Positions 1-64,000 of a stretch of 64,000 bases of DNA are shown piece by piece. The translations under genes were made by a program, and so were the position numbers. Each line of letters opens with the position of its first letter. The first letter of the stretch is position 1. The notes under the pieces were generated by a model. That model made no database searches and was not told where the DNA came from. It worked only from the letters and a program-made list of their open reading frames with translations. Source of the stretch: an uncultured Actinomycetota bacterium (GTDB lineage: Bacteria; Actinomycetota; Actinomycetes; JAHEKZ01). The DNA lies in assembly GCA_963718235.1 (NCBI GenBank), contig CAVQYR010000001.1, forward strand, positions 1,440,001-1,504,000. Direction: 5' to 3'.

Positions 1-664
1 CGGTTCGGAGGATCTGCTCGCCAACAGCCAGATCACCGGTCGGGTCACTCCGGGACTGGTCGACCTGATCGCTGCCGTGGCTACCGGGTTCGCCGGAGCG
101 ATCGCCCTCTCCAGGCGAGACGTCGCGGCCGTGCTGCCCGGCGTGGCCATCGCCATCTCCCTGGTGCCACCCCTCGTGGTGGTGGGGGTGTGTCTCAGCC
201 AGGGGGCGATCGCACTTGCGTTTGGAGCCCTCGTGCTCTTCACGTCCAACTTCGTCGCCCTGGTGCTCGCGGGGACGCTGGTCTACGCAGCGGCGGGCTA
301 CGCGGCCGAGTCCCACGCGGCTGAGGAGCTCTCTCGCCGCAAGTCGGTGCTTGCGATCAGCCTGTTGCTCGTGGTCGTCCTCATCCCACTGCTCGGCAAC
401 TCGGTGGCCGTGTACGCGGTCTCCGTCTGGACCGGCCGCGTGGAAACCGCTGCCGAGCAGTGGGTCAGCGAGGTGCCCGGTGCGTCGGTCCAGAAGGTGG
501 AGATCGCCTCGAACGCGGTCTACGTCCACATTCAGACCCCCCGGGACCTGCCCCCGACCGACCGTCTGGTCGCGGACCTCCAGGGGCGGATCCCCAACGG
601 CATCCCGGTCGTCGTGACGACGAGCCTGGGTGAGCAGATCGAAGCCGGGACCGTGGGCGGCTGA
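1..664 (+). CDS. DUF389 family membrane protein (5'-truncated by window edge)
   Basis: Frame open from base 2; NSQITGRVTPGLVDLIAAVATG and LPGVAIAISLVPPL motifs typical of DUF389; several TM helices. Confidence 0.85.
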   Translation, partial: GSEDLLANSQITGRVTPGLVDLIAAVATGFAGAIALSRRDVAAVLPGVAIAISLVPPLVVVGVCLSQGAIALAFGALVLFTSNFVALVLAGTLVYAAAGYAAESHAAEELSRRKSVLAISLLLVVVLIPLLGNSVAVYAVSVWTGRVETAAEQWVSEVPGASVQKVEIASNAVYVHIQTPRDLPPTDRLVADLQGRIPNGIPVVVTTSLGEQIEAGTVGG

Positions 665-690
665 CCGCTCGACCGCGCCGGTCCCGACCG

Positions 691-1221
691 CTACGCCGTG
701 CGTGCGTGCATGCGCCCCACGAGCATCAGCGTGACGCCCTCGACGATTGCCTGGATGCCGAGCAGGACGCCGAGGACGACGAAGGATGCCTCGACGATGT
801 TCAGCAGGACGATCAGGCCCAGGCCGACCGAGATCAGACCACTGATGACGAGGATCCAGCGCGCCTCCGGGTGGTCGGGCGCCGCGGCGATCCGGACGAT
901 CCCACCGACCAGGAACAGTGCGCCCGCCACGAGCGTGAGCGCCACAGCGGTCGCGGCTGTGTTCCGCAGGATCACCACGCCCAGCACGAGCAGCAGTCCG
1001 CCGCCCAGCGCGGTCGACCAGAACTTGCCCTCAGCGATCCGGAAGAACGCGGAGATCAGCTCGATGGCACCGCCGATGAGGGCCACCCACCCGATGAACT
1101 TCACCGACACGGTGGTGGCAACAACCGCATCGCCCAGGATGAGGACTCCGGCGATGATGAGCAACAGCCCGAAGACGATGTCCCATCCGCTGCGGCGCCG
1201 TTCGATGACGATCTCGGACAC
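691..1221 (-). CDS. HdeD/DUF308 family membrane protein
   Basis: GTG at 1221 preceded by GAGGAGG; repeated G-LLIIAG / GALFLVGGIVRI helical hairpins. Confidence 0.8.
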   Translation of the reverse strand: MSEIVIERRRSGWDIVFGLLLIIAGVLILGDAVVATTVSVKFIGWVALIGGAIELISAFFRIAEGKFWSTALGGGLLLVLGVVILRNTAATAVALTLVAGALFLVGGIVRIAAAPDHPEARWILVISGLISVGLGLIVLLNIVEASFVVLGVLLGIQAIVEGVTLMLVGRMHARTA

Positions 1222-1286
1222 GTGGCCCTCCTCGAGGGATGCGAAGGCAGGACTCTCGTGCCGCACGGTACCGGACCGCGCTGCGT

Positions 1287-1946
1287 TCACGGCGTATCTG
1301 AAGGGCGCAAGGACCTGACGAGGATGTCCAGGCTGAGCAGCAGGACCCACGCAGGAAACACGAGCTGCACCCACCGGGTGCCGGGCGGCATGAGGAGCAG
1401 GGCAAGCGCGCTGACGTAGCCGACCACCGTGAGCCAGCGTGGGGTGAGTCCCATTCGGTGGCCGACGGTGGTCACCACGAGCGTGAACACGGCCGCCATG
1501 CGCGCCCCGAACGTCGCGAGCAGGGTGGACGTCAGGGCACCCGCCAGTCGGATCGTGTCGTCGGAGGCGCCGTTCGGGTCGTCGTAGACGACGAGGAGAC
1601 TCCCCAGGACGGCCGCGGCACTGAACAGCATGGCGACGAACAGCAGGCCCGAGCCCAGCAGGACGGTGGCGAAGAACCTGTCCTCGCGCTCCCCGAGGCG
1701 GCTTCGGATCACGCCGATGAACCACAGGAACGCGATGCCGGCGAAAGGGACCAAGGTCAGGGCGAGGCCCACCGATTGTCGTCGAGAGGCACTCGAGATC
1801 CACCCGGTCGGGTCACTGCCGACCGAAGCCGCAGCGGAGTGCAGCATCACGATGACCGTGCCGAGGATGAGCGAGAAGGCCAGTCCGGCAATGGCCGCCG
1901 CGCGCGGGGTCCGCAGCTCTCGGCGGACCGTGATCGGTTCGGACAT
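1287..1946 (-). CDS. Multi-pass membrane protein of unknown function
   Basis: 219 aa, about 5-6 hydrophobic segments, GGAGG RBS; PFAGIAFLWFIGVIR..LG..EDRFF.TV motif. Confidence 0.75.
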   Translation of the reverse strand: MSEPITVRRELRTPRAAAIAGLAFSLILGTVIVMLHSAAASVGSDPTGWISSASRRQSVGLALTLVPFAGIAFLWFIGVIRSRLGEREDRFFATVLLGSGLLFVAMLFSAAAVLGSLLVVYDDPNGASDDTIRLAGALTSTLLATFGARMAAVFTLVVTTVGHRMGLTPRWLTVVGYVSALALLLMPPGTRWVQLVFPAWVLLLSLDILVRSLRPSDTP

Positions 1947-2101
1947 GACCCTCCGGTGTCAGGCGGGGTACCCCGATGACTTCGTTCGTTCCGCGGGCGA
2001 TGATGGCACACGCCAGCGGGTTCTCGACCGGGCCCGGCTCAGTCGTCGCACCCTTGTAGCGTGCGGTTCGTGCGGCTGCCTACCCCACTGAGAGGAAACC
2101 C

Positions 2102-2677
2102 ATGACACTGACTGCTGACCGGGCCTTCGTAGACGGCCTCGGCTTCTTCGGCTCGGTGGTCGACCGGCTGGGACCGGACGACTGGGGGCGGGCGTCGGCC
2201 TGCGCGGGCTGGACGGTGCTCGATGTCCTCGGCCACCTGAGCACGGCGGTGGAGATGGGGATCAGCGTGCTGCAGGGGGCGCAGCCGACCTGGCCGGAGG
2301 TCGCACGCCCCGCGGAGCATGTCGTGGGCGATCCGCTCACCCACTGGCAGGCGCTGGAGTCGCGCGCCAGGGCGGCTCTGGTGGGGGCTGACCTCGACCT
2401 CGAGATGGACACGCCGATGGGTCCTCGCACGGTCGCCGATCGGCTCGCGTTCCCGGCCATCGACCTGTACGTGCACGCCTGGGACGTCGGCGCTCCGTGC
2501 GGGGTACCGGTCGAGCTCCCCACCGAGGTGATCGACTTCAGCCATGCCCAGCTCGACCCCTTCCCGGCCGAGATGATGCGCGGTGATCAGGGGGCGTTCG
2601 GACCGGAGGTGCCGGCACCCGCCGACGCCACGACCAGCGAGGCCTTCCTCGCCTGGACGGGCCGCTCGCCCCGCTGA
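2102..2677 (+). CDS. TIGR03086/mycothiol-dependent maleylpyruvate isomerase (DinB-like) family protein
   Basis: CAGWTVLDVLGHL, VHAWD and C-terminal LAWTGRSP motifs; AGAGGA RBS. Confidence 0.85.
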   Translation: MTLTADRAFVDGLGFFGSVVDRLGPDDWGRASACAGWTVLDVLGHLSTAVEMGISVLQGAQPTWPEVARPAEHVVGDPLTHWQALESRARAALVGADLDLEMDTPMGPRTVADRLAFPAIDLYVHAWDVGAPCGVPVELPTEVIDFSHAQLDPFPAEMMRGDQGAFGPEVPAPADATTSEAFLAWTGRSPR

Positions 2678-2707
2678 ACGGACTCCCGGGAGGGGCTCCG
2701 GGACGGC

Positions 2708-2735
2708 TCAAGGGCCTCGCGCTTCGCGTCGATGA
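2708..2735 (+). promoter_or_regulatory. Putative sigma-28 (FliA/WhiG-type) promoter of the GGDEF-EAL gene
   Basis: (GC)TCAA-16 nt-GTCGATGA, 30 nt before ATG 2766; same spacing as the site upstream of the tasA-like gene. Confidence 0.6.
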
Positions 2736-2765
2736 CTGCTGCGACGGCCAAACTGGGGGTACCGC

Positions 2766-4769
2766 ATGCGCCGATGGGGGCTGACCGCGACCTTCGCGGT
2801 GGTGAGCCTCCTTGCCATGGCCGCTGTGGGGATCCTTCTCGTCGTGGCGATTGGCAAGCAGGCGCGCGAGTACGCCCTCGACGAGGCCGTGCGCACGGCC
2901 GAGGCCTACGTCTCCGCCGGAGTTCTGGACGTCGCTTCGGTGGAAGCCCTGACCGGGCGGGATGTCCTGCTGGCGCAGGACCGCATGCAGATCACCGACC
3001 TGGCAGCACCAGACGACGACCTCCTCGCGCTGCGCCTGTGGACGGCCGACAGCCAGCTCGTCTTCGGGACCGACTCGCAGGACGGTCGCTTTCCCGACGG
3101 GATCCGGCTCGACCAGGCGCTGACCGGGGTGCCGGCACCCCGGGTCGTCGACGACCTGGGGAATGATGGACGGGTCCAGGGTCGTGCCTTGTCGGTCTAC
3201 CTGCCCGTGCGTGACGAGCGGACCGGGAACCCGGTGGGGGCGGCCGAGGTCGTCCTGGACTACACCGAGACCGAGGCGGCCGTCTCCAGGGCGGTCGGGA
3301 TCGTGGCCCTGCTGGTCGTGGCCGGGCTCGGTCTGCTGTGGCTGCTGCTCTTCCGGACGGTCTCCAATGCGAGCCGGCGGCTGCGCAGTCACGCCACCGA
3401 GAACGCCCGGCTCGCGCTCCTCGACCCCCTCACCGCCCTGCCGAACCGCCGACTGCTCTCCGAGCGGATCGACCGAGCGGTGACGGCCGCCACCAGGTCC
3501 GAGCACTCGATGGCCCTGCTCCTGCTCGACGTCGACGGGTTCAAGGAGGTCAACGACACCCTCGGCCATGACTTCGGGGACAAGCTGCTCGTCGAGGTGG
3601 CCGGCCGGGTCCGCGCGGTGGCCCGGCAGACCGACACGGTGGCCCGTCTGGGAGGCGACGAGTTCGCCATCCTGATGCCTTACGTCCATGACGTGGAGGA
3701 TGCCTCGGCCCTGGCCCGTCGGGTGCTGGGCGTGTTCGGGGACGCGTTCTCCCTGGGCGGCATGACGCTCCACGTGGACTCCAGCATCGGTGTGGCCCTG
3801 CTGCCCGACCACGCCGACGACCAGATGACCCTGATGCGTCACGCCGACGTTGCCATGTACGCCGCCAAGCGGGCCAAGCTCGGGTACGCCGTCTACTCCC
3901 AGGAAGGCGACCACCACAGCGCTCAGCGGCTCACCCTGATGGGGGACCTGCGCCGGGCCCTGACCGCCGACGACCAGCTGGCCCTGCACTACCAGCCCAA
4001 GATCAACCTGCGCACCGGACGGGTCGCTGGGCTCGAGGCGCTGCTTCGGTGGAACCACCCCGAGGTGGGCAGTGTCTCTCCGGCCGACTTCATCCCGCTC
4101 GCCGAACAGACGGGAATGGTCAGCGACCTCACCCAGTGGGTGCTGGAGCGGGCCGTCGAGCAGCTGGCCGTATGGGAGGGCGACCGAGCGGGGTTCCCTC
4201 TCGATCTTGCGGTCAACCTCTCCGCCCGCAACCTGCACGAGACCGAGCTGTCCGCACGGGTGCGCCAGCTGCTCCAGGACGCCCGGGTCAGCCCGGCCTG
4301 CCTGGAGCTGGAGATCACCGAGAGTGCCATCCCGGCCGATGCGGGCCGGGCCCAGGACGCGATGGCCGAGCTCTCCGAGCTCGGCGTCCGGCTGGCGGTC
4401 GACGACTTCGGTATCGGCAACACCTCGATCAGCCAGCTGCGCAGCATCCCACTGCGCACGCTCAAGATCGACCGCTCGTTCATCGCGCCGCTCACCACCG
4501 ATGCCGGAAGCATCGTCCTGGCGAGAGCAATCATCGACCTGGCCCACGAGTTCGGGCTGGTCACGGTCGCCGAAGGCGTGGAGGACACTGAGACGGCGAC
4601 GATCCTTCGTGACCTCGGCTGCGACCTCGCTCAGGGGTTCCTCTGGTCTCCCGCGGTGTCGGCCGCCGACCTCGTCGCCGTCGCCCGGGAGATCGACGCC
4701 AAGGCCTACGACGCGGTGCCCGTCACCAGTGGTTCTGCGCGTAGAGCTCGGCCACGTCGCTCGCGGTGA
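2766..4769 (+). CDS. Membrane-bound diguanylate cyclase/phosphodiesterase (2 TM + extracytoplasmic sensor + GGDEF + EAL)
   Basis: DPLTALPNRR, RQTD I-site, GGDEF, EAL, VNLS, ELEITE, DDFG, KIDRSF, AEGVE and QG motifs all present. Confidence 0.95.
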   Translation: MRRWGLTATFAVVSLLAMAAVGILLVVAIGKQAREYALDEAVRTAEAYVSAGVLDVASVEALTGRDVLLAQDRMQITDLAAPDDDLLALRLWTADSQLVFGTDSQDGRFPDGIRLDQALTGVPAPRVVDDLGNDGRVQGRALSVYLPVRDERTGNPVGAAEVVLDYTETEAAVSRAVGIVALLVVAGLGLLWLLLFRTVSNASRRLRSHATENARLALLDPLTALPNRRLLSERIDRAVTAATRSEHSMALLLLDVDGFKEVNDTLGHDFGDKLLVEVAGRVRAVARQTDTVARLGGDEFAILMPYVHDVEDASALARRVLGVFGDAFSLGGMTLHVDSSIGVALLPDHADDQMTLMRHADVAMYAAKRAKLGYAVYSQEGDHHSAQRLTLMGDLRRALTADDQLALHYQPKINLRTGRVAGLEALLRWNHPEVGSVSPADFIPLAEQTGMVSDLTQWVLERAVEQLAVWEGDRAGFPLDLAVNLSARNLHETELSARVRQLLQDARVSPACLELEITESAIPADAGRAQDAMAELSELGVRLAVDDFGIGNTSISQLRSIPLRTLKIDRSFIAPLTTDAGSIVLARAIIDLAHEFGLVTVAEGVEDTETATILRDLGCDLAQGFLWSPAVSAADLVAVAREIDAKAYDAVPVTSGSARRARPRRSR

Positions 4770-5664
4770 GTGCCCGGTTCTGCCAGACGGCGACCTCGTC
4801 GACTCGTCCGGAGAGCTGGTCACGGGTCGGTGCGCCCGGGCCGAACCCGGTCGTGGCGTCGTAGCCGACCCGCCAGTAGCCGTGGCCGTCGGGAGTCGGC
4901 GGGACCGCCGGCGGGGGAGGGTCGGTCGGCTCGTTGCCGGTGTAGACCGCCCCTGACGTGAGCGTGGGGTCGGAGTCCACCTCGACGCCGTCCACGTACA
5001 GGACCGTTCCCGATGGGCCGACCGTGGCGACGAGCAGGTGCGGCACGTCGTCGTTGACGGGGGTGGCTCCCTGCACGGTCGTCCGAGGGGCCAGGCCCAC
5101 GGTGAATGCGGGCCGCCCGTCCGGTCGAAGGTAGAGCACCCGGTCCCGGTTGACCGACGTCCCCCACCGGGCCGATCCCATGCCCAGGACCCAGCCACCC
5201 TGGTCGGAGGTCGTCTGGACCCAGGCGCTGATCGTGAAGGTGTCCGGGTTGGGCACCGCGGTGGGCTGGACCAGGAACTGGCTGCTCGTCGGCGTGCCCG
5301 GCAGGTCGAGGGAGTAGGTGTCGTCGCACTCGATGAGCCCAGCGCTGGTCGGCCCGAAGGTCAGCCCGACGTCCTGGACGGTGGCGTCCAGGTCGTTGGC
5401 GGTCGAGTCCTGCACGGAGGTCACCGCGGGCGGTGCCTGCTCGCCGAGCCGCCAGTAGAACGAGGGGTTGGCGGCGAGCACGGCGGCCGCGTACGACGGT
5501 CCGGTCGAGCAGGCGGAGCGCGTGGTCATCGTGTTGCCGACGACGACGGCGGTGTCGTTGAACTGCGCCGTGGCCGTCATCGGCGGCTGCACCCCCACGG
5601 CCAGGCCGGTCAGGGTGGCTGCTACCGCGAGACCGGCGCCCCTAGACCACAGCGTGGGCGACAT
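4723..5664 (-). CDS. LamG-like (concanavalin A fold) exported protein with SipW-class signal peptide
   Basis: Signal ending TATAQFND; YWRLGE, FTISAW, HLLVAT, LYVDG and GRVDEVAVW LamG motifs. Confidence 0.85.
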   Translation of the reverse strand: MSPTLWSRGAGLAVAATLTGLAVGVQPPMTATAQFNDTAVVVGNTMTTRSACSTGPSYAAAVLAANPSFYWRLGEQAPPAVTSVQDSTANDLDATVQDVGLTFGPTSAGLIECDDTYSLDLPGTPTSSQFLVQPTAVPNPDTFTISAWVQTTSDQGGWVLGMGSARWGTSVNRDRVLYLRPDGRPAFTVGLAPRTTVQGATPVNDDVPHLLVATVGPSGTVLYVDGVEVDSDPTLTSGAVYTGNEPTDPPPPAVPPTPDGHGYWRVGYDATTGFGPGAPTRDQLSGRVDEVAVWQNRALTASDVAELYAQNHW

Positions 5665-6283
5665 CTTCGTGCCTTTGTCCCGGTCGGCGCTGCTGCGGCT
5701 CGTCGGTCAGGACGGGTGCGGGCGCCGGCCGCCACGACCAGAGCTCGGCCAGCAGCAGGAGCAGGAAGGGGGGAGCGAAGAGGACGAGCTTGCCGACGAA
5801 CGTTCTCGACCACAGGAGCCAGGCACCCCACCCGGCGTAGCCGTCGACCACGAGGTAGCGCACCTGACCCACGGGGGTGAGGTTGGGGTCCGGGTCCTCG
5901 TTGTTCTGGCCCTTGGTCTGCACGTAGTGGTCGGTCTCGATCCGACCAGACGGGCCGTACACCGGTGAGCCGTCGACCCCGGTTCGCGGCAGGGTCTTGA
6001 GGGCCACGATCTCGTGGGTGACGTAGGTGTGGCTCTCGAGGCTCTCCTTGAACGTGATCACCTGACCCACCTTCAACTGGTCTGGGGTCACCTGTTCGGC
6101 GACGACGACCGAACCGGCCGGATAGGTCGGGGCCATGCTGCCGCCGGTGAGCACGAGCAGGGTCTGGCCGCGCAGCTCGTAGACCAACGGACCGCCGTAG
6201 GCGAGCAGGGCACCGGCGAGGGAGGCGAGCAGGAGGCCCCGAAAGGCCCACCGCCGCGCCCTGGTCCTCGCCGGCGCCGTCAT
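5642..6283 (-). CDS. sipW: ER-type signal peptidase I (SipW-like, S26B)
   Basis: N-terminal TM, VLTGGSMAPT (Ser), VTHEI (His), TKGQNNEDPD, C-terminal TM; between two SipW-class substrates. Confidence 0.9.
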   Translation of the reverse strand: MTAPARTRARRWAFRGLLLASLAGALLAYGGPLVYELRGQTLLVLTGGSMAPTYPAGSVVVAEQVTPDQLKVGQVITFKESLESHTYVTHEIVALKTLPRTGVDGSPVYGPSGRIETDHYVQTKGQNNEDPDPNLTPVGQVRYLVVDGYAGWGAWLLWSRTFVGKLVLFAPPFLLLLLAELWSWRPAPAPVLTDEPQQRRPGQRHEDVAHAVV

Positions 6284-6285
6284 GC

Positions 6286-6918
6286 TCAGTTGTTGACGGT
6301 CTGCTCGGCGTCGAACGTCAGCGTGATCGTGCTGGTGGCGTTCTGGTACGCGTTGCCGGTAGCCAGGGGCAGAGCCACCCGGAAGCAGAGGTTCTCGGTG
6401 TCGCCGGCGATCAGCGACCGGTCGCCGGGCTGCAGACCCTGGGCGTTGTCACCGATGAGGTTCGCTGGGCTGCTCAGGTCGGTCGGACCACCCTCGAGGG
6501 TGCCCAGCGAGACATCCCCCGCTGCACACGCGATGGGCGCCACACCGCTGTAGACACTGATCCGCAGCTGGGTGCGCAGCGCCTTGGCGTCCGGGTTGTC
6601 CGCGGACGCGGTCAGGGCGTAGCGCAGCCGCAGCGATCCGTTGTTCTCGACCCGCACGTTGCCGTACACGTCGTCCCCAGGTGCCATGTTCCCGGCCGTG
6701 AGCGCGGCCGTGCCAGGGGTGGTTCCCAAGCGGACCGTGCCCGTGGTGATGTCGCTGGCGCCCAGCGTCTGGGAGTCGGTGAACAAGGCGCTGGACAGCC
6801 CGATCCCCACGAAGGCGAGAGCGGCCAGCGCGGTCGCGGCCCCGACCCGGCGCCTTCGATCTCGTTGGCCTTGGTCGTCCGGCCGGTCTCTCTCGAGCTC
6901 GGTCCACAGGTCGTTCAT
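6286..6918 (-). CDS. TasA/CalY-family exported fibre-subunit-like protein
   Basis: RRRR-hydrophobic-SSALFTD signal, then TTGTVRL, NMAPGD, VENNGSL.LRY and C-terminal GNAYQ..T.TLTFDAEQ typical of TasA family. Confidence 0.85.
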   Translation of the reverse strand: MNDLWTELERDRPDDQGQRDRRRRVGAATALAALAFVGIGLSSALFTDSQTLGASDITTGTVRLGTTPGTAALTAGNMAPGDDVYGNVRVENNGSLRLRYALTASADNPDAKALRTQLRISVYSGVAPIACAAGDVSLGTLEGGPTDLSSPANLIGDNAQGLQPGDRSLIAGDTENLCFRVALPLATGNAYQNATSTITLTFDAEQTVNN

Positions 6919-6982
6919 GTCGGCCCCCCGGGGTCGTCGGTCGGAAGGGCCGACGCTTGTTCGTCGTCCTCCCGTGTCCGCG

Positions 6983-7010
6983 TTATCGGCAGCGGAGGAC
7001 GCATGGTTGA
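6983..7010 (-). promoter_or_regulatory. Putative sigma-28 (FliA/WhiG-type) promoter of the tasA-sipW-lamG operon
   Basis: Minus strand (GC)TCAA-16 nt-GCCGATAA; -10 matches the canonical sigma-28 GCCGATAA exactly. Confidence 0.7.
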
Positions 7011-7059
7011 GCGCTTGCGCCAAGCAGGCTCACCCGATCGGCCCAGCGGGGCGACCCCG

Positions 7060-7106
7060 GACGACCGAAGGCCCGGACCGAGGGGAGGTCCGGGCCTTCG
7101 GTCGTC
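7060..7106. terminator. Perfect 20-bp stem hairpin, likely terminator of PKD protein gene 1
   Basis: GACGACCGAAGGCCCGGACC / GGTCCGGGCCTTCGGTCGTC with 7-nt loop, 9 nt past the stop at 7116. Confidence 0.8.
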
Positions 7107-7115
7107 TTGTGGTGG

Positions 7116-10100
7116 CTAGGTCACGGTGACAGTTCGAGTGGTCGTGCTGGACCGGTTCCACCCGTCCGTGACGGTCAGGGTGATCGTGTACGTGCCCGGA
7201 GCGGTGTAGGTGCGCGACGGTGACGCCGCGGTACTGGCCGCCGAGCCGTCGCCCCAGTTCCAGGAGTACCGGATCACGTCACCGTTGGGGTCGCTCGTGC
7301 CGAAGCTGTTCATCTGGCACACCCTGAGCGTGCAGCTGGCGGTGAAGGTCACCGTCGGCGGCTGGTTGGCAGCTGGTTCGATCAGCACGACCTGTCGGGT
7401 CGTGCTGGCTGCCTTGCCCCATCCGTCGGTGGTGGTCAAAGTGATCGTGTACGTGCCCGGAATTGCGTAGGTGTGAGCCGGTGCGGTGCCTGTGCCGGTC
7501 GCCGTGCCGTCTCCCCAGTTCCACACATATGCGATCGTGTCCCCGACGTTCGGGTCGACCGTTCCCGTGCTGCTCGTGGAGCAGGCCAGCGCGATGACAG
7601 CTGGTGAGGAACGTCGGAACCGGTGCCACGTTGCCGGCTGGCTCGGTGATGGTCACCGACAGCGCGGCCGTTGAGGTGACGTTCCACTCGTCCCTCACTG
7701 TCAGCACCACCGAGTAGGTACCCGGCGCGGTGTAGGTCTTGATCGGGATCGGCCCGCTCCCCGTGCCTTGGTTGGTACCGAAGTTCCAGGAGTAGACGAG
7801 CGCCGTCGGGTTCTCGTCGGTCGAGCCGCGACCGTCGAACGAGCAGACGTTCTGCGCGCACGAGACTGTCGCGGAGGCGACCGGCGGGTTGTTCACCGGG
7901 TGGGTCACCACGATGCCCACCGAGGTGCGGGTTTCCCCGATCTGGTCGTGGTGGTCGGTCGGTCGCACCAGGACGCTGTAGGTGCCGTCCGGGATCACCG
8001 GTGTGGTGTACGAGAAGTTCGACCCAGGGCTGCCGGGGCTGTTCAAGAACGCCTGCCGCCAGCTCGGCGTCGTGCTGGTGAACGTGCCCGTCGAGCTCAT
8101 GTACTGCCCCGCCGAGTTGACGATCCCGACCTCGACCCGGGCGATGCTGATGTCGTCGATGGCTCGGCCACTGACGACGATCTTGCCCTCGGTGAAGGTG
8201 GAGCCGTCGACCGGCTGACCCAGTGCCGCCTCGAAGGCGGGCGGAAGGTCACCGGGGTAGTAGCGGTAACGAGCGGTCGCCCCCGTCGTGGACGGGTCCT
8301 GCTGTCCTGACGTGTCGAAGGCGAAGGCGGTGATGCTGTAGTCACCTCCGGTGGGCAGAACGATGGGCAGCGTCCAGGCCGTACTGGTCGCACCGGGCGC
8401 AGCCAACGTCGCGTTGACCCGGTTGTAGCCGGAGAGCATCTGCCCGTTGTCCTGCATGTACCGACCCGTGTCGTTGTCGAACACGGTGAGCTCCACGCTC
8501 TGCACGCCCTTGTCGTCGGTGGCCGTTCCGGCCAGGTTGAGCTCAGGCACAGTGACCGTGAACGTCCCCGTCGGGTTGATCAAGCCGTCGGGCAGGAGGT
8601 CGCCGGGCACCTGGGCGCTGACGGTCAGCCGCCCCTGGTTCGCGGACGATGTGACGAGGTCGTCGTTGTCCGTCGCCCGAACCGTGAAGGTGTACGTGCC
8701 TGGGACTCAGGTTGAACGGCGTCGTGTACGACCAGTTGTAGCTGGCCGCGTTGATGTTGACCGGTGAGACCCGGTAGTTGCCAGCCGCGATGCCGACTCC
8801 CCAGGTGCCGTCGGCTCCCAGGTTCTCCCGGGTCGTGGTGTTCCGCAGAGTGATCTCCACGTTCTTCAGCCGGTCGTCGTCGGACGCGGTTCCGGAGAAC
8901 GTCATCGGCGAGCCCGGGTTGGCCACCACAGTCGGCACCGCGAACGGCGGGGTCATCGACACGGGCTGGCTGATGCTGACCGTCGGTGCCACGGCGTTCG
9001 AGTTGACCTGAAGTCGCGGACCGCGCTCCGCAGGTCAGCCTGGCCAGCCGTGTCCACTGCGGTGGCGCTGCCCCGCCAGACGCCCTCGTGGGGGAGGGTG
9101 ACCTCGTACGACCAGGTGGCCGACGTTGCTCCGACCACGTCTGGAACGCCGCGGAACGTGTTGAAGATCGGGTCCGACCGTGCCGTCGTTCTGCAGGTAG
9201 TTCTGGTTCTCGTCGCGGAACCAGTAGGTCAGCGAGTTGACCCCGTGGTCGTCGGTCGCCGTTCCCGTCATCGTGAAGGTCGTCGACGTCTGGATCCCAC
9301 TCGGACCGGTGATGTTGGTCGTCGGCGTCTGGTCGTCGAAGCTGAACGACTCGATCTTCTTGACTGCCTTGGTGGCATCGTTCGTGCCGTTGGTGCCGTA
9401 GGTCTTTGCCATGATCTGCAGGTTGTGGTTGCCCGTGATGGTGACTGGCAGAGACCACGGCGTCACGCCGCCACCGGGCGTACCCAGCGTGGCGTAGATG
9501 TTGTTGCTCCCACCCCAGGTGACACCGTCGTCCTGCAGGTAGCGCTTCGTGTCGCGGTCCTGGATCTCGACCTGTACCCGGCGGATCCCCTGGGGGTTCT
9601 TGGCCGTCCCCTGGATCGTGAATGGCACGCCCGAGGTGACCACGCGACCCTCAATCGGTGAGGTCGATCGTGGTGTCGGTGGTCGAGGGTGCTGGAACGG
9701 AGTTGAAGTCGTAGAAGGCGACACGTCCAGTGCGGACCCCGCCTTGGAACATTCCGTCGCCGGCGACGAAGAGCCCGCGTGAGGTCGCCTCCATGGCCTT
9801 GTTGCCCTCGAACGAGTTCGAGCCAGGGTTCCACTCGAGTGCCGTGCCGGTCGTCGGGTCGAGCGCGCCGATGTGGTCGCGACGCACGACCTGGTCACCG
9901 AGGCCGTAGCCGGACAGGCCCTGGCCGGTGCCGTAGCCGACGTTGTCAAGCCCGGGCCACGGCTGGTTCGCCGTCGGCGACTCGTTCCAGCTGAAGTGTC
10001 CACCGACGTAGACAGCGCGCTCGGTGATCGCGATCGAGTAGATGCTGTCGAAGCAGCGGGCGATCCACAGCGGCTCGACGTTGTCACCACCTGCGATGGG

Positions 10101-11072
10101 ATAGGCGATCGCGGTGTCGCTGATCGGTGGTCGGTCGCCGCCGGAGCCACTGCCGACCACGAAGTACTGGTCGTTCGGGGCGATGTCCCCGGCGTAGATG
10201 CGCTGGATGCCGCCGACGATGGCCAGGTTGTCGTCCCAGAGGCGAGTACGCCAGGGGAGGAGCTGCTTGGTCTGGGTGTTGATCAGGCCGATGCCGAGGC
10301 GGTCCTGTCCGGCGATCTTGCGGCCGGTGTGGACGACGAGGAGCTTGCTGTCGTCGTGGGTCAGCTTGAGCTGCTGCACGGTGAGCGCGCCGTCGACGCC
10401 GATACCGCCGGAGATCGAGTTGTCGAAGGAGAGGTCGACCGCCCCAGTGGTGCCGTTGAGGGCGGCTAGGCCCGTGCGCAACTGACCGTTGATCCGGCTG
10501 AACCGGCCGCCGACGTAGACCGTCGAGTTTGTTGCGGCCAGGGCGGTGGCGTAGTTGTTGGTGCTCTGCGTCACGGCGAAGTTCGCAACCGGGGCCCCGG
10601 TCGTGAGATTGAGGCTGGCGACCTTCTGCCGTGCCACTCCGTTGACCGTGCTGAAGGAGCCGGCGACGTACAGCTTGGTGCCGTCGGGTGAGGCCTCGAC
10701 TGCGTTGACGCCGCCGTTGAACGTCGGCCGGAACGTGGTGTCGATCAAGCCGGTGTTGATGTTGTAGGACGCCAGATAGCGCTGGTTGATCGTGGCGGTG
10801 GGGGCGATGGTGTTGGCCAGTGAGGTGAAGGACCCCGCGATGAACACTCGGTTGCCCACGACCTCCATGTCCCAGATCTCACCGTTGCTGATCCGGGGCG
10901 TGTCCTTGCGCGGCACAGACGGCACGAGACCGGTGTGGCCGGGGAGCGCCTGGGCGGCGAGGACGGACGGCCCGACGAGGGCTGCCTGCGCGGGAGCGGC
11001 CACCAGCGGAACACCCATGACCCCGACGGCCACGGTCAGGGCACTGGCCCAGAAACGGTTGCGTACCGACAT
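7116..11072 (-). CDS. Giant secreted protein, paralog 1: signal peptide, beta-propeller-like region, Ig-like repeats, 3 PKD domains; about 5 frameshifts
   Basis: ORF pieces 9651-11072, frame of 9035-10150, 8953-9138, 8543-8992, 7279-8610 and 7116-7526 join collinearly with paralog 2; WNWGDG / [15 protein letters not shown] motifs. Confidence 0.85.
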
Positions 11073-11346
11073 TCGGTGACCCCTCATCTTGGCTCGCGGG
11101 AAGCTCAGAGCCGACCCCCCGGCGCCCACCTACTCAACGGAGAGGCCATCCTCGCAGCCGTTCCGGGCGGCCGCCAAAGAGTTCCGGGAAGTCGCCTCGG
11201 CTGACTACTGAGAGTGATCGAGTGGTCCGTGAGGGTCACCCTTGCTCGGGAACCTTCCTGGTTCGGTCCGTGCGATGGTCCGGCCGCGGCCGGGACTGTC
11301 AGACCCTCGCGAGACGGTCGTGGCGTCGAGATGGGGTGAGCGTCTG

Positions 11347-11796
11347 GTGGAGACGGCAACGTTGCTGAGAGGGCATGTCGAGCGGGTGCTGCAGGAGCAC
11401 TGGCACCAGCACCATCTGGTCGTCGACGGCGACGGCGACTACCCGTTCCGGGCCGGCCAGGCGATGTGCTGGGTCAGCGTGCAGAGCGATCCTGCGGCCG
11501 TGCAGGTCTTCGCCCAGGCCGTACGTGGCGTCAAGCGGTCGGCCAAGCTGCTGGCGGAGGTCAACGAGCTGTCCGGCAGCGCTCGCTGGGTGAAGGTCTT
11601 CTGGCACGACGGCACGGTCTTCGTCAGTCGGATCCTCGACGTCGACGGGGCCGACGCCGGCTCGATCCGCCGCGCCTGCGACACCGTGGCGACGGTCGCC
11701 CAGGACATCGCTCCGATGCTGGCGGCGGTGTTCGGCGGGGAGCCGCCCCTGCCGCCCGAGATCGAGCACGCAGACGGCGAGCGCGAGCTCGGCTGA
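11347..11796 (+). CDS. YbjN/T3SS-chaperone-like (TY-Chap) domain protein
   Basis: VDGDGDYPFRAG..CWV, LLAEVNEL and V.VFW.DG.V pattern; start codon uncertain. Confidence 0.65.
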   Translation: METATLLRGHVERVLQEHWHQHHLVVDGDGDYPFRAGQAMCWVSVQSDPAAVQVFAQAVRGVKRSAKLLAEVNELSGSARWVKVFWHDGTVFVSRILDVDGADAGSIRRACDTVATVAQDIAPMLAAVFGGEPPLPPEIEHADGERELG

Positions 11797-11805
11797 CGAC
11801 CCGGT

Positions 11806-12954
11806 TCACGGGCGCGTCGAGTGGGTACCCTCCGAGGCGGTCACCGCCCACAGTCGCGGTGGGCGATACCCATGCGCAGCTGCGACCGTGCGTACGGCCG
11901 TCGTCACCTCGGCCGACGCCTGCTGATCGGTCAGCACCACCACGCAGCCGCCGAAGCCGGCTCCGGTCAGCCGAGCACCGAGCGCCCCGGCGGAGACTGT
12001 GGCGGCCACCACCCTGTCCAGGGCGGGCGTACTGACCTGGTAGTCGTCGCGCAACGACGCGTGCGATGCCAGCATCACCGGACCGACCTCCCGGATCCTT
12101 CCGGCCCGCAGCAGTGCCACCGTGCGACGCACCCGGTCGTTCTCCGTCACCACGTGGCGCGCCCGGGACTCCAGCAGAGGGTCACCGATCCTCCGGAGGT
12201 CGCCCTCGGCAGCATCCCGCAGGGTCGAGACCCCCAGAAGCCGGGCGGCGTCGTGGCACTCCCGAACCCGCTGTGCGTACCCTTCACCCGTGGTTCGGTG
12301 ACCCTCTCCGGAGTCGACGACCAGGAGCGCGAGTCCCTTGTCCCCGAGAGGCAACGGCACCGGTGTGGTGGCGAGCGAGCGCAGGTCGACGGACAACGCA
12401 TGGCCACGTTTCGCTTCCATGGCGACGAGGTGGTCCATCAGACCGACCGGGGCTCCGACGTACTCGTTCTCGACGCGCCTCGCAGCGAGCGCGACCCGTC
12501 GGCCGTCCCACGTCTGCCCGGCAAGCTCGAGCAGTGCGGCCATGGTCGAGCAGATGAGAGAGGCGGACGACGACAGGCCCGCACCAAGTGGGACGTCACC
12601 GTGCACGAACACCTCTGCTCCGCGCAAGGACACCCCCTCGTCGGCGAGCACCCAGGCGACTCCTTCGACGTAGGCTGCCCACGAAGCTGCGTTGGGGGAG
12701 AGGCTTGACAAAGGAGCCGATCCGGCCTTGGCGCCCTCCTGGCTCGAGGCCACCGCCAGGACGCCGTCGTCGCGGGGTGCCGCGTACGCGGTTGTGCCGA
12801 GCTGGAGGGCCAGGGGGAGCGCGAGGCCCTCGGAGTAGTCGGTGTGGTCCCCGATCAACGTGACCCGGCCCGGCGCCCACCAGGCCACCGTCGGCGGATG
12901 CCCGAAGGTGTCCTCGAAGTGCGTCCGTTCCGGTCGCCGACCGCCCTGACTCAT
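11806..12954 (-). CDS. galK: Galactokinase
   Basis: APGRVTLIGDHTDY, PLGAGLSSSAS, RARHVVTEN and GARLTGAGFGG GHMP-kinase motifs. Confidence 0.95.
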   Translation of the reverse strand: MSQGGRRPERTHFEDTFGHPPTVAWWAPGRVTLIGDHTDYSEGLALPLALQLGTTAYAAPRDDGVLAVASSQEGAKAGSAPLSSLSPNAASWAAYVEGVAWVLADEGVSLRGAEVFVHGDVPLGAGLSSSASLICSTMAALLELAGQTWDGRRVALAARRVENEYVGAPVGLMDHLVAMEAKRGHALSVDLRSLATTPVPLPLGDKGLALLVVDSGEGHRTTGEGYAQRVRECHDAARLLGVSTLRDAAEGDLRRIGDPLLESRARHVVTENDRVRRTVALLRAGRIREVGPVMLASHASLRDDYQVSTPALDRVVAATVSAGALGARLTGAGFGGCVVVLTDQQASAEVTTAVRTVAAAHGYRPPRLWAVTASEGTHSTRP

Positions 12955-13050
12955 GTCTGCAGTGTGCCCGGTCGGGCGTACCCTGGAGCTGAGCCCGAGG
13001 TCCGGACGAGCCCGGCGCCCGCGACTCGTCGATCGCGCGGAGGTGACGCG

Positions 13051-13974
13051 ATGACTCGCGTCGGACGTGCCCTGGTTGTCGCAGTCCTCGCCCTCGCCGT
13101 GGTGGTGCCGCTCGGCGTCGTACCCGCGGGGGCCGCAATGCCGGGCGCGGCCGTGAGAGCGGGCTCTCCGGTGCGGCTGACCCGGCTCGTCGGCGTCCGT
13201 GCGGTGCACCGCGGGGGCGTCGGTGGGGTCGACCGGGTCGTCTTCGAGTTCGACCGGGGGCTGCCGAGACCGACGACGGCGCGTTACGTCAGGGCGCTGA
13301 CCCGTGGGCAGTCCGGGCTTCCGCTGCGGGTGCCCGGTCGCGCTCTCCTGCGAGTCACCATGCGTAACGCTGACGGACACGACAGCCATGGGCCACTCGT
13401 CCCTGGGCGCACTGCTTACGCCCTGCCGAACGTGATGACCGTGGTGTTGTCCGAGGACTTCGAGGGCTTCGTCACCTTCGGGATCGGTCTGGCCGCGCAT
13501 CGACCGTTTGGCCTCACCGTCCGGCGTCACCCGAGCCGGGTCGTCCTGGAGGTCGGTACCCGATTCGCCCGGGTCACGAAGCGGGTGTCCTTCCTCGACC
13601 AGCCGAGCTTCGCCGCAGGGCACCGCCCCTACGTACGGGCCGTTCGGCGTCCGGTACGCGCCAAGAACCCCGCGGTAGGCCTGATGGACCGACTGTTCGC
13701 CGGACCGACGGTGAGTGAGCGTCATGACGGCCTACGCCTCGTGCGGTCGAGCGCCCAAGGGTTCACCCGGCTTCGGGTCGCGCACGGCATCGCGCGGGTC
13801 CAGCTGACCGGTGGGTGCAGCAGCCGAGGATCGACCTTCACCGTTGCCGACGAGATCATTCCCACCCTGCGCAGGCTGAGAACCGTCGACTTCGTCAAGG
13901 TCTACGACCCGGCGGGCCATACGCAGGCGCCGACCGGACGCACGAACTCGATCCCCACCTGCCTTGAGCCCTGA
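13051..13974 (+). CDS. Secreted Arg-rich protein with AMIN-like and GerMN-like domains
   Basis: Signal peptide; DRVVFEF and DFEG.VTFGIGL (AMIN-like); LFAGPT..E...GL and I..TL....TV..V (GerMN-like). Confidence 0.7.
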   Translation: MTRVGRALVVAVLALAVVVPLGVVPAGAAMPGAAVRAGSPVRLTRLVGVRAVHRGGVGGVDRVVFEFDRGLPRPTTARYVRALTRGQSGLPLRVPGRALLRVTMRNADGHDSHGPLVPGRTAYALPNVMTVVLSEDFEGFVTFGIGLAAHRPFGLTVRRHPSRVVLEVGTRFARVTKRVSFLDQPSFAAGHRPYVRAVRRPVRAKNPAVGLMDRLFAGPTVSERHDGLRLVRSSAQGFTRLRVAHGIARVQLTGGCSSRGSTFTVADEIIPTLRRLRTVDFVKVYDPAGHTQAPTGRTNSIPTCLEP

Positions 13975-14250
13975 GCCGCCAAGACCGGCCCTGCCAAACG
14001 CACCGAACCATGGTGGACCGGACGTTCAGCAGGACAGGTCGGCTTGGCTCAGTCGCGGTTGGACGGCGCAGCGAGGCGACCGGTGACCAGGGAGTTCTTG
14101 CCGAAGGGGACGTACAGCGTCTGGATCGAGCTGACGGTCTGCACTGATGCCGGCGGCTGCCGTCGCGGCGTCCGAGGTGAGGGCCGTCGCACCGGTGTCG
14201 ACCTTGGTGCGGGTGACGAACCTACGACCAGGAGTGGGGAGGGGAACCCC

Positions 14251-15519
14251 TTAGGGCGCCTGCCACGCGAAGACGCGCTGGAGGCGGTTGCCGGTGCCCG
14301 ACGCCAGGTTCTGCGCCGTCGATGTGAAGGCCACGGTGTCCGCGTTCCGGTCTACGAACGGCAGCCCGGATCCTGCACCTGCGCCAGCGGGGTATCTTCC
14401 TTGACGGTTTCGAACGATCGCCGTAGCTGAGTCGGTCGCTCGGTCGTACACGTAGACCGTCGTCACTGCCGGTACGCCGTCCACGATGTCCGTGGCCGAG
14501 GAGGAGAACGTCACGAACCGGCCGTTCCCGCTGATCTGTGCGTGGCCACTGTCCCCGTTGGCCATGCCACCTTCGGCAGTGTGGCTCACCAGGTCCGTCG
14601 AGCCGGACTTGGAGTCGTAGACGTAGGCGCCGTACCCGCCGGCATGATTGGCCGCACTGAACGCAATGAATCGGCCGCGGTTGCTCACTGACGGGTCGGA
14701 GAAGGCGTCGGCGTAGAAGTAGGCGGGTGCGGAAGTGGCGATGGTCTGCCTTGACTTGTCTCTCATGTCGATCCGTACCATCCGGAACGGTGTCAACCGC
14801 TCGGTGGGCTGCGTCGCACGGATGAAGACGATGAATCGGCCCGACGCGCTGACCGACGGGATAGCCGCGTTGTTGGGGGCATCAACGGAGCCACCCAGCC
14901 TGCCCTTGACCACACGCTGGGTGGCTCCGGTGCGCCCGTCATAGCGATAGAGCCGCGTCTCGAACGTCGACCCGTCCGACGTCGTCGTACGGGTGTAGAC
15001 CACATAGCGGCCGTTGTCGCTGATTCCCACCGTGAACCAGTCGACTCCCTTGTGGTCGGCGGCTGCGGGTGTGCTGATGATCTTCGTCGTTCCGGTCGTC
15101 TGGTCGAAGAGCCGTAGTGCTGACGGCTTGTCCGGCCGCTCGTAGCTGCCATAGACGACGTACCTACCGTCCCCGCTGATCGCGGCATTGCCCAGCAGGT
15201 AGCCCTGGTCTCCGTGGCTGACCCGGGTGGTCACCTCCGCGGTGAGGTCGCGTAGGTAGACGTAGCGGCCGATGCCGTCGGCTTGGTCTGTAACCACCAG
15301 GTTCGGTTGTTCGCTGGCGAAGGCGACGTAGCGTCCGTCGTCGCTCACTCCCTGGGTGTAGCTGCCGTTGCTGGTGCCGAAAGCCTCAGGTGAGGCAACG
15401 CTCACCAACACGATCGAGTTGTCGACCGCTGCCTGAGCCGATGAGCCCGCCGCCACAATGCCCAGCGTGAGTGAGCCCGCGACGAGACAGCCCAGGGCCG
15501 ATCGCCGCAGCTTCGCCAT
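14251..15519 (-). CDS. Secreted TolB-like/PD40 beta-propeller protein
   Basis: Signal ending SAQA; repeated IS.DGRYV.F / S..GRF motifs (about 7 copies). Confidence 0.85.
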   Translation of the reverse strand: MAKLRRSALGCLVAGSLTLGIVAAGSSAQAAVDNSIVLVSVASPEAFGTSNGSYTQGVSDDGRYVAFASEQPNLVVTDQADGIGRYVYLRDLTAEVTTRVSHGDQGYLLGNAAISGDGRYVVYGSYERPDKPSALRLFDQTTGTTKIISTPAAADHKGVDWFTVGISDNGRYVVYTRTTTSDGSTFETRLYRYDGRTGATQRVVKGRLGGSVDAPNNAAIPSVSASGRFIVFIRATQPTERLTPFRMVRIDMRDKSRQTIATSAPAYFYADAFSDPSVSNRGRFIAFSAANHAGGYGAYVYDSKSGSTDLVSHTAEGGMANGDSGHAQISGNGRFVTFSSSATDIVDGVPAVTTVYVYDRATDSATAIVRNRQGRYPAGAGAGSGLPFVDRNADTVAFTSTAQNLASGTGNRLQRVFAWQAP

Positions 15520-15688
15520 GTCGGTCACACTGCGTTCTGGCGCCTTCGGTGTCAACCGGATCGCCGCAACCGATGCCCCGGGGCACGGCGCCTGCGGCGG
15601 TTACGTGATGCATCACACCGTGAGAGGCTTCGGCCTCTGTTCACCGCTCGGGTATCGGAACACCCTGGAGGTGATGCGGAGGTGGGCT

Positions 15689-16039
15689 ATGAGTGCCCCC
15701 GATCGAAGCCCACGGTCGGCCGGGGTTCGATGGCTACGTCGGGCCTGGATCTGCGTGGCCGTGACCCCGCTGTTCTTCCTCCTCGCCGGCGCCGTGGGTT
15801 TCGGCATGCTCAAAGCAAGCAGCACGCAGCGTGGGTTCACGGACGCCCCGGGTCTGGTCGTCGCGATGACGGTGGTACTCACCACGGTGATCTTCCTGGT
15901 CCCGTGCGCCGGAGCCGTGGTCTACGGCGGCAGGGCTTGCGGAGCTGGAGACAGCCGCGGCCGGCTCCCTGTCGTCATCGGGTGGATGGCCGCAGGCGTC
16001 TACGTGGGTCTCAACGTCCTCGCGTTCCTCATCGAGTAG
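15689..16039 (+). CDS. Small 3-TM membrane protein
   Basis: GGAGG RBS, three hydrophobic segments. Confidence 0.55.
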   Translation: MSAPDRSPRSAGVRWLRRAWICVAVTPLFFLLAGAVGFGMLKASSTQRGFTDAPGLVVAMTVVLTTVIFLVPCAGAVVYGGRACGAGDSRGRLPVVIGWMAAGVYVGLNVLAFLIE

Positions 16040-16084
16040 GGCCAACGACCGCGGTCGACGCCTGGCTCCGTCGCGAGCGAGCGA

Positions 16085-17116
16085 TCAGCGAAGGCGGTTG
16101 ATGAAGACCGGTTTGCGCAGCCAGGAGCGATAGGCGCTGATCTTGTTGCTGGACTCGTCAAGCGGCCAGTAGACGTCGGGTGCGGAGTAGGCCGTCGAGT
16201 TGAAGTACGAGATGGCGGTCACTGTGTTCCGGTGTCGCGAGGCCCAACGCAGCGAGGCATTCAGCCATGAGGCCGCCGACTGGTTCCCGAGGCCGTTCGT
16301 CGCCCCCGTCTCACCGACTCCGATCATCATGCCGGGGTGGCCATGTCGGTTCAGCCAGCGGTCGACCTGGCGGATGCGGCTTCCGAAAGACTCACCTTTC
16401 CAGTTCTGGTAGATGTCGACGGCCAGGAACGATGTGCGTCGAAGGACACTCGGGGGAAGCCACTTGGCGGGGTTCTGGTCATTGAACCGGCTGAACAGCC
16501 ACGAGGCATGGATGGGTGCGAGCGAGACATGCTTGAGCGCGTGTGCCCGCCTCAGCACGTCGTGAAAGCGGTTGAAGCCGCGCGCCCACCAGCTGCCCTG
16601 GGAGTCGGGGGCCTTGTTGGACATCTCGTGGTCGAACGAGAGGAAGATGGGCTGCCCGTCGTGACGCCTCAGGACCTGCGCAAGCTGCCGGATCTGACGG
16701 TCGTAGCCGCCCCGGCCGACGTCGAGCCAACCGGACGGGGCGCCACCCCTGGGGCCTTCGATCGAGATCCAGCTACGGCGGTGCTTGCGGCGGTCCTCCT
16801 GCAGCGCCTTGGCCACGCCACGCCAGTTGCCCCACTGCTTGAACCAACGCTTCAGGCCGACGTTCGTGCCGAGCTGCGACTCCTTCTGCGCACAGAACTC
16901 ACCACAGGACATCCCGAGGTAGATGCGGCCAGGACGATGTCCGGCGAACTTGGGTCGCGCGACCGTGGACGCCTTCGGCTGCGTGGCTGACTGGCGGTCT
17001 TGTGCGAGAGCAGATGACGTCGCCTCGCTGGTGTTCGCGGCGCCAGGCACCGCGAGTGAGAGCACCAAGAGGCTGCTGATGAACATGACGATGAGGGTTC
17101 TTGAGTCGTGCGACAC
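16085..17116 (-). CDS. Secreted GH26-like (clan GH-A TIM barrel) glycoside hydrolase
   Basis: Signal peptide; IFLSFDHEM (acid/base), AVDIY, IGVGETG (nucleophile), ISYFNS. Confidence 0.7.
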   Translation of the reverse strand: MSHDSRTLIVMFISSLLVLSLAVPGAANTSEATSSALAQDRQSATQPKASTVARPKFAGHRPGRIYLGMSCGEFCAQKESQLGTNVGLKRWFKQWGNWRGVAKALQEDRRKHRRSWISIEGPRGGAPSGWLDVGRGGYDRQIRQLAQVLRRHDGQPIFLSFDHEMSNKAPDSQGSWWARGFNRFHDVLRRAHALKHVSLAPIHASWLFSRFNDQNPAKWLPPSVLRRTSFLAVDIYQNWKGESFGSRIRQVDRWLNRHGHPGMMIGVGETGATNGLGNQSAASWLNASLRWASRHRNTVTAISYFNSTAYSAPDVYWPLDESSNKISAYRSWLRKPVFINRLR

Positions 17117-17407
17117 GGGAGTCTCCTGGCCGGTTGCGATCAGTCTGGCTCGGGTAGCGCCCAACGACGCTCAGTTCACACCACCATGCCAAACGCGGAC
17201 GGCCGATCCAAGTCGGTTGGGGAAGACCCCAGGTCAGCGCCGTTTTCGGCGTGTCGCGGAGGCGCTGCGTCGTCATGGGGAGGGCCGAGCCGTTGGTGTT
17301 CGAAGTCCGACCGAGCGGAGTGGGCAGCGAGTGCGCACGAGGACCCGAGTGCCTTGACATACTGACGCGGCACCCCACATCAGTCGTGGGATGAGAGGCG
17401 GTGGGCG

Positions 17408-20400
17408 TTGACCTGCTCGAGCTGCGGGACGAACAACGAGCCCCATCGCAAGTTCTGCCGCGAGTGTGGCGAACGGCTTGTCCAGCGTGTGTGTGGCTTG
17501 CGGTGCCCCCAATGCAGCCGATGACAAGTTCTGCGGCGAGTGCGGCGCGCCGATGTCGGCGGAGTCGTCAGGCCCTGTCGGCGCACCGTCCGAGAACCAG
17601 CAGCGGTCAGAGGGAGGAGCCGAAAGCACCGAACGCCGGCTGGTCTCGGTCTTGTTCGCCGACCTGGTGGGCTCCACCCCGTTCGCCGAGGGGCACGACC
17701 CCGAAGACGTCCGAGCGATGCTCACCGCGTACTTCGAGATCGGCGTCGAAGGCCATAGAACGCCACGGGGGAGTAGTGGAGAAGTTCATCGGTGATGCCG
17801 TGATGGCGCTCTGGGGTGCGCCCACCGCACATGAGGACGACGCAGAGCGAGCCGTGCGGGCCGCGCTGGACATCGTGGACCGAGTCGCCGCCCTGGGCGC
17901 CGAGCTCGGGGTGACGCTGCAGGCGCGGGTGGGCGTGCTCACCGGCGAGGCGGTCGCCACGGTCGGAGCGGTCGGTCAGGGCTTGGTGGCCGGCGACCTG
18001 GTGAACACCGCGGCGCGTCTCCAGGGGGCTGCCGACCCGGCACGGTGCTCGTCGGCGAGAGCACGTGTCGCGCTGCCTCCATGGGGGTGGTCTTCACGCC
18101 CATCGAGCCGCTGATCCTCAAGGGCAAGCAGGACAAGGTGCCAGCCTGGCGTGCGCTGCGGGTGGTGAGCGAGCTGGGTGGCTCGGGGCGAGGGCTTGCG
18201 CCCGAGCCACCGTTCGTCGGCCGCGATGAGGAGTTGCGGCTGACCAAGGAGCTGCTGCACGCGACAGGTCGGGAGGGTCGGCCGCGCCTGCTGACGGTCA
18301 CCGGGGTCGCCGGAGTCGGCAAGTCGAGGCTTCTCTGGGAGCTGCGCAAGTATGTCGACGGTCTTACCGAGGACACGTACTGGCACCAGGGCCGCTGCCC
18401 CGCCTACGGCGAGGGGGTCTCGTTCTGGGCCTTCGCCGAGATGGTGCGGGGCCGGGCCGGCATCGCCGAGACTGACGACGAGGCCACACAACGTTCGGCG
18501 CTGGCGACCTGTCTCACCGATCTGGTCGCCGACGACGACGAGCGTCGTTGGATGGAGCCCCGCCTCGGTCACCTGCTCGGCCTTGATCCAGCGCCGCCGG
18601 GTGGCCGCGAGGAGCTCTTCGGCGCGTGGCGACGCTTCGTCGAGCGAGTGGCCGAACGTGGAACAACGGTCATGGTCTTCGAGGACCTGCACTGGGCCGA
18701 CCCAGGACTGCTCGACTTCGTCGAGTCCTTGCTGGCCTGGTCGCGCCAGTCGCCGGTGCTCGTGGTCTCAGCGGCCCGCCCGGAGCTGAGCGAGCGTCGA
18801 CCGACCTGGGGTGCCACCGCACGGGCATCGTCCGGCCTGCACCTCGACCCCCTTCCCGTCGAAGACATCCGCGCCTTGGTCACCGGCTACGTCGAGGGGC
18901 TGCCCGACGACGCTCTGGAGCGCCTCCTCGAGCGTGCGGAGGGCATCCCCCTCTATGCAGTCGAGACGGTGCGCATGTTGGCCGATCGCGGCTTCCTCGA
19001 GCAGGACGGCCCGATCTACCGAGTAGTGTCCGAGCTCGCCTTCACTCTCGAGGTGCCTGAGACCTTGCACGCCCTCGTGGCGGCGCGGCTTGATGCATTG
19101 CCGGAGGCTGAGCGGAGCCTGGTGCTCGACGCTGCCGTGACCGGTCACAGCTTCACCCTCGGCGCCGTCTGTGCTGTCTCCGGACGTCCGGCTGAAGAGG
19201 TCGAGCCGCATCTGCGCGTGCTCGTCGTCAAGGAGGTCTTCGACCAGGAACAGGACCCGCGGTCGGCGGAACGAGGACAGTTCCACTTCGTCCAGTCGGT
19301 GATCCAGGAGGTCGCCTACTCGACGTTGAGTAAGGCAGCGAGGCGCAGCAAGCATCTGGTGTGCGCTCAGTGGTTCGCGGGTCTGCACGAGGAGGAGATC
19401 GCCGGGCTCGTGGCCGTCCACTACCTCGAGGCGTTCCGCGCCGAGCCCTCCGCGGCAGACGCTGAGGAGGTCGCCGGGCGCGCTCGACACTGGCTGCGGG
19501 TGGCCGCTGAGCGGGCGTTCTCGCTCGGCTCCCCTGAGACGGCCTTCGACTATGCGGTTCTCGGGCTGACCCTTGCGACGACACCGAAGGACCGGGCCGC
19601 CCTCCACGCGACGGCCGCGCGAGGCGCCCGGTACAGCGGTCGGCTCGAGATCGCCTGGGAGCACATCGCCGCTGCCTCCGACGCGTACCGCCTGGTCGAC
19701 GATGCGGACAGCGAAGGTCAGATGCTCTCGGGGGCGACCCCTGGCTTCGAGGGTGCGGCGCGTGCGGACGTCCTGCATCGGCTGGAGGAGGTCGACGGTC
19801 GACTGGACGGGCCCGGCCCGACCAAGGTGCTGGTCTTGGCGGCCCTGTCCAAGGCGGCGTCGATGGACGGTCGCCCCGAGGCGGCACTGCGCTGGTCGGA
19901 GGAGGCGATGGTCCGCGCGCAGTCGATCGACGACGACGAGGCGCTCATCGAAGCCGCCGGCGCTCGGGCCTACGCCCTGTTCAACGCCGACCGGCAGTTC
20001 GAAGCTGCGCTGCTCAGCGAGGGCAGGATGAACCTCGCGCGGCGCAGCGGCAGTGTCCAGGCGTTGCTCGGTGCAGCCATGGAGGGTGGGGTGATGCTGG
20101 CCACGTCGGAACCCCGTCGGGCCCTCGAGGCCTTTAGCGAGGCGGCCGACTGCGCGGCTCGTGCCGGGATCGGACCGGCGCAGAGCATGGCCCTGGCCAA
20201 CGCGGCGGAGGCCGCGATCGACCTGGGCGAGCTGGACACCGCTCAGCGCTGTCTTCGCGAAGCTGGCGAGATCGACGGCGGCGACCGGCTCGACCAGGAC
20301 GGGATCGCCCTGTGCCACGCCCTGCTGGACGCCTACCGCGGCGACGTGGAGACCGTGGACGACGCTCTTGACGAGCTCGAGGCGAGGCGCCGAGGGGCGT

Positions 20401-20885
20401 GGGAAGCGGTGCAGATGACCACCTGGTTCCTGCGCACGCGAAGCGCCGTACGACTGCTGCAGGGCGAGTGGGCTCGCGCGTTGGCAGACGCGACCGAGGC
20501 CATCACCTTGGACCCGTCGGGGGCGAACTCCTCTACCGCGCTGTGGCAGGGAGTCCACGCTGCAAGTCGTCTCCACGATGCCGCAGGGATCACCGGACTG
20601 CTGGACGCCACGTCAGGGCTGCGCGGCGAGTGGGTGGGCCTCGTGCGAGACACTGCACAGGCGGTGCTGCTCAGCCTGGACGGCGACACAGCCTCGGGCG
20701 CCGACGCGATGACCGCCGTGCTCTCGAAGTGGCGCGACCGTGACTTCCCCCTCGACCACGCGTTCGCGACCGCGATCGCGACGCGCGCGCTCTCCGAGGA
20801 CGTCGTCCCACGGGCGGAGGTCGAGGCAGCCCGCACCTACCTGACGGGGATCGAGGCGGACGGCCTGCTCCAGCTGCTCGGTTGA
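17408..20885 (+). CDS. Double zinc ribbon + class III adenylate cyclase + AAA/STAND ATPase + TPR protein; 3 frameshifts
   Basis: CSSCG..N....KFCRECG and CVACG..N....KFCGECG; VLFADLVGST, EKFIGDAVMA, GDLVNTAARLQ; Walker A GVAGVGKS, Walker B VFEDLHWAD; pieces lie in different frames. Confidence 0.85.
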
Positions 20886-21045
20886 CCCCTGCCCCATCGG
20901 GCGCCACGTGTACCGGTGGCGCACAAAGTGAGCTCCATGCGATGGGCTGGCCCGGCAAGGTCACGGCTCGATGGTCCGTCATGGACCGACGGTCAACTGG
21001 CGAGGACCCGCTCGCTTCGGCGAACGGGTCCTCGCCAGTTGAGCC

Positions 21046-24000
21046 CTAGGTGACGGTTACGGTCCTGCTCACGCTGGCAGCACGGCCCCAGTTGTCGGTG
21101 ACTGTCACGGTGATCGTGAACGTCCCCGGCGCCGCGTAGAGGTGTGCCGCCGGAGCGGCGCCAGTGCTCGGCGTCGTGGCGTCTCCCCAGTCCCACGAGT
21201 ACGACCTGATCCCGTCCGGGTCCGTGGTGCCGACGCTGCTGACCGCGCAGGACCGGCCAGTGCAGATCGGTTGGGGGAAAGTGATGGTCGGCGCAGTGTT
21301 TCCAACCGGCTCGGCTGGGGTCGTCGCAGTGCGGGTGGCCGGAACGCCCGCCCTTCCCCACGCATCGCTCACCGTGAGTGTGACGGTGTAGGTGCCTGGT
21401 ACGGCGTAGACGTGGCTCGGGACTGGCCGTCGTGCTGTCCGGCGTACCGTCGCCCCAGTTCCACAGGTACCGCAGGGGAGTGTTGCCCTCCGGGTCCGTG
21501 ATCGCGGCGCTGTTCGTCACGCACGTCGTGTTGGTGGTGCACGTGACGGTGAACGTGGCGTTGGGGCCTAGGTTGCCGGCCGGCTCGGTCATGGTCACCA
21601 CCCGGGTGACCGGTGCACCGGACCTGTTCCACGAGTCGGTGGCCGTCAAGGTGATGGTGTAGGTGCCGGGCGTCGCGTAGGTGTGTGAGGGCGAGGCGCC
21701 GGTGCCCAGCGCCGTGCCGTCACCCCAGTTCCACGAGTAGCCCTTGATCGTGTGCCCCTCCGGGTCGACCGTCCCGGTGCTGTTCATCGCACACACCAGC
21801 ACAGTGCACGTGGCGGTGAAGGTGGCGACGGGTCCGGTGTTGCCGGCCGGCTCGGTCATGGTCACGTCGTGGGTGACCGTGCTGGTCTTGCCCCAGACAT
21901 CGGTGACCGTCAGGACGACCGTGTACGTGCCAGGTGCGGTGTAGATGCGCGACGGGTTCGCCGCCGTGCTGGTGGTGCCGCCGTCACCGAAGTTCCACAG
22001 GTACCTAATCGCGTCACCGTCGGGATCGATAGTCCCGGCGCTGTTCATCTGGCAGGTCGTGTACGTCGGGCAGCTCGCGGTGAACATTGCACTTGGCGCC
22101 TGGTTGCCCGGCGGCTCGGTCAGCGTCACGCTGCGGGTGGTCGACGCCGCCTTGCCCCACCCGTCCGTGGTCGTGAGTGTGATCGTGTAGGAGCCGGCAG
22201 CTGCGTAGACGTGGGCCGCGGGCGAGGCGCCGGTGCTCAGCGCCGTGCCGTCACCCCAGTTCCACGAGTACGCGATGGTGTCCCCGATGTTGGGGTCCGC
22301 CGTGCCCGCACTGCTCACCGAGCAGGTGAGGCCCTGGCAGCTCTGGATGAACGTCGGGACCGGGGCGCTGTTGCCCGGGGGCTCGACGATCGTCACGCTC
22401 TGGGCCGCCGAGGTGTTGGTCAACGTCCACTCGTCCCTGACCGTCAGGGTCACCGGGAAGGTGCCCGGCGCCGTGAAGGTCTTGGTGGGCAGCGGACCGG
22501 TCGCCGTCCCCTGGGTGCCGAAGCTCCATGAGTAGGTCAGCGAGTTGGCGTTCTCGTCCGTCGAACCCCGTCCGTCGAAGGTGCACACGTTCTGGGTGCA
22601 GGTGTAGGTGAAGATGGCCACGGGTGGGTTGTTCGACGGCTGGGTCACCGTCACCCCGGTGGCAGCGCGCGGCTGGTCACCAGCGGTGAGGGGGTCACTG
22701 TCGCTGAGCTGGCCGACGACGTCGACCGACTGCACGAGAACGGTGTACGTGCCCGCCGGGATGACCGGCGTCGTGAAGGAGTAGTTCGACCCTGCGCTTC
22801 CAGGACTGTTGAGGAAAGCCGTGCGGAAGCTGGGGGTCGTGCTGGTGAAAGTGCCGGTCGAGCTCATGTACTGACCGGCGGAGTTCACGACCCCGATCCG
22901 TACCGACGCGATGCTCGCATTTGCGTCGGGAGCGTCCTCCGCGCGTCCGGTGACCACGATCTTTCCATCAGCGAACGAAGCGCCGTTCTGCGGCTGCCCG
23001 AGCGTGTCGCTGAGTGTCGGGGGACCGTCGTTCGGGTAGACCGCATAGGTCGCGGTCGCCGCGCTTGGGTCCTGCTGGACCCGGTCGAACGCCAGCGCGC
23101 GGAACTGCCAGTTGCCGCCCGTCGGGAGGGTGATGGTCGGCAGTGACCACGCCGTGCTGGTCGCATTGGGCGAGCTCAGGGTGGCGTCGCGGTACGCGAG
23201 CGAGGCCGCCATGGTGCCGTTGGCCTGCAGGTAGCGGCCGGTGCCGCGGTCCTGCAGGCTGACCCGCACCCGCTCGACGCCGATGTCGTCGGTGGCGATC
23301 CCAGACAGGTTGACCGTCAAGGATTCGTCGGTCGGAGCGACGAAGGCCATCGTGGCGTCCGGAGGCAGGTCGCCGGCGTACTGGGCGTTGATGGTGAGCT
23401 GGCCCCGGTTGGTCGACGAGGTCGTCAGATCCTCGTCGTCGGTTGCCCGCACCGTGAAGCTGTAGGTGCCCGGCGACAGGTTGAACGGCGGGGTCCAGCT
23501 CCAGTTGTAGTTGGCCCCGGCGATGTCCACGGGTGAGACCCGACAGGCGCCGGCGCTCACCTGAGGGCCCCAGGTGCAGTCGTTGCCGAGGTTCTCACCG
23601 GTGGAGCTGTTGCGCAGGGTGACTTCGACGTTCTTCAACCCCTGGTCATCGGACGCGGTGCCGGAGAAGGTGATCTGTCCACCTGGCTCCACGGTGAGCG
23701 CCGGGACCGTGAACGGCGGCGTCATCGCCACCGGCTGGCTGATGGCGACGGTCGGCGCCACAGCGGTGGAGTCGACGGTCCAGTCCCGGGTCGCGCTTCG
23801 CAGGTCGGCCTGGCCGATGGTGTCGGTGGCCGTGGCACTGCCGCGCCAGACGCCCTCATGCGGCAGCGTGACCTCATAGGACCAGGTCGCGTTGGTGGCC
23901 CCGATGACGTCCGGAACACCACGGAAGGTGTTGAAGATGGGGCTCACGGTGCCGTCGTTCTGCAGGTAGCGCTGCTGCTCGTCACGGAACCAGTAGCTCA

Positions 24001-26784
24001 GCGAGTTGACGCCCTTGTCGTCGTTCGCGGTCCCGGTCATGGTGAATGTGGTTGACGTCTGGACGCCGCTCGGTCCGCTGATCGACGTCGTGGGGGTCTG
24101 GTCCTCGGTGCTGAAGGACTCGAACCTCTTGGTCGCTGGGGTCGAGTCGCTCGTGCCGCCGGTGGCCGCGGTGAACGCCTGGGCCTGGACCTGGAGGTTG
24201 CGGTTGGTCGTGATGGTGGCTGGGATCGACCAGGTCCGGGTCGTTCCCGTGCCGGAGAGCGTCGCGTTGAGCGTGTTGGCGGTGGTACCAAAGGTGGTGA
24301 AGGCGGTGCCGTTGTCCTGAAGGTACTGGCCGCTGTCGCGGTCACGCACCTGCACCTGCACCCGTCCGACCGTGCCGCTGGCAACCCTGGCCGTCCCGGT
24401 GACGTCGAACGGCACGTTGTTCTGGACGACGCGGCCCTCGATGGGCGTTGTGATCGTGGTGTCCGGCAACGCTGCCGGGAACGTGACGGTGTTGAAGTCG
24501 AAGAACGCGACGCGCCCGGTGCGCACTCCACCCTTCCACTGCCCGTCGCCGCCGACGAACAGGCCGCGGGGCGTGGCCTCCATCGCCTTGTCGCCCTCGA
24601 AGGAGTTGGACCCGTCCAGGGGGTACCACTCCAGGGCCTTGCCGTTGGCGGGGTCGATGGCCGCGATGTGGTCGCGACGGACCACCTGGTCGCCGAGGCC
24701 GTAGCCCGCGAGGCCCTGACCGGTGCCGTAGCCGACGTTGTCCAGTCCGGGCCACGGGTCGTCGGAAGTCTGCGACTCGATGAAGCCGAAGTGGCCACCG
24801 ACATACACCGCGACCTCGGTGATGGCAATCGAGTAGATGCTGTCGAAGTGTCGGGCGATCCACAGCGGCTGGACGTTATCCTCGGTACCCGCAGGCGCGT
24901 TGATCGGATACGCGACCGCTGTGTCGCTGATCGGTGGCGAGTCGCCACCCGAGCCGCTGCTCACGACGAAGTACGAGTCGTCGGGCGCGATGTCACCGGC
25001 GTAGATGCGGGTGACGCCGCCGACGCGGCCCAGATTCTCGTCCCACAGCTGGCTGCGCCAGGGCAGGAGCTGCTTGGTCGCCGTGTCGATGATGCCCATG
25101 CCGTAGCGGTCCTGGCCGTCGATCTGCCGGCCGGTGTGCACCACGAGCAGTTTGCTCTGGTCGTGGGTGAGCTTGAGCTGTGGCACGCCGAGCTGGCCGT
25201 CGACGCCGATGCCGCCGGACAGCTGGTTGTCGAAGGACTGGTCGACAACTCCAGACGCGGTGTTCACCGCGGCGAGACCGGTGCGGAGCCTGCCGTTGAT
25301 CCGCGTGTATCGGCCACCCACGTAGAGCGTGCTGTTGGTGGCGGCCAGCGACGTCGCCTGGTTGTTCGTGCTTTGGGTGAAGCGCGAAGGTGCTGAGGGG
25401 TGCACCGGTGGTGAGGTTGAGGCTGGCGACCTTCTGCTCGGTAACGCCGTCGACGGTGTTGAAGGGCCGCCGACGAAGAGCTTGGTGCCGTCGGGATTGG
25501 CCTCGACCGCGTTCAGCGCCGCCGCCGAAGGTCGGGCGGAACTCGTGTCGATCAGACCGGTCTGGTAGTTGTAGCTGAGCAGGTCGGGCTGGTTCATCAT
25601 CGTGGTGGCGCGATGGTGTTCGGCGCTGAGGTGAAGTTGCCGGCGATGAAGACCCGGGCTGCGTTTCCGGTCCCCACGACCTCCATGTCCCAGATCTCAC
25701 CGGTGCTGATCCGCGGCGTGTTGGTCCTCGGCTTGTCGGGGACGAGGCGGGTGTGCCCGGGCGCGGTCGGTGGGGGCGCGGTAGGGTTGACGGTGCGGGT
25801 CGTCGCCGTCGATGCGAGTCCTTGGTTGTCGGTGACCACCAGGGAGATCGTCTTCGACCCGGCTGGTCGCGTAGGTGTGCGTCGCTGTCACACCGGTGCC
25901 GGTGGAGCCGTCCCCGAAGTCCCATGCGTAGGAGGCGACCGTGCCGGGTGGCGTGTCGGTGGAAGCCGATGCGTCGACCGTGCAGGTCGGCTGTGGGCAG
26001 CTGACCGTGAATGACGCCGTCGGGCGCAACGTTCGGGTCCGAGCGTCTGGTCGGGCTTGAGCACGACGGTCCACATCGTCGCTTTGCCCGATAGGCACCG
26101 GCGGTGGCGGTGCGCGCAGGCGACGCGCCGGTTGCCGCCGGCTGGTTCAGGTCGGAGGCAACGGAGGTGATGCGGCCAGGACCAGTGCCGAGGGACGATG
26201 CTGCGCTGGGTCTGACCGGCCGGGAGGGTCCAGCCGGTGGTGGCGGAGGACTTGTCCGCCCAGTAGGAGACGACATAGGAACCTGCGGTCCCCACAGTTG
26301 GCGACGGGTGTCGTGTGCGTGGCCCGGTTGGTCGTCTCGGCGGCCGAGGTGAAGGCGGAGACGGCTGGGTCGGTGGCGGTGCCGTCGTAGGCGAGCAGGG
26401 TCAGGCTGGCCTTGGTGGTCGCGGTGAAGTCGACCGCCTGGCTCCTGCCGGCGTCGGCTGGCGGTCGCGACTTTGGTGTAGAGGATGGTCTCCGTGTCCG
26501 TGCTGGAGAGCCGCGTGCCGACGAGAGTCCAGCCGGCGGGCGTCGCCGGTGACCGACGCCAGGGCCTTGTTGCTCGTGACGAAGAGCAGCAGGCCGTCGG
26601 TCTCCCGGACGGCACGCAGGGATGGTCACCCGGTGCGGTGATTTGGTTCGACCGCCGCCTGGGCCGCCGCGCGGAACGTGATGGTGTCGGCGGCGCCCGC
26701 CGGCGCCACGGTGGCCCCGACCACCCCCATCGACACGGCCAGGCTGGCCACGACCAGACCGACGAACTGCTTGCGTCCCCGCAT
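21046..26784 (-). CDS. Giant secreted protein, paralog 2: signal, N-terminal beta domain, PKD, beta-propeller-like region, Ig-like repeats, 6 PKD domains; many frameshifts
   Basis: MRGRKQF signal at 26784; long shared blocks with paralog 1 ([28 protein letters not shown]); ends RTVTVT at 21046. Confidence 0.85.
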
Positions 26785-27027
26785 AATGATTCCCCCACCT
26801 TCGACTGCGCGCAGTATCAAGCGACGGTGTGAGCCACCGCAAGCCGATCGGCCGGATCCTGCCCGTTCCGACCGTTTGTCAAGCCGAACGGGGCACGCGG
26901 TCACGCTGAGTGTGACTCCGGTCACTGTGGGGAGTGTCCCCGTCGCTTGGTCCCTGAGCGCATGGGGCTGCTTAAGGACTGGGCCGACAGACGCGCCGCG
27001 TCGGGGCCGGGAAGAGGCTCAGTCGAC

Positions 27028-28452
27028 TCAGATGTCGTAATAGAGCTCGAACTCATGCGGCGTGGGTCGCAGCTGCACGGGCTTGACCTCGTTCTCCCGC
27101 TTCCAGTCGATCCAGGTCTCGATCAGGTCCTCGGTGAACACGCCACCCTCGGTGAGGTAGTCGTGGTCGGCCTCGAGGGCGTCGAGCACCTGCGGCAGTG
27201 TGCCCGGAACCTGGGGGATGTCGTGACGCTCCTCCGGCGGCAGCTCGTAGAGGTCCTTGTCGACCGGCTCTGGCGGCTCGATCTTGTTCTTCACGCCGTC
27301 GAGACCGGCCATCAGCATGGCCGAGAACGCGAGGTAAGGGTTTGCCGACGGGTCGGGAACGCGGAACTCGATCCGCTTGGCCTTGGGGTTCGAGCCGGTG
27401 ATCGGGATCCGGATGCACGCCGAGCGGTTGCGCTGCGAGTACACCAGGTTGACCGGCGCCTCGTATCCCGGCACCAGGCGGCGGTAGGAGTTCACCGTCG
27501 GGTTGGTCCAGGCGAGCAACGACGGCGCATGCGTGAGCAGGCCACCGATGTACCAGCGAGCCATGTCCGAGAGCCCGCCGTAACCGAGCTCGTCGTAGAA
27601 CAGCGGCACTCCGTCTTTCCACAACGACTGGTGGACGTGCATGCCGGAACCGTTGTCACCGAAGATGGGCTTGGGCATGAACGTCGCGGAGTGACCGTTG
27701 CGCCAGGCCACGTTCTTGATGACGTACTTGAACAGGTTCACCTGGTCGCCGGCGTGCAGCAGCGTGGAGAACTTGTAGTTGATCTCCGCCTGGCCGCCGG
27801 TGCCCACCTCGTGGTGCGCACGCTCTACCTCGAGACCGACCTGCTGCAGGGCCAGGGTCATCTCGTCGCGCAGGTCGGCGAAGTGGTCGACCGGCGGGAC
27901 GGGGAAGTACCCACCCTTGTACGCGGTCTTGTAGCCGAGGTTGCCGCCCTCTTCCTCGCGCCCGGAGTTCCACTTGCCCTCGACCGAGTCGAGGAAGTAG
28001 TAGCCGGCGTTGGACTTGGTCTCGAACCGGACGTCGTCGAAGACGTAGAACTCGGCCTCTGGGCCGAAGTACGCGGTGTCGGCGATCCCCGTGCCCTTGA
28101 GGTACGCCTCGGCCTTGGCAGCGATGTTGCGCGGGTCGCGGCTGTACGGCTCGTCGGTGAACGGGTCGCGGATCGAGAAGTTCATGACCAGGGTCTTCTC
28201 GTCGCGGAAGGGGTCGACGTAGGCAGTGGTGGGGTCGGGGATCAGCTTCATGTCCGACTCGTGGATCGCCTGGAAGCCGCGGATGCTGGAACCGTCGAAC
28301 ATCAACCCGTCGTTGAAAGCGTCCTGCCCGAACGCGGTCGCCGGCATGTTGAAGTGCTGCATCACACCCGGCAGGTCACTGAACCGGACGTCGATGAAGA
28401 CGACCGCTTCATCGCGGATGAACTTGAGGATGTCGGCGGCGCTGGAGAACAT
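27028..28452 (-). CDS. glnA: Glutamine synthetase type I (GSI-beta)
   Basis: 474 aa; [28 protein letters not shown] and adenylylation site DLYEL. Confidence 0.98.
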
Positions 28453-28508
28453 CTGGGCGGCTCCCGTTCGGATCGGCTGATCGACCTGCCGGACGCTACG
28501 GACGGTCG

Positions 28509-28546
28509 GTTTCTCGTCGGTGTCCCTCATGTTTCGTCCACGTTAC
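28509..28546 (-). promoter_or_regulatory. Tandem GlnR box upstream of glnA
   Basis: Minus strand GTAAC-n6-GAAAC-n6-GACAC-n6-GAAAC matches the actinobacterial GlnR gTnAc-n6-GaAAc repeat. Confidence 0.85.
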
Positions 28547-28562
28547 GCCGGTTGGGCCGAGG

Positions 28563-28972
28563 TCATCGGCACCCGTTGGCCAGACTCGGCAGATCCACAC
28601 CGCGCAGCTTCGCGTCCCACTTGGCAAAGGCCTTGGGGTTGTCGAAGGTCACCGCGGTGACCCACTGCCGAGCGACCTGGGCGAGGTCGGCAAGGTCAGC
28701 CGCCGAAGGCCCCGTACGGCACTGCGCCACCAGCGCGTCGAGTGCCGCCAGGTAGGCCGGGAGGTCCCCGACCCGCCTGGCTTGGGTCGCCTGCTCGGCC
28801 AGCTCGACCGGTGATCCGGCCGGGGCGGCCGGTGCCGCAGGCGGCCGGTCGCGGCCGGTGTCGCGGTGCGACCGGCTTCCGTGGGGCCGCCGCTGCATCC
28901 GGTCAAGGAGACGGTCAGCATCGCCGTGCCCCACAAGGCCGCGAACGTTGCCCTGGCCCCGGTTCTGGTCAT
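28563..28972 (-). CDS. Putative lipoprotein (one frameshift near 28840)
   Basis: MTRTG...VSLTGC lipobox in one frame; helical C-terminal part in the 28563-28934 frame. Confidence 0.5.
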
Positions 28973-29093
28973 ACGACCATCAAACGCGAGCCCGACCCGC
29001 TCCGCGATTCCTCGGCCGGGTCCGGTCCGCGGTGGAGCGACTCCCGCGGGTTCCGAAGTCGCCGGTCGAGGGCCCTCCGTCTACCGTGGCGGC

Positions 29094-29567
29094 ATGGAAC
29101 GTGACGACCTCGGCTCCTGGCTGTCCGGCCCGCGAGCGGCGGCGGAGTCGGCTGGGGTCGACCTGGGCTACCCGGGGCAGCGCCTCGGCCTGCCCCCACA
29201 CGGTCCGGGGTCGGTGGCCGGGTGGGGACGCCGGTTCGTCGCCCTCTTCGTCGACTGGCTGGTCGCCACCGGGATCACCATGCTCTTCCTGCCCGACGTC
29301 GAGCCCTCGAGCCTCGGGTACAGCTTGACCGTGCTGGGCGTCTTCGCCGTCGAGGTGGGGCTGCTCACGGCCCTGCAGCACGCCAGCTTCGGACAGCGGG
29401 TCATGGGTCTGCGCGTGGTGCCCCTAGCCAGCCCGTCACTTCGCGCCGTCCAGGCGATCCTGCGCACGGTACTGGTCGCCACGGTGCTGCCGGCCCTGCT
29501 CTACGACCGAGACCGGCGCGGTCTGCCCGACTACGCGGCGAAGACGGTCCTGGTCACCACCCGTTGA
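29094..29567 (+). CDS. RDD family membrane protein
   Basis: YPGQRLGLP..GPGS.A..GRR..A..VDW and DRRGL motifs; conserved position divergent from glnA. Confidence 0.9.
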   Translation: MERDDLGSWLSGPRAAAESAGVDLGYPGQRLGLPPHGPGSVAGWGRRFVALFVDWLVATGITMLFLPDVEPSSLGYSLTVLGVFAVEVGLLTALQHASFGQRVMGLRVVPLASPSLRAVQAILRTVLVATVLPALLYDRDRRGLPDYAAKTVLVTTR

Positions 29568-29590
29568 GCGCGCCGGACTAGGGTCCTCGG

Positions 29591-30427
29591 ATGGCCGGGT
29601 GGTACCAGGAGGCGCTCGTCGCAACGGGGCGCTCGGCTGCACTCTGGCTGCTGATCGGCTTCCTGGTCACCTTCGGCGCCACGCGGTGGATCACCCTGCG
29701 GATCCGGGCGCGCGAGGCCTGCGACGAGGGCGAGGCTGACGCCAGGGGTGCCATCAAGGACGTGTACATCGGCGGGGTGCACATCCACCACCAGGTCTGG
29801 GGGATCCTGCTCGTGCTGGTCGTCGGGCTGCTGGAGTTCCGCTTTCGCCCCGACTCACCGTGGCAGGAGGTCCTGGCCGCCTTGTTCGGCGTGGGCGCGG
29901 CGCTGGCCCTGGACGAGTTCGCCCTGTGGCTGCAGTGGAGGACGTCTACTGGAGCCGAGGAGGGCCGCAAGTCGATCGACGCCGTCATGGTGGCGCTCGT
30001 CGTCGGGGTCGCGCTGCTGCTAGGCACCTCGCCGATCGGCCTGGATGCCGGCACCGTGGAGACCAACGGTCTGCTGTTCGCCTCGGCCGCGGTGGTGCTG
30101 CACATCTCCTACACGATCGTCTGTCTGCTCAAGGGCAAGCTCGTGACCGGGCTGGTCGGCCTGCCGATCCCGCTGTTGGGGCTGGTGGGGGCCATCCGCC
30201 TCGCCAAGCCGTCGTCGTTCCGGGCCCGACGCTTCTACTCCGAGGCCAAGATGGCGAAGGCGCAGGATCGCGAGCGGCTCGGCACACGCTCCAAGGCGCC
30301 CGGGAGCACGGCGCGACTGCTGTGCTGGAGTCTGCTGAGCGCGGTCAGTGCTTCTTGGTCGACGGGATCACCGACGACTCGTTGCCCGACCCCGACTTCA
30401 GCCGCTTGTCGGCCCGCTTCTCCTTGA
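29591..30427 (+). CDS. Conserved actinobacterial integral membrane protein (true 3' end uncertain, local indels)
   Basis: GGVHIHHQVWG, GAALALDEFAL and EGRKSIDAV motifs; the expected EDVYW lies in another frame between compensating indels. Confidence 0.75.
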   Translation: MAGWYQEALVATGRSAALWLLIGFLVTFGATRWITLRIRAREACDEGEADARGAIKDVYIGGVHIHHQVWGILLVLVVGLLEFRFRPDSPWQEVLAALFGVGAALALDEFALWLQWRTSTGAEEGRKSIDAVMVALVVGVALLLGTSPIGLDAGTVETNGLLFASAAVVLHISYTIVCLLKGKLVTGLVGLPIPLLGLVGAIRLAKPSSFRARRFYSEAKMAKAQDRERLGTRSKAPGSTARLLCWSLLSAVSASWSTGSPTTRCPTPTSAACRPASP

Positions 30428-30479
30428 TCGACTTGCCCGACTTCTTCGACATCGACTGGCGTGGCGACTTGTCGCCCAT
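30345..30479 (-). CDS. 44-aa Lys/Ser-rich small protein (below ORF track cutoff)
   Basis: GAGGGAG RBS then MGDKSPRQSMSKKSGKSIKEKRADKRLKSGSGNESSVIPSTKKH-stop; almost all codons end in G/C. Confidence 0.75.
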   Translation of the reverse strand: MGDKSPRQSMSKKSGKSIKEKRADKRLKSGSGNESSVIPSTKKH

Positions 30480-30585
30480 GGTGGCTCCCTCATCCGGGAG
30501 TCTGGACGGCTCCGTCAGTGCGACAGTACGCCCTACCCGTCGAGAAGCGGGTCATTCCGATGGCCGCGGCTCCACGTTCGACGGG

Positions 30586-31251
30586 TCAGCTTGGGGTTAG
30601 GTCGGTCGGTGTCGGGTGCAACAGCAGGCGCTGCCACGCGTCGGCCAGCCAGTCGGCGTAGTGCCGGGGGGTCGACCCGCGCTGCTGCACCAACAGCAGG
30701 TACAGCTCGGCTGAGTTGGTGGCCCAGATGACGTCGGCAGCCTCCTCGGCCGGGACGGCGAGGTCTCCGGTCTCGGCGAGCTCTGCCGCCAGCCGGCGCA
30801 TGTTGGCCGCCCGACGCTCGGTGATCTCGTGCCACAGGTCGGCGAGCTGCGGTTCGGCCGACGATGCGGCCTGGAGCACGGTCACCAGCGGCGCAAGCCG
30901 CGCATGGAGCGTCGGCAGGACGTGCGCATAGATGGTGAGCTTGCCGTTGGCGGTGGGCTCGGCGTGGATGCGCCGCACGTACTCGCGCTCCTCCGCCGGT
31001 ACCGCGTCGTCCTGACCTGAGATCGCGGTCTCGATGAGCAGCCGGAACAGCGCGGGCTTGCGGCCGACCAGCTCGTACACCGTGTCGACCGCGACGTCGG
31101 CCCGGTCGGCCACGGCGGCCATCGTCGTGCCGAGGTACCCGTGCTCCACGAACATCGCCCGTGCGGTCTCGAGGACCCTCGCCCGACGTTGCTCGGACGC
31201 GGAGCGTCTTCGGCTGTTGTCGTACCCGCGAGGCTTGACGAGGTCGGTCAT
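30586..31251 (-). CDS. TetR/AcrR family transcriptional regulator
   Basis: F.EHGY.GTTMAAVADRADVAVDTVY...G.K HTH. Confidence 0.92.
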   Translation of the reverse strand: MTDLVKPRGYDNSRRRSASEQRRARVLETARAMFVEHGYLGTTMAAVADRADVAVDTVYELVGRKPALFRLLIETAISGQDDAVPAEEREYVRRIHAEPTANGKLTIYAHVLPTLHARLAPLVTVLQAASSAEPQLADLWHEITERRAANMRRLAAELAETGDLAVPAEEAADVIWATNSAELYLLLVQQRGSTPRHYADWLADAWQRLLLHPTPTDLTPS

Positions 31252-31269
31252 GACTCCTATCTTATTTCT

Positions 31270-31288
31270 ATCCGAAGTACTTCCGGAT
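31270..31288. promoter_or_regulatory. Candidate TetR operator palindrome
   Basis: ATCCGAAGTACTTCCGGAT (core GAAGTACTTC perfect) in the AT-rich 55-nt divergent intergenic gap. Confidence 0.5.
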
Positions 31289-31306
31289 CAATTCTGGAGG
31301 ACCAAG

Positions 31307-31613
31307 ATGTATGCCTTCGAACAAGACGTGCCGATCGACGCAGCGGTGTACGCACGGATCACCGACGGCCTGGGGGCCACGCCTCCCGACGGGCTCCTGG
31401 CCCACATCGCCCTCGAGCGCGCGGACGGGCACTTGTACTACCTGGACGTGTGGCAGAGCCGGGAGGACGACCGGACACCGAGAGCGACTGCACGCCGTGG
31501 TCGGGCCGGTGCTGGCGGGGGCCGGAGTCCGCGTTGACGAGGATCCAGCCCGGCGCACGGTCACGGTCGTCGACCTGTGGGGCGAGGCGTTTCCGCGTCG
31601 GGCCACCGTCTGA
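31307..31613 (+). CDS. Small hypothetical protein (possible dimeric alpha-beta barrel/ABM-like), one frameshift near 31475
   Basis: GGAGG RBS; PPDGLLAH and YLDVWQS motifs; continues in another frame as RLHAVVGPVL. Confidence 0.55.
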
Positions 31614-31621
31614 AGGGGTGC

Positions 31622-32299
31622 TCAGCGGGGCATCTTCGGCATGCGTGAGCCCTTGGGCAGCGGACCCTTGGGGATCGGGAGCATCCCCTGGGTGCTCTCC
31701 AGTGACTTCAGCCGCTTGTTGACCTCACGGACCTGGGCCTGGGTCAGCGCCCTCGGAAGCTTCTGCACCGCCCGGACCAGCTTCGGCAAGGGGGTGAGCC
31801 CCTCTCCCTCGCCGACGATGAACTCGTGGACGGGGGCTTCCGGTGCCACCCGGCTCACCCGCTTCTTCTCCTGGATCATGAGGTGCTTCACCCGGTTGGG
31901 CTGCCCCTCGCCGATGAGCACGACGCCCGGTCGGCCGGTGGCCCGGCTGATGTAGGACTGGTAGCGGTCGACGGCGACGGCCGGTGTGGTCGTCCAGCCG
32001 CGGCGCAGCATGCCCAGGGCGGCGGCTGCGGCCCCCGGCTGGCCGGCGATCAGCGTGTACTGGGCTCGCTCGGCCCGACGTCCGAAGACGATGGTGGCCA
32101 GGAGGAGCCCGGAGACCAGTCCGAGGAGCCCGAACATGATCGGGCTGTCGAGGACGAACCCGAGGGCGAGCAGCAGCACGAACGGCAGCAGGAACGCGCC
32201 CGCCAACCAGAGGGCGATCTTCGGGTCGGCCTTCTTGGTGACCTTGTAGACCTGAAGGATCTGGGCGATACGACCGGGCTTTCCGTCCTTGCGTGACAT
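31622..32299 (-). CDS. DUF4191 family membrane protein
   Basis: GQPGAA, GRPGVVLIGEG and PIPKGPLP motifs; conserved between lipA and glnA. Confidence 0.92.
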   Translation of the reverse strand: MSRKDGKPGRIAQILQVYKVTKKADPKIALWLAGAFLLPFVLLLALGFVLDSPIMFGLLGLVSGLLLATIVFGRRAERAQYTLIAGQPGAAAAALGMLRRGWTTTPAVAVDRYQSYISRATGRPGVVLIGEGQPNRVKHLMIQEKKRVSRVAPEAPVHEFIVGEGEGLTPLPKLVRAVQKLPRALTQAQVREVNKRLKSLESTQGMLPIPKGPLPKGSRMPKMPR

Positions 32300-32317
32300 G
32301 CGCGCAAGCCTACGGTC

Positions 32318-32896
32318 TCAGCCGATCGGACGGACGCCCACCACCCGCACCCAGCCCCCCGGCCGGATCACTCCCGGCCGCTCGACCCAGCCGGTCACTC
32401 CCCTCAGGTGCATCGCCGCCTTCGGGAACTTCTCCGGCAGCGTGCCGTAACGGTCGTGGACGAGCCCGCCCGCGATCGTGCAGGGGTTGTTGGCGCCGAG
32501 GACCACGACCACCGCTCCATCGGTGTCCTCGGAGTCGCCTTCGCCCTCGAAAACCAGCCGGGTCATCGGGGCAAGCTGGCTCAGCCGGTCGATGCCCGAG
32601 GTGCACACGTTGTCGGCGACCGTGCCCGGGGCCAGCTGGGACAGCCCGAGTTTGGCTGCCACCTGAGCGAGCTCCCCGGCGTCGACAATCGACACCTGCC
32701 GGTTGTTGCGGATCTGGGTGCCGGGCTCGTAGAGCCAGCGCTGCCGGACGTCGCTGCTCATGGTGACGCCGTGGTGGCGGTCACCGACCGGACCGCCGAA
32801 GTCGAGCTCGAGGGCGCTCACCGCCTGTGGGGCGGAGGCTCCGTGCGGCCACACGTGGACGGCGAGGGTCGTGCCCTCGATGGGGGTGTCGGTCAC
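32318..32896 (-). CDS. MOSC domain protein
   Basis: GPVGDRH, RQVSIV, PG..ADN, N.PC and [13 protein letters not shown] motifs. Confidence 0.8.
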
Positions 32897-33822
32897 GACG
32901 ACGTCCGCGCTGCCGTGGCCTGCTGGTACAGCCGGCCGGCGCGGTACGACGAGCGCACCAGTGGACCGCTCATGACACCGAGGAAGCCCAGCTGCAGCGC
33001 GTGCCGTCCGAAGGTGTCGAACTCGTCAGGCTCCACCCACCGCTCGACGGGGTGGTGGCGCTCGCTCGGTCGCAGGTACTGGGTGATCGTCAGCAGGTCA
33101 CAGCCCGCCTCGCGGAGGTCGCTCATGGTCTGCTCGACCTCCTCGGGGGTCTCGCCCATGCCGAGGATGAGGTTGGACTTGGTCACCAGGCCGGCCGCCC
33201 GCGCGGCGTCGATGACCGCGAGCGAGCGGTCGTAGCGGAAGCCCGGCCGGATCCTCCGGAAGACGCGACGGACCGTCTCGACGTTGTGCGCGAAGACCTC
33301 CGGTGCCGCGTCGAAGACCTCCTGCAGCAGCTCAGGTCGCCCTGAGAAGTCGGGGGCGAGCAGCTCGACGCCGCTGTCGGGGTTCAGCGCATGGATCTGG
33401 CGCACGGTCTCGGCGTACAGCCAGGCACCTTCGTCGTCGAGGTCGTCGCGTGCGACGCCGGTGACGGTCGCGTACCGCAGTCCCATCGTGGCGACACTCT
33501 CGGCGACCCGCCGGGGCTCGTCGCGGTCGAGCGCGGCCGGTCGTCCGGTGTCGATCTGGCAGAAGTCACAACGCCGAGTGCACTGGTCGCCACCGATCAG
33601 GAACGTCGCCTCACGGTCCTCCCAGCACTCGAAGATGTTGGGGCAGGCCGCTGCCTCGCACACGGTGTGCAGGCCCTCGTCGCGAACAAGCCCCTTGATC
33701 TCCGTGTACGCCGGACCGGTGCGCAGCCGGGTCTTGATCCACGGCGGCTTGTGCTCGATCGGGGTCTCGGCGTTGCGGACCTCCAGGCGCAGCAGCCTAC
33801 GTCCTTCGGGGGCGACGGTCAC
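32893..33822 (-). CDS. lipA: Lipoyl synthase
   Basis: [20 protein letters not shown] and RSSY motifs. Confidence 0.98.
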
Positions 33823-33907
33823 GGGTCCACCTTACGTCGCCGGACTGGCGCCGGCCCGTCCGCCGGGAGTGGTGCTGGGGTCGCATGCGGCGCACGGCCG
33901 CACCGTG

Positions 33908-34600
33908 TCAGCGGGTGCGGATGAGCCCGTCGAGCCGCGCCTCGACGAGGGGGAGCACGTCTCGGACGCCAAGGGGACGGCCCAGCTCGTTGGACAGGGT
34001 CGTGACCCCGGCGTCGGCGATTCCGCACGGGACGATCGCGCCGTAGGACGACAGGTCGCAGTCGGCGTTGATCGCGAACCCGTGCATGGCAACCCCGCGC
34101 GAGACCCGGAGCCCGATCGCAGCCACCTTGCGGTCGGGACCTCGGTCGTCAGCCGGGATCCAGACTCCGCTGCGCCCTTCGACCCGGGCGGTGTGCAGGC
34201 CCAGCTCGTCGCAGACGTCGATGAGCAGCTGTTCGATCCTGCGCACGAAGGCGACGACGTCGATCGGGTCGGCAAGGCGCACGATCGGGTACCCGACGAG
34301 CTGTCCGGGCCCGTGCCAGGTGATCTTGCCGCCGCGGTCGACATCGACCACGGGCGTCGTCGTCACGCCCGGCTGGGGGCGGTCCCAGGAGTTGGTGCGC
34401 TTTCCGGCGGTGTAGACCGGTTCGTGCTCCAGCAGCAGCACCGTGTCGGGCGTAGCCCCGGACACGACCCCGCTGTGGATCTCGCGCTGCACGGCCCAGC
34501 CGGTCTCGTAGGGCACGAGATCGGGCGCGAAGCCCAGGTGCACGACGCGCAGCGCGCTGCCGGTGGACGTCGGAGAGGCGGACGTCGTCGTCGATGTCAC
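33908..34600 (-). CDS. lipB: Octanoyltransferase
   Basis: [27 protein letters not shown] and IVPCGI motifs. Confidence 0.97.
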
Positions 34601-34713
34601 AGGCCCCAGGCTACGCGTCGCCGTCTCGCGCCCGATCGCGCCCGAAACTGGTACTGATCGGGCGAGAAACCTGGGCGAGCGGGCTGACTGGCGCGTCAGT
34701 AGGCTCCCGGCCC

Positions 34714-37086
34714 ATGGAGCAGCAGCGCACGAAGCAGGCCCGCGGAGCCGTCTGGATCGCCCTGGCCGTCATCCTCGGCTGGTTCGCCCTGGGCTCGGTG
34801 ATCGGCCCGGCCGCGGGCCAGCTGTCCAGCGCCCAGGAGAACGACAACGCGACCTTCCTGCCCGCCGACGCCGAGTCGACCCTGGTCATCGACAAGCAGG
34901 CCACCTTCGCCGAAGAGTCGACCCTGCCCGTCATCGTGCTGTTCTCCGACGACGGGGCCCTGACCGAGGACCAGCTCGCCGCGGTGAGTGCCTTCGCTGC
35001 GGACGCTCCGGACCTTCCGGTGGAGATCGGCCCATCGGGTCCGGCCACGGTCTCGGAGTTCCTCGGCACCGCACCGATCACCGTGGTCCCCTCCGAGGAC
35101 GGCGAAGCCGCCCTGGTCACCGTGGCGCTGGCCGAGGACAAGGTCACCGACGCCCTGGAGAACGGTGAGTCGCCCGTGCTCGCGGTGGTCGAGTCACTGA
35201 CCGACGGAGCCGCCGAAGCGGCCAGTCCGGTCGGCCTGCGGGCCTACGTGACGGGCCCGGGGGGCATCCTCGCCGACCTGATCTCGGTGTTCGGGGACAT
35301 CGACGGCACGCTGCTTCTGGCCACCGCGCTGGTGGTCACGGTGATCCTGATCCTGGTCTACCGCAGCCCGTTCCTGTGGGTCATCCCGTTGGTCAGCGCC
35401 GGGTTCGCGCTCAGCGTCGCCAGCGCCGTCGTGTACTTCCTGGCGAAGGCCGACATCGTCCAGCTGAACGGCCAGAGCCAGGGGATCCTCACCGTCCTGG
35501 TGTTCGGGTGCGGGACCGACTACGCCCTGCTCACCGTCAGCCGATACCGCGAGGAGCTGCACCTGCACGAGAGTCCCGTCGACGCGCTCAAGGCGGCATG
35601 GCGGGGCACCGTCGAGCCGATCGCCGCATCGGCCGGCACGGCATCGATCGGTCTGCTGATGCTGTTGTTCTCCGACCTCAACTCCAACAAGTCGACTGGG
35701 CCGGTTGCGGCGGTCGGCATCGTGTCCGCACTTGTCGTGATGCTCACCTTCCTTCCCGCTCTTCTTCTGGTGCCGGCCGCCGCGTTGCCGCTGGGCGCCC
35801 TGCTCGGCGTCTTGATCCCGGGCATCGTGCTCGACCTGCTCTTCGGCGTCTCGCTGACCCCGTTCGCGATCGTGGGCGGAGTGCTTGCCCTGGTCACCCT
35901 GGTCGGCGTCGTGGTGGGCGGCATCCTGCGCCTCGTCTACCGACACGGCGGCGGTCCGGCGTTCGTGCGCTGGCCGGCCGTGCGCTGGGCCTTCTGGCCG
36001 AAGGTGCCCCACGCGGACAGCGTCGACGAGAAGCTGTCCGGAGGCTGGTCGAAGGTGGCGGACGGGATCGGACGGCGTCCGAGGCTGGTCTGGATCGGCG
36101 CGGCCGGGGCCCTCCTCGTGCTCGCCGCCTTCAGCAGCACGCTGGACTCCAACGGGATCGCTACGACCGAGGCGTTCGTCGAGGACGTCGACTCGGTGGC
36201 CGGCCAGACCGAGCTGGCCAACCACTTCCCGGCCGGGGCCGGCAGTCCGGCGATCGTCATCGGACCTGCCGACCAGCTCGACGCGATGACCGCCACGCTC
36301 AGCGGGCTGGACGGCGTGGCCGCCGTCGTGCCGTTCACCGGCCAGCAGAGTGGTCCGCCCGACCCCGAGGCGCCCACTCCCGAGCCTGTGGTGGTCGACG
36401 GGCTCGTGCAGCTGCAGGTGACGCTCTCCGACCCCGCTGACTCAGCCGCTGCCGAGGACACGCTGGTCCAGATGCGGGCCGAGCTCGACGACGTCGCCGG
36501 CGGCGAGGCGCTGGTCGGTGGCACGACGGCGGTGAACTACGACACCCAGCAGGCCAGCAAGCGCGACAACCGCGTGGTCATCCCTCTCGTGCTCGCCGTG
36601 ATCTTCATCATCCTGATGATCCTGCTGAGGTCGCTGCTGGCCCCGGTGCTGCTGATCGGAACCGTCGTGCTGTCCTACTTCGCCACCCTTGGGCTGTCGG
36701 CCATCGCGTTCGACCTCAAGGGCTTCCCGGGCTCGGACGCCTCGTTCCCCTTGTTCACCTTCGTGTTCCTCGTCGCGCTCGGCATCGACTACAACATCTT
36801 CTTGATGACCCGGGTGCGCGAGGAGTCGTTCAAGCTCGGCACCCGGGCCGGGATCCTGCGCGGCCTCACCGTCACCGGCGGGGTGATCACCAGCGCGGGC
36901 GTCGTGCTCGCAGCGACCTTCCTCGTGCTCGGGATCCTGCCCCTCGTCTTCTTGCAGCAGATCGGTTTCGCGGTGGCCGCCGGCGTCCTGCTCGACACGC
37001 TGATCGTGCGATCGCTGCTCGTACCGGCGCTGAGCTACGACATCGGGCCCCCGATCTGGTGGCCCTCCGCACTCGCCAAGAAGTGA
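34714..37086 (+). CDS. MMPL/RND family transporter
   Basis: FG.GTDYALL.VSRYREE and [16 protein letters not shown] duplicated MMPL signatures. Confidence 0.93.
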
Positions 37087-37102
37087 CCTCCGTCGTGTCG
37101 GC

Positions 37103-38239
37103 ATGAGCCAGCTCGGCTCACCCGCCCGCGACCGACGGGCCTACGCGTCCCTGCTGACGCTGGGCGTGGTCGACGCCGCCGCGTACTCGGTCATCGGGCC
37201 GGTGCTGCCGGTCATCGCCGAGGAGAACGGCGCCTCGGCGAGCACGATGGGTGTGTTCGCCGCCGTCTTTCCCCTCGTCATGCTGGTCGGCCTGGCTGCG
37301 TCCGGGCACCAGATCCGGCACGGGCGGCTGCGCCACGTGCTGGGGGTGTCGCTGGCCCTGCTCGCGGTCGGCGCGGGCGCGTTCGTGGTCACGTCGGACC
37401 TCGCCTGGCTGTTCGTCGCCCGGGCGGTGATGGGCCTGGGCTCCGGCGGTCTGTGGATGGGCGTCACGTTCCGGACGCTGGAGTACTGGCCCGGCCGCGA
37501 GTACCGGTGCATGAGCCGGATCTACGCCGCGTACTCGGTGGGGGCGCTCGTCGGGCCGGCGCTTGGCGCCCTTCCGGGCTCGCACCTGCCGTTCGCTGCG
37601 TACCTGGTCGTCCTGCTCGCGGTCTCCCCGCTCCTGCACTTCCTGCCCGAGCCTCTGGAGGCGCGCCCCTACGTCACCGACCACTCGTGGCGACGTCTGC
37701 CCGGCTTCTGGTACGCCGCCGGCGGCATCATGCTCGGCATGCTGGCCGTCGGGATGGTCGACGGCGTGCTCCCGCTGCACTTCAGCACGCTGCTCAGCCA
37801 GACCCAGATCGGGCTGGCGTACGTTGCGACTGCAGTGGTCACGGCGGCGGCCGCGGTCGCCTCGGGCCACCTGCGGCCGGGGGTGGCTCTGCTGCTGGGC
37901 GGCGTCGCGATGACCCTCGGCGTCACCGGCGCGGGGGCCACTACTGCGGTCAACGCGTGGCTGGTGGCCCTGGCCCTCATCGGCTTCGGCGGGGGTGCCG
38001 CCCAGACCGGTTCGACCGGGGTGCTGCTCGAGGAGATCCCCACGGACCGCATCGTCAGTGCGATGACGGTGTGGTCCCAGCTCGGGATCATGGGCTACTT
38101 CATCGCCCCTGCAGTGGGCGGCCCGATGGCCGAGCACCTCGGCTATGCCTCACTGGGTCTGGTGCCACTCGCGCTGGGGGCGCTCACCCTGGTTCTGGGC
38201 ATCGTGACCAAGCGCTCGGACCGTTACGCGCAGCCTTAG
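37103..38239 (+). CDS. MFS transporter
   Basis: About 12 TM helices; LFVARAVMGLGSG motif. Confidence 0.88.
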   Translation: MSQLGSPARDRRAYASLLTLGVVDAAAYSVIGPVLPVIAEENGASASTMGVFAAVFPLVMLVGLAASGHQIRHGRLRHVLGVSLALLAVGAGAFVVTSDLAWLFVARAVMGLGSGGLWMGVTFRTLEYWPGREYRCMSRIYAAYSVGALVGPALGALPGSHLPFAAYLVVLLAVSPLLHFLPEPLEARPYVTDHSWRRLPGFWYAAGGIMLGMLAVGMVDGVLPLHFSTLLSQTQIGLAYVATAVVTAAAAVASGHLRPGVALLLGGVAMTLGVTGAGATTAVNAWLVALALIGFGGGAAQTGSTGVLLEEIPTDRIVSAMTVWSQLGIMGYFIAPAVGGPMAEHLGYASLGLVPLALGALTLVLGIVTKRSDRYAQP

Positions 38240-38257
38240 CGTCACGGGGCGGTTCGC

Positions 38258-38983
38258 TCAGACCGCCCCGACCGGCAGTCGGGTCTCCACCGCGTCGTTC
38301 CCGACCCGCTCGACCCGGTAGGCGGCGGGTCCGTCGTCCGTGACGGTCTCGTCGGACAGGACGGCGACGGGCTCGACGCCTTCGTAGAGCACGCCGATCC
38401 CGTCGTCGGTGGCGTAGGACAGGGGCAGCGTGGCGTCGGCGACCAGGGAGTGGAGCAACGGACGTCGCTGCGGCTCGCTGTCGTAGTGCACGCCGTTGCC
38501 GTAGGGAAGCAGTGCGAGCCCGTCCGTGACGGCTCGCAGCTGAGGTCCGAACGAGTCGGTGGTGCCCCCGACGTGCCAACACAGGGAACCGGCGCTCACC
38601 CCGGCGAGCACGATGCCGGCGTCCCACGCTTCGGCGAACAGCGTGTCCAGTCCATGCGTGCGCCAAACCGCCAGCAGGTTGGCGACCGATCCTCCGCCGA
38701 CCCACACGAGGTCGGACCCGAGGATCGCATCGCGTGGCTCGAGGTTCGGCTGGGAGAACAGCTCGAGGTGCGAGACGTCGACCGACCATCCGCTCAATGC
38801 GGAGTAAGTGCGCGCCAGGTAGCCGCGGTCGTCGCCGCTGGCGGTCATCACCAGCGTGAGCCGCGGCCGCGACTTTCCGGTGAGTCGAAGCGCCTCGGCC
38901 ATGAGCCCCCCGGGACGCGCGACGTTCCAACGGTCGGTGGGCAGGAAGCCGCCACTCGTGGCGAGGATTCGTCGGGGGGTCAT
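38258..38983 (-). CDS. Peptidase E (S51 family)
   Basis: TASGD, VWVGGGS.ANL, GVSAG (Ser) and VHYD (His); ATG overlaps the upstream stop. Confidence 0.9.
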   Translation of the reverse strand: MTPRRILATSGGFLPTDRWNVARPGGLMAEALRLTGKSRPRLTLVMTASGDDRGYLARTYSALSGWSVDVSHLELFSQPNLEPRDAILGSDLVWVGGGSVANLLAVWRTHGLDTLFAEAWDAGIVLAGVSAGSLCWHVGGTTDSFGPQLRAVTDGLALLPYGNGVHYDSEPQRRPLLHSLVADATLPLSYATDDGIGVLYEGVEPVAVLSDETVTDDGPAAYRVERVGNDAVETRLPVGAV

Positions 38984-40239
38984 GAGTCTCCTCGGTCGGC
39001 CAGGACGGCGTCGGCTGCGCGACGGCCGGAGACCATCGCACCCTGGATGGACGACGAGTCTCGGTGGTCTCCCGCGACGAACAGCCCCGGCTCGAGCCGC
39101 ACGGGACGTCGGAAGTCGTGCGGGGGAGCCATCGCCGGGAGGGCGCCGGCGATCGGGTACACGGCGACGTCGTCCCATGCACTCGTGTCGCACCCGTAGA
39201 GCACGGCGAGGTGTTGGCGGACTGCGGTCGCGGCGTGCGGGCCGGTGTCGGTGCCGAGCACCGACGACGAGACCAAGGCCTTGCCCGTCGGCGCGTATGA
39301 CGCCGAGGCATGGTTGATCACCACCGTGTTGACGACCGGTCCGCTGTGGTCGCCGTCCACGGAGAGCAACGGCTCCCCGTCGGCCAGCATGACGTCGTTG
39401 CTCGCGTGGTACCACGTGGTGACCTGATTCATGTCCGGCACGGCCAGTCCGGGCAACAGATCGGCAGCCGTGGTCGGGTCAGTGGCCACGACGACGGCCC
39501 GCGCCCGACGGACGCCGTCGTCGGTGGTGACCGTCCCGGGGGTCACGCTGTGCACCGGTGTGTTCAGCGTGACCGCTCCGTCTGGGAGCGGCGACGCAAG
39601 CTGCTCGGGGATCTGCTGCATGCCGAGCGCGGGGACCGACGGGGTTCCGCGCAGGAAGGTGCGGACCACGAGGTCGGCGAAGCGACGCGACGTCGTGAGG
39701 TCGGCCTCCAGGAACACGCCGCTGAGGAACGGGCGCAGCACGCAGTCGATGAAGCGTTCGGACAGCCCGAGACCTCGCAGGTGCTGCTCGGTGGTCGTGT
39801 CGAGCTCGTCGACGATGGCGCGAGGGTCGCGTCGCGCCTGGCGCACGACCCACGCCGCCAGGCGGGCCCGGTCACCGACGCCGCCGACCGGCGCCCGCAG
39901 CCCCTCCCAGACCCAGGTCGGGTGCTCGCGCGGGTCGCCCAGCCTCCAGCTGCGTCCCTGCAGTGCCACCTGCAGCCCGCGGCTCAGTGGTCGCAGATCA
40001 AGCGCAACGTGGTCGAGGACCCGTCGTCCCTCCGGGTAGGCGGGGTTGTACAGCTGGAAGCCGCGGTCGAGCCGGAAGCCGTCGACGACGTCGGTTCGGA
40101 CCCGACCTCCGACCGCGTCGGAGGCCTCGAGCACCTGGACGTCGAGGCCGGCCTCGTGCAGGACCCGTGCTGCGCACAGCCCGGCCAGGCCGGCGCCCAC
40201 GACGATGACGTCGTGCTCGCTCCCTCGTTCTGTGGTCAA
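38980..40239 (-). CDS. FAD-dependent oxidoreductase (flavin amine oxidase/phytoene desaturase-like)
   Basis: VVGAGLAGL, LEASDAVGGR, DRGFQ and AGDH...SIQGA..SGRRAA motifs. Confidence 0.9.
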   Translation of the reverse strand: MTTERGSEHDVIVVGAGLAGLCAARVLHEAGLDVQVLEASDAVGGRVRTDVVDGFRLDRGFQLYNPAYPEGRRVLDHVALDLRPLSRGLQVALQGRSWRLGDPREHPTWVWEGLRAPVGGVGDRARLAAWVVRQARRDPRAIVDELDTTTEQHLRGLGLSERFIDCVLRPFLSGVFLEADLTTSRRFADLVVRTFLRGTPSVPALGMQQIPEQLASPLPDGAVTLNTPVHSVTPGTVTTDDGVRRARAVVVATDPTTAADLLPGLAVPDMNQVTTWYHASNDVMLADGEPLLSVDGDHSGPVVNTVVINHASASYAPTGKALVSSSVLGTDTGPHAATAVRQHLAVLYGCDTSAWDDVAVYPIAGALPAMAPPHDFRRPVRLEPGLFVAGDHRDSSSIQGAMVSGRRAADAVLADRGDS

Positions 40240-40392
40240 CGCGCGCTCACCCCGCCCTCACCGGCTCTCACCCGGCTCTCACCTCTCACCCGGCCCCCGG
40301 TCGCTTCGCCGTCGGAGGCTAGCGGGGTCGACGCTCCGGCGGCTGTGGATGGCGGCGGTCGTCGTTCCTCCCGATGCCTGACCCTTGGCGCC

Positions 40393-40797
40393 ATGAGTGG
40401 CGAGACCGACCCGCTGTGGCCGCTGCCGCACCTGCTGTCGGTGACCCGGCTCAGCCCCGACCAGCGTCGCACCGTGCTCGTGGGCGTCGTACTCGCCGTG
40501 GCTGCGGCTCACCGTCAGCGCCGTCCGGTGGGTCCGCTGCATCTCACCCATGTCGAGGTCGACGCCGGCGGGCGACCCACCCTGCGTGCGAGCGGCGTGC
40601 CTGAGGGCTGGACGGTCGACGACGACCTGCAGGCGGTCCGGCGGCTGGCCCGCTCACTGGGCTGCGCTGTCGCCACCGTCGGCGATCTCGAGGCGTTGGT
40701 GGTCGAGCTGCTGGCGGCGGGGGTCGAGCCGTTGCCCATCAGGCCGCGGCCAGCGCACCGGCGAGCGCGTCCTCGATGGTGGGGTCGTCGAAGGTGA
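40393..40797 (+). CDS. Hypothetical protein, possibly a degenerate kinase-like fragment
   Basis: AVAAAH....VGPL....VEVDAGGRPTL resembles kinase subdomains VIa-VII without catalytic residues. Confidence 0.4.
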   Translation: MSGETDPLWPLPHLLSVTRLSPDQRRTVLVGVVLAVAAAHRQRRPVGPLHLTHVEVDAGGRPTLRASGVPEGWTVDDDLQAVRRLARSLGCAVATVGDLEALVVELLAAGVEPLPIRPRPAHRRARPRWWGRRR

Positions 40798-41634
40798 ACC
40801 CGGCCTCCAGCAGCCGCGCCGGGAGCACGCGCGCGCTGCCGAGCACCTCCTGGGACATCTCGCCGAGCACCGCCTTGAGCGCGAAGGAGGGCACCGGGAG
40901 CACCGTGGGTCGGTGCAGCAGCGCGCCCATCGCCTTGGTGACCTCGGCGTTCGTCGCGGGGTTCGGCGCGGTGAGGTTGTAGGCGCCGGACAGCGGCTCT
41001 TGGTCGATGAGGAAGCGCAGTGCGCGCACCTCGTCGTGCAGCGAGATCCAGCTCCACCACTGGCTCCCGGAGCCGAGCCGACCTCCGACGCCGAGCCGGA
41101 ACAGCGGCCACATCCGGCCCCAGGCTCCCCCCTTGCCGGCCACCACCAGGCCGGACCTGGAGTGGACCACCCGGATCCCGGCGTCCGAGGCGGGCCGGGT
41201 GGAGGCCTCCCACGCCGTGACGACCTCGGCGAGGAACCCCTCACCGGGCGGGTCGGCCTCGGTGACCGCTCGGTCACCGGGACTGCCGTAGTAGCCGATG
41301 GCCGAGCCGCACACGAACACCGCGGGCAACGGGTCGAGTGCGGCAGCGGCCCGGGCGAGAGTGGCCGTGCCGACGACCCGACTGTCGCGGATCTCGCGCT
41401 TGTAGGACTCGCTCCAGCGCCTGTCCCCGACGCCGGGACCCGCGAGGTGAACGACCGCCTCGGTCCCGGCCAGGGCGTCCAGGTCGACCGTGCCGACCAT
41501 GGGGTCCCACGACACCTCGCCGACGCCGTGGTGGGCCGACGGACCAGTCGCAGAACCTCGTGGCCGTCGCCGACCAGCGACGCCGACAGAGCACTGCCGA
41601 TCAGACCAGATGCCCCAGAGATCGCGATCCTCAT
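40739..41634 (-). CDS. TIGR01777 family NAD-dependent epimerase (one frameshift near 41520)
   Basis: MRIAISGASGLIG in one frame; HLAG, SAIGYYG and GSGSQW.SWI in the next. Confidence 0.9.
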
Positions 41635-41661
41635 GGGCTCATCGTGTCGCGATGCCGGCGC

Positions 41662-41695
41662 CGGGGCTACTCGGGGCTACTCGGGGCTACTCGGG
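41662..41695. repeat. 10-bp tandem repeat (CGGGGCTACT) x3.4
   Basis: Directly visible. Confidence 0.9.
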
Positions 41696-41708
41696 CACCG
41701 CCGTCTTT

Positions 41709-41770
41709 GTTGATCATGGAGAAGATGACGCCGTTCGGGCCCGAGAGTGGACATCATGTGCATGATCAAC
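41709..41770. repeat. REP-like palindromic element GTTGATCATG...CATGATCAAC; probable terminator of sucB/dlaT
   Basis: Perfect 10-bp terminal inverted repeat with inner GATG/CATC pairing, 8 nt past the stop. Confidence 0.7.
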
Positions 41771-41778
41771 TTGGGGGG

Positions 41779-43584
41779 TCAGAGCCCGAGGTCGGACTCG
41801 AAGGCGGCCTCCTCCAGCCGGTCCTTGACCGCGACGAGGAAGCGGGCCGCCTCGGCACCGTCGACCAGCCGGTGGTCGTAGGTGAGGGCGAGGAACACCA
41901 TGGACCGCACGGCGATCACATCGCCACCGGTGTCATCGGTGACGACGACCGGGCGCTTCACGACCGACCCCGTGCCGAGGATGCCCACCTCAGGCTGGTT
42001 GATGATCGGCGTGTCGAACAGGGCCCCTCGGCTGCCCGTGTTGGTGAGGGTGAACGTGCCCCCGGCCAGCTCGTCCGGGGTGATCTTGCTCTCGCGGGTG
42101 CGCGAGGCCAGGTCGGCGATCCGCTTGGCGAGCCCGGCGACGTTGAGGTCGCCGGCCTGGTGGATCACCGGCACGAGCAGCCCGCGCTCGGTGTCCACGG
42201 CGATCCCGAGGTTCTCGGCATCGTGGTAGGTGACAGTGCCCGCGTCGGTGTCGATCGTGGCGTTGACCACTGGGTACTGCTTGAGCGCCTCGACCGTCGC
42301 CTTGGCGAAGAACGGCAGGAAGCTGAGCTTCACGCCCTCGCGCTCCTCGAACTCGCGCTTGGCCCGCTGCCGCAGCGCGGCAACCCGGGTCACGTCGACC
42401 TCGACGACGGTGGTCAGCTGGGCCGAGGTCTGCAGCGACTGCACCATGCGGGCGGCGATCACCTTGCGCAGTCGGGACATCTTCTCGGTGCGCGCGCCGG
42501 TGGTGCCGGCGAGCGAGCTGCCGGTCCCAGTAGGTGCCGGAGTAGGTGCCGGAGCGGGTACCGGGGTGGAGGCCGCAGGGGGCGACGCCGCGGTCTGGGC
42601 GGCGCGGGCCTGGGCCACGACCTTGGCGGCCTCGAGCACGTCGTCCTTGCGGATGCGCCCACCCACCCCGGTGCCAGTGACCGACGCGAGGTCGACGCCG
42701 TACTCGGCCGCGAGCTTGCGTACCAGCGGCGTGACGTAGCCGACGTCGGAGCCGCCTGAGGTGTCTGCGGGCGCCGGCGTCGAGACCGGCGCTGACCCGG
42801 GTTCGGCCGCGGACTCGGCCGGGGGTTCGGGTGCGGGGGAGGGAGGCGCTGGTGCCGGCGGCTCAGGAGCCGGAGCCACCGCACCGACGGCCGCAGATGC
42901 GATGACCCCCAGCTCGCCGCCGACGTCGACGACACCGTCCTCGGGAACGGTGATCGCGGTGAGCGTGCCTGCGACCGGTGAGGGGATCTCGGTGTCGACC
43001 TTGTCGGTGGAGACCTCGACGAGCGGCTCGTCCAGCGCGACCGGGTCGCCGACGGCCTTGAGCCATCGGGTGACCGTGCCCTCGGTGACGCTCTCGCCGA
43101 GAGCGGGGAGCACGACTGAGGTCGACCCGGACGCAGTGGGCTCCGCGGCTGGGGCCGTAGTGGGTCGGGCTGCCGCGGCTGGGGCCGCAGTGGGTTCCGC
43201 GGCTGGGGCCGCAGTGGGTTCCGCGGCTGGGGCCGCAGTGGGTTCCGCGGCTGGGGTCTCGGGGATCGGCGCGGTCTCCTCCTGCGCCGGCACCGGGTCC
43301 TCCTCCGCAGCCGGGGCCGATGCCTGGGGCCGAAGGGGCGCCTCGTTCAGCGCCCCGATGACGGCGAGCTCGGCCCCGACGGCCACCGTGTCGTCCTCCT
43401 GGGCGAGGATCCGGAGCAGGACGCCGGACGTCGGCGCCGGGATCTCGGTGTCGACCTTGTCGGTGGAGACCTCGAGCAACGGCTCGTCGGCGGCGATCTC
43501 GTCGCCCTCCTTCTTCAGCCAGCGGGTGATCGTGCCCTCGGTCACGCTCTCGCCGAGCTGGGGCATGGTTACCGACACCGACAT
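41779..43584 (-). CDS. sucB: 2-oxoacid dehydrogenase E2 (dihydrolipoamide acyltransferase; SucB/DlaT), two lipoyl domains
   Basis: Two [10 protein letters not shown] lipoyl motifs, GTGVGGRI E3-binding motif, DHRLVDG active site. Confidence 0.95.
43133..43256. repeat. 24-bp coding tandem repeat (about 5 copies, PAAEPTAA) in the E2 linker
   Basis: GCAGTGGGTTCCGCGGCTGGGGCC units. Confidence 0.85.
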
Positions 43585-43609
43585 CGCAGATCCCTTTCGC
43601 AGACGACGG

Positions 43610-45016
43610 TCACGAGTGAGCGTGCAACGGTTTGCCCGCGAGCGCCAGGTGAGCCTCACCCATTGCTTCGGACTGCGTGGGGTGGGCATGAAGCAAAGAG
43701 GCCACGTCGTCGGCGTGGGCCTCCCAGTTGTAGATCAGCTGCCCCTCGGCGAGCAGCTCTCCGACCCGGCTGCCGACCAGGTGCACGCCGACGACCGGAC
43801 CCACGGTGTCGCCACTGCGGACGGCGACCAGCTTGACCAGCCCGGCCGTCTTGAGGATCTGGCTCTTGCCGTTGCCGGCGAGGTCGTACGTGGTGGTCAC
43901 GACCGCGTCGCCGTACTTCTCCCGGGCCTGGGCCTCGGTCAGGCCGACGGCTGCCACCTCGGGCTCGGAGTAGGTGATCCGCGGGACTCCGGCGTAGTCG
44001 ATCGGCCGGGGGTCCAGCCCTGCAACCTGCTCGGAGACGAAGATCCCCTCGGCGAAGCCGACGTGGGCCAGCTGCAAGGTCGGGATGAGGTCGCCCACGG
44101 CGTAGATGCGGGGCACGTTGGTGCGGCAGTGGTCGTCCACCAGGACGTAGCCCCGGTCCATGGCGACGCCGGTCTCGGCGTAGCCGAGGCCCTCGGAGAC
44201 CGGCCCTCGGCCGACCGCGACCAGCAGCAGGTCCGCTTCGAGCGTCTTGCCGTTCTCCAGGGCGACACTCACGCCGGCCGCGGTGTGCTCGACGCCGGCG
44301 AACCTTACCCCGAGCTCGTAGGCGATCCCGCGGCGGCGGAACTGGCGCTCGAGCTGCTTGCTCAGTGCCTCGTCGTCGGCGGGGAGCAGGTGGGGGAGCG
44401 CCTCGACGATGGTGACGCCGGCGCCGAAGGAGGCCCACACGCTGGCGAACTCGACCCCGATGACGCCGCCGCCCAGGATCACCACCGATCGGGGCACGTA
44501 GTCCAGCTGGAGCGCCTGGTCGCTGGTGATCACGCGCGCGCCGTCGATCTCCAGCCCCGGCAGCGACTTCGGGACCGAACCGGTGGCCAGGACGACGTTG
44601 CGTCCGTGGTAGGTGGCGTCGCCGACCGTGACAGCGTCCGGGGCGACCAGGCGTCCCTCGCCGGTGACGTAGGTGATGCCGCGGCTCTTCACCAGTCCTT
44701 GAAGGCCCTTGTGCAGCCGGGAGACCACGGCGTCTTTGTACGAGTTGACCGCCGGCATGTCGATTCCCTCGAACGACGCGTTGACGCCGAACTGGGCGCT
44801 CTCCTTGGTGGCGTCGGCCACCTCCGCGGAGTGCAGCAGTGCCTTGGTCGGGATGCAGCCACGGTGCAGGCAGGTACCGCCGAGCTTGTCCTTCTCGATG
44901 AGCACCACCGACAGGCCGAGCTGGGCTCCGCGCAGAGCGCAGGCGTAGCCCCCGCTGCCTCCGCCGAGCACCACGATGTCGTAGACGGTCTCGGTGGTGC
45001 TCTTGGTCTCGGTCAC
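43610..45016 (-). CDS. lpdA: Dihydrolipoyl dehydrogenase
   Basis: [17 protein letters not shown] and HPTQSE motifs. Confidence 0.97.
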
Positions 45017-45196
45017 ACCAACTCCTCGGGAGGGCGAAGGGTCCGGACGCATCCTTTCACTCCCAACCCTCACCCCGACACCATGGTCAGGAACCTGACC
45101 TGCGGGTCGGGCACGCGTAGCGTGGTCACGTTCGTTGGTGGAGGCGACTGGCCGATCCGAGCCGGCTCATCGGTCGACACGTTCAGGAGGAGTGCG

Positions 45197-45505
45197 ATGG
45201 GCCTGTTTCGTCGACGCAAGAAGCCCGGCAGCGCGGGCTCCGGTCGTTCGGCGAGCGGTACCGACCGGGCCTACCTGGAGGAGTGGTCGTCCGCCCGCCG
45301 GGGGGTCGAGGCGTTCGTGGAGCTACGCACCTCGCTGAACCCACCATCGGTCCTGCTCGTGGCCCACGACGGGGAGTGGACCCGGCGTGCGGTCCCCAGC
45401 GAGCAGACCGCCTTCGACTGGGCGAGGGGCTACGGGATCCCCTGCTACGACGCGTCCCTGGTCGGGTATCCCCAGCGGATGCGCGACTGGCGCCCGGGAG
45501 CCTGA
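45197..45505 (+). CDS. Conserved actinobacterial hypothetical protein
   Basis: AGGAGG RBS; GVEAFVE, LVAHDGEWTRR and YDA..VGYPQRMRDW motifs. Confidence 0.85.
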   Translation: MGLFRRRKKPGSAGSGRSASGTDRAYLEEWSSARRGVEAFVELRTSLNPPSVLLVAHDGEWTRRAVPSEQTAFDWARGYGIPCYDASLVGYPQRMRDWRPGA

Positions 45506-45519
45506 CCGCACGGCAGCAC

Positions 45520-45740
45520 CACGCGAAGCGGCCGCACCCGAGGGTGCGGCCGCTTCGCTGATGGCCCGGATCCGGCAACGGTGCCGATGCGACCGGGGGG
45601 GAGTGGTCGCAGCGACGGGACGTTCCGGTGAAGCGGCGCTGGGGGGGCGGGGATCGGGGGGCGGCGCGTCGACCGGGGGTCGGACCATCAGGTCTGAATC
45701 GTGTTCAGTTGTGAGTCCCGGGGGGAGGGACGTGGTGTTG
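45520..45740 (-). ncRNA. Candidate 6C-like sRNA with several C-rich loops
   Basis: Hairpins GUCCC-UCCCCCC-GGGAC and UGCGACC-ACUCCCCCCC-GGUCGCA, enclosing stem 45558-45568/45681-45691, ending in the terminator hairpin. Confidence 0.5.
45523..45558. terminator. Perfect GC-rich hairpin, probably a bidirectional terminator
   Basis: GCGAAGCGGCCGCACCC-GA-GGGTGCGGCCGCTTCGC. Confidence 0.8.
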
Positions 45741-45831
45741 ACAACCCCTAAGGTAGTCACACTCTCGACAAATGGGTAGTCATCTCACCCGGTCGGACTA
45801 GTCCGTGTGAACCAGGTCGGTGCTGCTCGCT

Positions 45832-47313
45832 CTAGCCGAGGTCCTCGACCAGGCGGACCAGGGTGCGCACGGCGGCCCCCGTGCCGCCCTTGGGGGTGTA
45901 CCCGTAGGCGTCGCCCTCGTTGAAGGACGGGCCAGCGATGTCCAGGTGGGCCCACGGCGTGCCGTCGGGCACGAACTCCTGGAGGAAAAGGCCGGCCGAG
46001 AGCATGCCGCCGTACCGGTTCCCGATGTTGGCGATGTCGGCGATCGGGCTGTCGAGGCTCTTGCGCAGCTCAGGGGGCAGCGGCATCGGCCACATCGACT
46101 CCCCGACCTCGGTGGCCAGGGCGAAGATCTGCTCTCGCAGCTCGTCGTCGTTGCTCATGATCCCCGAGACCCGAGCGCCGAGCGCGACCAGCTGGGCCCC
46201 GGTCAAGGTGGCGACGTCGACGATGACGTCCGGCTCCTCCTCACCGGCGCGGACGATGGCGTCGGCCAGCACGAGTCGACCCTCGGCGTCGGTGTTGAGC
46301 ACCTCGACCGTTCGTCCGCCGTAGATCGTGATCACGTCACCGGGCCGCTGCGCTGCTCCCGAGGGCATGTTCTCCGCGATCGCCATCCAGCCGGTGACGT
46401 TGACCGCCGGCTTCAGCCGAGCCACGGCCACGAGGGCACCGAGGACCGCGGCGGCCCCGCCCATGTCGGACTTCATCCACTCCATGGCGGTGGCCGGCTT
46501 GAGGGACAGCCCGCCCGAGTCGAAGGTGATCCCCTTGCCGACCAGGGCGATGCTGCGGGTCGCCTTGGGGTGCCGGTAGCCCAGGCGCACGAGTCGAGGA
46601 CCGTGCGTCGACCCCTGGCCCACGGCCGTGAGCCCTCCGTAGCCGCCACGACGCAGGGCCTTGTCGTCGGTGACCTCGAGGTCGAGCTTGACGCTGCGGG
46701 CCGCCTTGCGGGCCGCCTCGGCCAGGTCGGCCGGTCGCAGGTCAGAGGGCGGGGTGTTCACCAGATCTCGGGTCAGCGTGACCGACCGGGCCAGGACCTG
46801 GGCCCGGGTGAGCGCCGCCTTGGCGCCCTTCGTCCGCGCGGCGGGGGTCACCAGCTCGAAGGCCTTGACCGGTGCCTTGTGGTCTGCGGCGCTGGACGAC
46901 CGGTAGCTGCGGAAGGCGTAGGCCCCGAACAAGGCGCCCTCCGCGACGGCGTCGACCTCCGCCGGGCTGGAGGCGGGCAGCCCGAGCACCACCGTGCCGG
47001 AGCCGGCGAGGGCCCGCGCGGCGGCCCCGGCCGCCCTGCGCAGAGTCTCCAGGTCGTCGGCCGCGCCGAGCCCGACCGCCACGATCAGCGGCGCAGCGAC
47101 CGACCCGGCCGACGGCAGCTTCACGAGGTCCTGCGGCTTGCCCGTGGCTCCCATGGCCTGCAGGACCTTGCGCAAGGTCCCTCCGTACGCCTCGTCGACC
47201 GCGGCCGCGCCCTCGGCGAGCGTGATGCCGCGCGCTCCGGTCAGAACTCCGATGACGACGGCATCGGCCTTGGCTCGGGCCGGGTTCGCTGAGCTGAGCG
47301 AGAGGGTGGTCAC
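45832..47313 (-). CDS. pepA: Leucyl aminopeptidase (M17)
   Basis: [19 protein letters not shown] and NTDAEGRL motifs. Confidence 0.97.
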
Positions 47314-47403
47314 GCGTGCCTCACAGTCGTCGGAAGGGTCGGGAGCGGCGAGCCAGCCGATCGTAGGCGACGTCCCCCCGGGCGGCGCAGTAGGTTCCCC
47401 GGC

Positions 47404-48504
47404 ATGACCGACTCACTTCGCCGTTCGCCCCTCCACTCCCGGCACGCCGCGCTCGGGGCGAAGCTGGCCGACTTCGGCGGCTGGCTGATGCCGATCGAGT
47501 ACCCGGACGGCGGCGTGCTCAAGGAGCATGCGGCGGTCCGCGACGCGGTCGGGCTGTTCGACGTGTCGCACCTGGGGAAGATGCGGGTCGTCGGGCCGGG
47601 CGCGGCCGGTTTCGTCAACACGATGCTGACCAACGACCTCGGACGGATCACGGCCGGCCAGGCGCAGTACTCGCTGCTGTGCGACCCCGATGGCGGTGTC
47701 GTCGACGACCTGATCGTTTACCTGAGGGGCGACGACGAGGTGTTCATCGTCCCCAACGCGGCGAACACTGCTGCGGTCGTTGCGACCCTGGCGGGTGCGG
47801 CACCGCCCGGGATCACGGTCACCGACGAGCACGAGCAGTTCGCGGTGCTCGCGGTGCAGGGGCCCCGGTCGGCCGCGGTGCTCGACGCTCTGGGTCTGCC
47901 GTCCGGCCACGACTACATGGAGTTCGTCGACACGACGTGGGACGGGCGCCCCCTGGTCGTGTGCCGTACCGGCTACACCGGAGAGCACGGGTACGAGCTG
48001 CTGCCCCGTTGGGGCGACGCCGAGGCGGTCTGGGACGCCGTGGTGGCCGCTGGTGGACCGATGGGTCTGCGCCCGGCCGGCCTCGGGGCGCGCGACACCC
48101 TGCGCACGGAGATGGGCTACCCGCTGCACGGGCAGGACCTCGGACCCACGATCACGCCGGTGCAGGCGCGGGTGGGCTGGGCCGTCGGCTGGGCCAAGCC
48201 GCAGTTCGTCGGTCGCGACGTGCTGGTCGCCCAGCGCGAGGCCGGCGCGGACCGGGTGCTCCGTGGGGTCAAGGCGAATGACCGCGGCATTCCCCGCCCG
48301 CAGATGGCGGTCACGACCCCGTCCGGAGAGGTGGTCGGTGAGGTCACCAGCGGCACCTTCTCGCCGACCCTTCGGGTGGGGATCGGGCTGGCCCTGCTCG
48401 ACGCCTCGGTGCAGGAGGGAGACGAGGTCCAGGTCGACGTGCGCGGGCGGCCGTCGTCGATGACCGTCGTCCGGCCACCGTTCGTGCACCCGTCCACCCG
48501 CTGA
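47404..48504 (+). CDS. gcvT: Glycine cleavage T protein (aminomethyltransferase)
   Basis: [19 protein letters not shown] and [11 protein letters not shown] motifs. Confidence 0.97.
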
Positions 48505-48619
48505 GCCGGCGAACCTCCCTTCACAGACGCCACCTACGTAGCGGCCAGCACGGGCACAGGCGTGCGGGCCAACGTGTCTTTCGTGCCCGACAACGGGCGA
48601 ACGACACGAAGGAGCACTC

Positions 48620-49045
48620 ATGTCCGAGGAGACACCGAAGCGTCGACTGACCCCGTACCTGTCCGCAGCTGCCCTCGTGGCCGCCGGCCTGGTGGGCGGG
48701 GCCGTCCTGGCCGGGACGATGGCGGCCAGCGCGAGCGAGGACGGCAGCGGCAGCAACGGCAGCGAGGACAGCATCGCGGTCGACACCCGTTCCGGCTCTG
48801 GCATGGCCGAGGTCGACCCGAGCCAGCCGATGCGCGACGACGAGGAGCTGCTGACCGGGGAGACCGCGACCCGGGTGACCGACGTCGTCACCGCCGCCTA
48901 CCCCGACGCCACGATCCAGCGGGTCGAGACCGACAGCGACGGGGTGTACGAGGCGCACATCGTGACCGCCGAAGGGAGCGAGCTCATCGTCATGGTGGGC
49001 AAGGACTTCTCGATCACCGGCACCGGGGAGATGGGCCCGCGCTGA
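48620..49045 (+). CDS. Secreted PepSY-like protein
   Basis: AAGGAG RBS; signal peptide; ATIQRVETDSDGVYEAH motif. Confidence 0.7.
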   Translation: MSEETPKRRLTPYLSAAALVAAGLVGGAVLAGTMAASASEDGSGSNGSEDSIAVDTRSGSGMAEVDPSQPMRDDEELLTGETATRVTDVVTAAYPDATIQRVETDSDGVYEAHIVTAEGSELIVMVGKDFSITGTGEMGPR

Positions 49046-49046
49046 A

Positions 49047-49829
49047 TCAGCGCACGCAGATCACGAACACGAAGGTCATGAAAGCCACTTCGGCGGCGGC
49101 ACCGAGCACATCACCGGTGACGCCGCCGAAGCGGCTCACGGCCCGCCGCACGAGCAGCTGACTGGCCAGGAGGGCAAGCGCCCCGGCAACCAAGACGTGC
49201 CAGACGAACGACGAAACGACGTCGTCCTCCCACAGCCCGAGGAGCACGAGGAAGCCGGCGACAGCGGCGGTGACCAACAGCAGCGGCAACGATCTCACCG
49301 TCGACGCGACCGACGCGCCCAGGCCGTCGTCCGTCGCCGCCGGCACGGAGGTACGGGTCGACCAGGTGAGCGCGAGTCGGCTGACCACCACCCCGCCGAG
49401 CAGGGCTACCGTGCCGCGACCGCGCAGCAGCGCGACGTCCAGGGCGGCGACGTCGACCAGGACGACCAGCACGAGCGTGGCGACGCCGAAGGGCCCGACG
49501 TCGGAACGTCGCATGACGGCCAACGCCTCAGCGCCGCGTCGTCCGCTGCCGAGACCGTCCGCCGTGTCGGCCAGCCCGTCGAGGTGCAGCGCGCGGGTGA
49601 GCAGGGCGAGCGTGGCGACGGCCACCGCGGCCACGAGGAAGCGGTCGGTGGTCCCGGGCACGAGCCAGCGAACGGAGAGCGCAGCGGCCTCCGCGCCGAG
49701 CCCGAGCAGCACCCCCACCACGGGCGCGAGCAGCATCGCCTGCGCGGCGACCCGACGGTCGACGCGTCTGGGAGCAGGGACCCGGACGGCGGTCAGCGTG
49801 CCCAGGGCCAGGCGAAGGCCGTCGGTCAT
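49047..49829 (-). CDS. cobS: Cobalamin synthase (adenosylcobinamide-GDP ribazoletransferase)
   Basis: [18 protein letters not shown] and [10 protein letters not shown] motifs. Confidence 0.96.
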
Positions 49830-50932
49830 GCGTCGTCGGCAGCCGGCTCGCCGGGCGGCGTCTGGACGTCGGCCCGGTCGGTGACCCCGGCGCCGTCGAA
49901 GGTCGCCATGTCCGCCAGGGCGCTCTGCGCGGCGCGGAGCACCGGGAGGGCGACGACTGCGCCGGTGCCCTCACCGAGCCGCAGTCCGAAGTCGACGATC
50001 GGCTCGAGCTGGAGCTTGCGCAGGGCCAGGTGGTGCGCCGGTTCCACCGATCGGTGCCCTGCCTGCCACCACGACGACGCCCGGAAGGCGACCCGGTGGG
50101 CCACGAGGGCGCAGGCACCGGACACGAGCCCGTCGAGCAGGACCGGGGTCCGGCGCGCGGCGGACTGCAGCAGCATCCCTGTCATAGCCGCGAAGTCGGC
50201 GCCACCACACCAGGCCAAGAGGTCGAGCGGGTCGGACAGGTGCGGACGGGAGTGCCGCATGGAGTCGCGCACGGCGGCGGCCTTGCGCATCCAGGCCTCG
50301 TCGTCCACTCCGGTCCCGCGTCCCGTCACTGCCACGGCGTCACTCCCGGTGAGCAGGGCGACGATCACCGCAGCAGGCGTGGTGTTGCCGATCCCCATGT
50401 CTCCGGTCAGCAGGATGTCCGCGCCCGCGTCGATCTCCTCGTCAGCGATCGCCATCCCGGCCCGGAACGCCTGCTCGCACTCGGCCCGGGTCAGCGCCGG
50501 TCCGACACTGATGTCGTCGCTCCCGCGGCGGACCTTGTACCGGGTGACCTCGGCCGGGAGGTCGTCGAGGTCGGCGTCGACCGACAGGTCGACCACCCGC
50601 ACCCCCACCGCGCTCACCCGGGCCAACGCGTTGACCGCGGCACCTCCGGCCTGGAAGTTGCGCACCATCTGGGCCGTCACCTCCGCGGGGTAGGCCGAGA
50701 CCCCACTACGGGTGACTCCGTGGTCGCCCGCGAAGACGACGACGCGCGCGCGGTCCAAGGGCCGCGGTGGGCACTGCCCCTGCACCGCCGACAGCCAGCT
50801 CGCCAGCTCCTCCAGGCGCCCCAGCGACCCAGGCGGCTTGGTGAGGTGCCGCTGGCGCGCAGTGGCCTCCTCGGCCGCCGCCTCGTCCGGGCGCTCGATC
50901 CGCTCGCGGACCTCCAGCAGGTCGACACTCAT
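49826..50932 (-). CDS. cobT: Nicotinate-nucleotide--dimethylbenzimidazole phosphoribosyltransferase
   Basis: [27 protein letters not shown] and LRLGEGTGA motifs. Confidence 0.96.
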
Positions 50933-52284
50933 GAAGGGCGCCTCCGGTCGAGGGAGAGGGTGCGTCCGGCCACGACGAGACGGACGTCGGTGCTGGCCTC
51001 GGCGAGGCGGGCGTTCAGCACCCCCTGCAGGTCACGGAAGGCCCGGCCGGACCATGTGGCCGGCACGATGCCCGAGCCGACCTCGTTGCTGACCCCCACG
51101 AGGTCACCCTTGGACGTGCGCCACGCCTCGACGACGGAGTCGATCCGCTTGATGGCCAGAGTCGTGTCCTGGGTCTGCCAGGCGTCGGTGTCGTCGAGCA
51201 CCCGGGCCAGCCAGGTCGTGAAGCAGTCGACCAGCACGACCTCGCCGACGCCCACCTGATCGAGGACCGACTCGAGGTCGGTGGTCTCGAGGGTGACCCA
51301 CTGCGCTGGCCGACGAGCCCGGTGGACAGCCACGCGCTCGGCCATCTCGGGGTCATCCACGGCCGCGGTGGCGACGTAGGTCACCCGCGCGTGGTCACTG
51401 ACGAGCTGTTCGGCCGCAGTCGACTTGCCCGAGCGGGCGCCACCGAGCAGCAGCACCCGGGACACCGGGGTCGGGTCCACGTGGTCGGTGCTGATCCGGG
51501 AGCCGTCGGGAAGCACCTCCGCCCCGACCTCGGCGAGGCGTCGCCGCAGGACGGGCAGGGGAGGGTTGTGGTGGCTGAGGTGCACGGCGACGACCCGCCC
51601 CCGCGGGCCGATCGCATCGCATGCGCGCAGGGCGCGGGACGTCGTCGCGAACGAGTCGAGGTCGTGGTGGTCGGTTCCGTGGCCGGTGCGCTCGCCGAAC
51701 GTCTCCTCGAGCAGCACGACGTCGAACCGTCGTCCGGCGACCGCGGTCCAGGTGGCGTCGGTGAACGGTCCGGTGTCACTGGCGTGGAACAGGCGGGCGC
51801 CGGACGACGACTCGACGTCGTACAGCAACGCGTCGCTCGAGGACTCCCCGTGGTGGGCGGCATGCAGGGCCCGGACCCGGTAGCCGTCCCAGTCGAGGAC
51901 GTCGCCGCCGGCCAGCGGGTGCAGGGTCACCGGGCCACCTGGTTCGACCCACGGCTCCACCTGGTCGAGGGCCGCGCCCGGCCCGGCGACGACGAGCGGC
52001 CGGGCTCGCTCGGCCCACTGGTGCGCCAGCAGGGCGAGCCCGTCGACGTGGTCGGGATGGGCGTGGGTGATCAGCAGCAGCCCGACGTCGTGCAGTGGTG
52101 CCCGGTGACGCTCCGCTGCCCTGGGGACGTCGGGCCCGCAGTCGATGAGCAGCCGGTCGTCGACCAGCGCCGAGGTGTGACCGCGGACGACACCTGCCCG
52201 TCGGGCGTCGAGGCACGACGGACACGAGCAGAACGGGTTGGGCCAGCCGTCGGCGGACCCGGTGCCCAGCAGGACGACGTCCAC
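50929..52284 (-). CDS. cobU: Fusion: PhnP-like metallo-beta-lactamase-fold hydrolase + adenosylcobinamide kinase/guanylyltransferase
   Basis: N-half [29 protein letters not shown]; C-half [24 protein letters not shown]; one continuous frame. Confidence 0.9.
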
Positions 52285-52291
52285 GACCCGG

Positions 52292-53116
52292 TCAGCCCCC
52301 GACGACGACGTCGGGCTCGACGAACGAGACCGGGGCCGCGAAGGCGGCCCGTCGGGCGGTACGACGCAGGGTACGCAGGACGGGGGCGCCGAGGACGAGC
52401 ACCAGCACCGTGTTGCCGACTGCGCGCGGGATGTCGAAACCGAGGGACGTCGCGAGCGTGTAGGCGAGCAGGCGGCCGGCGTTGTCGCCCACCGGGGCCC
52501 CCGCCACGAACGCGAGGTCGCCGCCCGTCGCGACGAACGGCCAGAACCAGAGGTTGAGCAGCAGCCCGTAGACCAGCCCCCCGACCCCCGCGTACCCGGC
52601 GACGAGAGCCACCTCTCGACGTCCGGTCGCGCGCGGCAGGAGTCCCGCCCCCAGACCGAGCCAGGCTGCGGCGAACATCTGGAACGGCAGCCAGGGGCCG
52701 ACCCCGCCAGTCACCAGCGCCGAGGCCAGCGTCGACGTGGCCCCGAGGGTGAACCCGAAGCCCGGCCCGAAGGCGCGACCGGCGAGCACGATCACCACGA
52801 ACATCGGCTGGAACCCGGTGACGCCCCCGCTCAGCGGCCGCAGCACGGCGGCCAGCGCGGACAGCACCCCCAGCAGCGCCACCGCCTTGGCGTCCATCGC
52901 ACCGTCGGCGACCTCGGCGAGCACCACGGCCAGCAGCATGGGCAGCAGCAGCACGAACAGCCATGCGCCGTCCGGCTGCTGCGCGAGCAGCGCGCCGTCG
53001 TCGACCAGGAACGGCCAGCCGAACGCGAGCAGCCCGACGGCAGACACGAGGCCGATCACCAGGGTGGACCGACGGCCGAGGCGGACGGCGCGCACTGGCG
53101 CCAGGCGGGGACTCAT
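52292..53116 (-). CDS. ECF transporter S component (CbrT-like, corrinoid)
   Basis: G..FGPGFGF.LG, GGVGPWLPFQM and FDIPRAVGN motifs; within the riboswitch operon. Confidence 0.88.
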   Translation of the reverse strand: MSPRLAPVRAVRLGRRSTLVIGLVSAVGLLAFGWPFLVDDGALLAQQPDGAWLFVLLLPMLLAVVLAEVADGAMDAKAVALLGVLSALAAVLRPLSGGVTGFQPMFVVIVLAGRAFGPGFGFTLGATSTLASALVTGGVGPWLPFQMFAAAWLGLGAGLLPRATGRREVALVAGYAGVGGLVYGLLLNLWFWPFVATGGDLAFVAGAPVGDNAGRLLAYTLATSLGFDIPRAVGNTVLVLVLGAPVLRTLRRTARRAAFAAPVSFVEPDVVVGG

Positions 53117-54762
53117 CCGGCCTCCCTCAGGCTCGTCGCGACCTCGCGGACGGTCAGCCACGGCAGGGGGGCCAGCACCTTGGCCACCTGGGGCGCGAAC
53201 TGCGGCGACGCCAGCAGGACCTCGCGAACCGGACCGTCGGCGACGACCTCCCCGTCGGCGAGGACCACGACCCGGGTGGCGGCCTCGGCGACGAGCTCGA
53301 CGTCGTGGGTGGCCAGGACGACCGACCGGCCGGCGGCGGCTCGCTGGGTCAGCAGGTCGACCAGGCGGGACTTGGTCGGGTAGTCCAGGCCCCGGGTCGG
53401 CTCGTCCAGGAGCAGCAGGGGTGGGTCTGCGGCCACGATCACGGCGAGGGCGAGCGCCAGCCGCTGCCCCTCGGACAGGTCGCGCGGGTGGGTGGTGTCC
53501 TCGACGCCCGGGGCCAGGGTCTCGAGCAGCCGCCGGGTGGTTCCTCGGGTGACCGCGGCGTCGTGGTCGGCGTCGGCACACTCGTGCCCGACGGTCTCCG
53601 ACCACAACAGGTCGGCCGGCTCCTGTGGCACCAGCCCGACCAGGCGCACGAGCGCGACCGGCGACAGCGCTGCCGGGTCGTCGGCTCCGACCCGAAGGCT
53701 GCCGCCCGAGGGGTGCGTCAGCCCCACGCAGGTGCGCATCAGGGTGCTCTTGCCCGCGCCGTTGCGGCCCATCAGGGCCACGACCTCGCCCGGGTGCACC
53801 TGCAGGTCGACCTGGTCGAGGGCCGTGGTGGCACCCAAGGTGACGCACAGCCGAGACGCGGTCAGCGACGCGGCGGTCGAGCCGCCCAGGGCCGCCCCTC
53901 GGTCGACCACGGCCGGCGGCGCGAGCTCGTCCAGCCGGGCCCGCAGGAGGGTCGACTGACGGCGGGCGTCGCGCACGCTCACCGGGAGGGGTGCCCAGCC
54001 ATGGGCCCGGGCCAGCTCGACGACCGGCGGCACGATCGGGAGGTCCGGCAGCATCTCGGCCGTCGGGCCGGAGGACACCGTGCCCGAGCCGTCGACCAGG
54101 ATCACCCGGTCGGCGAACTGCACGACCCGCTCGAGCCGGTGCTCGGCGAGCAGGACGGTGAGTCCGAGGTCGTGCACGAGGCGGTGCACGGCCGCCAGCA
54201 CCTCCTCCGCCGCGTTGGGGTCCAGAGCCGAGGTCGGTTCGTCGAGCACGAGCACCTTGGGATGGGTCGTGAGCACCGATCCGATGGCGACCCGCTGCTG
54301 CTGCCCTCCGGAGAGGCTGCGCAGTGGTCGGTCGCGCAGCTCCTGCAGACCGAGCAGGTCGAGGGTCTCCTCGACGCGGCGGCGCATGACGTCCGGCGCG
54401 AGACCGATCGCCTCCATGGCGTAGGCCAGCTCGTCCTCGACGGTGTCCGTGACGAACCCGGCCCGCGGGTCCTGCAGGACGACGCCCACGACGTCGGCCA
54501 GCTCGCGGGGCGGGTGGGTGCGGGTGTCGCGACCGTCGACGGTCACCCGCCCGTGCAGGACGCCGCCGGTGAAGTGGGGGACGAGTCCGTTGACCGCGCG
54601 CAGGAGGGTCGACTTGCCGGCCCCGGTACGACCGACGACCAGCGCGAGCTCACCTTCGGGGACGGTGAACGAGACGTCGCGCAGCACCGGGGCGACCTCC
54701 GGGCCGCTTCGTGGCTGGGCGGGGTCGGGGTAGACCACGGTGACCCGGTCGAAGGTGATCAC
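53113..54762 (-). CDS. ECF transporter tandem ATPase (A-A')
   Basis: Two ABC domains: GRTGAGKS/LSGGQ/DEPT and GRNGAGKS/LSEGQ/DEPT. Confidence 0.93.
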   Translation of the reverse strand: MITFDRVTVVYPDPAQPRSGPEVAPVLRDVSFTVPEGELALVVGRTGAGKSTLLRAVNGLVPHFTGGVLHGRVTVDGRDTRTHPPRELADVVGVVLQDPRAGFVTDTVEDELAYAMEAIGLAPDVMRRRVEETLDLLGLQELRDRPLRSLSGGQQQRVAIGSVLTTHPKVLVLDEPTSALDPNAAEEVLAAVHRLVHDLGLTVLLAEHRLERVVQFADRVILVDGSGTVSSGPTAEMLPDLPIVPPVVELARAHGWAPLPVSVRDARRQSTLLRARLDELAPPAVVDRGAALGGSTAASLTASRLCVTLGATTALDQVDLQVHPGEVVALMGRNGAGKSTLMRTCVGLTHPSGGSLRVGADDPAALSPVALVRLVGLVPQEPADLLWSETVGHECADADHDAAVTRGTTRRLLETLAPGVEDTTHPRDLSEGQRLALALAVIVAADPPLLLLDEPTRGLDYPTKSRLVDLLTQRAAAGRSVVLATHDVELVAEAATRVVVLADGEVVADGPVREVLLASPQFAPQVAKVLAPLPWLTVREVATSLREAG

Positions 54763-55896
54763 ACGACCACCTCGGAGCGGTCAGTCGAGACGGCCGGGGT
54801 GCGTCGCGGGGGGGCAGACCGGTGCTCGACCTGGGCCCGCACAGGCGCTGGAGCCACCCACGCCGGCAGCAGGGCGACCAGGATGCACAGCGAAGGCCAC
54901 GACCGGCAGTGGTGGCCAGGTGCCGGCCGGGGGAGCAAGCACCGACGCCCCCTGTGCCGCCAACCCGGACACCACGACTGCGGGCAGGAGTCCCGACCCG
55001 GCGGTGACCCACTCCGGCCACGCCCACGGGTCGGGTCGGTAGACGGTGCGCACATGTCGTCGTCCGGCCCGGGCCATGCCCCCGACTGCCGACACCGAGC
55101 CGAACAGCACCAGGCCCAGCCCGACCAGCCCGGGGCGGGAGGCGTCGAGCAGGCCGTAGGTGCCCACGAGCACCCCGATCAGTCCACCGATCACCAGGCC
55201 CCCGGTGACCCAGCGTTCGCGGGGTGGCAGGTGCCTCGATCGGCCGTAGCCTCGGGAGTCGAGCGCCGCGGCCAGCAGCAGGGACCGTTCGAGGGCGGCG
55301 TCGAGCACCGGGCGGGCGGTCGCTGCCCAGGCGCGGACCCCGGTGTCGCTGCGGCCCCGCAGACGCCGGGCGTGACGCACCTGCTGGACGTGGCTGACCG
55401 TCTGCGGAACGACCGTCAGCGCGACGACGAGAGCGACGCCGACCTCGTACAGGGCGCCCGGCACCGACTTGAGCAGTCGGGTGGGCGCCGCGAGGGCGCT
55501 CGCTGCGCCGACGCAGACCAGGATCGTGGCCAGCTGCAGTCCGGCGTACACCGCGCCCACGAGCGCCTCCACGGTGACCGGACCGCCGAGGCGTGCGCCG
55601 GCCATCCAGTCCGGCAGGGTGGCCGAGGGCAGGGTGAAGGCGACCGTGCCGGGGACCTCCGGACCGAACAGGGCCTCGAACACCACGCGCACGACGAGGA
55701 CGAGCCCGCCGATCATCACGAATGCCTTGAACGACGACGCCCACGGTGCGTCGGTGCGTCGAGCAGCGACGACGAACCCGGCCACGACGATCAGGGTCAG
55801 CAGGAGCAGGGGGTTCAGCGTCCGCGTGGCGGTGGCGGCCAGACCGAGCGCCCACAGCCACCAGGCCCCGGCGTGCAGGGTCCGCTGGCGGCTCAC
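54759..55896 (-). CDS. ECF transporter T component (EcfT/CbiQ-like), frameshift near 54890
   Basis: LHAGAWW, ARRLRG, ALERS..LAAALDSRGYG and T.YRPDPW motifs. Confidence 0.88.
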
Positions 55897-56819
55897 GCCC
55901 GGGCCCGTCTGCGTCGGGACACCAGCAGCGCGGCGCCGCCCAGAGCGGAGAGGGCGACCACCGCGACGACGACACCGGTCGGGCTGCCGGCCGTGGGCGC
56001 CGGGGGAGTGGTCACGGTCGCGGCGGCGACCGGCGTGGCTTCTGGACCTGACGGGTCCGGGGGAGAGGACCCGGCAGTGCCGGCCGACCCAGGGTTGGCC
56101 CGGTCCGGCTTCCCGGTTGGGTCGTCGGTGCGACCGGGCGAGGTCTTCGGCTGCGGGTGCGGGTCGTTGGTGCGCTCGCCGCTGCCGGCGGAGCCGCCCT
56201 GGGACGCCCCACCGGTGGCTCCCGGAGAGCCGGTGCCCGAGCCTGACCCCGGGCCGGCGCCCGCACCACCGTCGTCGGTGGGCGGATCGCTGACCGGCTC
56301 GCCACAGCCGCGAGCGGGGTAGCCACCGATACCGCAGACCAGGCCGGACTCGACTCGCAGGCTGGCGTAGTCGTCGAGCACGGCGTAGCCGTTGGCCGAG
56401 GTCGGCACGACGGCGCAGTGGGTGACGACCCCTGCTGGGGGGGTCACTCCTGGTGGCGCGTCGGACGCCGAGCCGTAGTCCACGACGAGCGCGACCCGCT
56501 TGCTCCCCGCGACCGGCGGGGTCGAGCCGCACACTGCCGAGAACCCCTTGGCCGTCCGCGGGGGCGCCGTCGACGTGCTGGCCGCGCTCACCGCGAACCG
56601 CCAGCCCTCGACCGCGCCGTCGGCCGGCACCCGTGACGCCCCCACGGTGGCGAAGGACCAGCCGGAGTCGCCGCCGGTCCAGTAGGTCCAGAAGCGGTAG
56701 CTCGTGGCCTCCGCCTCGCCCGGGCCGGCCACGATGCCGACCAGCGCAGCGGCCATCGCGAGCAGCACGACCACCCCGACCCGGGCCGGCCGGGGCGAGG
56801 CGCTGGCGTCAGTGCGCAT
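55893..56819 (-). CDS. SCO2322-family exported, C-terminally membrane-anchored protein (candidate corrinoid-binding)
   Basis: Signal; YRFWTYW, PADGAVEGWRF, GLVCGIGGYP..GC; Pro/Gly linker; TM followed by RRRR. Confidence 0.8.
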   Translation of the reverse strand: MRTDASASPRPARVGVVVLLAMAAALVGIVAGPGEAEATSYRFWTYWTGGDSGWSFATVGASRVPADGAVEGWRFAVSAASTSTAPPRTAKGFSAVCGSTPPVAGSKRVALVVDYGSASDAPPGVTPPAGVVTHCAVVPTSANGYAVLDDYASLRVESGLVCGIGGYPARGCGEPVSDPPTDDGGAGAGPGSGSGTGSPGATGGASQGGSAGSGERTNDPHPQPKTSPGRTDDPTGKPDRANPGSAGTAGSSPPDPSGPEATPVAAATVTTPPAPTAGSPTGVVVAVVALSALGGAALLVSRRRRARA

Positions 56820-56834
56820 GTCCTGGCCTCGCTG

Positions 56835-57933
56835 TCACGACGTGATCGACCCCTGGATGCGGGACACGAGGTCGACACCGTTGACGTCGCGGGCGTCGCC
56901 TCGGGTCGCCCGTTCGGTCAGGACGAGCAGGGCGGCCGCACCGGGCAGCACGAACCGGTTCTTGTCCAGCACGAAGACGCGGACGTCTCGTTCGAGGACG
57001 GCACTGGCCACCCGGACCTGCCGCGGGGCGGTCTGGGCTGCGACGAGTGACAGCACGGCGTTGGCGGTGCTGCCGTAGTCGACCCCCGGGCCGAACACCG
57101 CCGGGATCGTCCCACCGTTGGCCCGCAGCCGGGACGCCAGGTAGGCGGCCGCGGCCTGCCGGGTCGACCCGCGGGAAGCGCCCTTGGCGCAGTCCAGGGG
57201 GGTCGGGGCGGACCAGCTGCGGGCCGGGCGAACCGGAAGCGAGGCCCGGGCCAGGGCTTGCGTGGCCTGGGCCGTGGCGAAGTCGTTGGGCTGGGGGGTC
57301 GCCTGGAGCTGGTAGTCCAGGGCGCCGCGGCTCTCGACCGGCGCGGAGCAGCGCAGCTGGGCCTGACGCAGGAACCCGAACCCCGTCCCGTTGTTGGTCA
57401 CGCTGGCCGGCCCGACCCCCATCGCGACCAGGGCCTGCAGGGCCAGACCGGTGGAGTTCGTGTCCGCGCCCCATCCGCTGCTGTACTCCCACCCACCGCC
57501 ATCGAGCTGGGTGCGCTCCAGCCAGTCGGAGCCCGCGCGTGGCGGCACCGTCACGGCCGAGCCGGTGCAGGGCGATGACCGCGAGGGCAGTCGCGTTGGA
57601 GTCACCGGCCGCGCAGGGGAGGGTCAGGTCCGGACGAAAGGACGTCCAGCGCCCGTTCGGGCACTGCTGGCGCAGCAACCAGCGGACCGCGGCCGGGTCG
57701 ACCCGGCCGCGCGCGGCATGCAGCGCGATCAGGCTGATGCTCTGCCGGTACACGCCGTCGTAGGTGGGGTCCTGCCGACCGTAGAGGCCGGACCGGCTGG
57801 GGTCTGAGACCGCTCGGGGCGCGGACTGCGGTGCCGTCGCGTCCGCGGGGGTGGCGACGACGAGCAGGGTGGCGACGACGGCGAGCGCCATCGTCGCCAG
57901 GGGGCCGGACAACCGGCCGACGGTGCTGTGCAC
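56835..57933 (-). CDS. Secreted prenyltransferase/squalene-cyclase-repeat (alpha/alpha barrel) protein, frameshift near 57535
   Basis: WLLRQQCPNGRW, DSNATALA, WL..TQLDGGGW and DTNSTGLALQAL QW-like repeats; signal peptide. Confidence 0.8.
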
Positions 57934-58094
57934 GGGCGGGCCTTTCTGGTGAGCGATCCCGGACGAGGGCCCGAGAACGCCGCTCACGAGAACGCCCCTG
58001 CCGCCATGGGCTGGCGACAAGGGGCGCGGACTCGGGCTCGGCAGCCCGGGCTCCGCCCCGTGAACCTCGACGGTGTTGGGGAGCCGCTCGTCGG

Positions 58095-58185
58095 CGCCAG
58101 GTGCTCCGGCTCGCCATGTCGCCTGGGGGCGCACGGCCTACGGTTGCGGGTCAGCGCCGGCTTCTGACCGGCTTCCCCTGGACGT
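58095..58185 (-). promoter_or_regulatory. Cobalamin riboswitch
   Basis: Minus strand CCAGGGGAAGCCGGTCAGAAGCCGGCGCTGACCCGCAACCGT...GAGCCGGAGCACCTGG matches the B12-element core; upstream of ECF/cob genes. Confidence 0.9.
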
Positions 58186-58299
58186 CGACGCAGTGGAGTT
58201 GTGGTCCGCATCCGACCACGCCAGGGTGGGCCGCGTCAAAGGACTCCCCGAGCGCGGCGCGGGCCGCCGGGGCCTCGGACACGGTCGGCGGGAGCTGCG

Positions 58300-58512
58300 A
58301 TGGACTGGCGTTGGAGATTCGAGACCGCGGACGGAGTCGTCGTCGAGCCAGACGTCGTGCTCGCCGAGCCCTGGCCCTCGCAGGCCGACGCCGAGACCTG
58401 GCTCGGGGAGCACTGGCGGGTCCTGCTGGACGCCGGCGTGGACCAGGTCGTGCTGATGGAGCTCGACCGCGAGGTGTACGGCCCGATGACCCTGCACCCC
58501 CCGACGAGCTGA
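58300..58512 (+). CDS. Conserved small actinobacterial hypothetical protein
   Basis: SQADAETWLGE.WR.L...GV..V.L......YGPM.L pattern; GGAG RBS. Confidence 0.75.
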   Translation: MDWRWRFETADGVVVEPDVVLAEPWPSQADAETWLGEHWRVLLDAGVDQVVLMELDREVYGPMTLHPPTS

Positions 58513-58525
58513 CCGTCTGCGGACT

Positions 58526-59248
58526 TCACTGGTCGGACGCCCGGCCGGCGATGTCGGCGAGGACCGCGGCGAGCTCCAGCGGGCGCGACCACATCGGCCA
58601 GTGGCTCGTCGGCAGATCGACGTAGGTGACGTCGGACAGCTCGGCGAGCCCGCCGATCCAGGGGTAGCCCTCCCGGACGGCCGCGCGGACCTGCTCGGAC
58701 GGGAAGCCGGTGCAGATCACCGTGGTCGGCACCGCCCGGCGCGCGTCGTTGACCAGGTCGGCCCTCCCGCGCAGGGCCGCGCCCGGCTGGGGCACCGCCC
58801 GGCTCCGGAACGTCTCTAGCTGCTCCTGCGTGAGCCCGTCGAGGTTCTCCTCCTGGGCGAGCTGCTCCAGCGGGGGAAGCGGGAGCTCGGTGGCGTCGAA
58901 GCCCGGGTCGAGTGCTCCCTTGGCCGGGCCGGAGTCGACGTAGACCATCGCGGCGACCTGCTCGGGGACCCGGTCGGTGGCTGCGTAGCCCGGAGCGCCG
59001 GCCCCGCTGTGCACGGCCAGGACGACGGGGCTCCGCGCCGACGCTGCCGCTGCCGCCACCGCGGCACAGATCGCGTCCACGTGGTCGGTGAAGACGACCG
59101 TGGACCGGTCGGTCTCCAGCGACTCGAGGCCGGGCAGGGTCAGCGCGGTGACGAGGTGCCCGTCGGCGCGCAGCGCGTCGGCGACCTCGTCCCACGCCCA
59201 GGCGCCGAGCCAGAACCCGGGGACGAGGACGACCGGTGCGCGGGTCAT
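58526..59248 (-). CDS. Alpha/beta hydrolase
   Basis: LVPGFWLGAWAW, VHSGAG nucleophile elbow, SHWPMW. Confidence 0.9.
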   Translation of the reverse strand: MTRAPVVLVPGFWLGAWAWDEVADALRADGHLVTALTLPGLESLETDRSTVVFTDHVDAICAAVAAAAASARSPVVLAVHSGAGAPGYAATDRVPEQVAAMVYVDSGPAKGALDPGFDATELPLPPLEQLAQEENLDGLTQEQLETFRSRAVPQPGAALRGRADLVNDARRAVPTTVICTGFPSEQVRAAVREGYPWIGGLAELSDVTYVDLPTSHWPMWSRPLELAAVLADIAGRASDQ

Positions 59249-59286
59249 GGGCCGACCCTAGGGGTGTGGCCCGACACTGGCACCGG

Positions 59287-60285
59287 TCAGGCGCGGGGGT
59301 TGGGCGACTCGGTGAGCGCGGGGTCGCGCTCGGCCACGGGGGCCAGCACCGCGTCGATCTGGGCCAGCACGGACGGGTCGAGGGTGAGGCCGGACGCCTT
59401 GGCGTTCTCCCGGATCTGCTCCGGCCGCGACGCACCGACGATGGCGGCTGCGACGTTGGGGTTCTGCAGCACCCAGGCGACCGCCAGCGTGGCCATCGAG
59501 ACCCCGACCTCGTCGGCGATCGGGCGAAGGCCCTGGACGGCGGTGAGCACCTCGTCGGTGAGGTAGTCGGCGAGGAAGCCCCCGGCCTCGGGGTCTGCAC
59601 CGCGCGACCCTTCGGGCGGTGTCTGCCCCGGGAGGTACTTGCCGGTCAGCACCCCCTGGGCCATCGGTGACCACACGATCTGGGACAGCCCCAGCTCGTC
59701 GCAGGTCGGCACGACCTCGGCCTCGATGACCCTCCAGAGCATCGAGTACTCCGGCTGGCTGGACACGAACCGGTCGCAGCCGAGCGTGTCCTGCAGCTCG
59801 ACGCCGTCCCGGATCTGGCCGGCTCGCCACTCCGACACCCCGACGTACAGCACCTTCCCCTGACGGATGAGGTCGTCGAAGGCCCTGACCACCTCGTCCA
59901 GCGGGGCCTCGTGGTCGAAGCGGTGCGCCTGGTACAGGTCGAGGTAGTCGGTGCCCAGTCGCTTCAGTGAGGCGTGGCAGGACTCCATGATGTGCTTGCG
60001 CGACAGACCGCGGTCGTTCACGCCAGGACCGGTCGGCCAGTACACCTTGCTGAAGATCTCCAGCCCCTCCCGACGCTGCCCTTGCAGCGCGTAGCCGAGC
60101 GCGGTCTCCGCCCTGCCCTGGGAGTAGACGTCGGCCGTGTCGAAGGTGGTGATGCCGACGTCGAGCGCGGCATGGACCACGTCACGTGCTGCGGTGTCGT
60201 CGATCTGGGCGCCGTGGGTGAGCCAGTTTCCGTAGGTGATCTCACTGATCTTCAGGCCGCTGCGGCCGAGGCGTCGGTGCTCCAT
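59287..60285 (-). CDS. Aldo/keto reductase
   Basis: FDTADVY, SLKRLGTDYLDLYQAH and WSPMAQGVLTGKY motifs. Confidence 0.96.
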   Translation of the reverse strand: MEHRRLGRSGLKISEITYGNWLTHGAQIDDTAARDVVHAALDVGITTFDTADVYSQGRAETALGYALQGQRREGLEIFSKVYWPTGPGVNDRGLSRKHIMESCHASLKRLGTDYLDLYQAHRFDHEAPLDEVVRAFDDLIRQGKVLYVGVSEWRAGQIRDGVELQDTLGCDRFVSSQPEYSMLWRVIEAEVVPTCDELGLSQIVWSPMAQGVLTGKYLPGQTPPEGSRGADPEAGGFLADYLTDEVLTAVQGLRPIADEVGVSMATLAVAWVLQNPNVAAAIVGASRPEQIRENAKASGLTLDPSVLAQIDAVLAPVAERDPALTESPNPRA

Positions 60286-60309
60286 GACGCGACCCTAGGG
60301 CGGTGGCTC

Positions 60310-60918
60310 TCACGGCGCGAGCGGGTCGACCTCGCCCTTCAGGGCCTTGCGGCTCCAGCCCACCGCGACCGTGGGCGGGGGCATGCGCCGTTTGCGTGAC
60401 TGGATGGAGCGCTGGAAGGCGTACGGCAGGGTGCCGCGACGGTCGACCTTGTCCGGCACCTCACGCTTCAGCACGCGGCTGAGCCCGGTGAGGGCGATCA
60501 CCGTGTCGACGATGATCAGCAGGTAGTAGCCGAGCAGGAACCACATCGCGAACGCCTTGACCTCCTCGACCGGAAAGACGAGCAGGATCAGGGCGATGAT
60601 CACGGCGGGCCAGAAGAACTCCCCGGCCCCCCGGCGTCCGTCGACGTAGCGACGGGCGATCTTGCGCGACGGACCCTGGTCGCGGGCCGGGAAACGGCGC
60701 TCGTCGCCGGCCTTGATCGCGGCCGTCTGCTCCTCGCGCTCCCGGGTGCGCTCGGCGCGCTCGCGGGCCCGGGCCTCCTTGCGGTCCTTGGGTGGAGCGG
60801 TGCGCTGGCGTCGCGCGGCCTCGGCGTCGCGTCGTTTCGGCGTCGGGTGCCCCTTGCCTTGCGGCTTCTCGAGGCCCTCGACGGCCGGTTCCACGGGGGT
60901 CGTACGGCGTCCGAACAC
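60310..60918 (-). CDS. DUF3043 family protein
   Basis: GKG.PTPKRR.AE, RDQGP and R.RRMPPP motifs; two TM helices. Confidence 0.9.
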   Translation of the reverse strand: MFGRRTTPVEPAVEGLEKPQGKGHPTPKRRDAEAARRQRTAPPKDRKEARARERAERTREREEQTAAIKAGDERRFPARDQGPSRKIARRYVDGRRGAGEFFWPAVIIALILLVFPVEEVKAFAMWFLLGYYLLIIVDTVIALTGLSRVLKREVPDKVDRRGTLPYAFQRSIQSRKRRMPPPTVAVGWSRKALKGEVDPLAP

Positions 60919-61022
60919 CTGCCCAGGCTAGCCCGCCGCACCGCGGGCCCGTACCACCAGCCCGTCCGGGCCGGGCTTAGGCTGAAAACGTCTCGGCGGC
61001 AACGACACTGGAGCGGAGCACG

Positions 61023-62585
61023 ATGCGCGTCACCACGATCGGGCATGCAGGGCTTCACGTGCAGACCACAGCGGGTTCGATCGTGTGCGACCCGTGGTTC
61101 AACCCGGCCTACTTCTGCTCGTGGTACCCGTTCCCAGCCAACGACGGGCTGGACATGGAGGAGCTGGGTCGCTCGGAGTACCTCTACGTGTCACACCTGC
61201 ATCGCGACCACTTCGACCCTGAGTGGCTGGACCGCTGGATGGACAAGGACACCACGGTCCTGCTGCCGGACTACGGCGTCACCGACCTTCGTGACGCGCT
61301 GTCCGACCTCGGGTTCCACCGGTTCCTCCAGACGACCAACGCCGAGCCCTTCGAGCACGAGGGGCTGACCCTGATGATCGTCGCCATGACCGCGCCGAAC
61401 GACGGGCCGCTCGGCGACTCCTGCCTCGCGGTCGACGACGGGACGGCGGCGATCCTCAACCAGAACGACGGCCGGCCCACCGACCTGGAGGCCCTCGTCC
61501 AGTTCGGCGCCTACGACGCGCACTTCCTGCAGTACAGCGGCGCGATCTGGTTCCCGATGGTCTACGACATCCCCGAGCACGTGAAGCAGGGTCTCGGCGA
61601 GCGCAAGCGGCTCAACGGCATGGAGCGCGCCCGGCGGTACGCCGAGGCGGTCGGGGCGCGGTGGATCGTGCCCGACGCCGGTCCCCCCGCGTTCTTGGAC
61701 GACGACCTGTTCGCCATCAACGACTTCGGGCAGAAGGGCAACGTCTTCCCCGACCAGCCGGTCTTCCTGGAGTACGTGCGCTCGATGGGCACCGACAACG
61801 CACTGCTCATGACCACCGGCTCGACGGTCGAGCTGCAGCGTGGGGTCGCTGAGGCCCACGTGACCCACCCTGGCCCTGACTCCGAGGTCATGGTCCCGTT
61901 CCTGGACAAGCGCGAGTACCTCACCGCCTACGCCGCCCGCACGAAGGCCGACCGTGAGGCACGCAAGGCGCTGTGGCCGACGGGCCGCACGCCGCTGCTG
62001 CCGGTCATCAAGGAGTGGTGGGAGCCGCTGATGCAGCTGATGCCCACCCTGTGCGGGCGGCTGGGCGACCGGATCCTGCTCGAGACCGAGCATGAGCAGA
62101 TCGTCGTCGACTTCGTCGACCAGCAGGTCGTGCCGTTCGACGGGCAGGAGTACCGCTACCGCCTGTACGCCAAGGACACCCTGGTCCGCAGCTGCGTCGA
62201 GCAGCGGCTGCCCGACTGGGTCAACGAGCTCTTCTTGTCGTGCCGGTTCGAGGCCAGCCGGAAGGGTCCGTACAACGAGCACGTCTACACCTGGTTCAAG
62301 TCCCTGTCCCCAGAACATGCCCGCTACGTCGAGAACTGGCTCACCAGTGACCGCGAGAGCCAGGAGATGTGGCGGTTCGGTGACCACCTCGTGCAGCGTC
62401 ACTGCCCGCACCTCGGAGCCGACCTGGCGCGGTTCGGTGAGGTCGAGGGGACGACCCTCACCTGCCAGCTGCACGGGTGGCAGTACGACCTCGACACCGG
62501 ACGGTGCCTGACGTCGGACGACGTCGAGCTGCGCACCAAGCGGATCGTCCACCGTGACGCCGAGGACGTCGCAGCCGCGACCTGA
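61023..62585 (+). CDS. MBL-fold + C-terminal Rieske [2Fe-2S] protein
   Basis: GHAG, DPWF, SHLHRDH; C-terminal CPHLG...CQLHGW. Confidence 0.88.
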   Translation: MRVTTIGHAGLHVQTTAGSIVCDPWFNPAYFCSWYPFPANDGLDMEELGRSEYLYVSHLHRDHFDPEWLDRWMDKDTTVLLPDYGVTDLRDALSDLGFHRFLQTTNAEPFEHEGLTLMIVAMTAPNDGPLGDSCLAVDDGTAAILNQNDGRPTDLEALVQFGAYDAHFLQYSGAIWFPMVYDIPEHVKQGLGERKRLNGMERARRYAEAVGARWIVPDAGPPAFLDDDLFAINDFGQKGNVFPDQPVFLEYVRSMGTDNALLMTTGSTVELQRGVAEAHVTHPGPDSEVMVPFLDKREYLTAYAARTKADREARKALWPTGRTPLLPVIKEWWEPLMQLMPTLCGRLGDRILLETEHEQIVVDFVDQQVVPFDGQEYRYRLYAKDTLVRSCVEQRLPDWVNELFLSCRFEASRKGPYNEHVYTWFKSLSPEHARYVENWLTSDRESQEMWRFGDHLVQRHCPHLGADLARFGEVEGTTLTCQLHGWQYDLDTGRCLTSDDVELRTKRIVHRDAEDVAAAT

Positions 62586-62605
62586 CCCACATCGCCACTG
62601 ACACC

Positions 62606-63700
62606 GTGCGCGTCCTCGTCGCCCCCGACAAGTTCGCCGGCACGCTGACCGCGGCGGAGGCCGCTGCGGCGATGGGTCGTGGCTGGCGCGTCACGCGGCC
62701 CGACGACGCCGTCGACCTGGCGCCGATGGCCGATGGCGGGCCCGGGTTCCTCGGGGTCCTGCGGTCGGCGCTGGGCGGCCACGTGCTGCGGGTGGGGTCC
62801 ACCGGCCCGCTGGGGCGACCACTGGTGGCCGACGTCCTGGTGGTCAGCGAGGCGCAGGTGTCCACGGCCTACGTGGAGGCCGCCTCGGTCTGTGGCCTGC
62901 CCGCTGCCACGCAGTCGCGTCGCCCGATGGAGGCCTCGACCGAGGGGCTGGTCGCGGTGCTGCGGGCGGCGGCCGACGCCGTGGGTCGAGCAGGACCGGA
63001 CGTCGAGGTTCGCCGCGTCGTCGTGGGCGTGGGAGGAACCGCCAGCACCGATGGCGGTCGCCCGGTGGTCGAGGCCCTCACCACCGGCTGGCCGACCGGA
63101 GTCGACCTAGTCGCAGCGGTCGACGTCGGGTGTCCGCTGCTCGGACCTTCGGGTGCCGCGCGGACCTTCGGGCCGCAGAAGGGGGCCACACCAGCCGAGG
63201 TCGAGCGGCTCGAGGAGCGCCTGGCCAACTGGGCCGCCACGACCGGCGCCGACCCGTGCGTACCCGGAGTCGGTGCGGGTGGCGGTCTGGGGTTCGGCCT
63301 GGCCCTCCTCGGGGCCCGACTGCAGCGTGGCGCCGCGGTGGTCGCCGCAGCCGTGCACCTGCGCGAGCGGGTGGGGGCCGCCGACCTGGTGCTCACCGGT
63401 GAGGGTCGCCTGGACGAGACCACGTGGGCGGGCAAGGTGGTCGCCGAAGTAGCCAGCACCGCGCGTGACCACCAGACGCCGTGCTGGGCGCTGGTCGGCC
63501 AATGCACGCTCGACGACCTCGACGCGGCCGGGCACGGCCTGTCGAGGGTCTGGTCGCTCAGCGAGCAGGTCGGCCCCGGCCCGGCGACGGCGGAGCCGCT
63601 CGGCTCGCTGTCGACGCTTGCGTCCCGGGCCGGCGCGAGCTGGCTCAACCGGCCGAGCTGGCCGAGCCATGACCCGGACCACCAGGCCCCGCGGGAATGA
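62606..63700 (+). CDS. Glycerate kinase
   Basis: APDKFAGTL, PMADGG.G, GGTASTDGG, FGPQKGA and TGEGRLD motifs. Confidence 0.92.
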   Translation: MRVLVAPDKFAGTLTAAEAAAAMGRGWRVTRPDDAVDLAPMADGGPGFLGVLRSALGGHVLRVGSTGPLGRPLVADVLVVSEAQVSTAYVEAASVCGLPAATQSRRPMEASTEGLVAVLRAAADAVGRAGPDVEVRRVVVGVGGTASTDGGRPVVEALTTGWPTGVDLVAAVDVGCPLLGPSGAARTFGPQKGATPAEVERLEERLANWAATTGADPCVPGVGAGGGLGFGLALLGARLQRGAAVVAAAVHLRERVGAADLVLTGEGRLDETTWAGKVVAEVASTARDHQTPCWALVGQCTLDDLDAAGHGLSRVWSLSEQVGPGPATAEPLGSLSTLASRAGASWLNRPSWPSHDPDHQAPRE

Positions 63701-63765
63701 ATCCACCCCTTTCCTGTGTCACCATGGAGAACCGCACCGAACCGTCTCGATGAGCAGGAGCTGCC

Positions 63766-64000
63766 ATGTCCGTCCAGGACGACACCACGACCGGGGTCAT
63801 CCTCACCGATACCGCCGCCACGAAGGTGAAGGCGCTGCTCGAGAGCGAGGGCCGGACCGACCTCGCACTGAGGGTGGCGGTCCAGCCCGGCGGCTGCTCC
63901 GGCCTTCGCTACCAGCTGTTCTTCGACGACCGGACCCTCGACGGCGACGTCGCCGCGGACTACGAGGGCTTCTCCGTGGTCGTCGACCGGATGAGCGTGC
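63766..64000 (+). CDS. HesB/IscA (ErpA-like) Fe-S assembly protein, 3'-truncated by window edge
   Basis: AGGAG RBS; LRVAVQPGGCSGLRYQL motif. Confidence 0.93.
   Translation, partial: MSVQDDTTTGVILTDTAATKVKALLESEGRTDLALRVAVQPGGCSGLRYQLFFDDRTLDGDVAADYEGFSVVVDRMSV

Follow-up and report, generated by a model that had tools for sequence, protein, structure and literature searches.

A candidate cassette for a TasA-type extracellular fibre, possibly under WhiG control, in an uncultured actinobacterium

Between positions 2766 and 7023 of the window, the 64,000-nt stretch of DNA analysed here, a GGDEF-EAL gene was found convergent with an operon of tasA-like, sipW-type and lamG genes (Table 1). The tightness of this operon and its convergence on the enzyme gene had been part of the original prediction, and the coordinates were as claimed: the TasA-like and peptidase genes were separated by 2 nt (6284-6285), the peptidase and LamG ORFs overlapped by 23 nt (5642-5664), and the convergent 3' ends of the GGDEF-EAL and LamG genes shared 47 nt (4723-4769). 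The longest TasA-like ORF ran from a TTG start (6286..7023); the downstream ATG is the most likely start because the longer ORF would contain its own promoter box. The hairpin beyond the promoter folded at -47.6 kcal/mol (z -7.2; equalled by 0 of 200 shuffles) and, being terminator-like, is predicted to insulate the fibre operon against upstream transcription.

Table 1. Features of the fibre locus (window positions)
Feature	Coordinates	Strand	Details
WhiG2-type promoter-like site, GGDEF-EAL	2706..2735	+	GCTCAA 2706-2711, 16 nt, GTCGATGA 2728-2735
GGDEF-EAL gene	2766..4769	+	667 aa ORF
LamG (Laminin_G_3) gene	4723..5664	-	313 aa ORF
Signal peptidase I gene (SipW-class)	5642..6283	-	213 aa ORF
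TasA-like gene, most likely start	6286..6918	-	210 aa from ATG at 6918
WhiG2-type promoter, tasA-sipW-lamG	6983..7012	-	GCTCAA 7012-7007, 16 nt, GCCGATAA 6990-6983
Conserved box GGGCCGATCGGGTGAGCC	7027..7044	-	~15 nt upstream of -35 element, read by eye
Perfect 20-bp stem-loop, terminator-like	7059..7106	-	directly 3' of upstream PKD gene

In the TasA-like protein (homologues, n = 174), the n-region was long and rich in Arg, a TM segment spanned residues 25-47, cleavage is predicted at S43/A44 (ALFTD...), and residues 60-210 made up a jellyroll core. The proposed family membership of this protein, and that of the peptidase, held in part. PF12389 (camelysin/TasA) was matched with 32.2 bits (cut-off 22.5) over residues 25-100 only, and the peptidase matched TIGR02228 (archaeal/ER-type signal peptidase I) with 58.2 (cut-off 51.85), but the proteins of this operon scored far under the cut-offs of the NCBIfam TasA and SipW equivalogs. 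The TasA fold was borne out by an AF2 model (mean pLDDT 76.7), in which residues 71-200 had block means of 86-95 and the N-terminal stretch 36-58 lay below 50. The top three Foldseek matches were TasA structures (5OF1_A, 5OF2 and 5OF1_B, at E 1e-6), TasA fibre 8AUR came at rank 9, and alignment with 5OF2 in VIA gave Z 9.7 over 136 residues (rmsd 3.5), barely more than the 9.0 of unrelated jellyrolls. By its model, the fibre protein is predicted to fold like TasA, at a structure-based identity of ~15 % with the B. subtilis protein. PF12389 bears the Pfam name Peptidase_M73, and 'spore coat-associated protein N' and 'camelysin' are names that some databases give to homologues of the protein; on that reading, it would be no polymerising subunit but a protease like camelysin or a component of the spore coat. 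This is very improbable: such names for the TasA/CalY family are historical, and solved members of the family form fibres (PMC9674648), the fold matched TasA in both structural comparisons, and an informal look at the protein noticed no metalloprotease motif.

The product of the second gene is, judged by its sequence, a predicted dedicated ER/archaeal-type (SipW-class) signal peptidase I. It displayed TM segments at the N- and C-terminus and putative catalytic residues Ser49 (GGSMAPT) and His90 (VTHEIV); both aligned with those of its best solved relatives, SEC11C and SEC11A, in a weak match (E 0.007). SipW-class cleavage motifs were confirmed in the two presumed substrates, SSALFTD in the TasA-like protein and TAQFND in LamG, the SipW-cognate signal of which is predicted to be cleaved at T32/A33 (AQFND...). 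LamG was assigned to Laminin_G_3 (Pfam, E 4.3e-14), and its cleavage site was followed by a segment resembling the TasA-like donor strand, plus two invariant Cys. Compared by hhalign, the LamG and TasA-like families shared 49 N-terminal columns (probability 85.9 %, E 5.3e-6), corresponding to the signal and ~20 mature residues. LamG homologues (n = 23) were aligned, and conservation of the N-terminal segment was seen in 22 homologues. When the genome was scanned in six frames for the N-terminal motif preceded by a hydrophobic stretch, three matches appeared, namely the TasA-like protein, LamG and a membrane protein that was taken as false.

Subunits of B. subtilis TasA assemble by donor strand, and TapA, the N-terminus of which is donor-like, was proposed as donor of the first strand (PMC9674648). 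The mature N-terminus of LamG likewise resembles a subunit donor strand, and a weaker conclusion, drawn solely from this common segment, is that LamG may be a tip or minor subunit. LamG could instead be secreted for a purpose of its own, as a lectin or carbohydrate-binding protein, and share only the dedicated peptidase, the common N-terminus serving for peptidase recognition only. Such a role would agree with the poor LamG model (pLDDT 58.9), in which the N-terminus was unstructured, of low confidence and effectively unmodelled, and with five tasA + sipW loci of different layout that lacked LamG. The similarity, however, extends past the cleavage site over the positions of the donor strand of B. 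subtilis TasA (PMC9674648), the segment was also kept in LamG orthologues of only 34-42 % identity, and the order tasA-sipW-lamG was fixed in 15 out of 15 such loci, window included. We consider a role of LamG outside the fibre possible, although rather unlikely.

The GGDEF-EAL protein is predicted to be a membrane sensor with intact catalytic motifs. EAL and GGDEF domains were recognized by profile search (E 1.7e-73 and 1.1e-44) and, in agreement with the original prediction, all motifs were present: GGDEF at 296, the RxxD I-site at 287, EAL at 424, DDFG at 546, EGVE at 603 and QGF at 623. TM segments 4-34 and 169-202 flanked an extracytoplasmic domain of ~135 aa, perhaps an sCache-like sensor, which is offered as a weak lead. 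An orthologue of the sensor domain (68-72 % identity) was found only in three relatives with the TasA module, the best match elsewhere showing at most 37 % identity. A full-length orthologue (45-75 % identity) adjoined tasA in 10 of the 79 fetched loci, in three arrangements (convergent, directly upstream and directly downstream), and eight tasA-sipW-lamG loci (L036-L042, L082) had no GGDEF-EAL gene within 6 kb. This GGDEF-EAL orthologue is strictly coupled to tasA at the genomic level.

The genome encoded one sigma factor of class TIGR02479, WhiG (283.4, cut-off 189.6; 395 bits with S. venezuelae WhiG, 6PFJ_A), in the neighbourhood comM-dprA-xerC-whiG-...-tsf-pyrH-frr-cdsA, and a twin-motif RsiG candidate, in which E(X)3S(X)2R(X)3Q(X)3D occurs twice and which matched 6PFJ_T at E 1.6e-37; the presence of both genes thus agreed with what had been foreseen. 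They are close orthologues of the proteins forming RsiG-(c-di-GMP)2-WhiG in S. venezuelae and Rubrobacter radiotolerans. No flagellin was found in this genome (95 % complete). WhiG was above cut-off in four of five genomes carrying tasA-sipW-lamG loci and in 12 out of 12 genomes of the same family.

The GCTCAA-16 nt boxes claimed upstream of both units were found at the expected positions, with TCAA at 7010-7007, 64 nt from the tasA ATG, and at 2708-2711, 30 nt from that of the GGDEF-EAL gene. The predicted promoter of the tasA operon agrees perfectly with the WhiG2 consensus, T(A/C)AA-N16-GCCGATAA (bioRxiv 10.64898/2026.01.14.699351); the consensus of the known switch applies here. The GGDEF-EAL box reads GTCGAT, with T at -10 position 2, and is weaker; it falls within the published search rule, in which CGA is fixed and one mismatch is accepted at -10 positions 1-2. 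With a PWM trained on seven sites, both test sites left out, ~6.3 million genome positions were scored: the tasA site (24.33) had genome rank 3 and was top among non-training positions, and the GGDEF-EAL site (18.45) tied for 12th-13th genome-wide, among the six best non-training positions. Three copies of the exact box pattern of the original prediction were found in the genome (3.17 Mb), the third of them before pilM, and GCCGATAA occurred only seven times. CTCAA-N16-GCCGA, also expected to recur, had 13 non-coding matches genome-wide, against 3-7 at codon-phase-matched spacers (N10, 13, 19, 22 and 25) and 0-3 at other spacers. The type IV pilus cluster pilMNO-pilin-pilC-pilT-pilB contained five CTCAAG-N15-GCCGA sites, and further sites of this kind preceded an MCP gene and a DUF4388 gene.

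Conservation in relatives, likewise anticipated, was found in three genomes (G003, G006 and G012), which kept the four-gene linkage and both boxes in differing surroundings, six flanking-gene queries having no match in their 16-kb loci. The three-gene operon occurred in 14 of the 79 fetched loci. Of the 15 actinobacterial loci with tasA-sipW-lamG (window counted), 14 had a related box, CTCA(A/G/T)-N15-16-(G/A)(C/T)CGA, 7-133 nt before tasA; the box of L035 (genome G006) was poor, CTTAA-N16-ACCGATGG at 7 nt from the ATG, and L059 had none. Common ancestry could account for this conservation if WhiG did not use the boxes in vivo and a housekeeping or other alternative sigma factor read these genes; the related loci counted are non-independent samples, and the -35 element varied, being CTCAG or CTCAT, not TCAA, in many tasA loci. 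Such an explanation is unlikely: no sigma-70-like site was found in 2500-7300, the tasA site ranked as high as it did on an independent matrix, its motif was kept at 41-53 % TasA identity while flanking DNA was unalignable, with a background of only 0.035 related boxes per 220 nt (73 matches in 460,104 nt), and WhiG is the single sigma factor of its class in the genome.

The proposed sigma-28-type co-regulation of both units gained support for the tasA operon and less so for the enzyme gene. The GTCGA variant was not enriched at N16 (it added 6 matches, against 8, 4, 4, 1 and 2 at control spacers), and the GGDEF-EAL box was found in three of 10 other enzyme-adjoining loci (L033, L034 and L035), all from close relatives. 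Five loci had the enzyme gene immediately before tasA, and there it was preceded by another conserved block, GGGTGAAAT...CCTACCGTCGG. Perhaps WhiG dependence is limited to the tasA operon, the enzyme gene having another promoter, its GTCGAT box being another factor's site or simply inherited, and the link being post-translational, through local c-di-GMP acting on fibre export or assembly. This possibility is doubtful, in view of the high rank of the box and its agreement with the search rule; moreover, its sequence, N15-16 spacing and distance of 30-31 nt to the ATG were kept in four genomes despite diverged surrounding intergenic DNA. The enzyme gene of L067 and of L083 followed lamG on the same strand, and co-transcription from the tasA box is therefore plausible there.

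We consider it reasonably probable that the four genes together serve a TasA-type extracellular fibre, as an accessory cassette that the actinobacterial RsiG-(c-di-GMP)-WhiG switch controls. At low c-di-GMP, RsiG would release WhiG, and RNA polymerase with WhiG would transcribe tasA-sipW-lamG along with pilus and chemotaxis genes, the convergent GGDEF-EAL gene probably also being read by WhiG. The dedicated ER-type peptidase would cleave both pre-proteins just before A-x-F-(T/N)-D, and the N-terminal strand so freed on each TasA-like subunit would complete the beta-sandwich of the subunit that follows; donor-strand exchange of this kind, as known from B. subtilis TasA, would yield a fibre. LamG, with a donor-type N-terminus and no TasA body, could therefore donate a strand and not accept one; like TapA, it would be placed at one fibre end as nucleator, anchor or lectin tip. 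The membrane enzyme may sense an extracellular cue and alter c-di-GMP, feeding back on RsiG-WhiG.

Like tapA-sipW-tasA of B. subtilis, the operon combines an ER-type peptidase, a TasA-family jellyroll and an accessory protein, but its order is tasA-sipW-lamG, a LamG domain replaces the TapA body, the promoter is WhiG-type in place of SinR control (PMC9674648) and the host is an uncultured actinobacterium. The sipW-bsaA-bsaB-bsaC operon of Clostridium perfringens similarly encodes a SipW peptidase, TasA-like subunits, there locked by isopeptide bonds, and an accessory protein with an adhesive-type domain, which is large and carries vWA instead of LamG; its link to type IV pilus genes is pilin-dependent secretion, whereas here it is a common promoter type (PMC11580942). 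In AbpA, AbpX and Tafi loci, the subunit gene also adjoins signal peptidase I and predicted tip or minor components, and Actinomycetota are said to be represented in the TasA cluster; the sections of that preprint considered here report no experimental actinobacterial member and no sigma-factor or c-di-GMP link (bioRxiv 10.64898/2026.01.04.697558).

Published work already describes pili and c-di-GMP enzymes as controlled by WhiG. In Rubrobacter, 12 WhiG promoters were mapped, three in a pilus cluster and five before DGC/PDE genes (PMC8325347), and DGC/PDE and pilus genes are predicted WhiG targets phylum-wide (bioRxiv 10.64898/2026.01.14.699351); genes of type IV pili and of c-di-GMP enzymes are likewise among the predicted targets here. 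The feedback idea is not new, since WhiG-driven DGC/PDE feedback is in print for Rubrobacter (PMC8325347) and predicted across the phylum. 'TasA', 'SipW', 'signal peptidase', 'LamG' and 'camelysin' each occur zero times in the main text of the 2026 WhiG preprint (bioRxiv 10.64898/2026.01.14.699351), where a TasA-type fibre operon is thus unmentioned as a target of RsiG-WhiG systems. The new part is a TasA-type target with a dedicated c-di-GMP enzyme. Finally, CC(A/G)ATC(G/A)GGTG boxes resembling GGGCCGATCGGGTGAGCC were seen by eye in G012, G003 and L083.

The window (G+C 70%) was placed at C1:1440001-1504000 of a genome of 3.17 Mb in two contigs (C1 and C2), 95% complete. The four open reading frames of interest were as originally predicted, including the gap of 2 nt and the overlap of 23 nt within the operon: a tasA-like gene, a sipW-type signal peptidase gene and lamG, convergent with a GGDEF-EAL gene. 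Their family assignments were upheld by profile scores for EAL, GGDEF, Laminin_G_3, PF12389 and TIGR02228. The cassette is real and conserved, and is read here as two known systems joined together. An internal ATG was preferred as start of the TasA-like gene because the longer ORF, opening with TTG, would contain its own promoter box. A perfect 20-bp hairpin ends the upstream PKD gene (-47.6 kcal/mol, z -7.2) and no sigma-70-like promoter was found in window 2500-7300; both fit an operon-specific promoter. The 3' overlap of lamG and the GGDEF-EAL gene was kept in relatives; if the two were transcribed at the same time, their mRNA ends would be antisense to each other.

Coordinates of the cassette and of associated features (window positions unless a contig or locus is named)
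Feature	Position	Strand	Remark
Enzyme box, GCTCAA-N16-GTCGATGA	2706-2735	+	TCAA-N16-GTCGATGA ends 30 nt before ATG
GGDEF-EAL gene	2766..4769	+	
3' overlap of lamG and GGDEF-EAL genes	4723-4769		47 nt
LamG gene	4723..5664	-	
Signal peptidase gene	5642..6283	-	
TasA-like gene	6286..7023	-	likely start ATG at 6918
TasA-like frame from likely start	6286-6918	-	residues 1-24 precede TM segment
tasA box, GCTCAA-N16-GCCGATAA	7012-6983	-	TCAA-N16-GCCGATAA ends 64 nt before ATG
CC(A/G)ATC(G/A)GGTG-type box	7027-7044	-	read by eye
PKD/Big_7 region	7116-11129	-	in-frame stop 9651-9653, between 8625-9650 and 9654-11129; frame changes near 8625-8706 and 7279-7652
Weaker WhiG-like site	18644 (C1:1458644)	-	CGCTCGAC...GCCGAAGA; scored coding by a crude gene caller
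Weaker WhiG-like site	21043 (C1:1461043)	-	CTCAAC-N16-GCCGA (N17 from CTCAA)
GGDEF-EAL core paralogue	C1:311665		
GAF-GGDEF gene (L014)	C1:833025-834725		
Type IV pilus cluster (L004, L005)	C1:1932893-1951000		outside window
RsiG locus (L112)	C2:36841-41101		
RsiG candidate gene	C2:40523-41101		L112:4524-5102
WhiG-type site of DUF4388 gene	C2:39570		
lamG in two frames	L030:6519-7440		relative G006
GGDEF-EAL gene in two frames	L031:4680-5126		relative G003

The TasA-like protein matched PF12389 over residues 25-100 only (32.2 bits, cut-off 22.5), and this domain was present in 118 of 120 homologues listed (174 at E <= 1e-3). The B. subtilis TasA equivalog NF046066 was missed by far (24.4 bits vs 450), as was the Bacillus SipW equivalog NF046067 by the peptidase (36.3 vs 190). 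At the sequence level, both proteins are distant family members, not orthologues, of Bacillus TasA and SipW. An AF2 model of the TasA-like protein (39 sequences) reached a mean pLDDT of 76.7, with block means of 86-95 over residues 71-200 and values below 50 at residues 36-58 (N-terminus unmodelled). The claim of a TasA fold was borne out, as a jellyroll was predicted and the top three Foldseek matches were TasA (5OF1/5OF2; E 1e-6, probability 1.0), fibre 8AUR ranking 9; the VIA margin was slight, since the alignment with 5OF2 (Z 9.7, rmsd 3.5, 136 aligned) compares with Z 9.0 reached by unrelated jellyrolls. The n-region of the TasA-like protein is unusually long and charged, with a conserved Arg cluster (family consensus RxRRRR) that the LamG pre-protein does not display.

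The peptidase belonged to the ER/archaeal-type signal peptidases I (TIGR02228, 58.2, cut-off 51.85), with one N-terminal and one C-terminal TM segment. Its putative catalytic residues Ser49 (GGSMAPT) and His90 (VTHEIV) aligned with human SEC11C in a weak match (E 0.007). SipW-class cleavage-type motifs had been announced for two substrates, and an A-x-F-(T/N)-D type motif was indeed found behind the signal peptides of the TasA-like and LamG proteins, both encoded beside the peptidase gene; a genome-wide scan gave only these two convincing matches. The TasA-like consensus reads ALFTDxxxVGxNxFTTGTV, with a conserved A-x-F-T-D...N-x-F-T-T-G motif, and that of LamG (23 homologues) AQLTDxxTVxGNxVxTRxAC. 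For the TasA-like protein, this conserved motif and the unmodelled residues 36-58 lend no more than indirect support to polymerisation by N-terminal donor-strand exchange. No TIGR04088-type model matched the cassette proteins at E <= 0.01 in an NCBIfam-type profile search.

LamG carried a concanavalin A-like domain at residues 134-305 (PF13385, 53.3 bits, cut-off 27.6; Laminin_G_3, E 4.3e-14). Its N-terminus aligned with that of the TasA-like family over 49 columns (hhalign, probability 85.9%, E 5.3e-6), and this donor-type segment was kept in LamG orthologues of 34-42% identity. A regex search of related loci for further accessory proteins with such N-termini gave patchy matches. The LamG model was left out of the fold search because its mean pLDDT was 58.9. 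In B. subtilis TasA the donor strand comprises residues 28-38, and the N-terminus of TapA, similar to that of TasA, has been put forward as donor of the first strand (PMC9674648). LamG would be the counterpart of TapA, sharing the donor-type N-terminus, whereas the lectin domain occurs in LamG only. By analogy with TapA, LamG may donate a strand and be unable to accept one, which would put it at one end of the fibre.

Published consensus sequences are T(A/C)AA-N16-GCCGATAA for WhiG2 and CTCA-N16-17-GCCGAACT for WhiG1 (bioRxiv 10.64898/2026.01.14.699351). The box pattern of the original prediction was found again upstream of both units by whole-genome pattern search, and both boxes fall under the rule T(A/C)AA-N16-GCCGA(TAA), with CGA fixed and the start codon <= 200 bp away. 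The tasA box matched the published WhiG2 consensus at 12 of 12 positions; the enzyme box displayed one mismatch, at -10 position 2, allowed by the published search rule. The exact pattern occurred three times in the genome, its third copy preceding pilM, and GCCGATAA only seven times. CTCAA-N16-GCCGA gave 13 non-coding matches, against 5, 4, 3, 7 and 5 for the codon-phase-matched spacers N10, 13, 19, 22 and 25 and 0-3 for others. A position matrix was trained on seven sites (five pilus, one MCP, one DUF4388), the two test sites being excluded. With it the tasA site ranked third of ~6.3 million genome positions, ahead of every position outside the training set; the enzyme site tied for 12th-13th genome-wide. 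Allowing GTCGA added six non-coding matches at N16 and 8, 4, 4, 1 and 2 at the control spacers, so this variant was not enriched genome-wide, which counts against the enzyme site. Control of tasA by WhiG is considered probable, and control of the enzyme gene only marginally favoured. The looser pattern CTCA-N16-19-[GC]CCGA, with 451 matches, was uninformative and was superseded by the spacer control and the matrix. Just upstream of the tasA -35, a CC(A/G)ATC(G/A)GGTG-type box was also noticed; it recurred in L029, L031 and L083 and could serve some other regulator as operator.

The genome scan for fliA/whiG and rsiG turned up both of the partners expected. A single TIGR02479 sigma factor exceeded the cut-off (283.4 bits vs 189.6) and matched S. 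venezuelae WhiG (6PFJ_A) with 395 bits. Its gene lies in a comM-dprA-xerC-whiG-M23-tsf-pyrH-frr-cdsA neighbourhood, which resembles the Streptomyces whiG locus. The RsiG candidate (192 aa) matched S. venezuelae RsiG (6PFJ_T) over its whole length (E 1.6e-37) and carried both E(X)3S(X)2R(X)3Q(X)3D motifs. A search of the 95%-complete genome for flagellin came up empty, and a flagellar regulon was therefore rejected. The predicted regulator is probably of the WhiG2 type, given a sigma factor over cut-off, a cognate RsiG that bears the c-di-GMP motifs and no sign of a flagellar link. The RsiG gene overlaps the end of its upstream ORF by 4 nt, and divergent from this operon is an 894-aa protein with DUF4388 and coiled-coil repeats, preceded by its own WhiG-type site.

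A cluster of sites, at first taken as possibly flagellar, proved to be a type IV pilus cluster. It held five CTCAAG-N15-GCCGA sites and encoded PilM, PilN, PilO, four N_methyl pilin-like genes, PilC, two T2SSE ATPases, a Wzy_C protein, a small Ras-like GTPase and DUF4388. N16 sites also preceded an MCP gene, the DUF4388 gene beside the rsiG-containing operon, a ClpB-like gene and several genes of hypothetical proteins. Elsewhere, CTCAAG-N16-GCCGATAA (N17 counted from CTCAA), one of the seven GCCGATAA copies, stops 7 nt before the predicted start of a GAF-GGDEF gene, whose product is possibly another c-di-GMP enzyme under WhiG control.

The GGDEF-EAL protein (EAL, E 1.7e-73; GGDEF, E 1.1e-44) displayed all catalytic motifs, in agreement with the claim that they were intact: RQTD-x5-GGDEF at 287-300 (with I-site), EAL 424, EITE 516, DDFG 546, EGVE 603 and QGF 623. 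An extracytoplasmic domain of ~135 aa lies between two TM segments; against the ESM Atlas it gave a weak sCache_3_2 lead, present in 36% of one cluster's members.

Conservation was followed among 61 related genomes, own included, eight of which encoded a TasA-like protein. Since this protein was present in 4/19 other same-family genomes and WhiG in 12/12 of those searched, the cassette is accessory and the sigma factor core. The sensor domain had same-family orthologues at 68-72% only in G003, G006 and G012, the close relatives with the whole cassette; remaining matches (<= 37%) look like a core paralogue (both the WhiG and the sensor-domain tallies take in unpublished genomes G048, G050, G054 and G025, on which no individual claim depends). 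These three relatives kept the four genes in unchanged arrangement at 60-76% identity, and six flanking-gene queries found no match in their 16-kb loci, so that linkage was kept with different flanks. Both boxes were kept in these relatives. The enzyme box was present in all three, always 30-31 nt before ATG (CTCAA-N15-GTCGATGT, CTTAA-N16-GTCGATAT, CTCAA-N16-GTCGATAC). The tasA box was found in two (CTCAT-N16-GCCGAGGG, CTCAA-N16-GTCGAGAG) and was doubtful in G006 (CTTAA-N16-ACCGATGG, 7 nt before ATG). lamG in G006 and the GGDEF-EAL gene in G003 each matched in two pieces in different frames, which points to frameshifts or assembly errors.

A wider scan yielded 188 relatives, and 79 loci were retained, all labelled MAGs and mostly Actinomycetota and Chloroflexota. 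The order tasA-sipW-lamG occurred in 14 of them. With the window included, such loci numbered 15, of which 14 displayed a CTCA(A/G/T)-N15-16-(G/A)(C/T)CGA box 7-133 nt before tasA, compared with a background of 73 matches in 460,104 nt (0.035 per 220 nt); five followed the strict WhiG2 pattern and L059 was without any box. A strict match was present in one of 47 loci classed as non-actinobacterial, and WhiG was over cut-off in four of five genomes behind the tasA-sipW-lamG loci. Box counts overstate independence because these loci are related; the DNA around their boxes is no longer alignable. Some related loci were in MAGs labelled Angustibacter and Actinotalea, and bench tests would be feasible if cultured members carry the locus.

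A full-length GGDEF-EAL orthologue, sensor domain included, adjoined tasA in 10/79 loci. Three arrangements were seen: convergent in L033-L035, directly upstream of tasA on the same strand without LamG (L048, L055, L071, L073, L084), and directly downstream of lamG (L067, L083), where the tasA box could plausibly drive this gene as well. Eight tasA-sipW-lamG loci had no such gene within 6 kb. The five loci of the second arrangement displayed a different conserved block ~100-200 nt ahead of the start of the GGDEF-EAL gene (GGGTGAAAT ... CCTACC(G/T)TCGG), and CTCAA-N16-CCCGAT was also seen upstream of this gene in L048 and L055.

We consider it reasonably likely that the cassette is a WhiG-controlled TasA-type fibre system with its own c-di-GMP enzyme. 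If so, it would add a matrix or adhesion fibre to the c-di-GMP-RsiG-WhiG regulon, would show a fibre system keeping its own second-messenger enzyme across three gene arrangements, and would offer a naturally occurring, lectin-bearing analogue of TapA for testing donor-strand fibre nucleation or capping. The broader scheme is tentative and rather doubtful as a whole: in this uncultured, non-flagellated Actinomycetota clade, low c-di-GMP would free WhiG to deploy a whole surface-appendage programme at once, composed of type IV pili, chemoreceptors and a donor-strand TasA fibre with the LamG lectin as nucleator or tip; the GGDEF-EAL enzyme, travelling with the fibre genes, would report fibre assembly or ligand contact to RsiG-WhiG through its extracytoplasmic sensor. 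High c-di-GMP usually means matrix production. Such a scheme would reverse that rule and imply a self-contained, horizontally mobile cassette of a fibre plus its own second-messenger sensor.

TasA-superfamily fibres have so far been studied in Bacillota and Archaea. Loci of this superfamily that combine a signal peptidase I gene with tip or minor components are known, and Actinomycetota members appear in the cluster map of the AbpX preprint (bioRxiv 10.64898/2026.01.04.697558). That WhiG controls type IV pili and DGC/PDE genes has already been published: 12 promoters were mapped for Rubrobacter WhiG, three in a pilus cluster and five before DGC/PDE genes (PMC8325347), and such control was predicted phylum-wide, with feedback loops discussed (bioRxiv 10.64898/2026.01.14.699351). 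Predicted sites at pilus and c-di-GMP-enzyme genes here parallel the mapped Rubrobacter promoters, the TasA-type operon being the apparent addition. Literature searches found no described actinobacterial TasA fibre nor a paper linking TasA to WhiG; TasA, SipW, signal peptidase, LamG and camelysin had 0 occurrences in the main text of bioRxiv 10.64898/2026.01.14.699351, whose Tables S4-S6 may list such a target. As judged from sequence, the new parts are a conserved WhiG-type target in the form of a TasA-type operon, an accessory LamG protein whose N-terminus is of putative donor type, and a dedicated GGDEF-EAL enzyme travelling with the fibre genes.

A search of sequencing runs for the window sequence listed no RNA run, the best DNA run holding 0.29 of sampled words. 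Upstream of the cassette, a stretch of ~4 kb that codes for PKD/Big_7 surface protein is split into four ORFs by one in-frame stop and two frame changes, and is either a pseudogene or affected by long-read indel errors; it was not conserved beside the cassette in relatives. Two further, weaker WhiG-like sites were located farther along the window.

Follow-up and report, generated by a model that had tools for sequence, protein, structure and literature searches.

A cobalamin-riboswitch-linked SCO2321/SCO2322 gene pair and its ECF transporter: probably a surface trap for B12-like cofactors in Actinobacteria

Organisation, regulation and conservation of the operon

The window, a stretch of 64,000 nucleotides from an uncultured Actinomycetota bacterium, carries on its minus strand a riboswitch-like element that is followed by gene 1 (57933-56835), gene 2 (56819-55893) and the genes of EcfT, EcfA-A' and EcfS, in that order. 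The features are the following:

58068..58190, minus strand: cobalamin-riboswitch-like aptamer at the operon head, about 135 nt from the start of gene 1
57532..57933, minus strand: gene 1, N-terminal part (frame a), comprising the signal peptide and the initial third of the SCO2321-type alpha/alpha toroid
57531..57535, minus strand: gene 1 frameshift site, one extra base relative to intact relatives
56835..57533, minus strand: gene 1, C-terminal part (frame b), with the remaining toroid and the stop codon; no C-terminal membrane anchor in this clade
55893..56819, minus strand: gene 2, SCO2322 family, 308 aa, matching NF040672
56705-56289, minus strand: beta-rich domain of gene 2 (residues 39-177), preceded by a signal peptide at about residues 1-38
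55979-55917, minus strand: transmembrane anchor of gene 2 (about residues 281-301), followed by RRRR
54781..55897, minus strand: EcfT, CbiQ-like transmembrane coupling component (Pfam CbiQ, weak)
53113..54762, minus strand: EcfA-A', fused double ATPase, 549 aa (ABC_tran, two stretches)
52292..53116, minus strand: EcfS, substrate-specific S component, 274 aa (Pfam ECF_trnsprt, PF12822)

The span 55893-57933, which the original prediction had assigned to the pair, runs exactly from the gene 2 stop (55893) to the GTG start of gene 1 (57933) on the minus strand. As read from the sequence, the GTG start of EcfT overlaps the TGA stop of gene 2 (GTGA), and the ATG of EcfS overlaps the stop of EcfA (ATGA).

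EcfS matches PF12822 with 50.2 bits (threshold 30.7) over residues 77-242. EcfA-A' matches Pfam ABC_tran with 187 bits and the ECF ATPase models TIGR04521 and TIGR04520 with 295 and 291 bits, respectively, each in two stretches. The match of EcfT to Pfam CbiQ (21 bits, E 2.9e-4) lies under the gathering score of 25, and EcfT is also conserved downstream of the pair in relatives. The genes for an EcfT, for a protein with two ATPase domains and for an S component thus lie together, and their products are predicted to form an ECF transporter with a dedicated energising module. In a search against PDB sequences the sole match of EcfS is FolT (E 0.024), and no cobalamin S component is matched.

A scan of the whole window with Rfam yields no matches at the gathering score. 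Below this score, RF00174 aligns at 58099-58178 with 26.5 bits (gathering score 31.5, E 1.6e-4), over positions 45-169 of the 189-position model. When 15 elements from relatives that pass the Rfam threshold are combined in an nhmmer profile, this profile matches the window at 58190-58068 with 84 bits (E 3.8e-24), and the fold of the leader RNA has a z-score of -3.1. By sequence comparison the element is clearly a homologue of the Rfam-passing elements in relatives, and it is treated here as a presumably genuine, but divergent or short, member of the cobalamin riboswitch family (RF00174). The riboswitch that had been placed ahead of both genes is therefore retained by homology, although it misses the gathering score of its family.

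An Rfam-passing cobalamin riboswitch precedes the operon in nine of ten tested loci with both genes, and lies directly before gene 2 in four of eight tested loci without gene 1. Two loci (L008 and L017) contain the pair without adjacent ECF genes, and in both an Rfam-passing cobalamin riboswitch precedes gene 1, giving a two-gene riboswitch unit. With the nhmmer profile, 75 of 80 related actinobacterial loci show a riboswitch-like element upstream; three of the five misses are located at contig ends. The link of the operon to B12 is strong. Because cobalt transporters and B12-independent isozymes are under B12-riboswitch control as well, the ligand cannot be deduced from the regulation alone.

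It is conceivable that the module captures a ligand other than cobalamin that is coupled to B12 status, such as cobalt, an incomplete corrinoid, a lower-ligand base or another tetrapyrrole, e.g., heme. The lack of detectable similarity between EcfS and a known cobalamin S component and the CbiQ-like nature of EcfT are compatible with such a ligand. In addition, a split pair of Lactobacillus sakei has been proposed for heme uptake in the available text of bioRxiv 10.1101/864751, and the available part of PMC1796856 contains a warning by its reviewers that the ligands of the clade may be diverse. In contrast, a CbiM/CbiN-type cobalt component was not found at the locus, where the S component matches PF12822 instead, riboswitch control extends to 75 of the 80 loci, and a large toroid combined with a beta domain would suit a large ligand rather than a metal ion. 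A non-cobalamin ligand is considered quite improbable.

Gene 1 is present and adjoins gene 2 in 67 of the 80 loci, and all three ECF genes are found downstream in 67 of the 80 as well. It is absent in 10 of the 77 loci with enough upstream sequence, and these ten lineages nonetheless retain gene 2 together with the riboswitch and the ECF genes. The occurrence of gene 2 without gene 1 in these lineages makes an obligate two-chain clamp unlikely. A search for fusions of the two genes reveals a single apparent case that joins both, P0307 (730 aa). This protein keeps the gene 2 signal peptide internally, and an arginine-rich stretch replaces the tail of gene 1, which indicates a frameshift or read-through product rather than a true fusion. 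In a further candidate, P0368, no more than the first ~146 residues of gene 1 are joined to gene 2.

Gene 1 and the SCO2321-type toroid

The reading frame of gene 1 is interrupted in the window. When the intact protein of the relative L003 is used as a tblastn query, its residues 15-135 match the N-terminal part in frame -2, down to position 57532, and residues 136-366 match the C-terminal part in frame -3, from position 57533, with 52% identity. The frame switch between 57532 and 57533 is also visible in the directly read sequence. One extra base must therefore be present near 57531-57535. In each of the 66 relatives that have both halves, gene 1 is a single intact open reading frame, and the frameshift in the window is either due to a fault of the assembly or marks an early stage of gene loss such as that seen in other lineages. 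The original prediction is silent on this frameshift.

The two halves of gene 1 match NF053823, the NCBIfam equivalog model of the SCO2321 family membrane protein, with 106.8 bits (profile positions 4-121 of 405) and 109.3 bits (positions 126-351), respectively. The threshold of this model is 300 bits over 405 positions that include the C-terminal anchor region, and with coverage limited to positions 4-351 gene 1 stays below it. The intact anchorless relatives L001, L003 and L008 score 204-234 bits, and a Streptomyces homolog (L015) scores 541 bits. By these profile matches, gene 1 is judged to be a clear SCO2321 homolog from a divergent anchorless subgroup, broken in the present sequence. Signal-like N-termini are read on the proteins of both gene 1 and gene 2. 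A TM-like C-terminus is found in 39 of 66 gene 1 relatives and is absent in 27, including the closest relatives L001-L003; an LPXTG motif occurs in 7 of 122 family members. The family has four conserved cysteines, which together with Gly, Gln and Thr make up most of the invariant residues.

The fold of gene 1 was modelled on the relative L003, and not on the window's own protein. The L003 model has a pLDDT of 95.4, contains 13 helices, and matches toroid proteins in a Foldseek search with TM values of 0.5-0.6, including 6ij1, drimenyl diphosphate synthase and MmpH. On the basis of this model gene 1 can confidently be assigned a predicted alpha6/alpha6-type toroid, the same broad fold class as that of the alpha domain of transcobalamin (Burroughs et al., PMC1796856, available text). 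The signal peptide, the NF053823 matches and the model of the relative all agree with the secreted alpha/alpha-barrel protein that had been proposed for gene 1.

Within this fold class, the gene 1 toroid is nearer to terpene cyclases and prenyltransferases than to transcobalamin. A profile of the gene 1 family matches squalene-hopene cyclase (E 2e-20) and other terpene cyclases in the PDB; its matches at E<=10 include no cobalamin binder. Transcobalamin, intrinsic factor and haptocorrin are not among the 50 Foldseek matches listed for the L003 model. Pfam SQHop_cyclase_C is found in 100 of the 122 family members, and Cobalamin_bind (PF01122) in 15 at E<=0.01, with a best E of 1.2e-7. PF01122 gives no match to the two halves in the window, 16.3 bits for L003 and 31.5 bits for P0137 (gathering score 25), and on these scores it would be a minority cross-hit in the gene 1 family.

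The best sequence and fold matches being enzymes, gene 1 might encode an extracellular enzyme, with a toroid like those of terpene cyclases, prenyltransferases or glycoside hydrolases, that has an envelope component as its substrate and is made only at B12 scarcity. However, the matches to terpene cyclases arise from the common repeat motif and are spread over several stretches. Moreover, no conserved DxDD or other acidic cluster is present in the family alignment, where any D.DD occurs in 7 of the 122 members and in no conserved column, and the invariant residues are mainly the four cysteines, Gly, Gln and Thr. In addition to these features, gene 1 differs from the terpene cyclase toroids by being secreted and by its place in a transporter operon, and its steady association with an ECF transporter and a riboswitch points to transport. 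An enzymatic role is therefore regarded as very improbable.

The gene 2 domain and a possible circular permutation

Gene 2 matches NF040672 with 158.3 bits (cut-off 85), its residues 36-177 covering the entire profile (positions 1-144 of 144), and its relatives carry the precomputed Pfam assignment PF28005. As the sequence shows, the beta-rich domain is separated from the C-terminal hydrophobic stretch by about 100 residues of low-complexity linker. A TM-like C-terminus is found in 75 of 78 complete relatives, and LPXTG in 7 of 120 family members. These data bear out the earlier description of gene 2 as a membrane-tethered SCO2322-family protein. The sequence motifs that had been quoted for it are equally real: the alignment columns W, DG.V.GWRF, KRV..D.G and C...C are invariant or nearly so, and represent conservation rather than chance. 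Four cysteines of gene 2 are invariant or nearly invariant. The family comprises at least 568 confirmed genomic stretches, and a library clustered at 50% identity contains 1682 representatives with its domain (E<=0.001).

An AF2 model of the gene 2 domain has a pLDDT of 91.0 and a pTM of 0.85. Comparisons of model and sequences with known families recover little beyond the family itself. Pfam returns no families for the window protein at E<=1; for 120 family members searched at E<=10, DUF4430, SLBB and transcobalamin do not occur among the 25 of 54 families listed. Against PDB sequences the family profile matches low-complexity tails and no cobalamin binder, and a domain-only profile gives no matches. 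In an exhaustive search of the representatives with the domain-only profile, family members alone are found among the 150 matches listed. The neighbors of gene 2 in the ESM Atlas all belong to PF28005, and with this family excluded no usable match is obtained. Foldseek finds no match to the model in the PDB at E<=0.001; its best rows, CinA/CinB and transthyretin (E 1.9-10, TM <0.21), are not meaningful as fold neighbors. The specific kinship to transcobalamin that had been suggested for the two proteins thus finds no support, for either of them, in the profile, Pfam, Foldseek and ESM Atlas comparisons. Foldseek and HMM searches are, however, blind to circular permutation, and the failure of Pfam, PDB profiles, Foldseek and ESM Atlas to recognise a DUF4430, SLBB or transcobalamin beta domain in gene 2 concerns the unpermuted form.

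A transcobalamin-type beta domain is a beta-grasp in which a hairpin is inserted after the helix. In a permuted form the elements would be ordered S3-S4-S5 / S1-S2-helix-hairpin, with a sheet order 2-1-5-3-4 and S1 parallel to S5. The gene 2 model contains strands at 11-21, 24-27 and 40-50, a helix at 64-68, strands at 77-85 and 102-110, a helix at 115-122, and strands at 125-128 and 131-135, i.e., three strands, a crossover helix, two strands, a helix and a hairpin. This is the order that is expected when a transcobalamin-type beta-grasp is cut after the hairpin insert. Coevolution favors antiparallel pairing of A-B, A-C and D-E, with random segment pairs scoring as well in fractions of 0.012, 0.022 and 0.032, respectively, so that three of the four strand pairings needed for a permuted beta-grasp are supported, by weak signals. 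For the fourth, C-D, the parallel orientation is favored without reaching significance (0.18). More contacts than expected are also seen between the helix and strands A, C, D and E. The most economical reading of the model is that the SCO2322 domain may be a beta-grasp like the beta domain of transcobalamin, in circularly permuted form, an assignment that we hold tentatively, at somewhat under even odds.

Alternatively, the SCO2322 domain could be a new fold unrelated to the beta domain of transcobalamin, with two independent proteins that act, for example, as separate ligand binders or as a wall-spanning transporter scaffold, and no clamp. A confident gene 2 model without a structural neighbor in the PDB, the lack of any HMM, Pfam or Atlas link beyond PF28005, the ten loci in which gene 2 occurs without gene 1, and the lack of significance for the key parallel C-D pairing all fit this alternative. 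Yet the order of the elements and three of the four strand pairings fit a permuted beta-grasp, to which Foldseek and HMMs would be blind, and the adjoining of the two genes in 67 of 80 loci, together with the two-gene riboswitch units of L008 and L017, speaks against this alternative. We consider a new fold with independent proteins unlikely.

A model for corrinoid capture and its relation to known systems

The proteins of genes 1 and 2 probably form an actinobacterial surface trap for B12-like cofactors. Our preferred reading, with a probability of roughly 0.6, is that of a B12-repressed operon through which a dedicated ECF transporter with two extracytoplasmic accessories takes up a corrinoid, either cobalamin or a precursor close to it. 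SCO2322 would be the constant accessory, consisting of a small disulfide-bearing beta-rich domain, a flexible linker of ~100 residues and a C-terminal membrane anchor; it may bind the ligand outside the membrane and hand it to the S component. The SCO2321 toroid may close over the ligand-loaded SCO2322, in the manner of the alpha domain of transcobalamin and intrinsic factor, and this closure could raise affinity or selectivity. The toroid would in this way be an optional second jaw and not an obligate partner. In the lineages with an anchorless gene 1 (27 of 66), a tethered partner would be needed for retention of the toroid at the surface. The data presented above show the anatomy of the operon, its conservation, its riboswitch linkage and both folds; which ligand is taken up, that it is bound and passed on to the S component, that the two proteins pair and that the beta domain is permuted are inferred.

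Several observations were counted against this corrinoid-uptake reading: gene 2 has no DUF4430, SLBB or transcobalamin link, gene 1 is nearer to squalene-hopene cyclase, the C-D pairing is not significant, gene 1 is absent in 10 of 77 loci and broken here, EcfS is not detectably related to a solved cobalamin S component, and the single fusion is doubtful. A ligand-free complex prediction for the L003 SCO2321 protein and the SCO2322 domain, run twice without controls, gives an ipSAE of 0.00, which speaks neither for nor against binding. An interface mediated by the ligand, as in the transcobalamin family, is not expected to appear when the ligand is left out.

The original prediction of a two-chain scavenger that feeds the ECF transporter is thus partly confirmed as an observation and partly supported as an interpretation: the extracytoplasmic location, the B12-riboswitch control and the tight ECF linkage stand, whereas the clamp is weakened by the ten lineages without gene 1.

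Like transcobalamin, intrinsic factor and haptocorrin, the pair in the window combines an alpha/alpha toroid with a small beta-rich domain, and both systems are extracellular, disulfide-bearing and linked to B12. In contrast to the animal carriers, the pair is encoded by two separate genes, its toroid is nearer to terpene cyclases than to Cobalamin_bind, and SCO2322, a putative binder, shows no detectable sequence or Foldseek similarity to the carriers and would need a circular permutation to match their strand order. According to the available text of PMC6257451, intrinsic factor in two fragments still binds cobalamin, as the complex IF30.Cbl.IF20. By analogy, Actinobacteria might equip an ECF transporter with a two-chain analog of transcobalamin, in which SCO2322, as a permuted beta-grasp on a long leash, would bind the corrinoid first and then recruit the SCO2321 toroid, as the intrinsic factor fragments do; this more detailed proposal is doubtful, and we put it well short of even odds.

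The general concept was already predicted in 2007 for Gram-positive bacteria. In the available text of Burroughs et al. (PMC1796856), secreted or anchored proteins with a toroid and SLBB domains, encoded in operons with genes for CbiO-like ATPases and CbiQ-like membrane proteins, are predicted scavengers of B12 or its precursors. The present pair shares with them the secreted or anchored location and the CbiO/CbiQ-type operon. Their SLBB domains, however, are recognisable and usually fused to the toroid, whereas none of the searches run here recognises SCO2322 as SLBB or DUF4430; Actinobacteria are mentioned, in that part of the paper, for ComEA only. A split pair is known from Lactobacillus sakei, where Lsa1839 and Lsa1840, in the ECF-like operon lsa1836-1840, have been described as homologs of the transcobalamin beta and alpha parts (bioRxiv 10.1101/864751, available text). 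Compared by description, this pair resembles ours in being split and encoded with an ECF-type transporter, and differs in its Firmicute origin and in the proposed heme uptake. Its beta subunit is presumably unpermuted, because it was modelled directly on haptocorrin and transcobalamin templates according to the same text. In a full-text literature search the locus tags SCO2321-SCO2325 turned up on an unrelated topic only, and a search for DUF4430 with cobalamin or for transcobalamin-like bacterial proteins revealed nothing on the actinobacterial pair.

The SCO2322 family is large and widespread and carries no assigned function, and the range of the pair extends from Streptomyces to the streamlined freshwater Nanopelagicales. 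ECF-CbrT of Lactobacillus delbrueckii is an ECF-type importer of B12, as is proposed here, and differs in that EcfS matches FolT alone, and not CbrT, in the PDB sequence search described above. To our knowledge ECF-CbrT works without extracytoplasmic accessory proteins, and ECF transporters are thought to need no extracytoplasmic binding protein. If the pair does capture corrinoids, the model of ECF transport would gain an extracytoplasmic capture step, and the B12 acquisition of many Actinobacteria, among them producers such as Streptomyces and aquatic lineages with small genomes, would be accounted for. The permuted beta-grasp, if proven, would mean that the transcobalamin-type binding domain also exists in a form missed by current domain libraries.

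Operon organization and the state of gene 1

The riboswitch-like element, both genes of the pair and all ECF genes are located on the minus strand of the window:

58190-58068, minus strand, riboswitch-like element
57933 (GTG) to 56835 (stop), minus strand, gene 1, SCO2321-type (SCO2321_fam, halves scoring 106.8 and 109.3 bits)
57531-57535, minus strand, one-base frameshift splitting the SCO2321-type gene
56819 (ATG) to 55893 (stop), minus strand, gene 2, SCO2322 family (NCBIfam SCO2322_fam, 158.3 bits, cut-off 85)
55897 (GTG) to 54781, minus strand, EcfT (weak Pfam CbiQ match, 21 bits)
54762-53113, minus strand, fused double ATPase (two Pfam ABC_tran stretches)
53116 (ATG) to 52292, minus strand, S component (Pfam ECF_trnsprt, 50.2 bits)

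Genes 1 and 2 are separated by 15 nt, while the EcfT start overlaps the gene 2 stop (GTGA) and the S component ATG overlaps the ATPase stop (ATGA). The gene 1 start and gene 2 stop, read directly, coincide exactly with the boundaries in the original prediction, and family scans bear out in outline its description of a secreted alpha/alpha-barrel repeat protein followed by a membrane-tethered SCO2322-family protein. The S component, which carries approximately 75 residues N-terminal to its PF12822 domain, matched none of the curated S-component subfamilies beyond a weak FolT-family match (22.6 bits, cut-off 60).

The reading frame of gene 1 is split after the first 134 codons, the last 231 being read in a different frame. 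A tblastn search with the intact protein of L003, the closest relative with an unbroken gene 1, places the frame switch between 57532 and 57533, with one extra base. In all 66 related loci where both halves were found, gene 1 is a single open frame; the break in the window stems from an assembly error or from recent inactivation of the gene. In the protein collection the C-terminal piece of the window gene is entered as a separate protein of 239 residues (P0215).

At the gathering score, Rfam detects no cobalamin riboswitch in the whole window; RF00174 scores 26.5 bits on the element (gathering score 31.5), covering the core alone. An nhmmer profile built from 15 elements of relatives, all of which pass Rfam, matches 58190-58068 with an E-value of 3.8e-24. 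The element is accepted as a real, divergent cobalamin riboswitch.

Conservation of the pair in Actinomycetota

A scan with one genome per species confirmed at least 568 relatives of gene 2, the best 80 of which were used for a comparison of loci. Those named are Actinomycetota throughout, including Streptomyces, Kitasatospora, Nanopelagicales, Intrasporangium, Dermatophilaceae, Nocardioidaceae, Micrococcales, Segeticoccus and MAGs labelled Bifidobacteriaceae.

Gene content around gene 2 in the best 80 loci
Gene 1 directly upstream: 67
Gene 1 missing, with 1.4 kb or more of sequence available upstream: 10
Too close to a contig end to judge gene 1: 3
Followed by the complete set of three ECF genes: 67
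ECF genes missing, with 4.5 kb or more of sequence available downstream: 2 (L008, L017)
ECF genes incomplete, short downstream sequence: 11

The ten loci without the toroid gene (L011, L027, L039, L048, L052, L065, L068, L071, L073 and L078) include some labelled Intrasporangium, Dermatophilaceae and Nocardioidaceae, and in them the riboswitch-like element directly precedes the SCO2322 gene. From these counts, gene 2 is the constant member of the pair, and some lineages can dispense with gene 1. With nhmmer, a riboswitch-like element was found 5′ of the first gene in 75 of the 80 loci, three of the five misses being contig ends; Rfam passes the element in nine of ten tested loci with both genes and in four of eight tested loci lacking gene 1. 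In L008 (5663-7882) and L017 (5703 to ~7900) an AdoCbl-II aptamer (RF01689) precedes a two-gene unit that has no ECF genes within 7 kb; the genes that come next lie on the opposite strand and are unrelated, in L008 an aldo/keto reductase, a DUF3043 gene and PspA. Synteny and riboswitch counts, including these two units, thus tie the pair to B12 independently of the transporter.

The aldo/keto reductase and DUF3043-like genes adjoin the operon at 8181-9962 in L008 (Pfam); judged by eye, the same two genes appear to occupy 59287-60285 and 60310-60918 (minus strand) in the window, which points to conserved neighbouring genes with no relation to B12. Two proteins are apparent fusions of the pair. 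P0307 (730 residues) retains the gene 2 signal peptide internally and looks like a read-through product of a gene 1 whose tail is frameshifted; in P0368 (343 residues) only the first ~146 toroid residues are joined to the SCO2322 domain.

Folds of the two proteins

Since the window copy of gene 1 is broken, the L003 protein (59% and 52% identical to the two halves) was modelled instead, using 122 aligned sequences. The model comprises 13 helices, with a pLDDT of 95.4 and a pTM of 0.93. At E≤0.001 Foldseek yielded 120 matches in the PDB, of which the highest-ranking, with TM-scores of 0.5–0.6, are 6ij1, squalene-hopene cyclase, drimenyl diphosphate synthase, MmpH, RabGGTase beta and thioester domains; no cobalamin carrier occurs among the best 50 of the 120. 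The family profile likewise finds squalene-hopene cyclase in the PDB through several repeat stretches (E 2e-20) and no cobalamin binder at E≤10. Among 122 family members searched against Pfam (E≤0.01), 100 match SQHop_cyclase_C, 56 TED_complement, 52 Prenyltrans, 47 SQHop_cyclase_N and 15 Cobalamin_bind, one member scoring 31.5 bits on the last, above its gathering score. The DxDD motif is not conserved in the family alignment, and the invariant residues include four cysteines. We read the gene 1 product as a non-catalytic secreted alpha/alpha toroid, which shares the broad fold class of the transcobalamin alpha domain; membership of that family is not demonstrable. Of 66 gene 1 relatives, 39 carry a TM-like anchor at the C-terminus and 27, including the nearest relatives of the window protein, have none at all. 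Anchoring is lineage-specific, the Streptomyces and Kitasatospora copies having a TM-like tail, and LPXTG-like motifs occur in gene 1 of two loci (L005 and L006).

The gene 2 family has 1682 representatives at E≤0.001, 798 at E≤1e-10 and 373 at E≤1e-30, with four invariant or nearly invariant cysteines; 75 of 78 complete relatives have a TM-like C-terminal anchor. A model of the conserved domain of the gene 2 product (residues 39-177), built with 120 sequences, has a pLDDT of 91.0 and a pTM of 0.85. Foldseek gave no PDB match to this model at E≤0.001 (best E 1.9), and profile searches of PDB sequences gave nothing relevant. Pfam assigns no family to the window protein, and neither DUF4430 nor SLBB is among the 25 of 54 Pfam families listed for 120 family members at E≤10. 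A search of the ESM Atlas returned PF28005, the Pfam family of gene 2 relatives, alone, and nothing usable once this was excluded.

The original prediction proposed that gene 2 encodes a circularly permuted transcobalamin beta domain, which is a beta-grasp fold according to Burroughs et al. (PMC1796856). The elements of the model follow the order strands A, B and C, a short helix, strands D and E, a helix and the hairpin F-G. This order would fit a beta-grasp opened after the hairpin with its old ends joined, A, B and C corresponding to S3, S4 and S5, and D and E to S1 and S2. After strand E, the helix and hairpin would then be placed as in the original fold, and the 26 residues between C and D, which include the short helix, could form the crossover between two parallel strands. 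The implied sheet order E-D-C-A-B was tested by pseudo-likelihood coevolution on 336 sequences (effective number 234), each strand pair being characterized by the fraction of randomly chosen segment pairs with an equal or better score. Antiparallel pairing is favoured for A-B (0.012), A-C (0.022) and D-E (0.032), and the helix shows more coupling than expected to strands A, C, D and E. For C-D the parallel arrangement is favoured (0.91 versus 0.69), but with a fraction of 0.18 it ranks fifth of 21 pairs. The result is compatible with the proposed permutation but falls short of proving it; we put the probability of a circularly permuted beta-grasp at roughly 35–40%.

Possible mode of corrinoid capture

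Riboswitches of this class permit expression when B12 is scarce, and the operon would accordingly be switched on under such conditions. Tethered by its membrane anchor and a long flexible linker, the SCO2322 domain may then capture a corrinoid outside the membrane, after which the SCO2321 toroid, where present, would close onto the loaded domain. The S component would then take over the ligand, and the EcfT/EcfA-A' module would import it. The identity of the ligand, its binding, the pairing of the two proteins and the transfer to the S component are inferences in this scheme, which three precedents support: cleaved intrinsic factor keeps tight cobalamin binding as the ternary IF30.Cbl.IF20 complex (PMC6257451); secreted Gram-positive toroid and SLBB proteins encoded in operons with CbiO/CbiQ are predicted B12 scavengers (PMC1796856); and in L. 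sakei a split beta/alpha pair encoded in an ECF-like operon has been assigned to heme uptake (bioRxiv 10.1101/864751).

The general idea of extracytoplasmic, transcobalamin-like capture before an ECF-type importer is already known. No studies of these genes were found in the literature searched, whose coverage excludes most subscription journals, so that absence is not proven. What would be new is an actinobacterial pair from named yet uncharacterized families, with a possibly permuted beta partner that current domain libraries do not detect, together with comparative evidence that this beta partner is the core of the system and the toroid optional.
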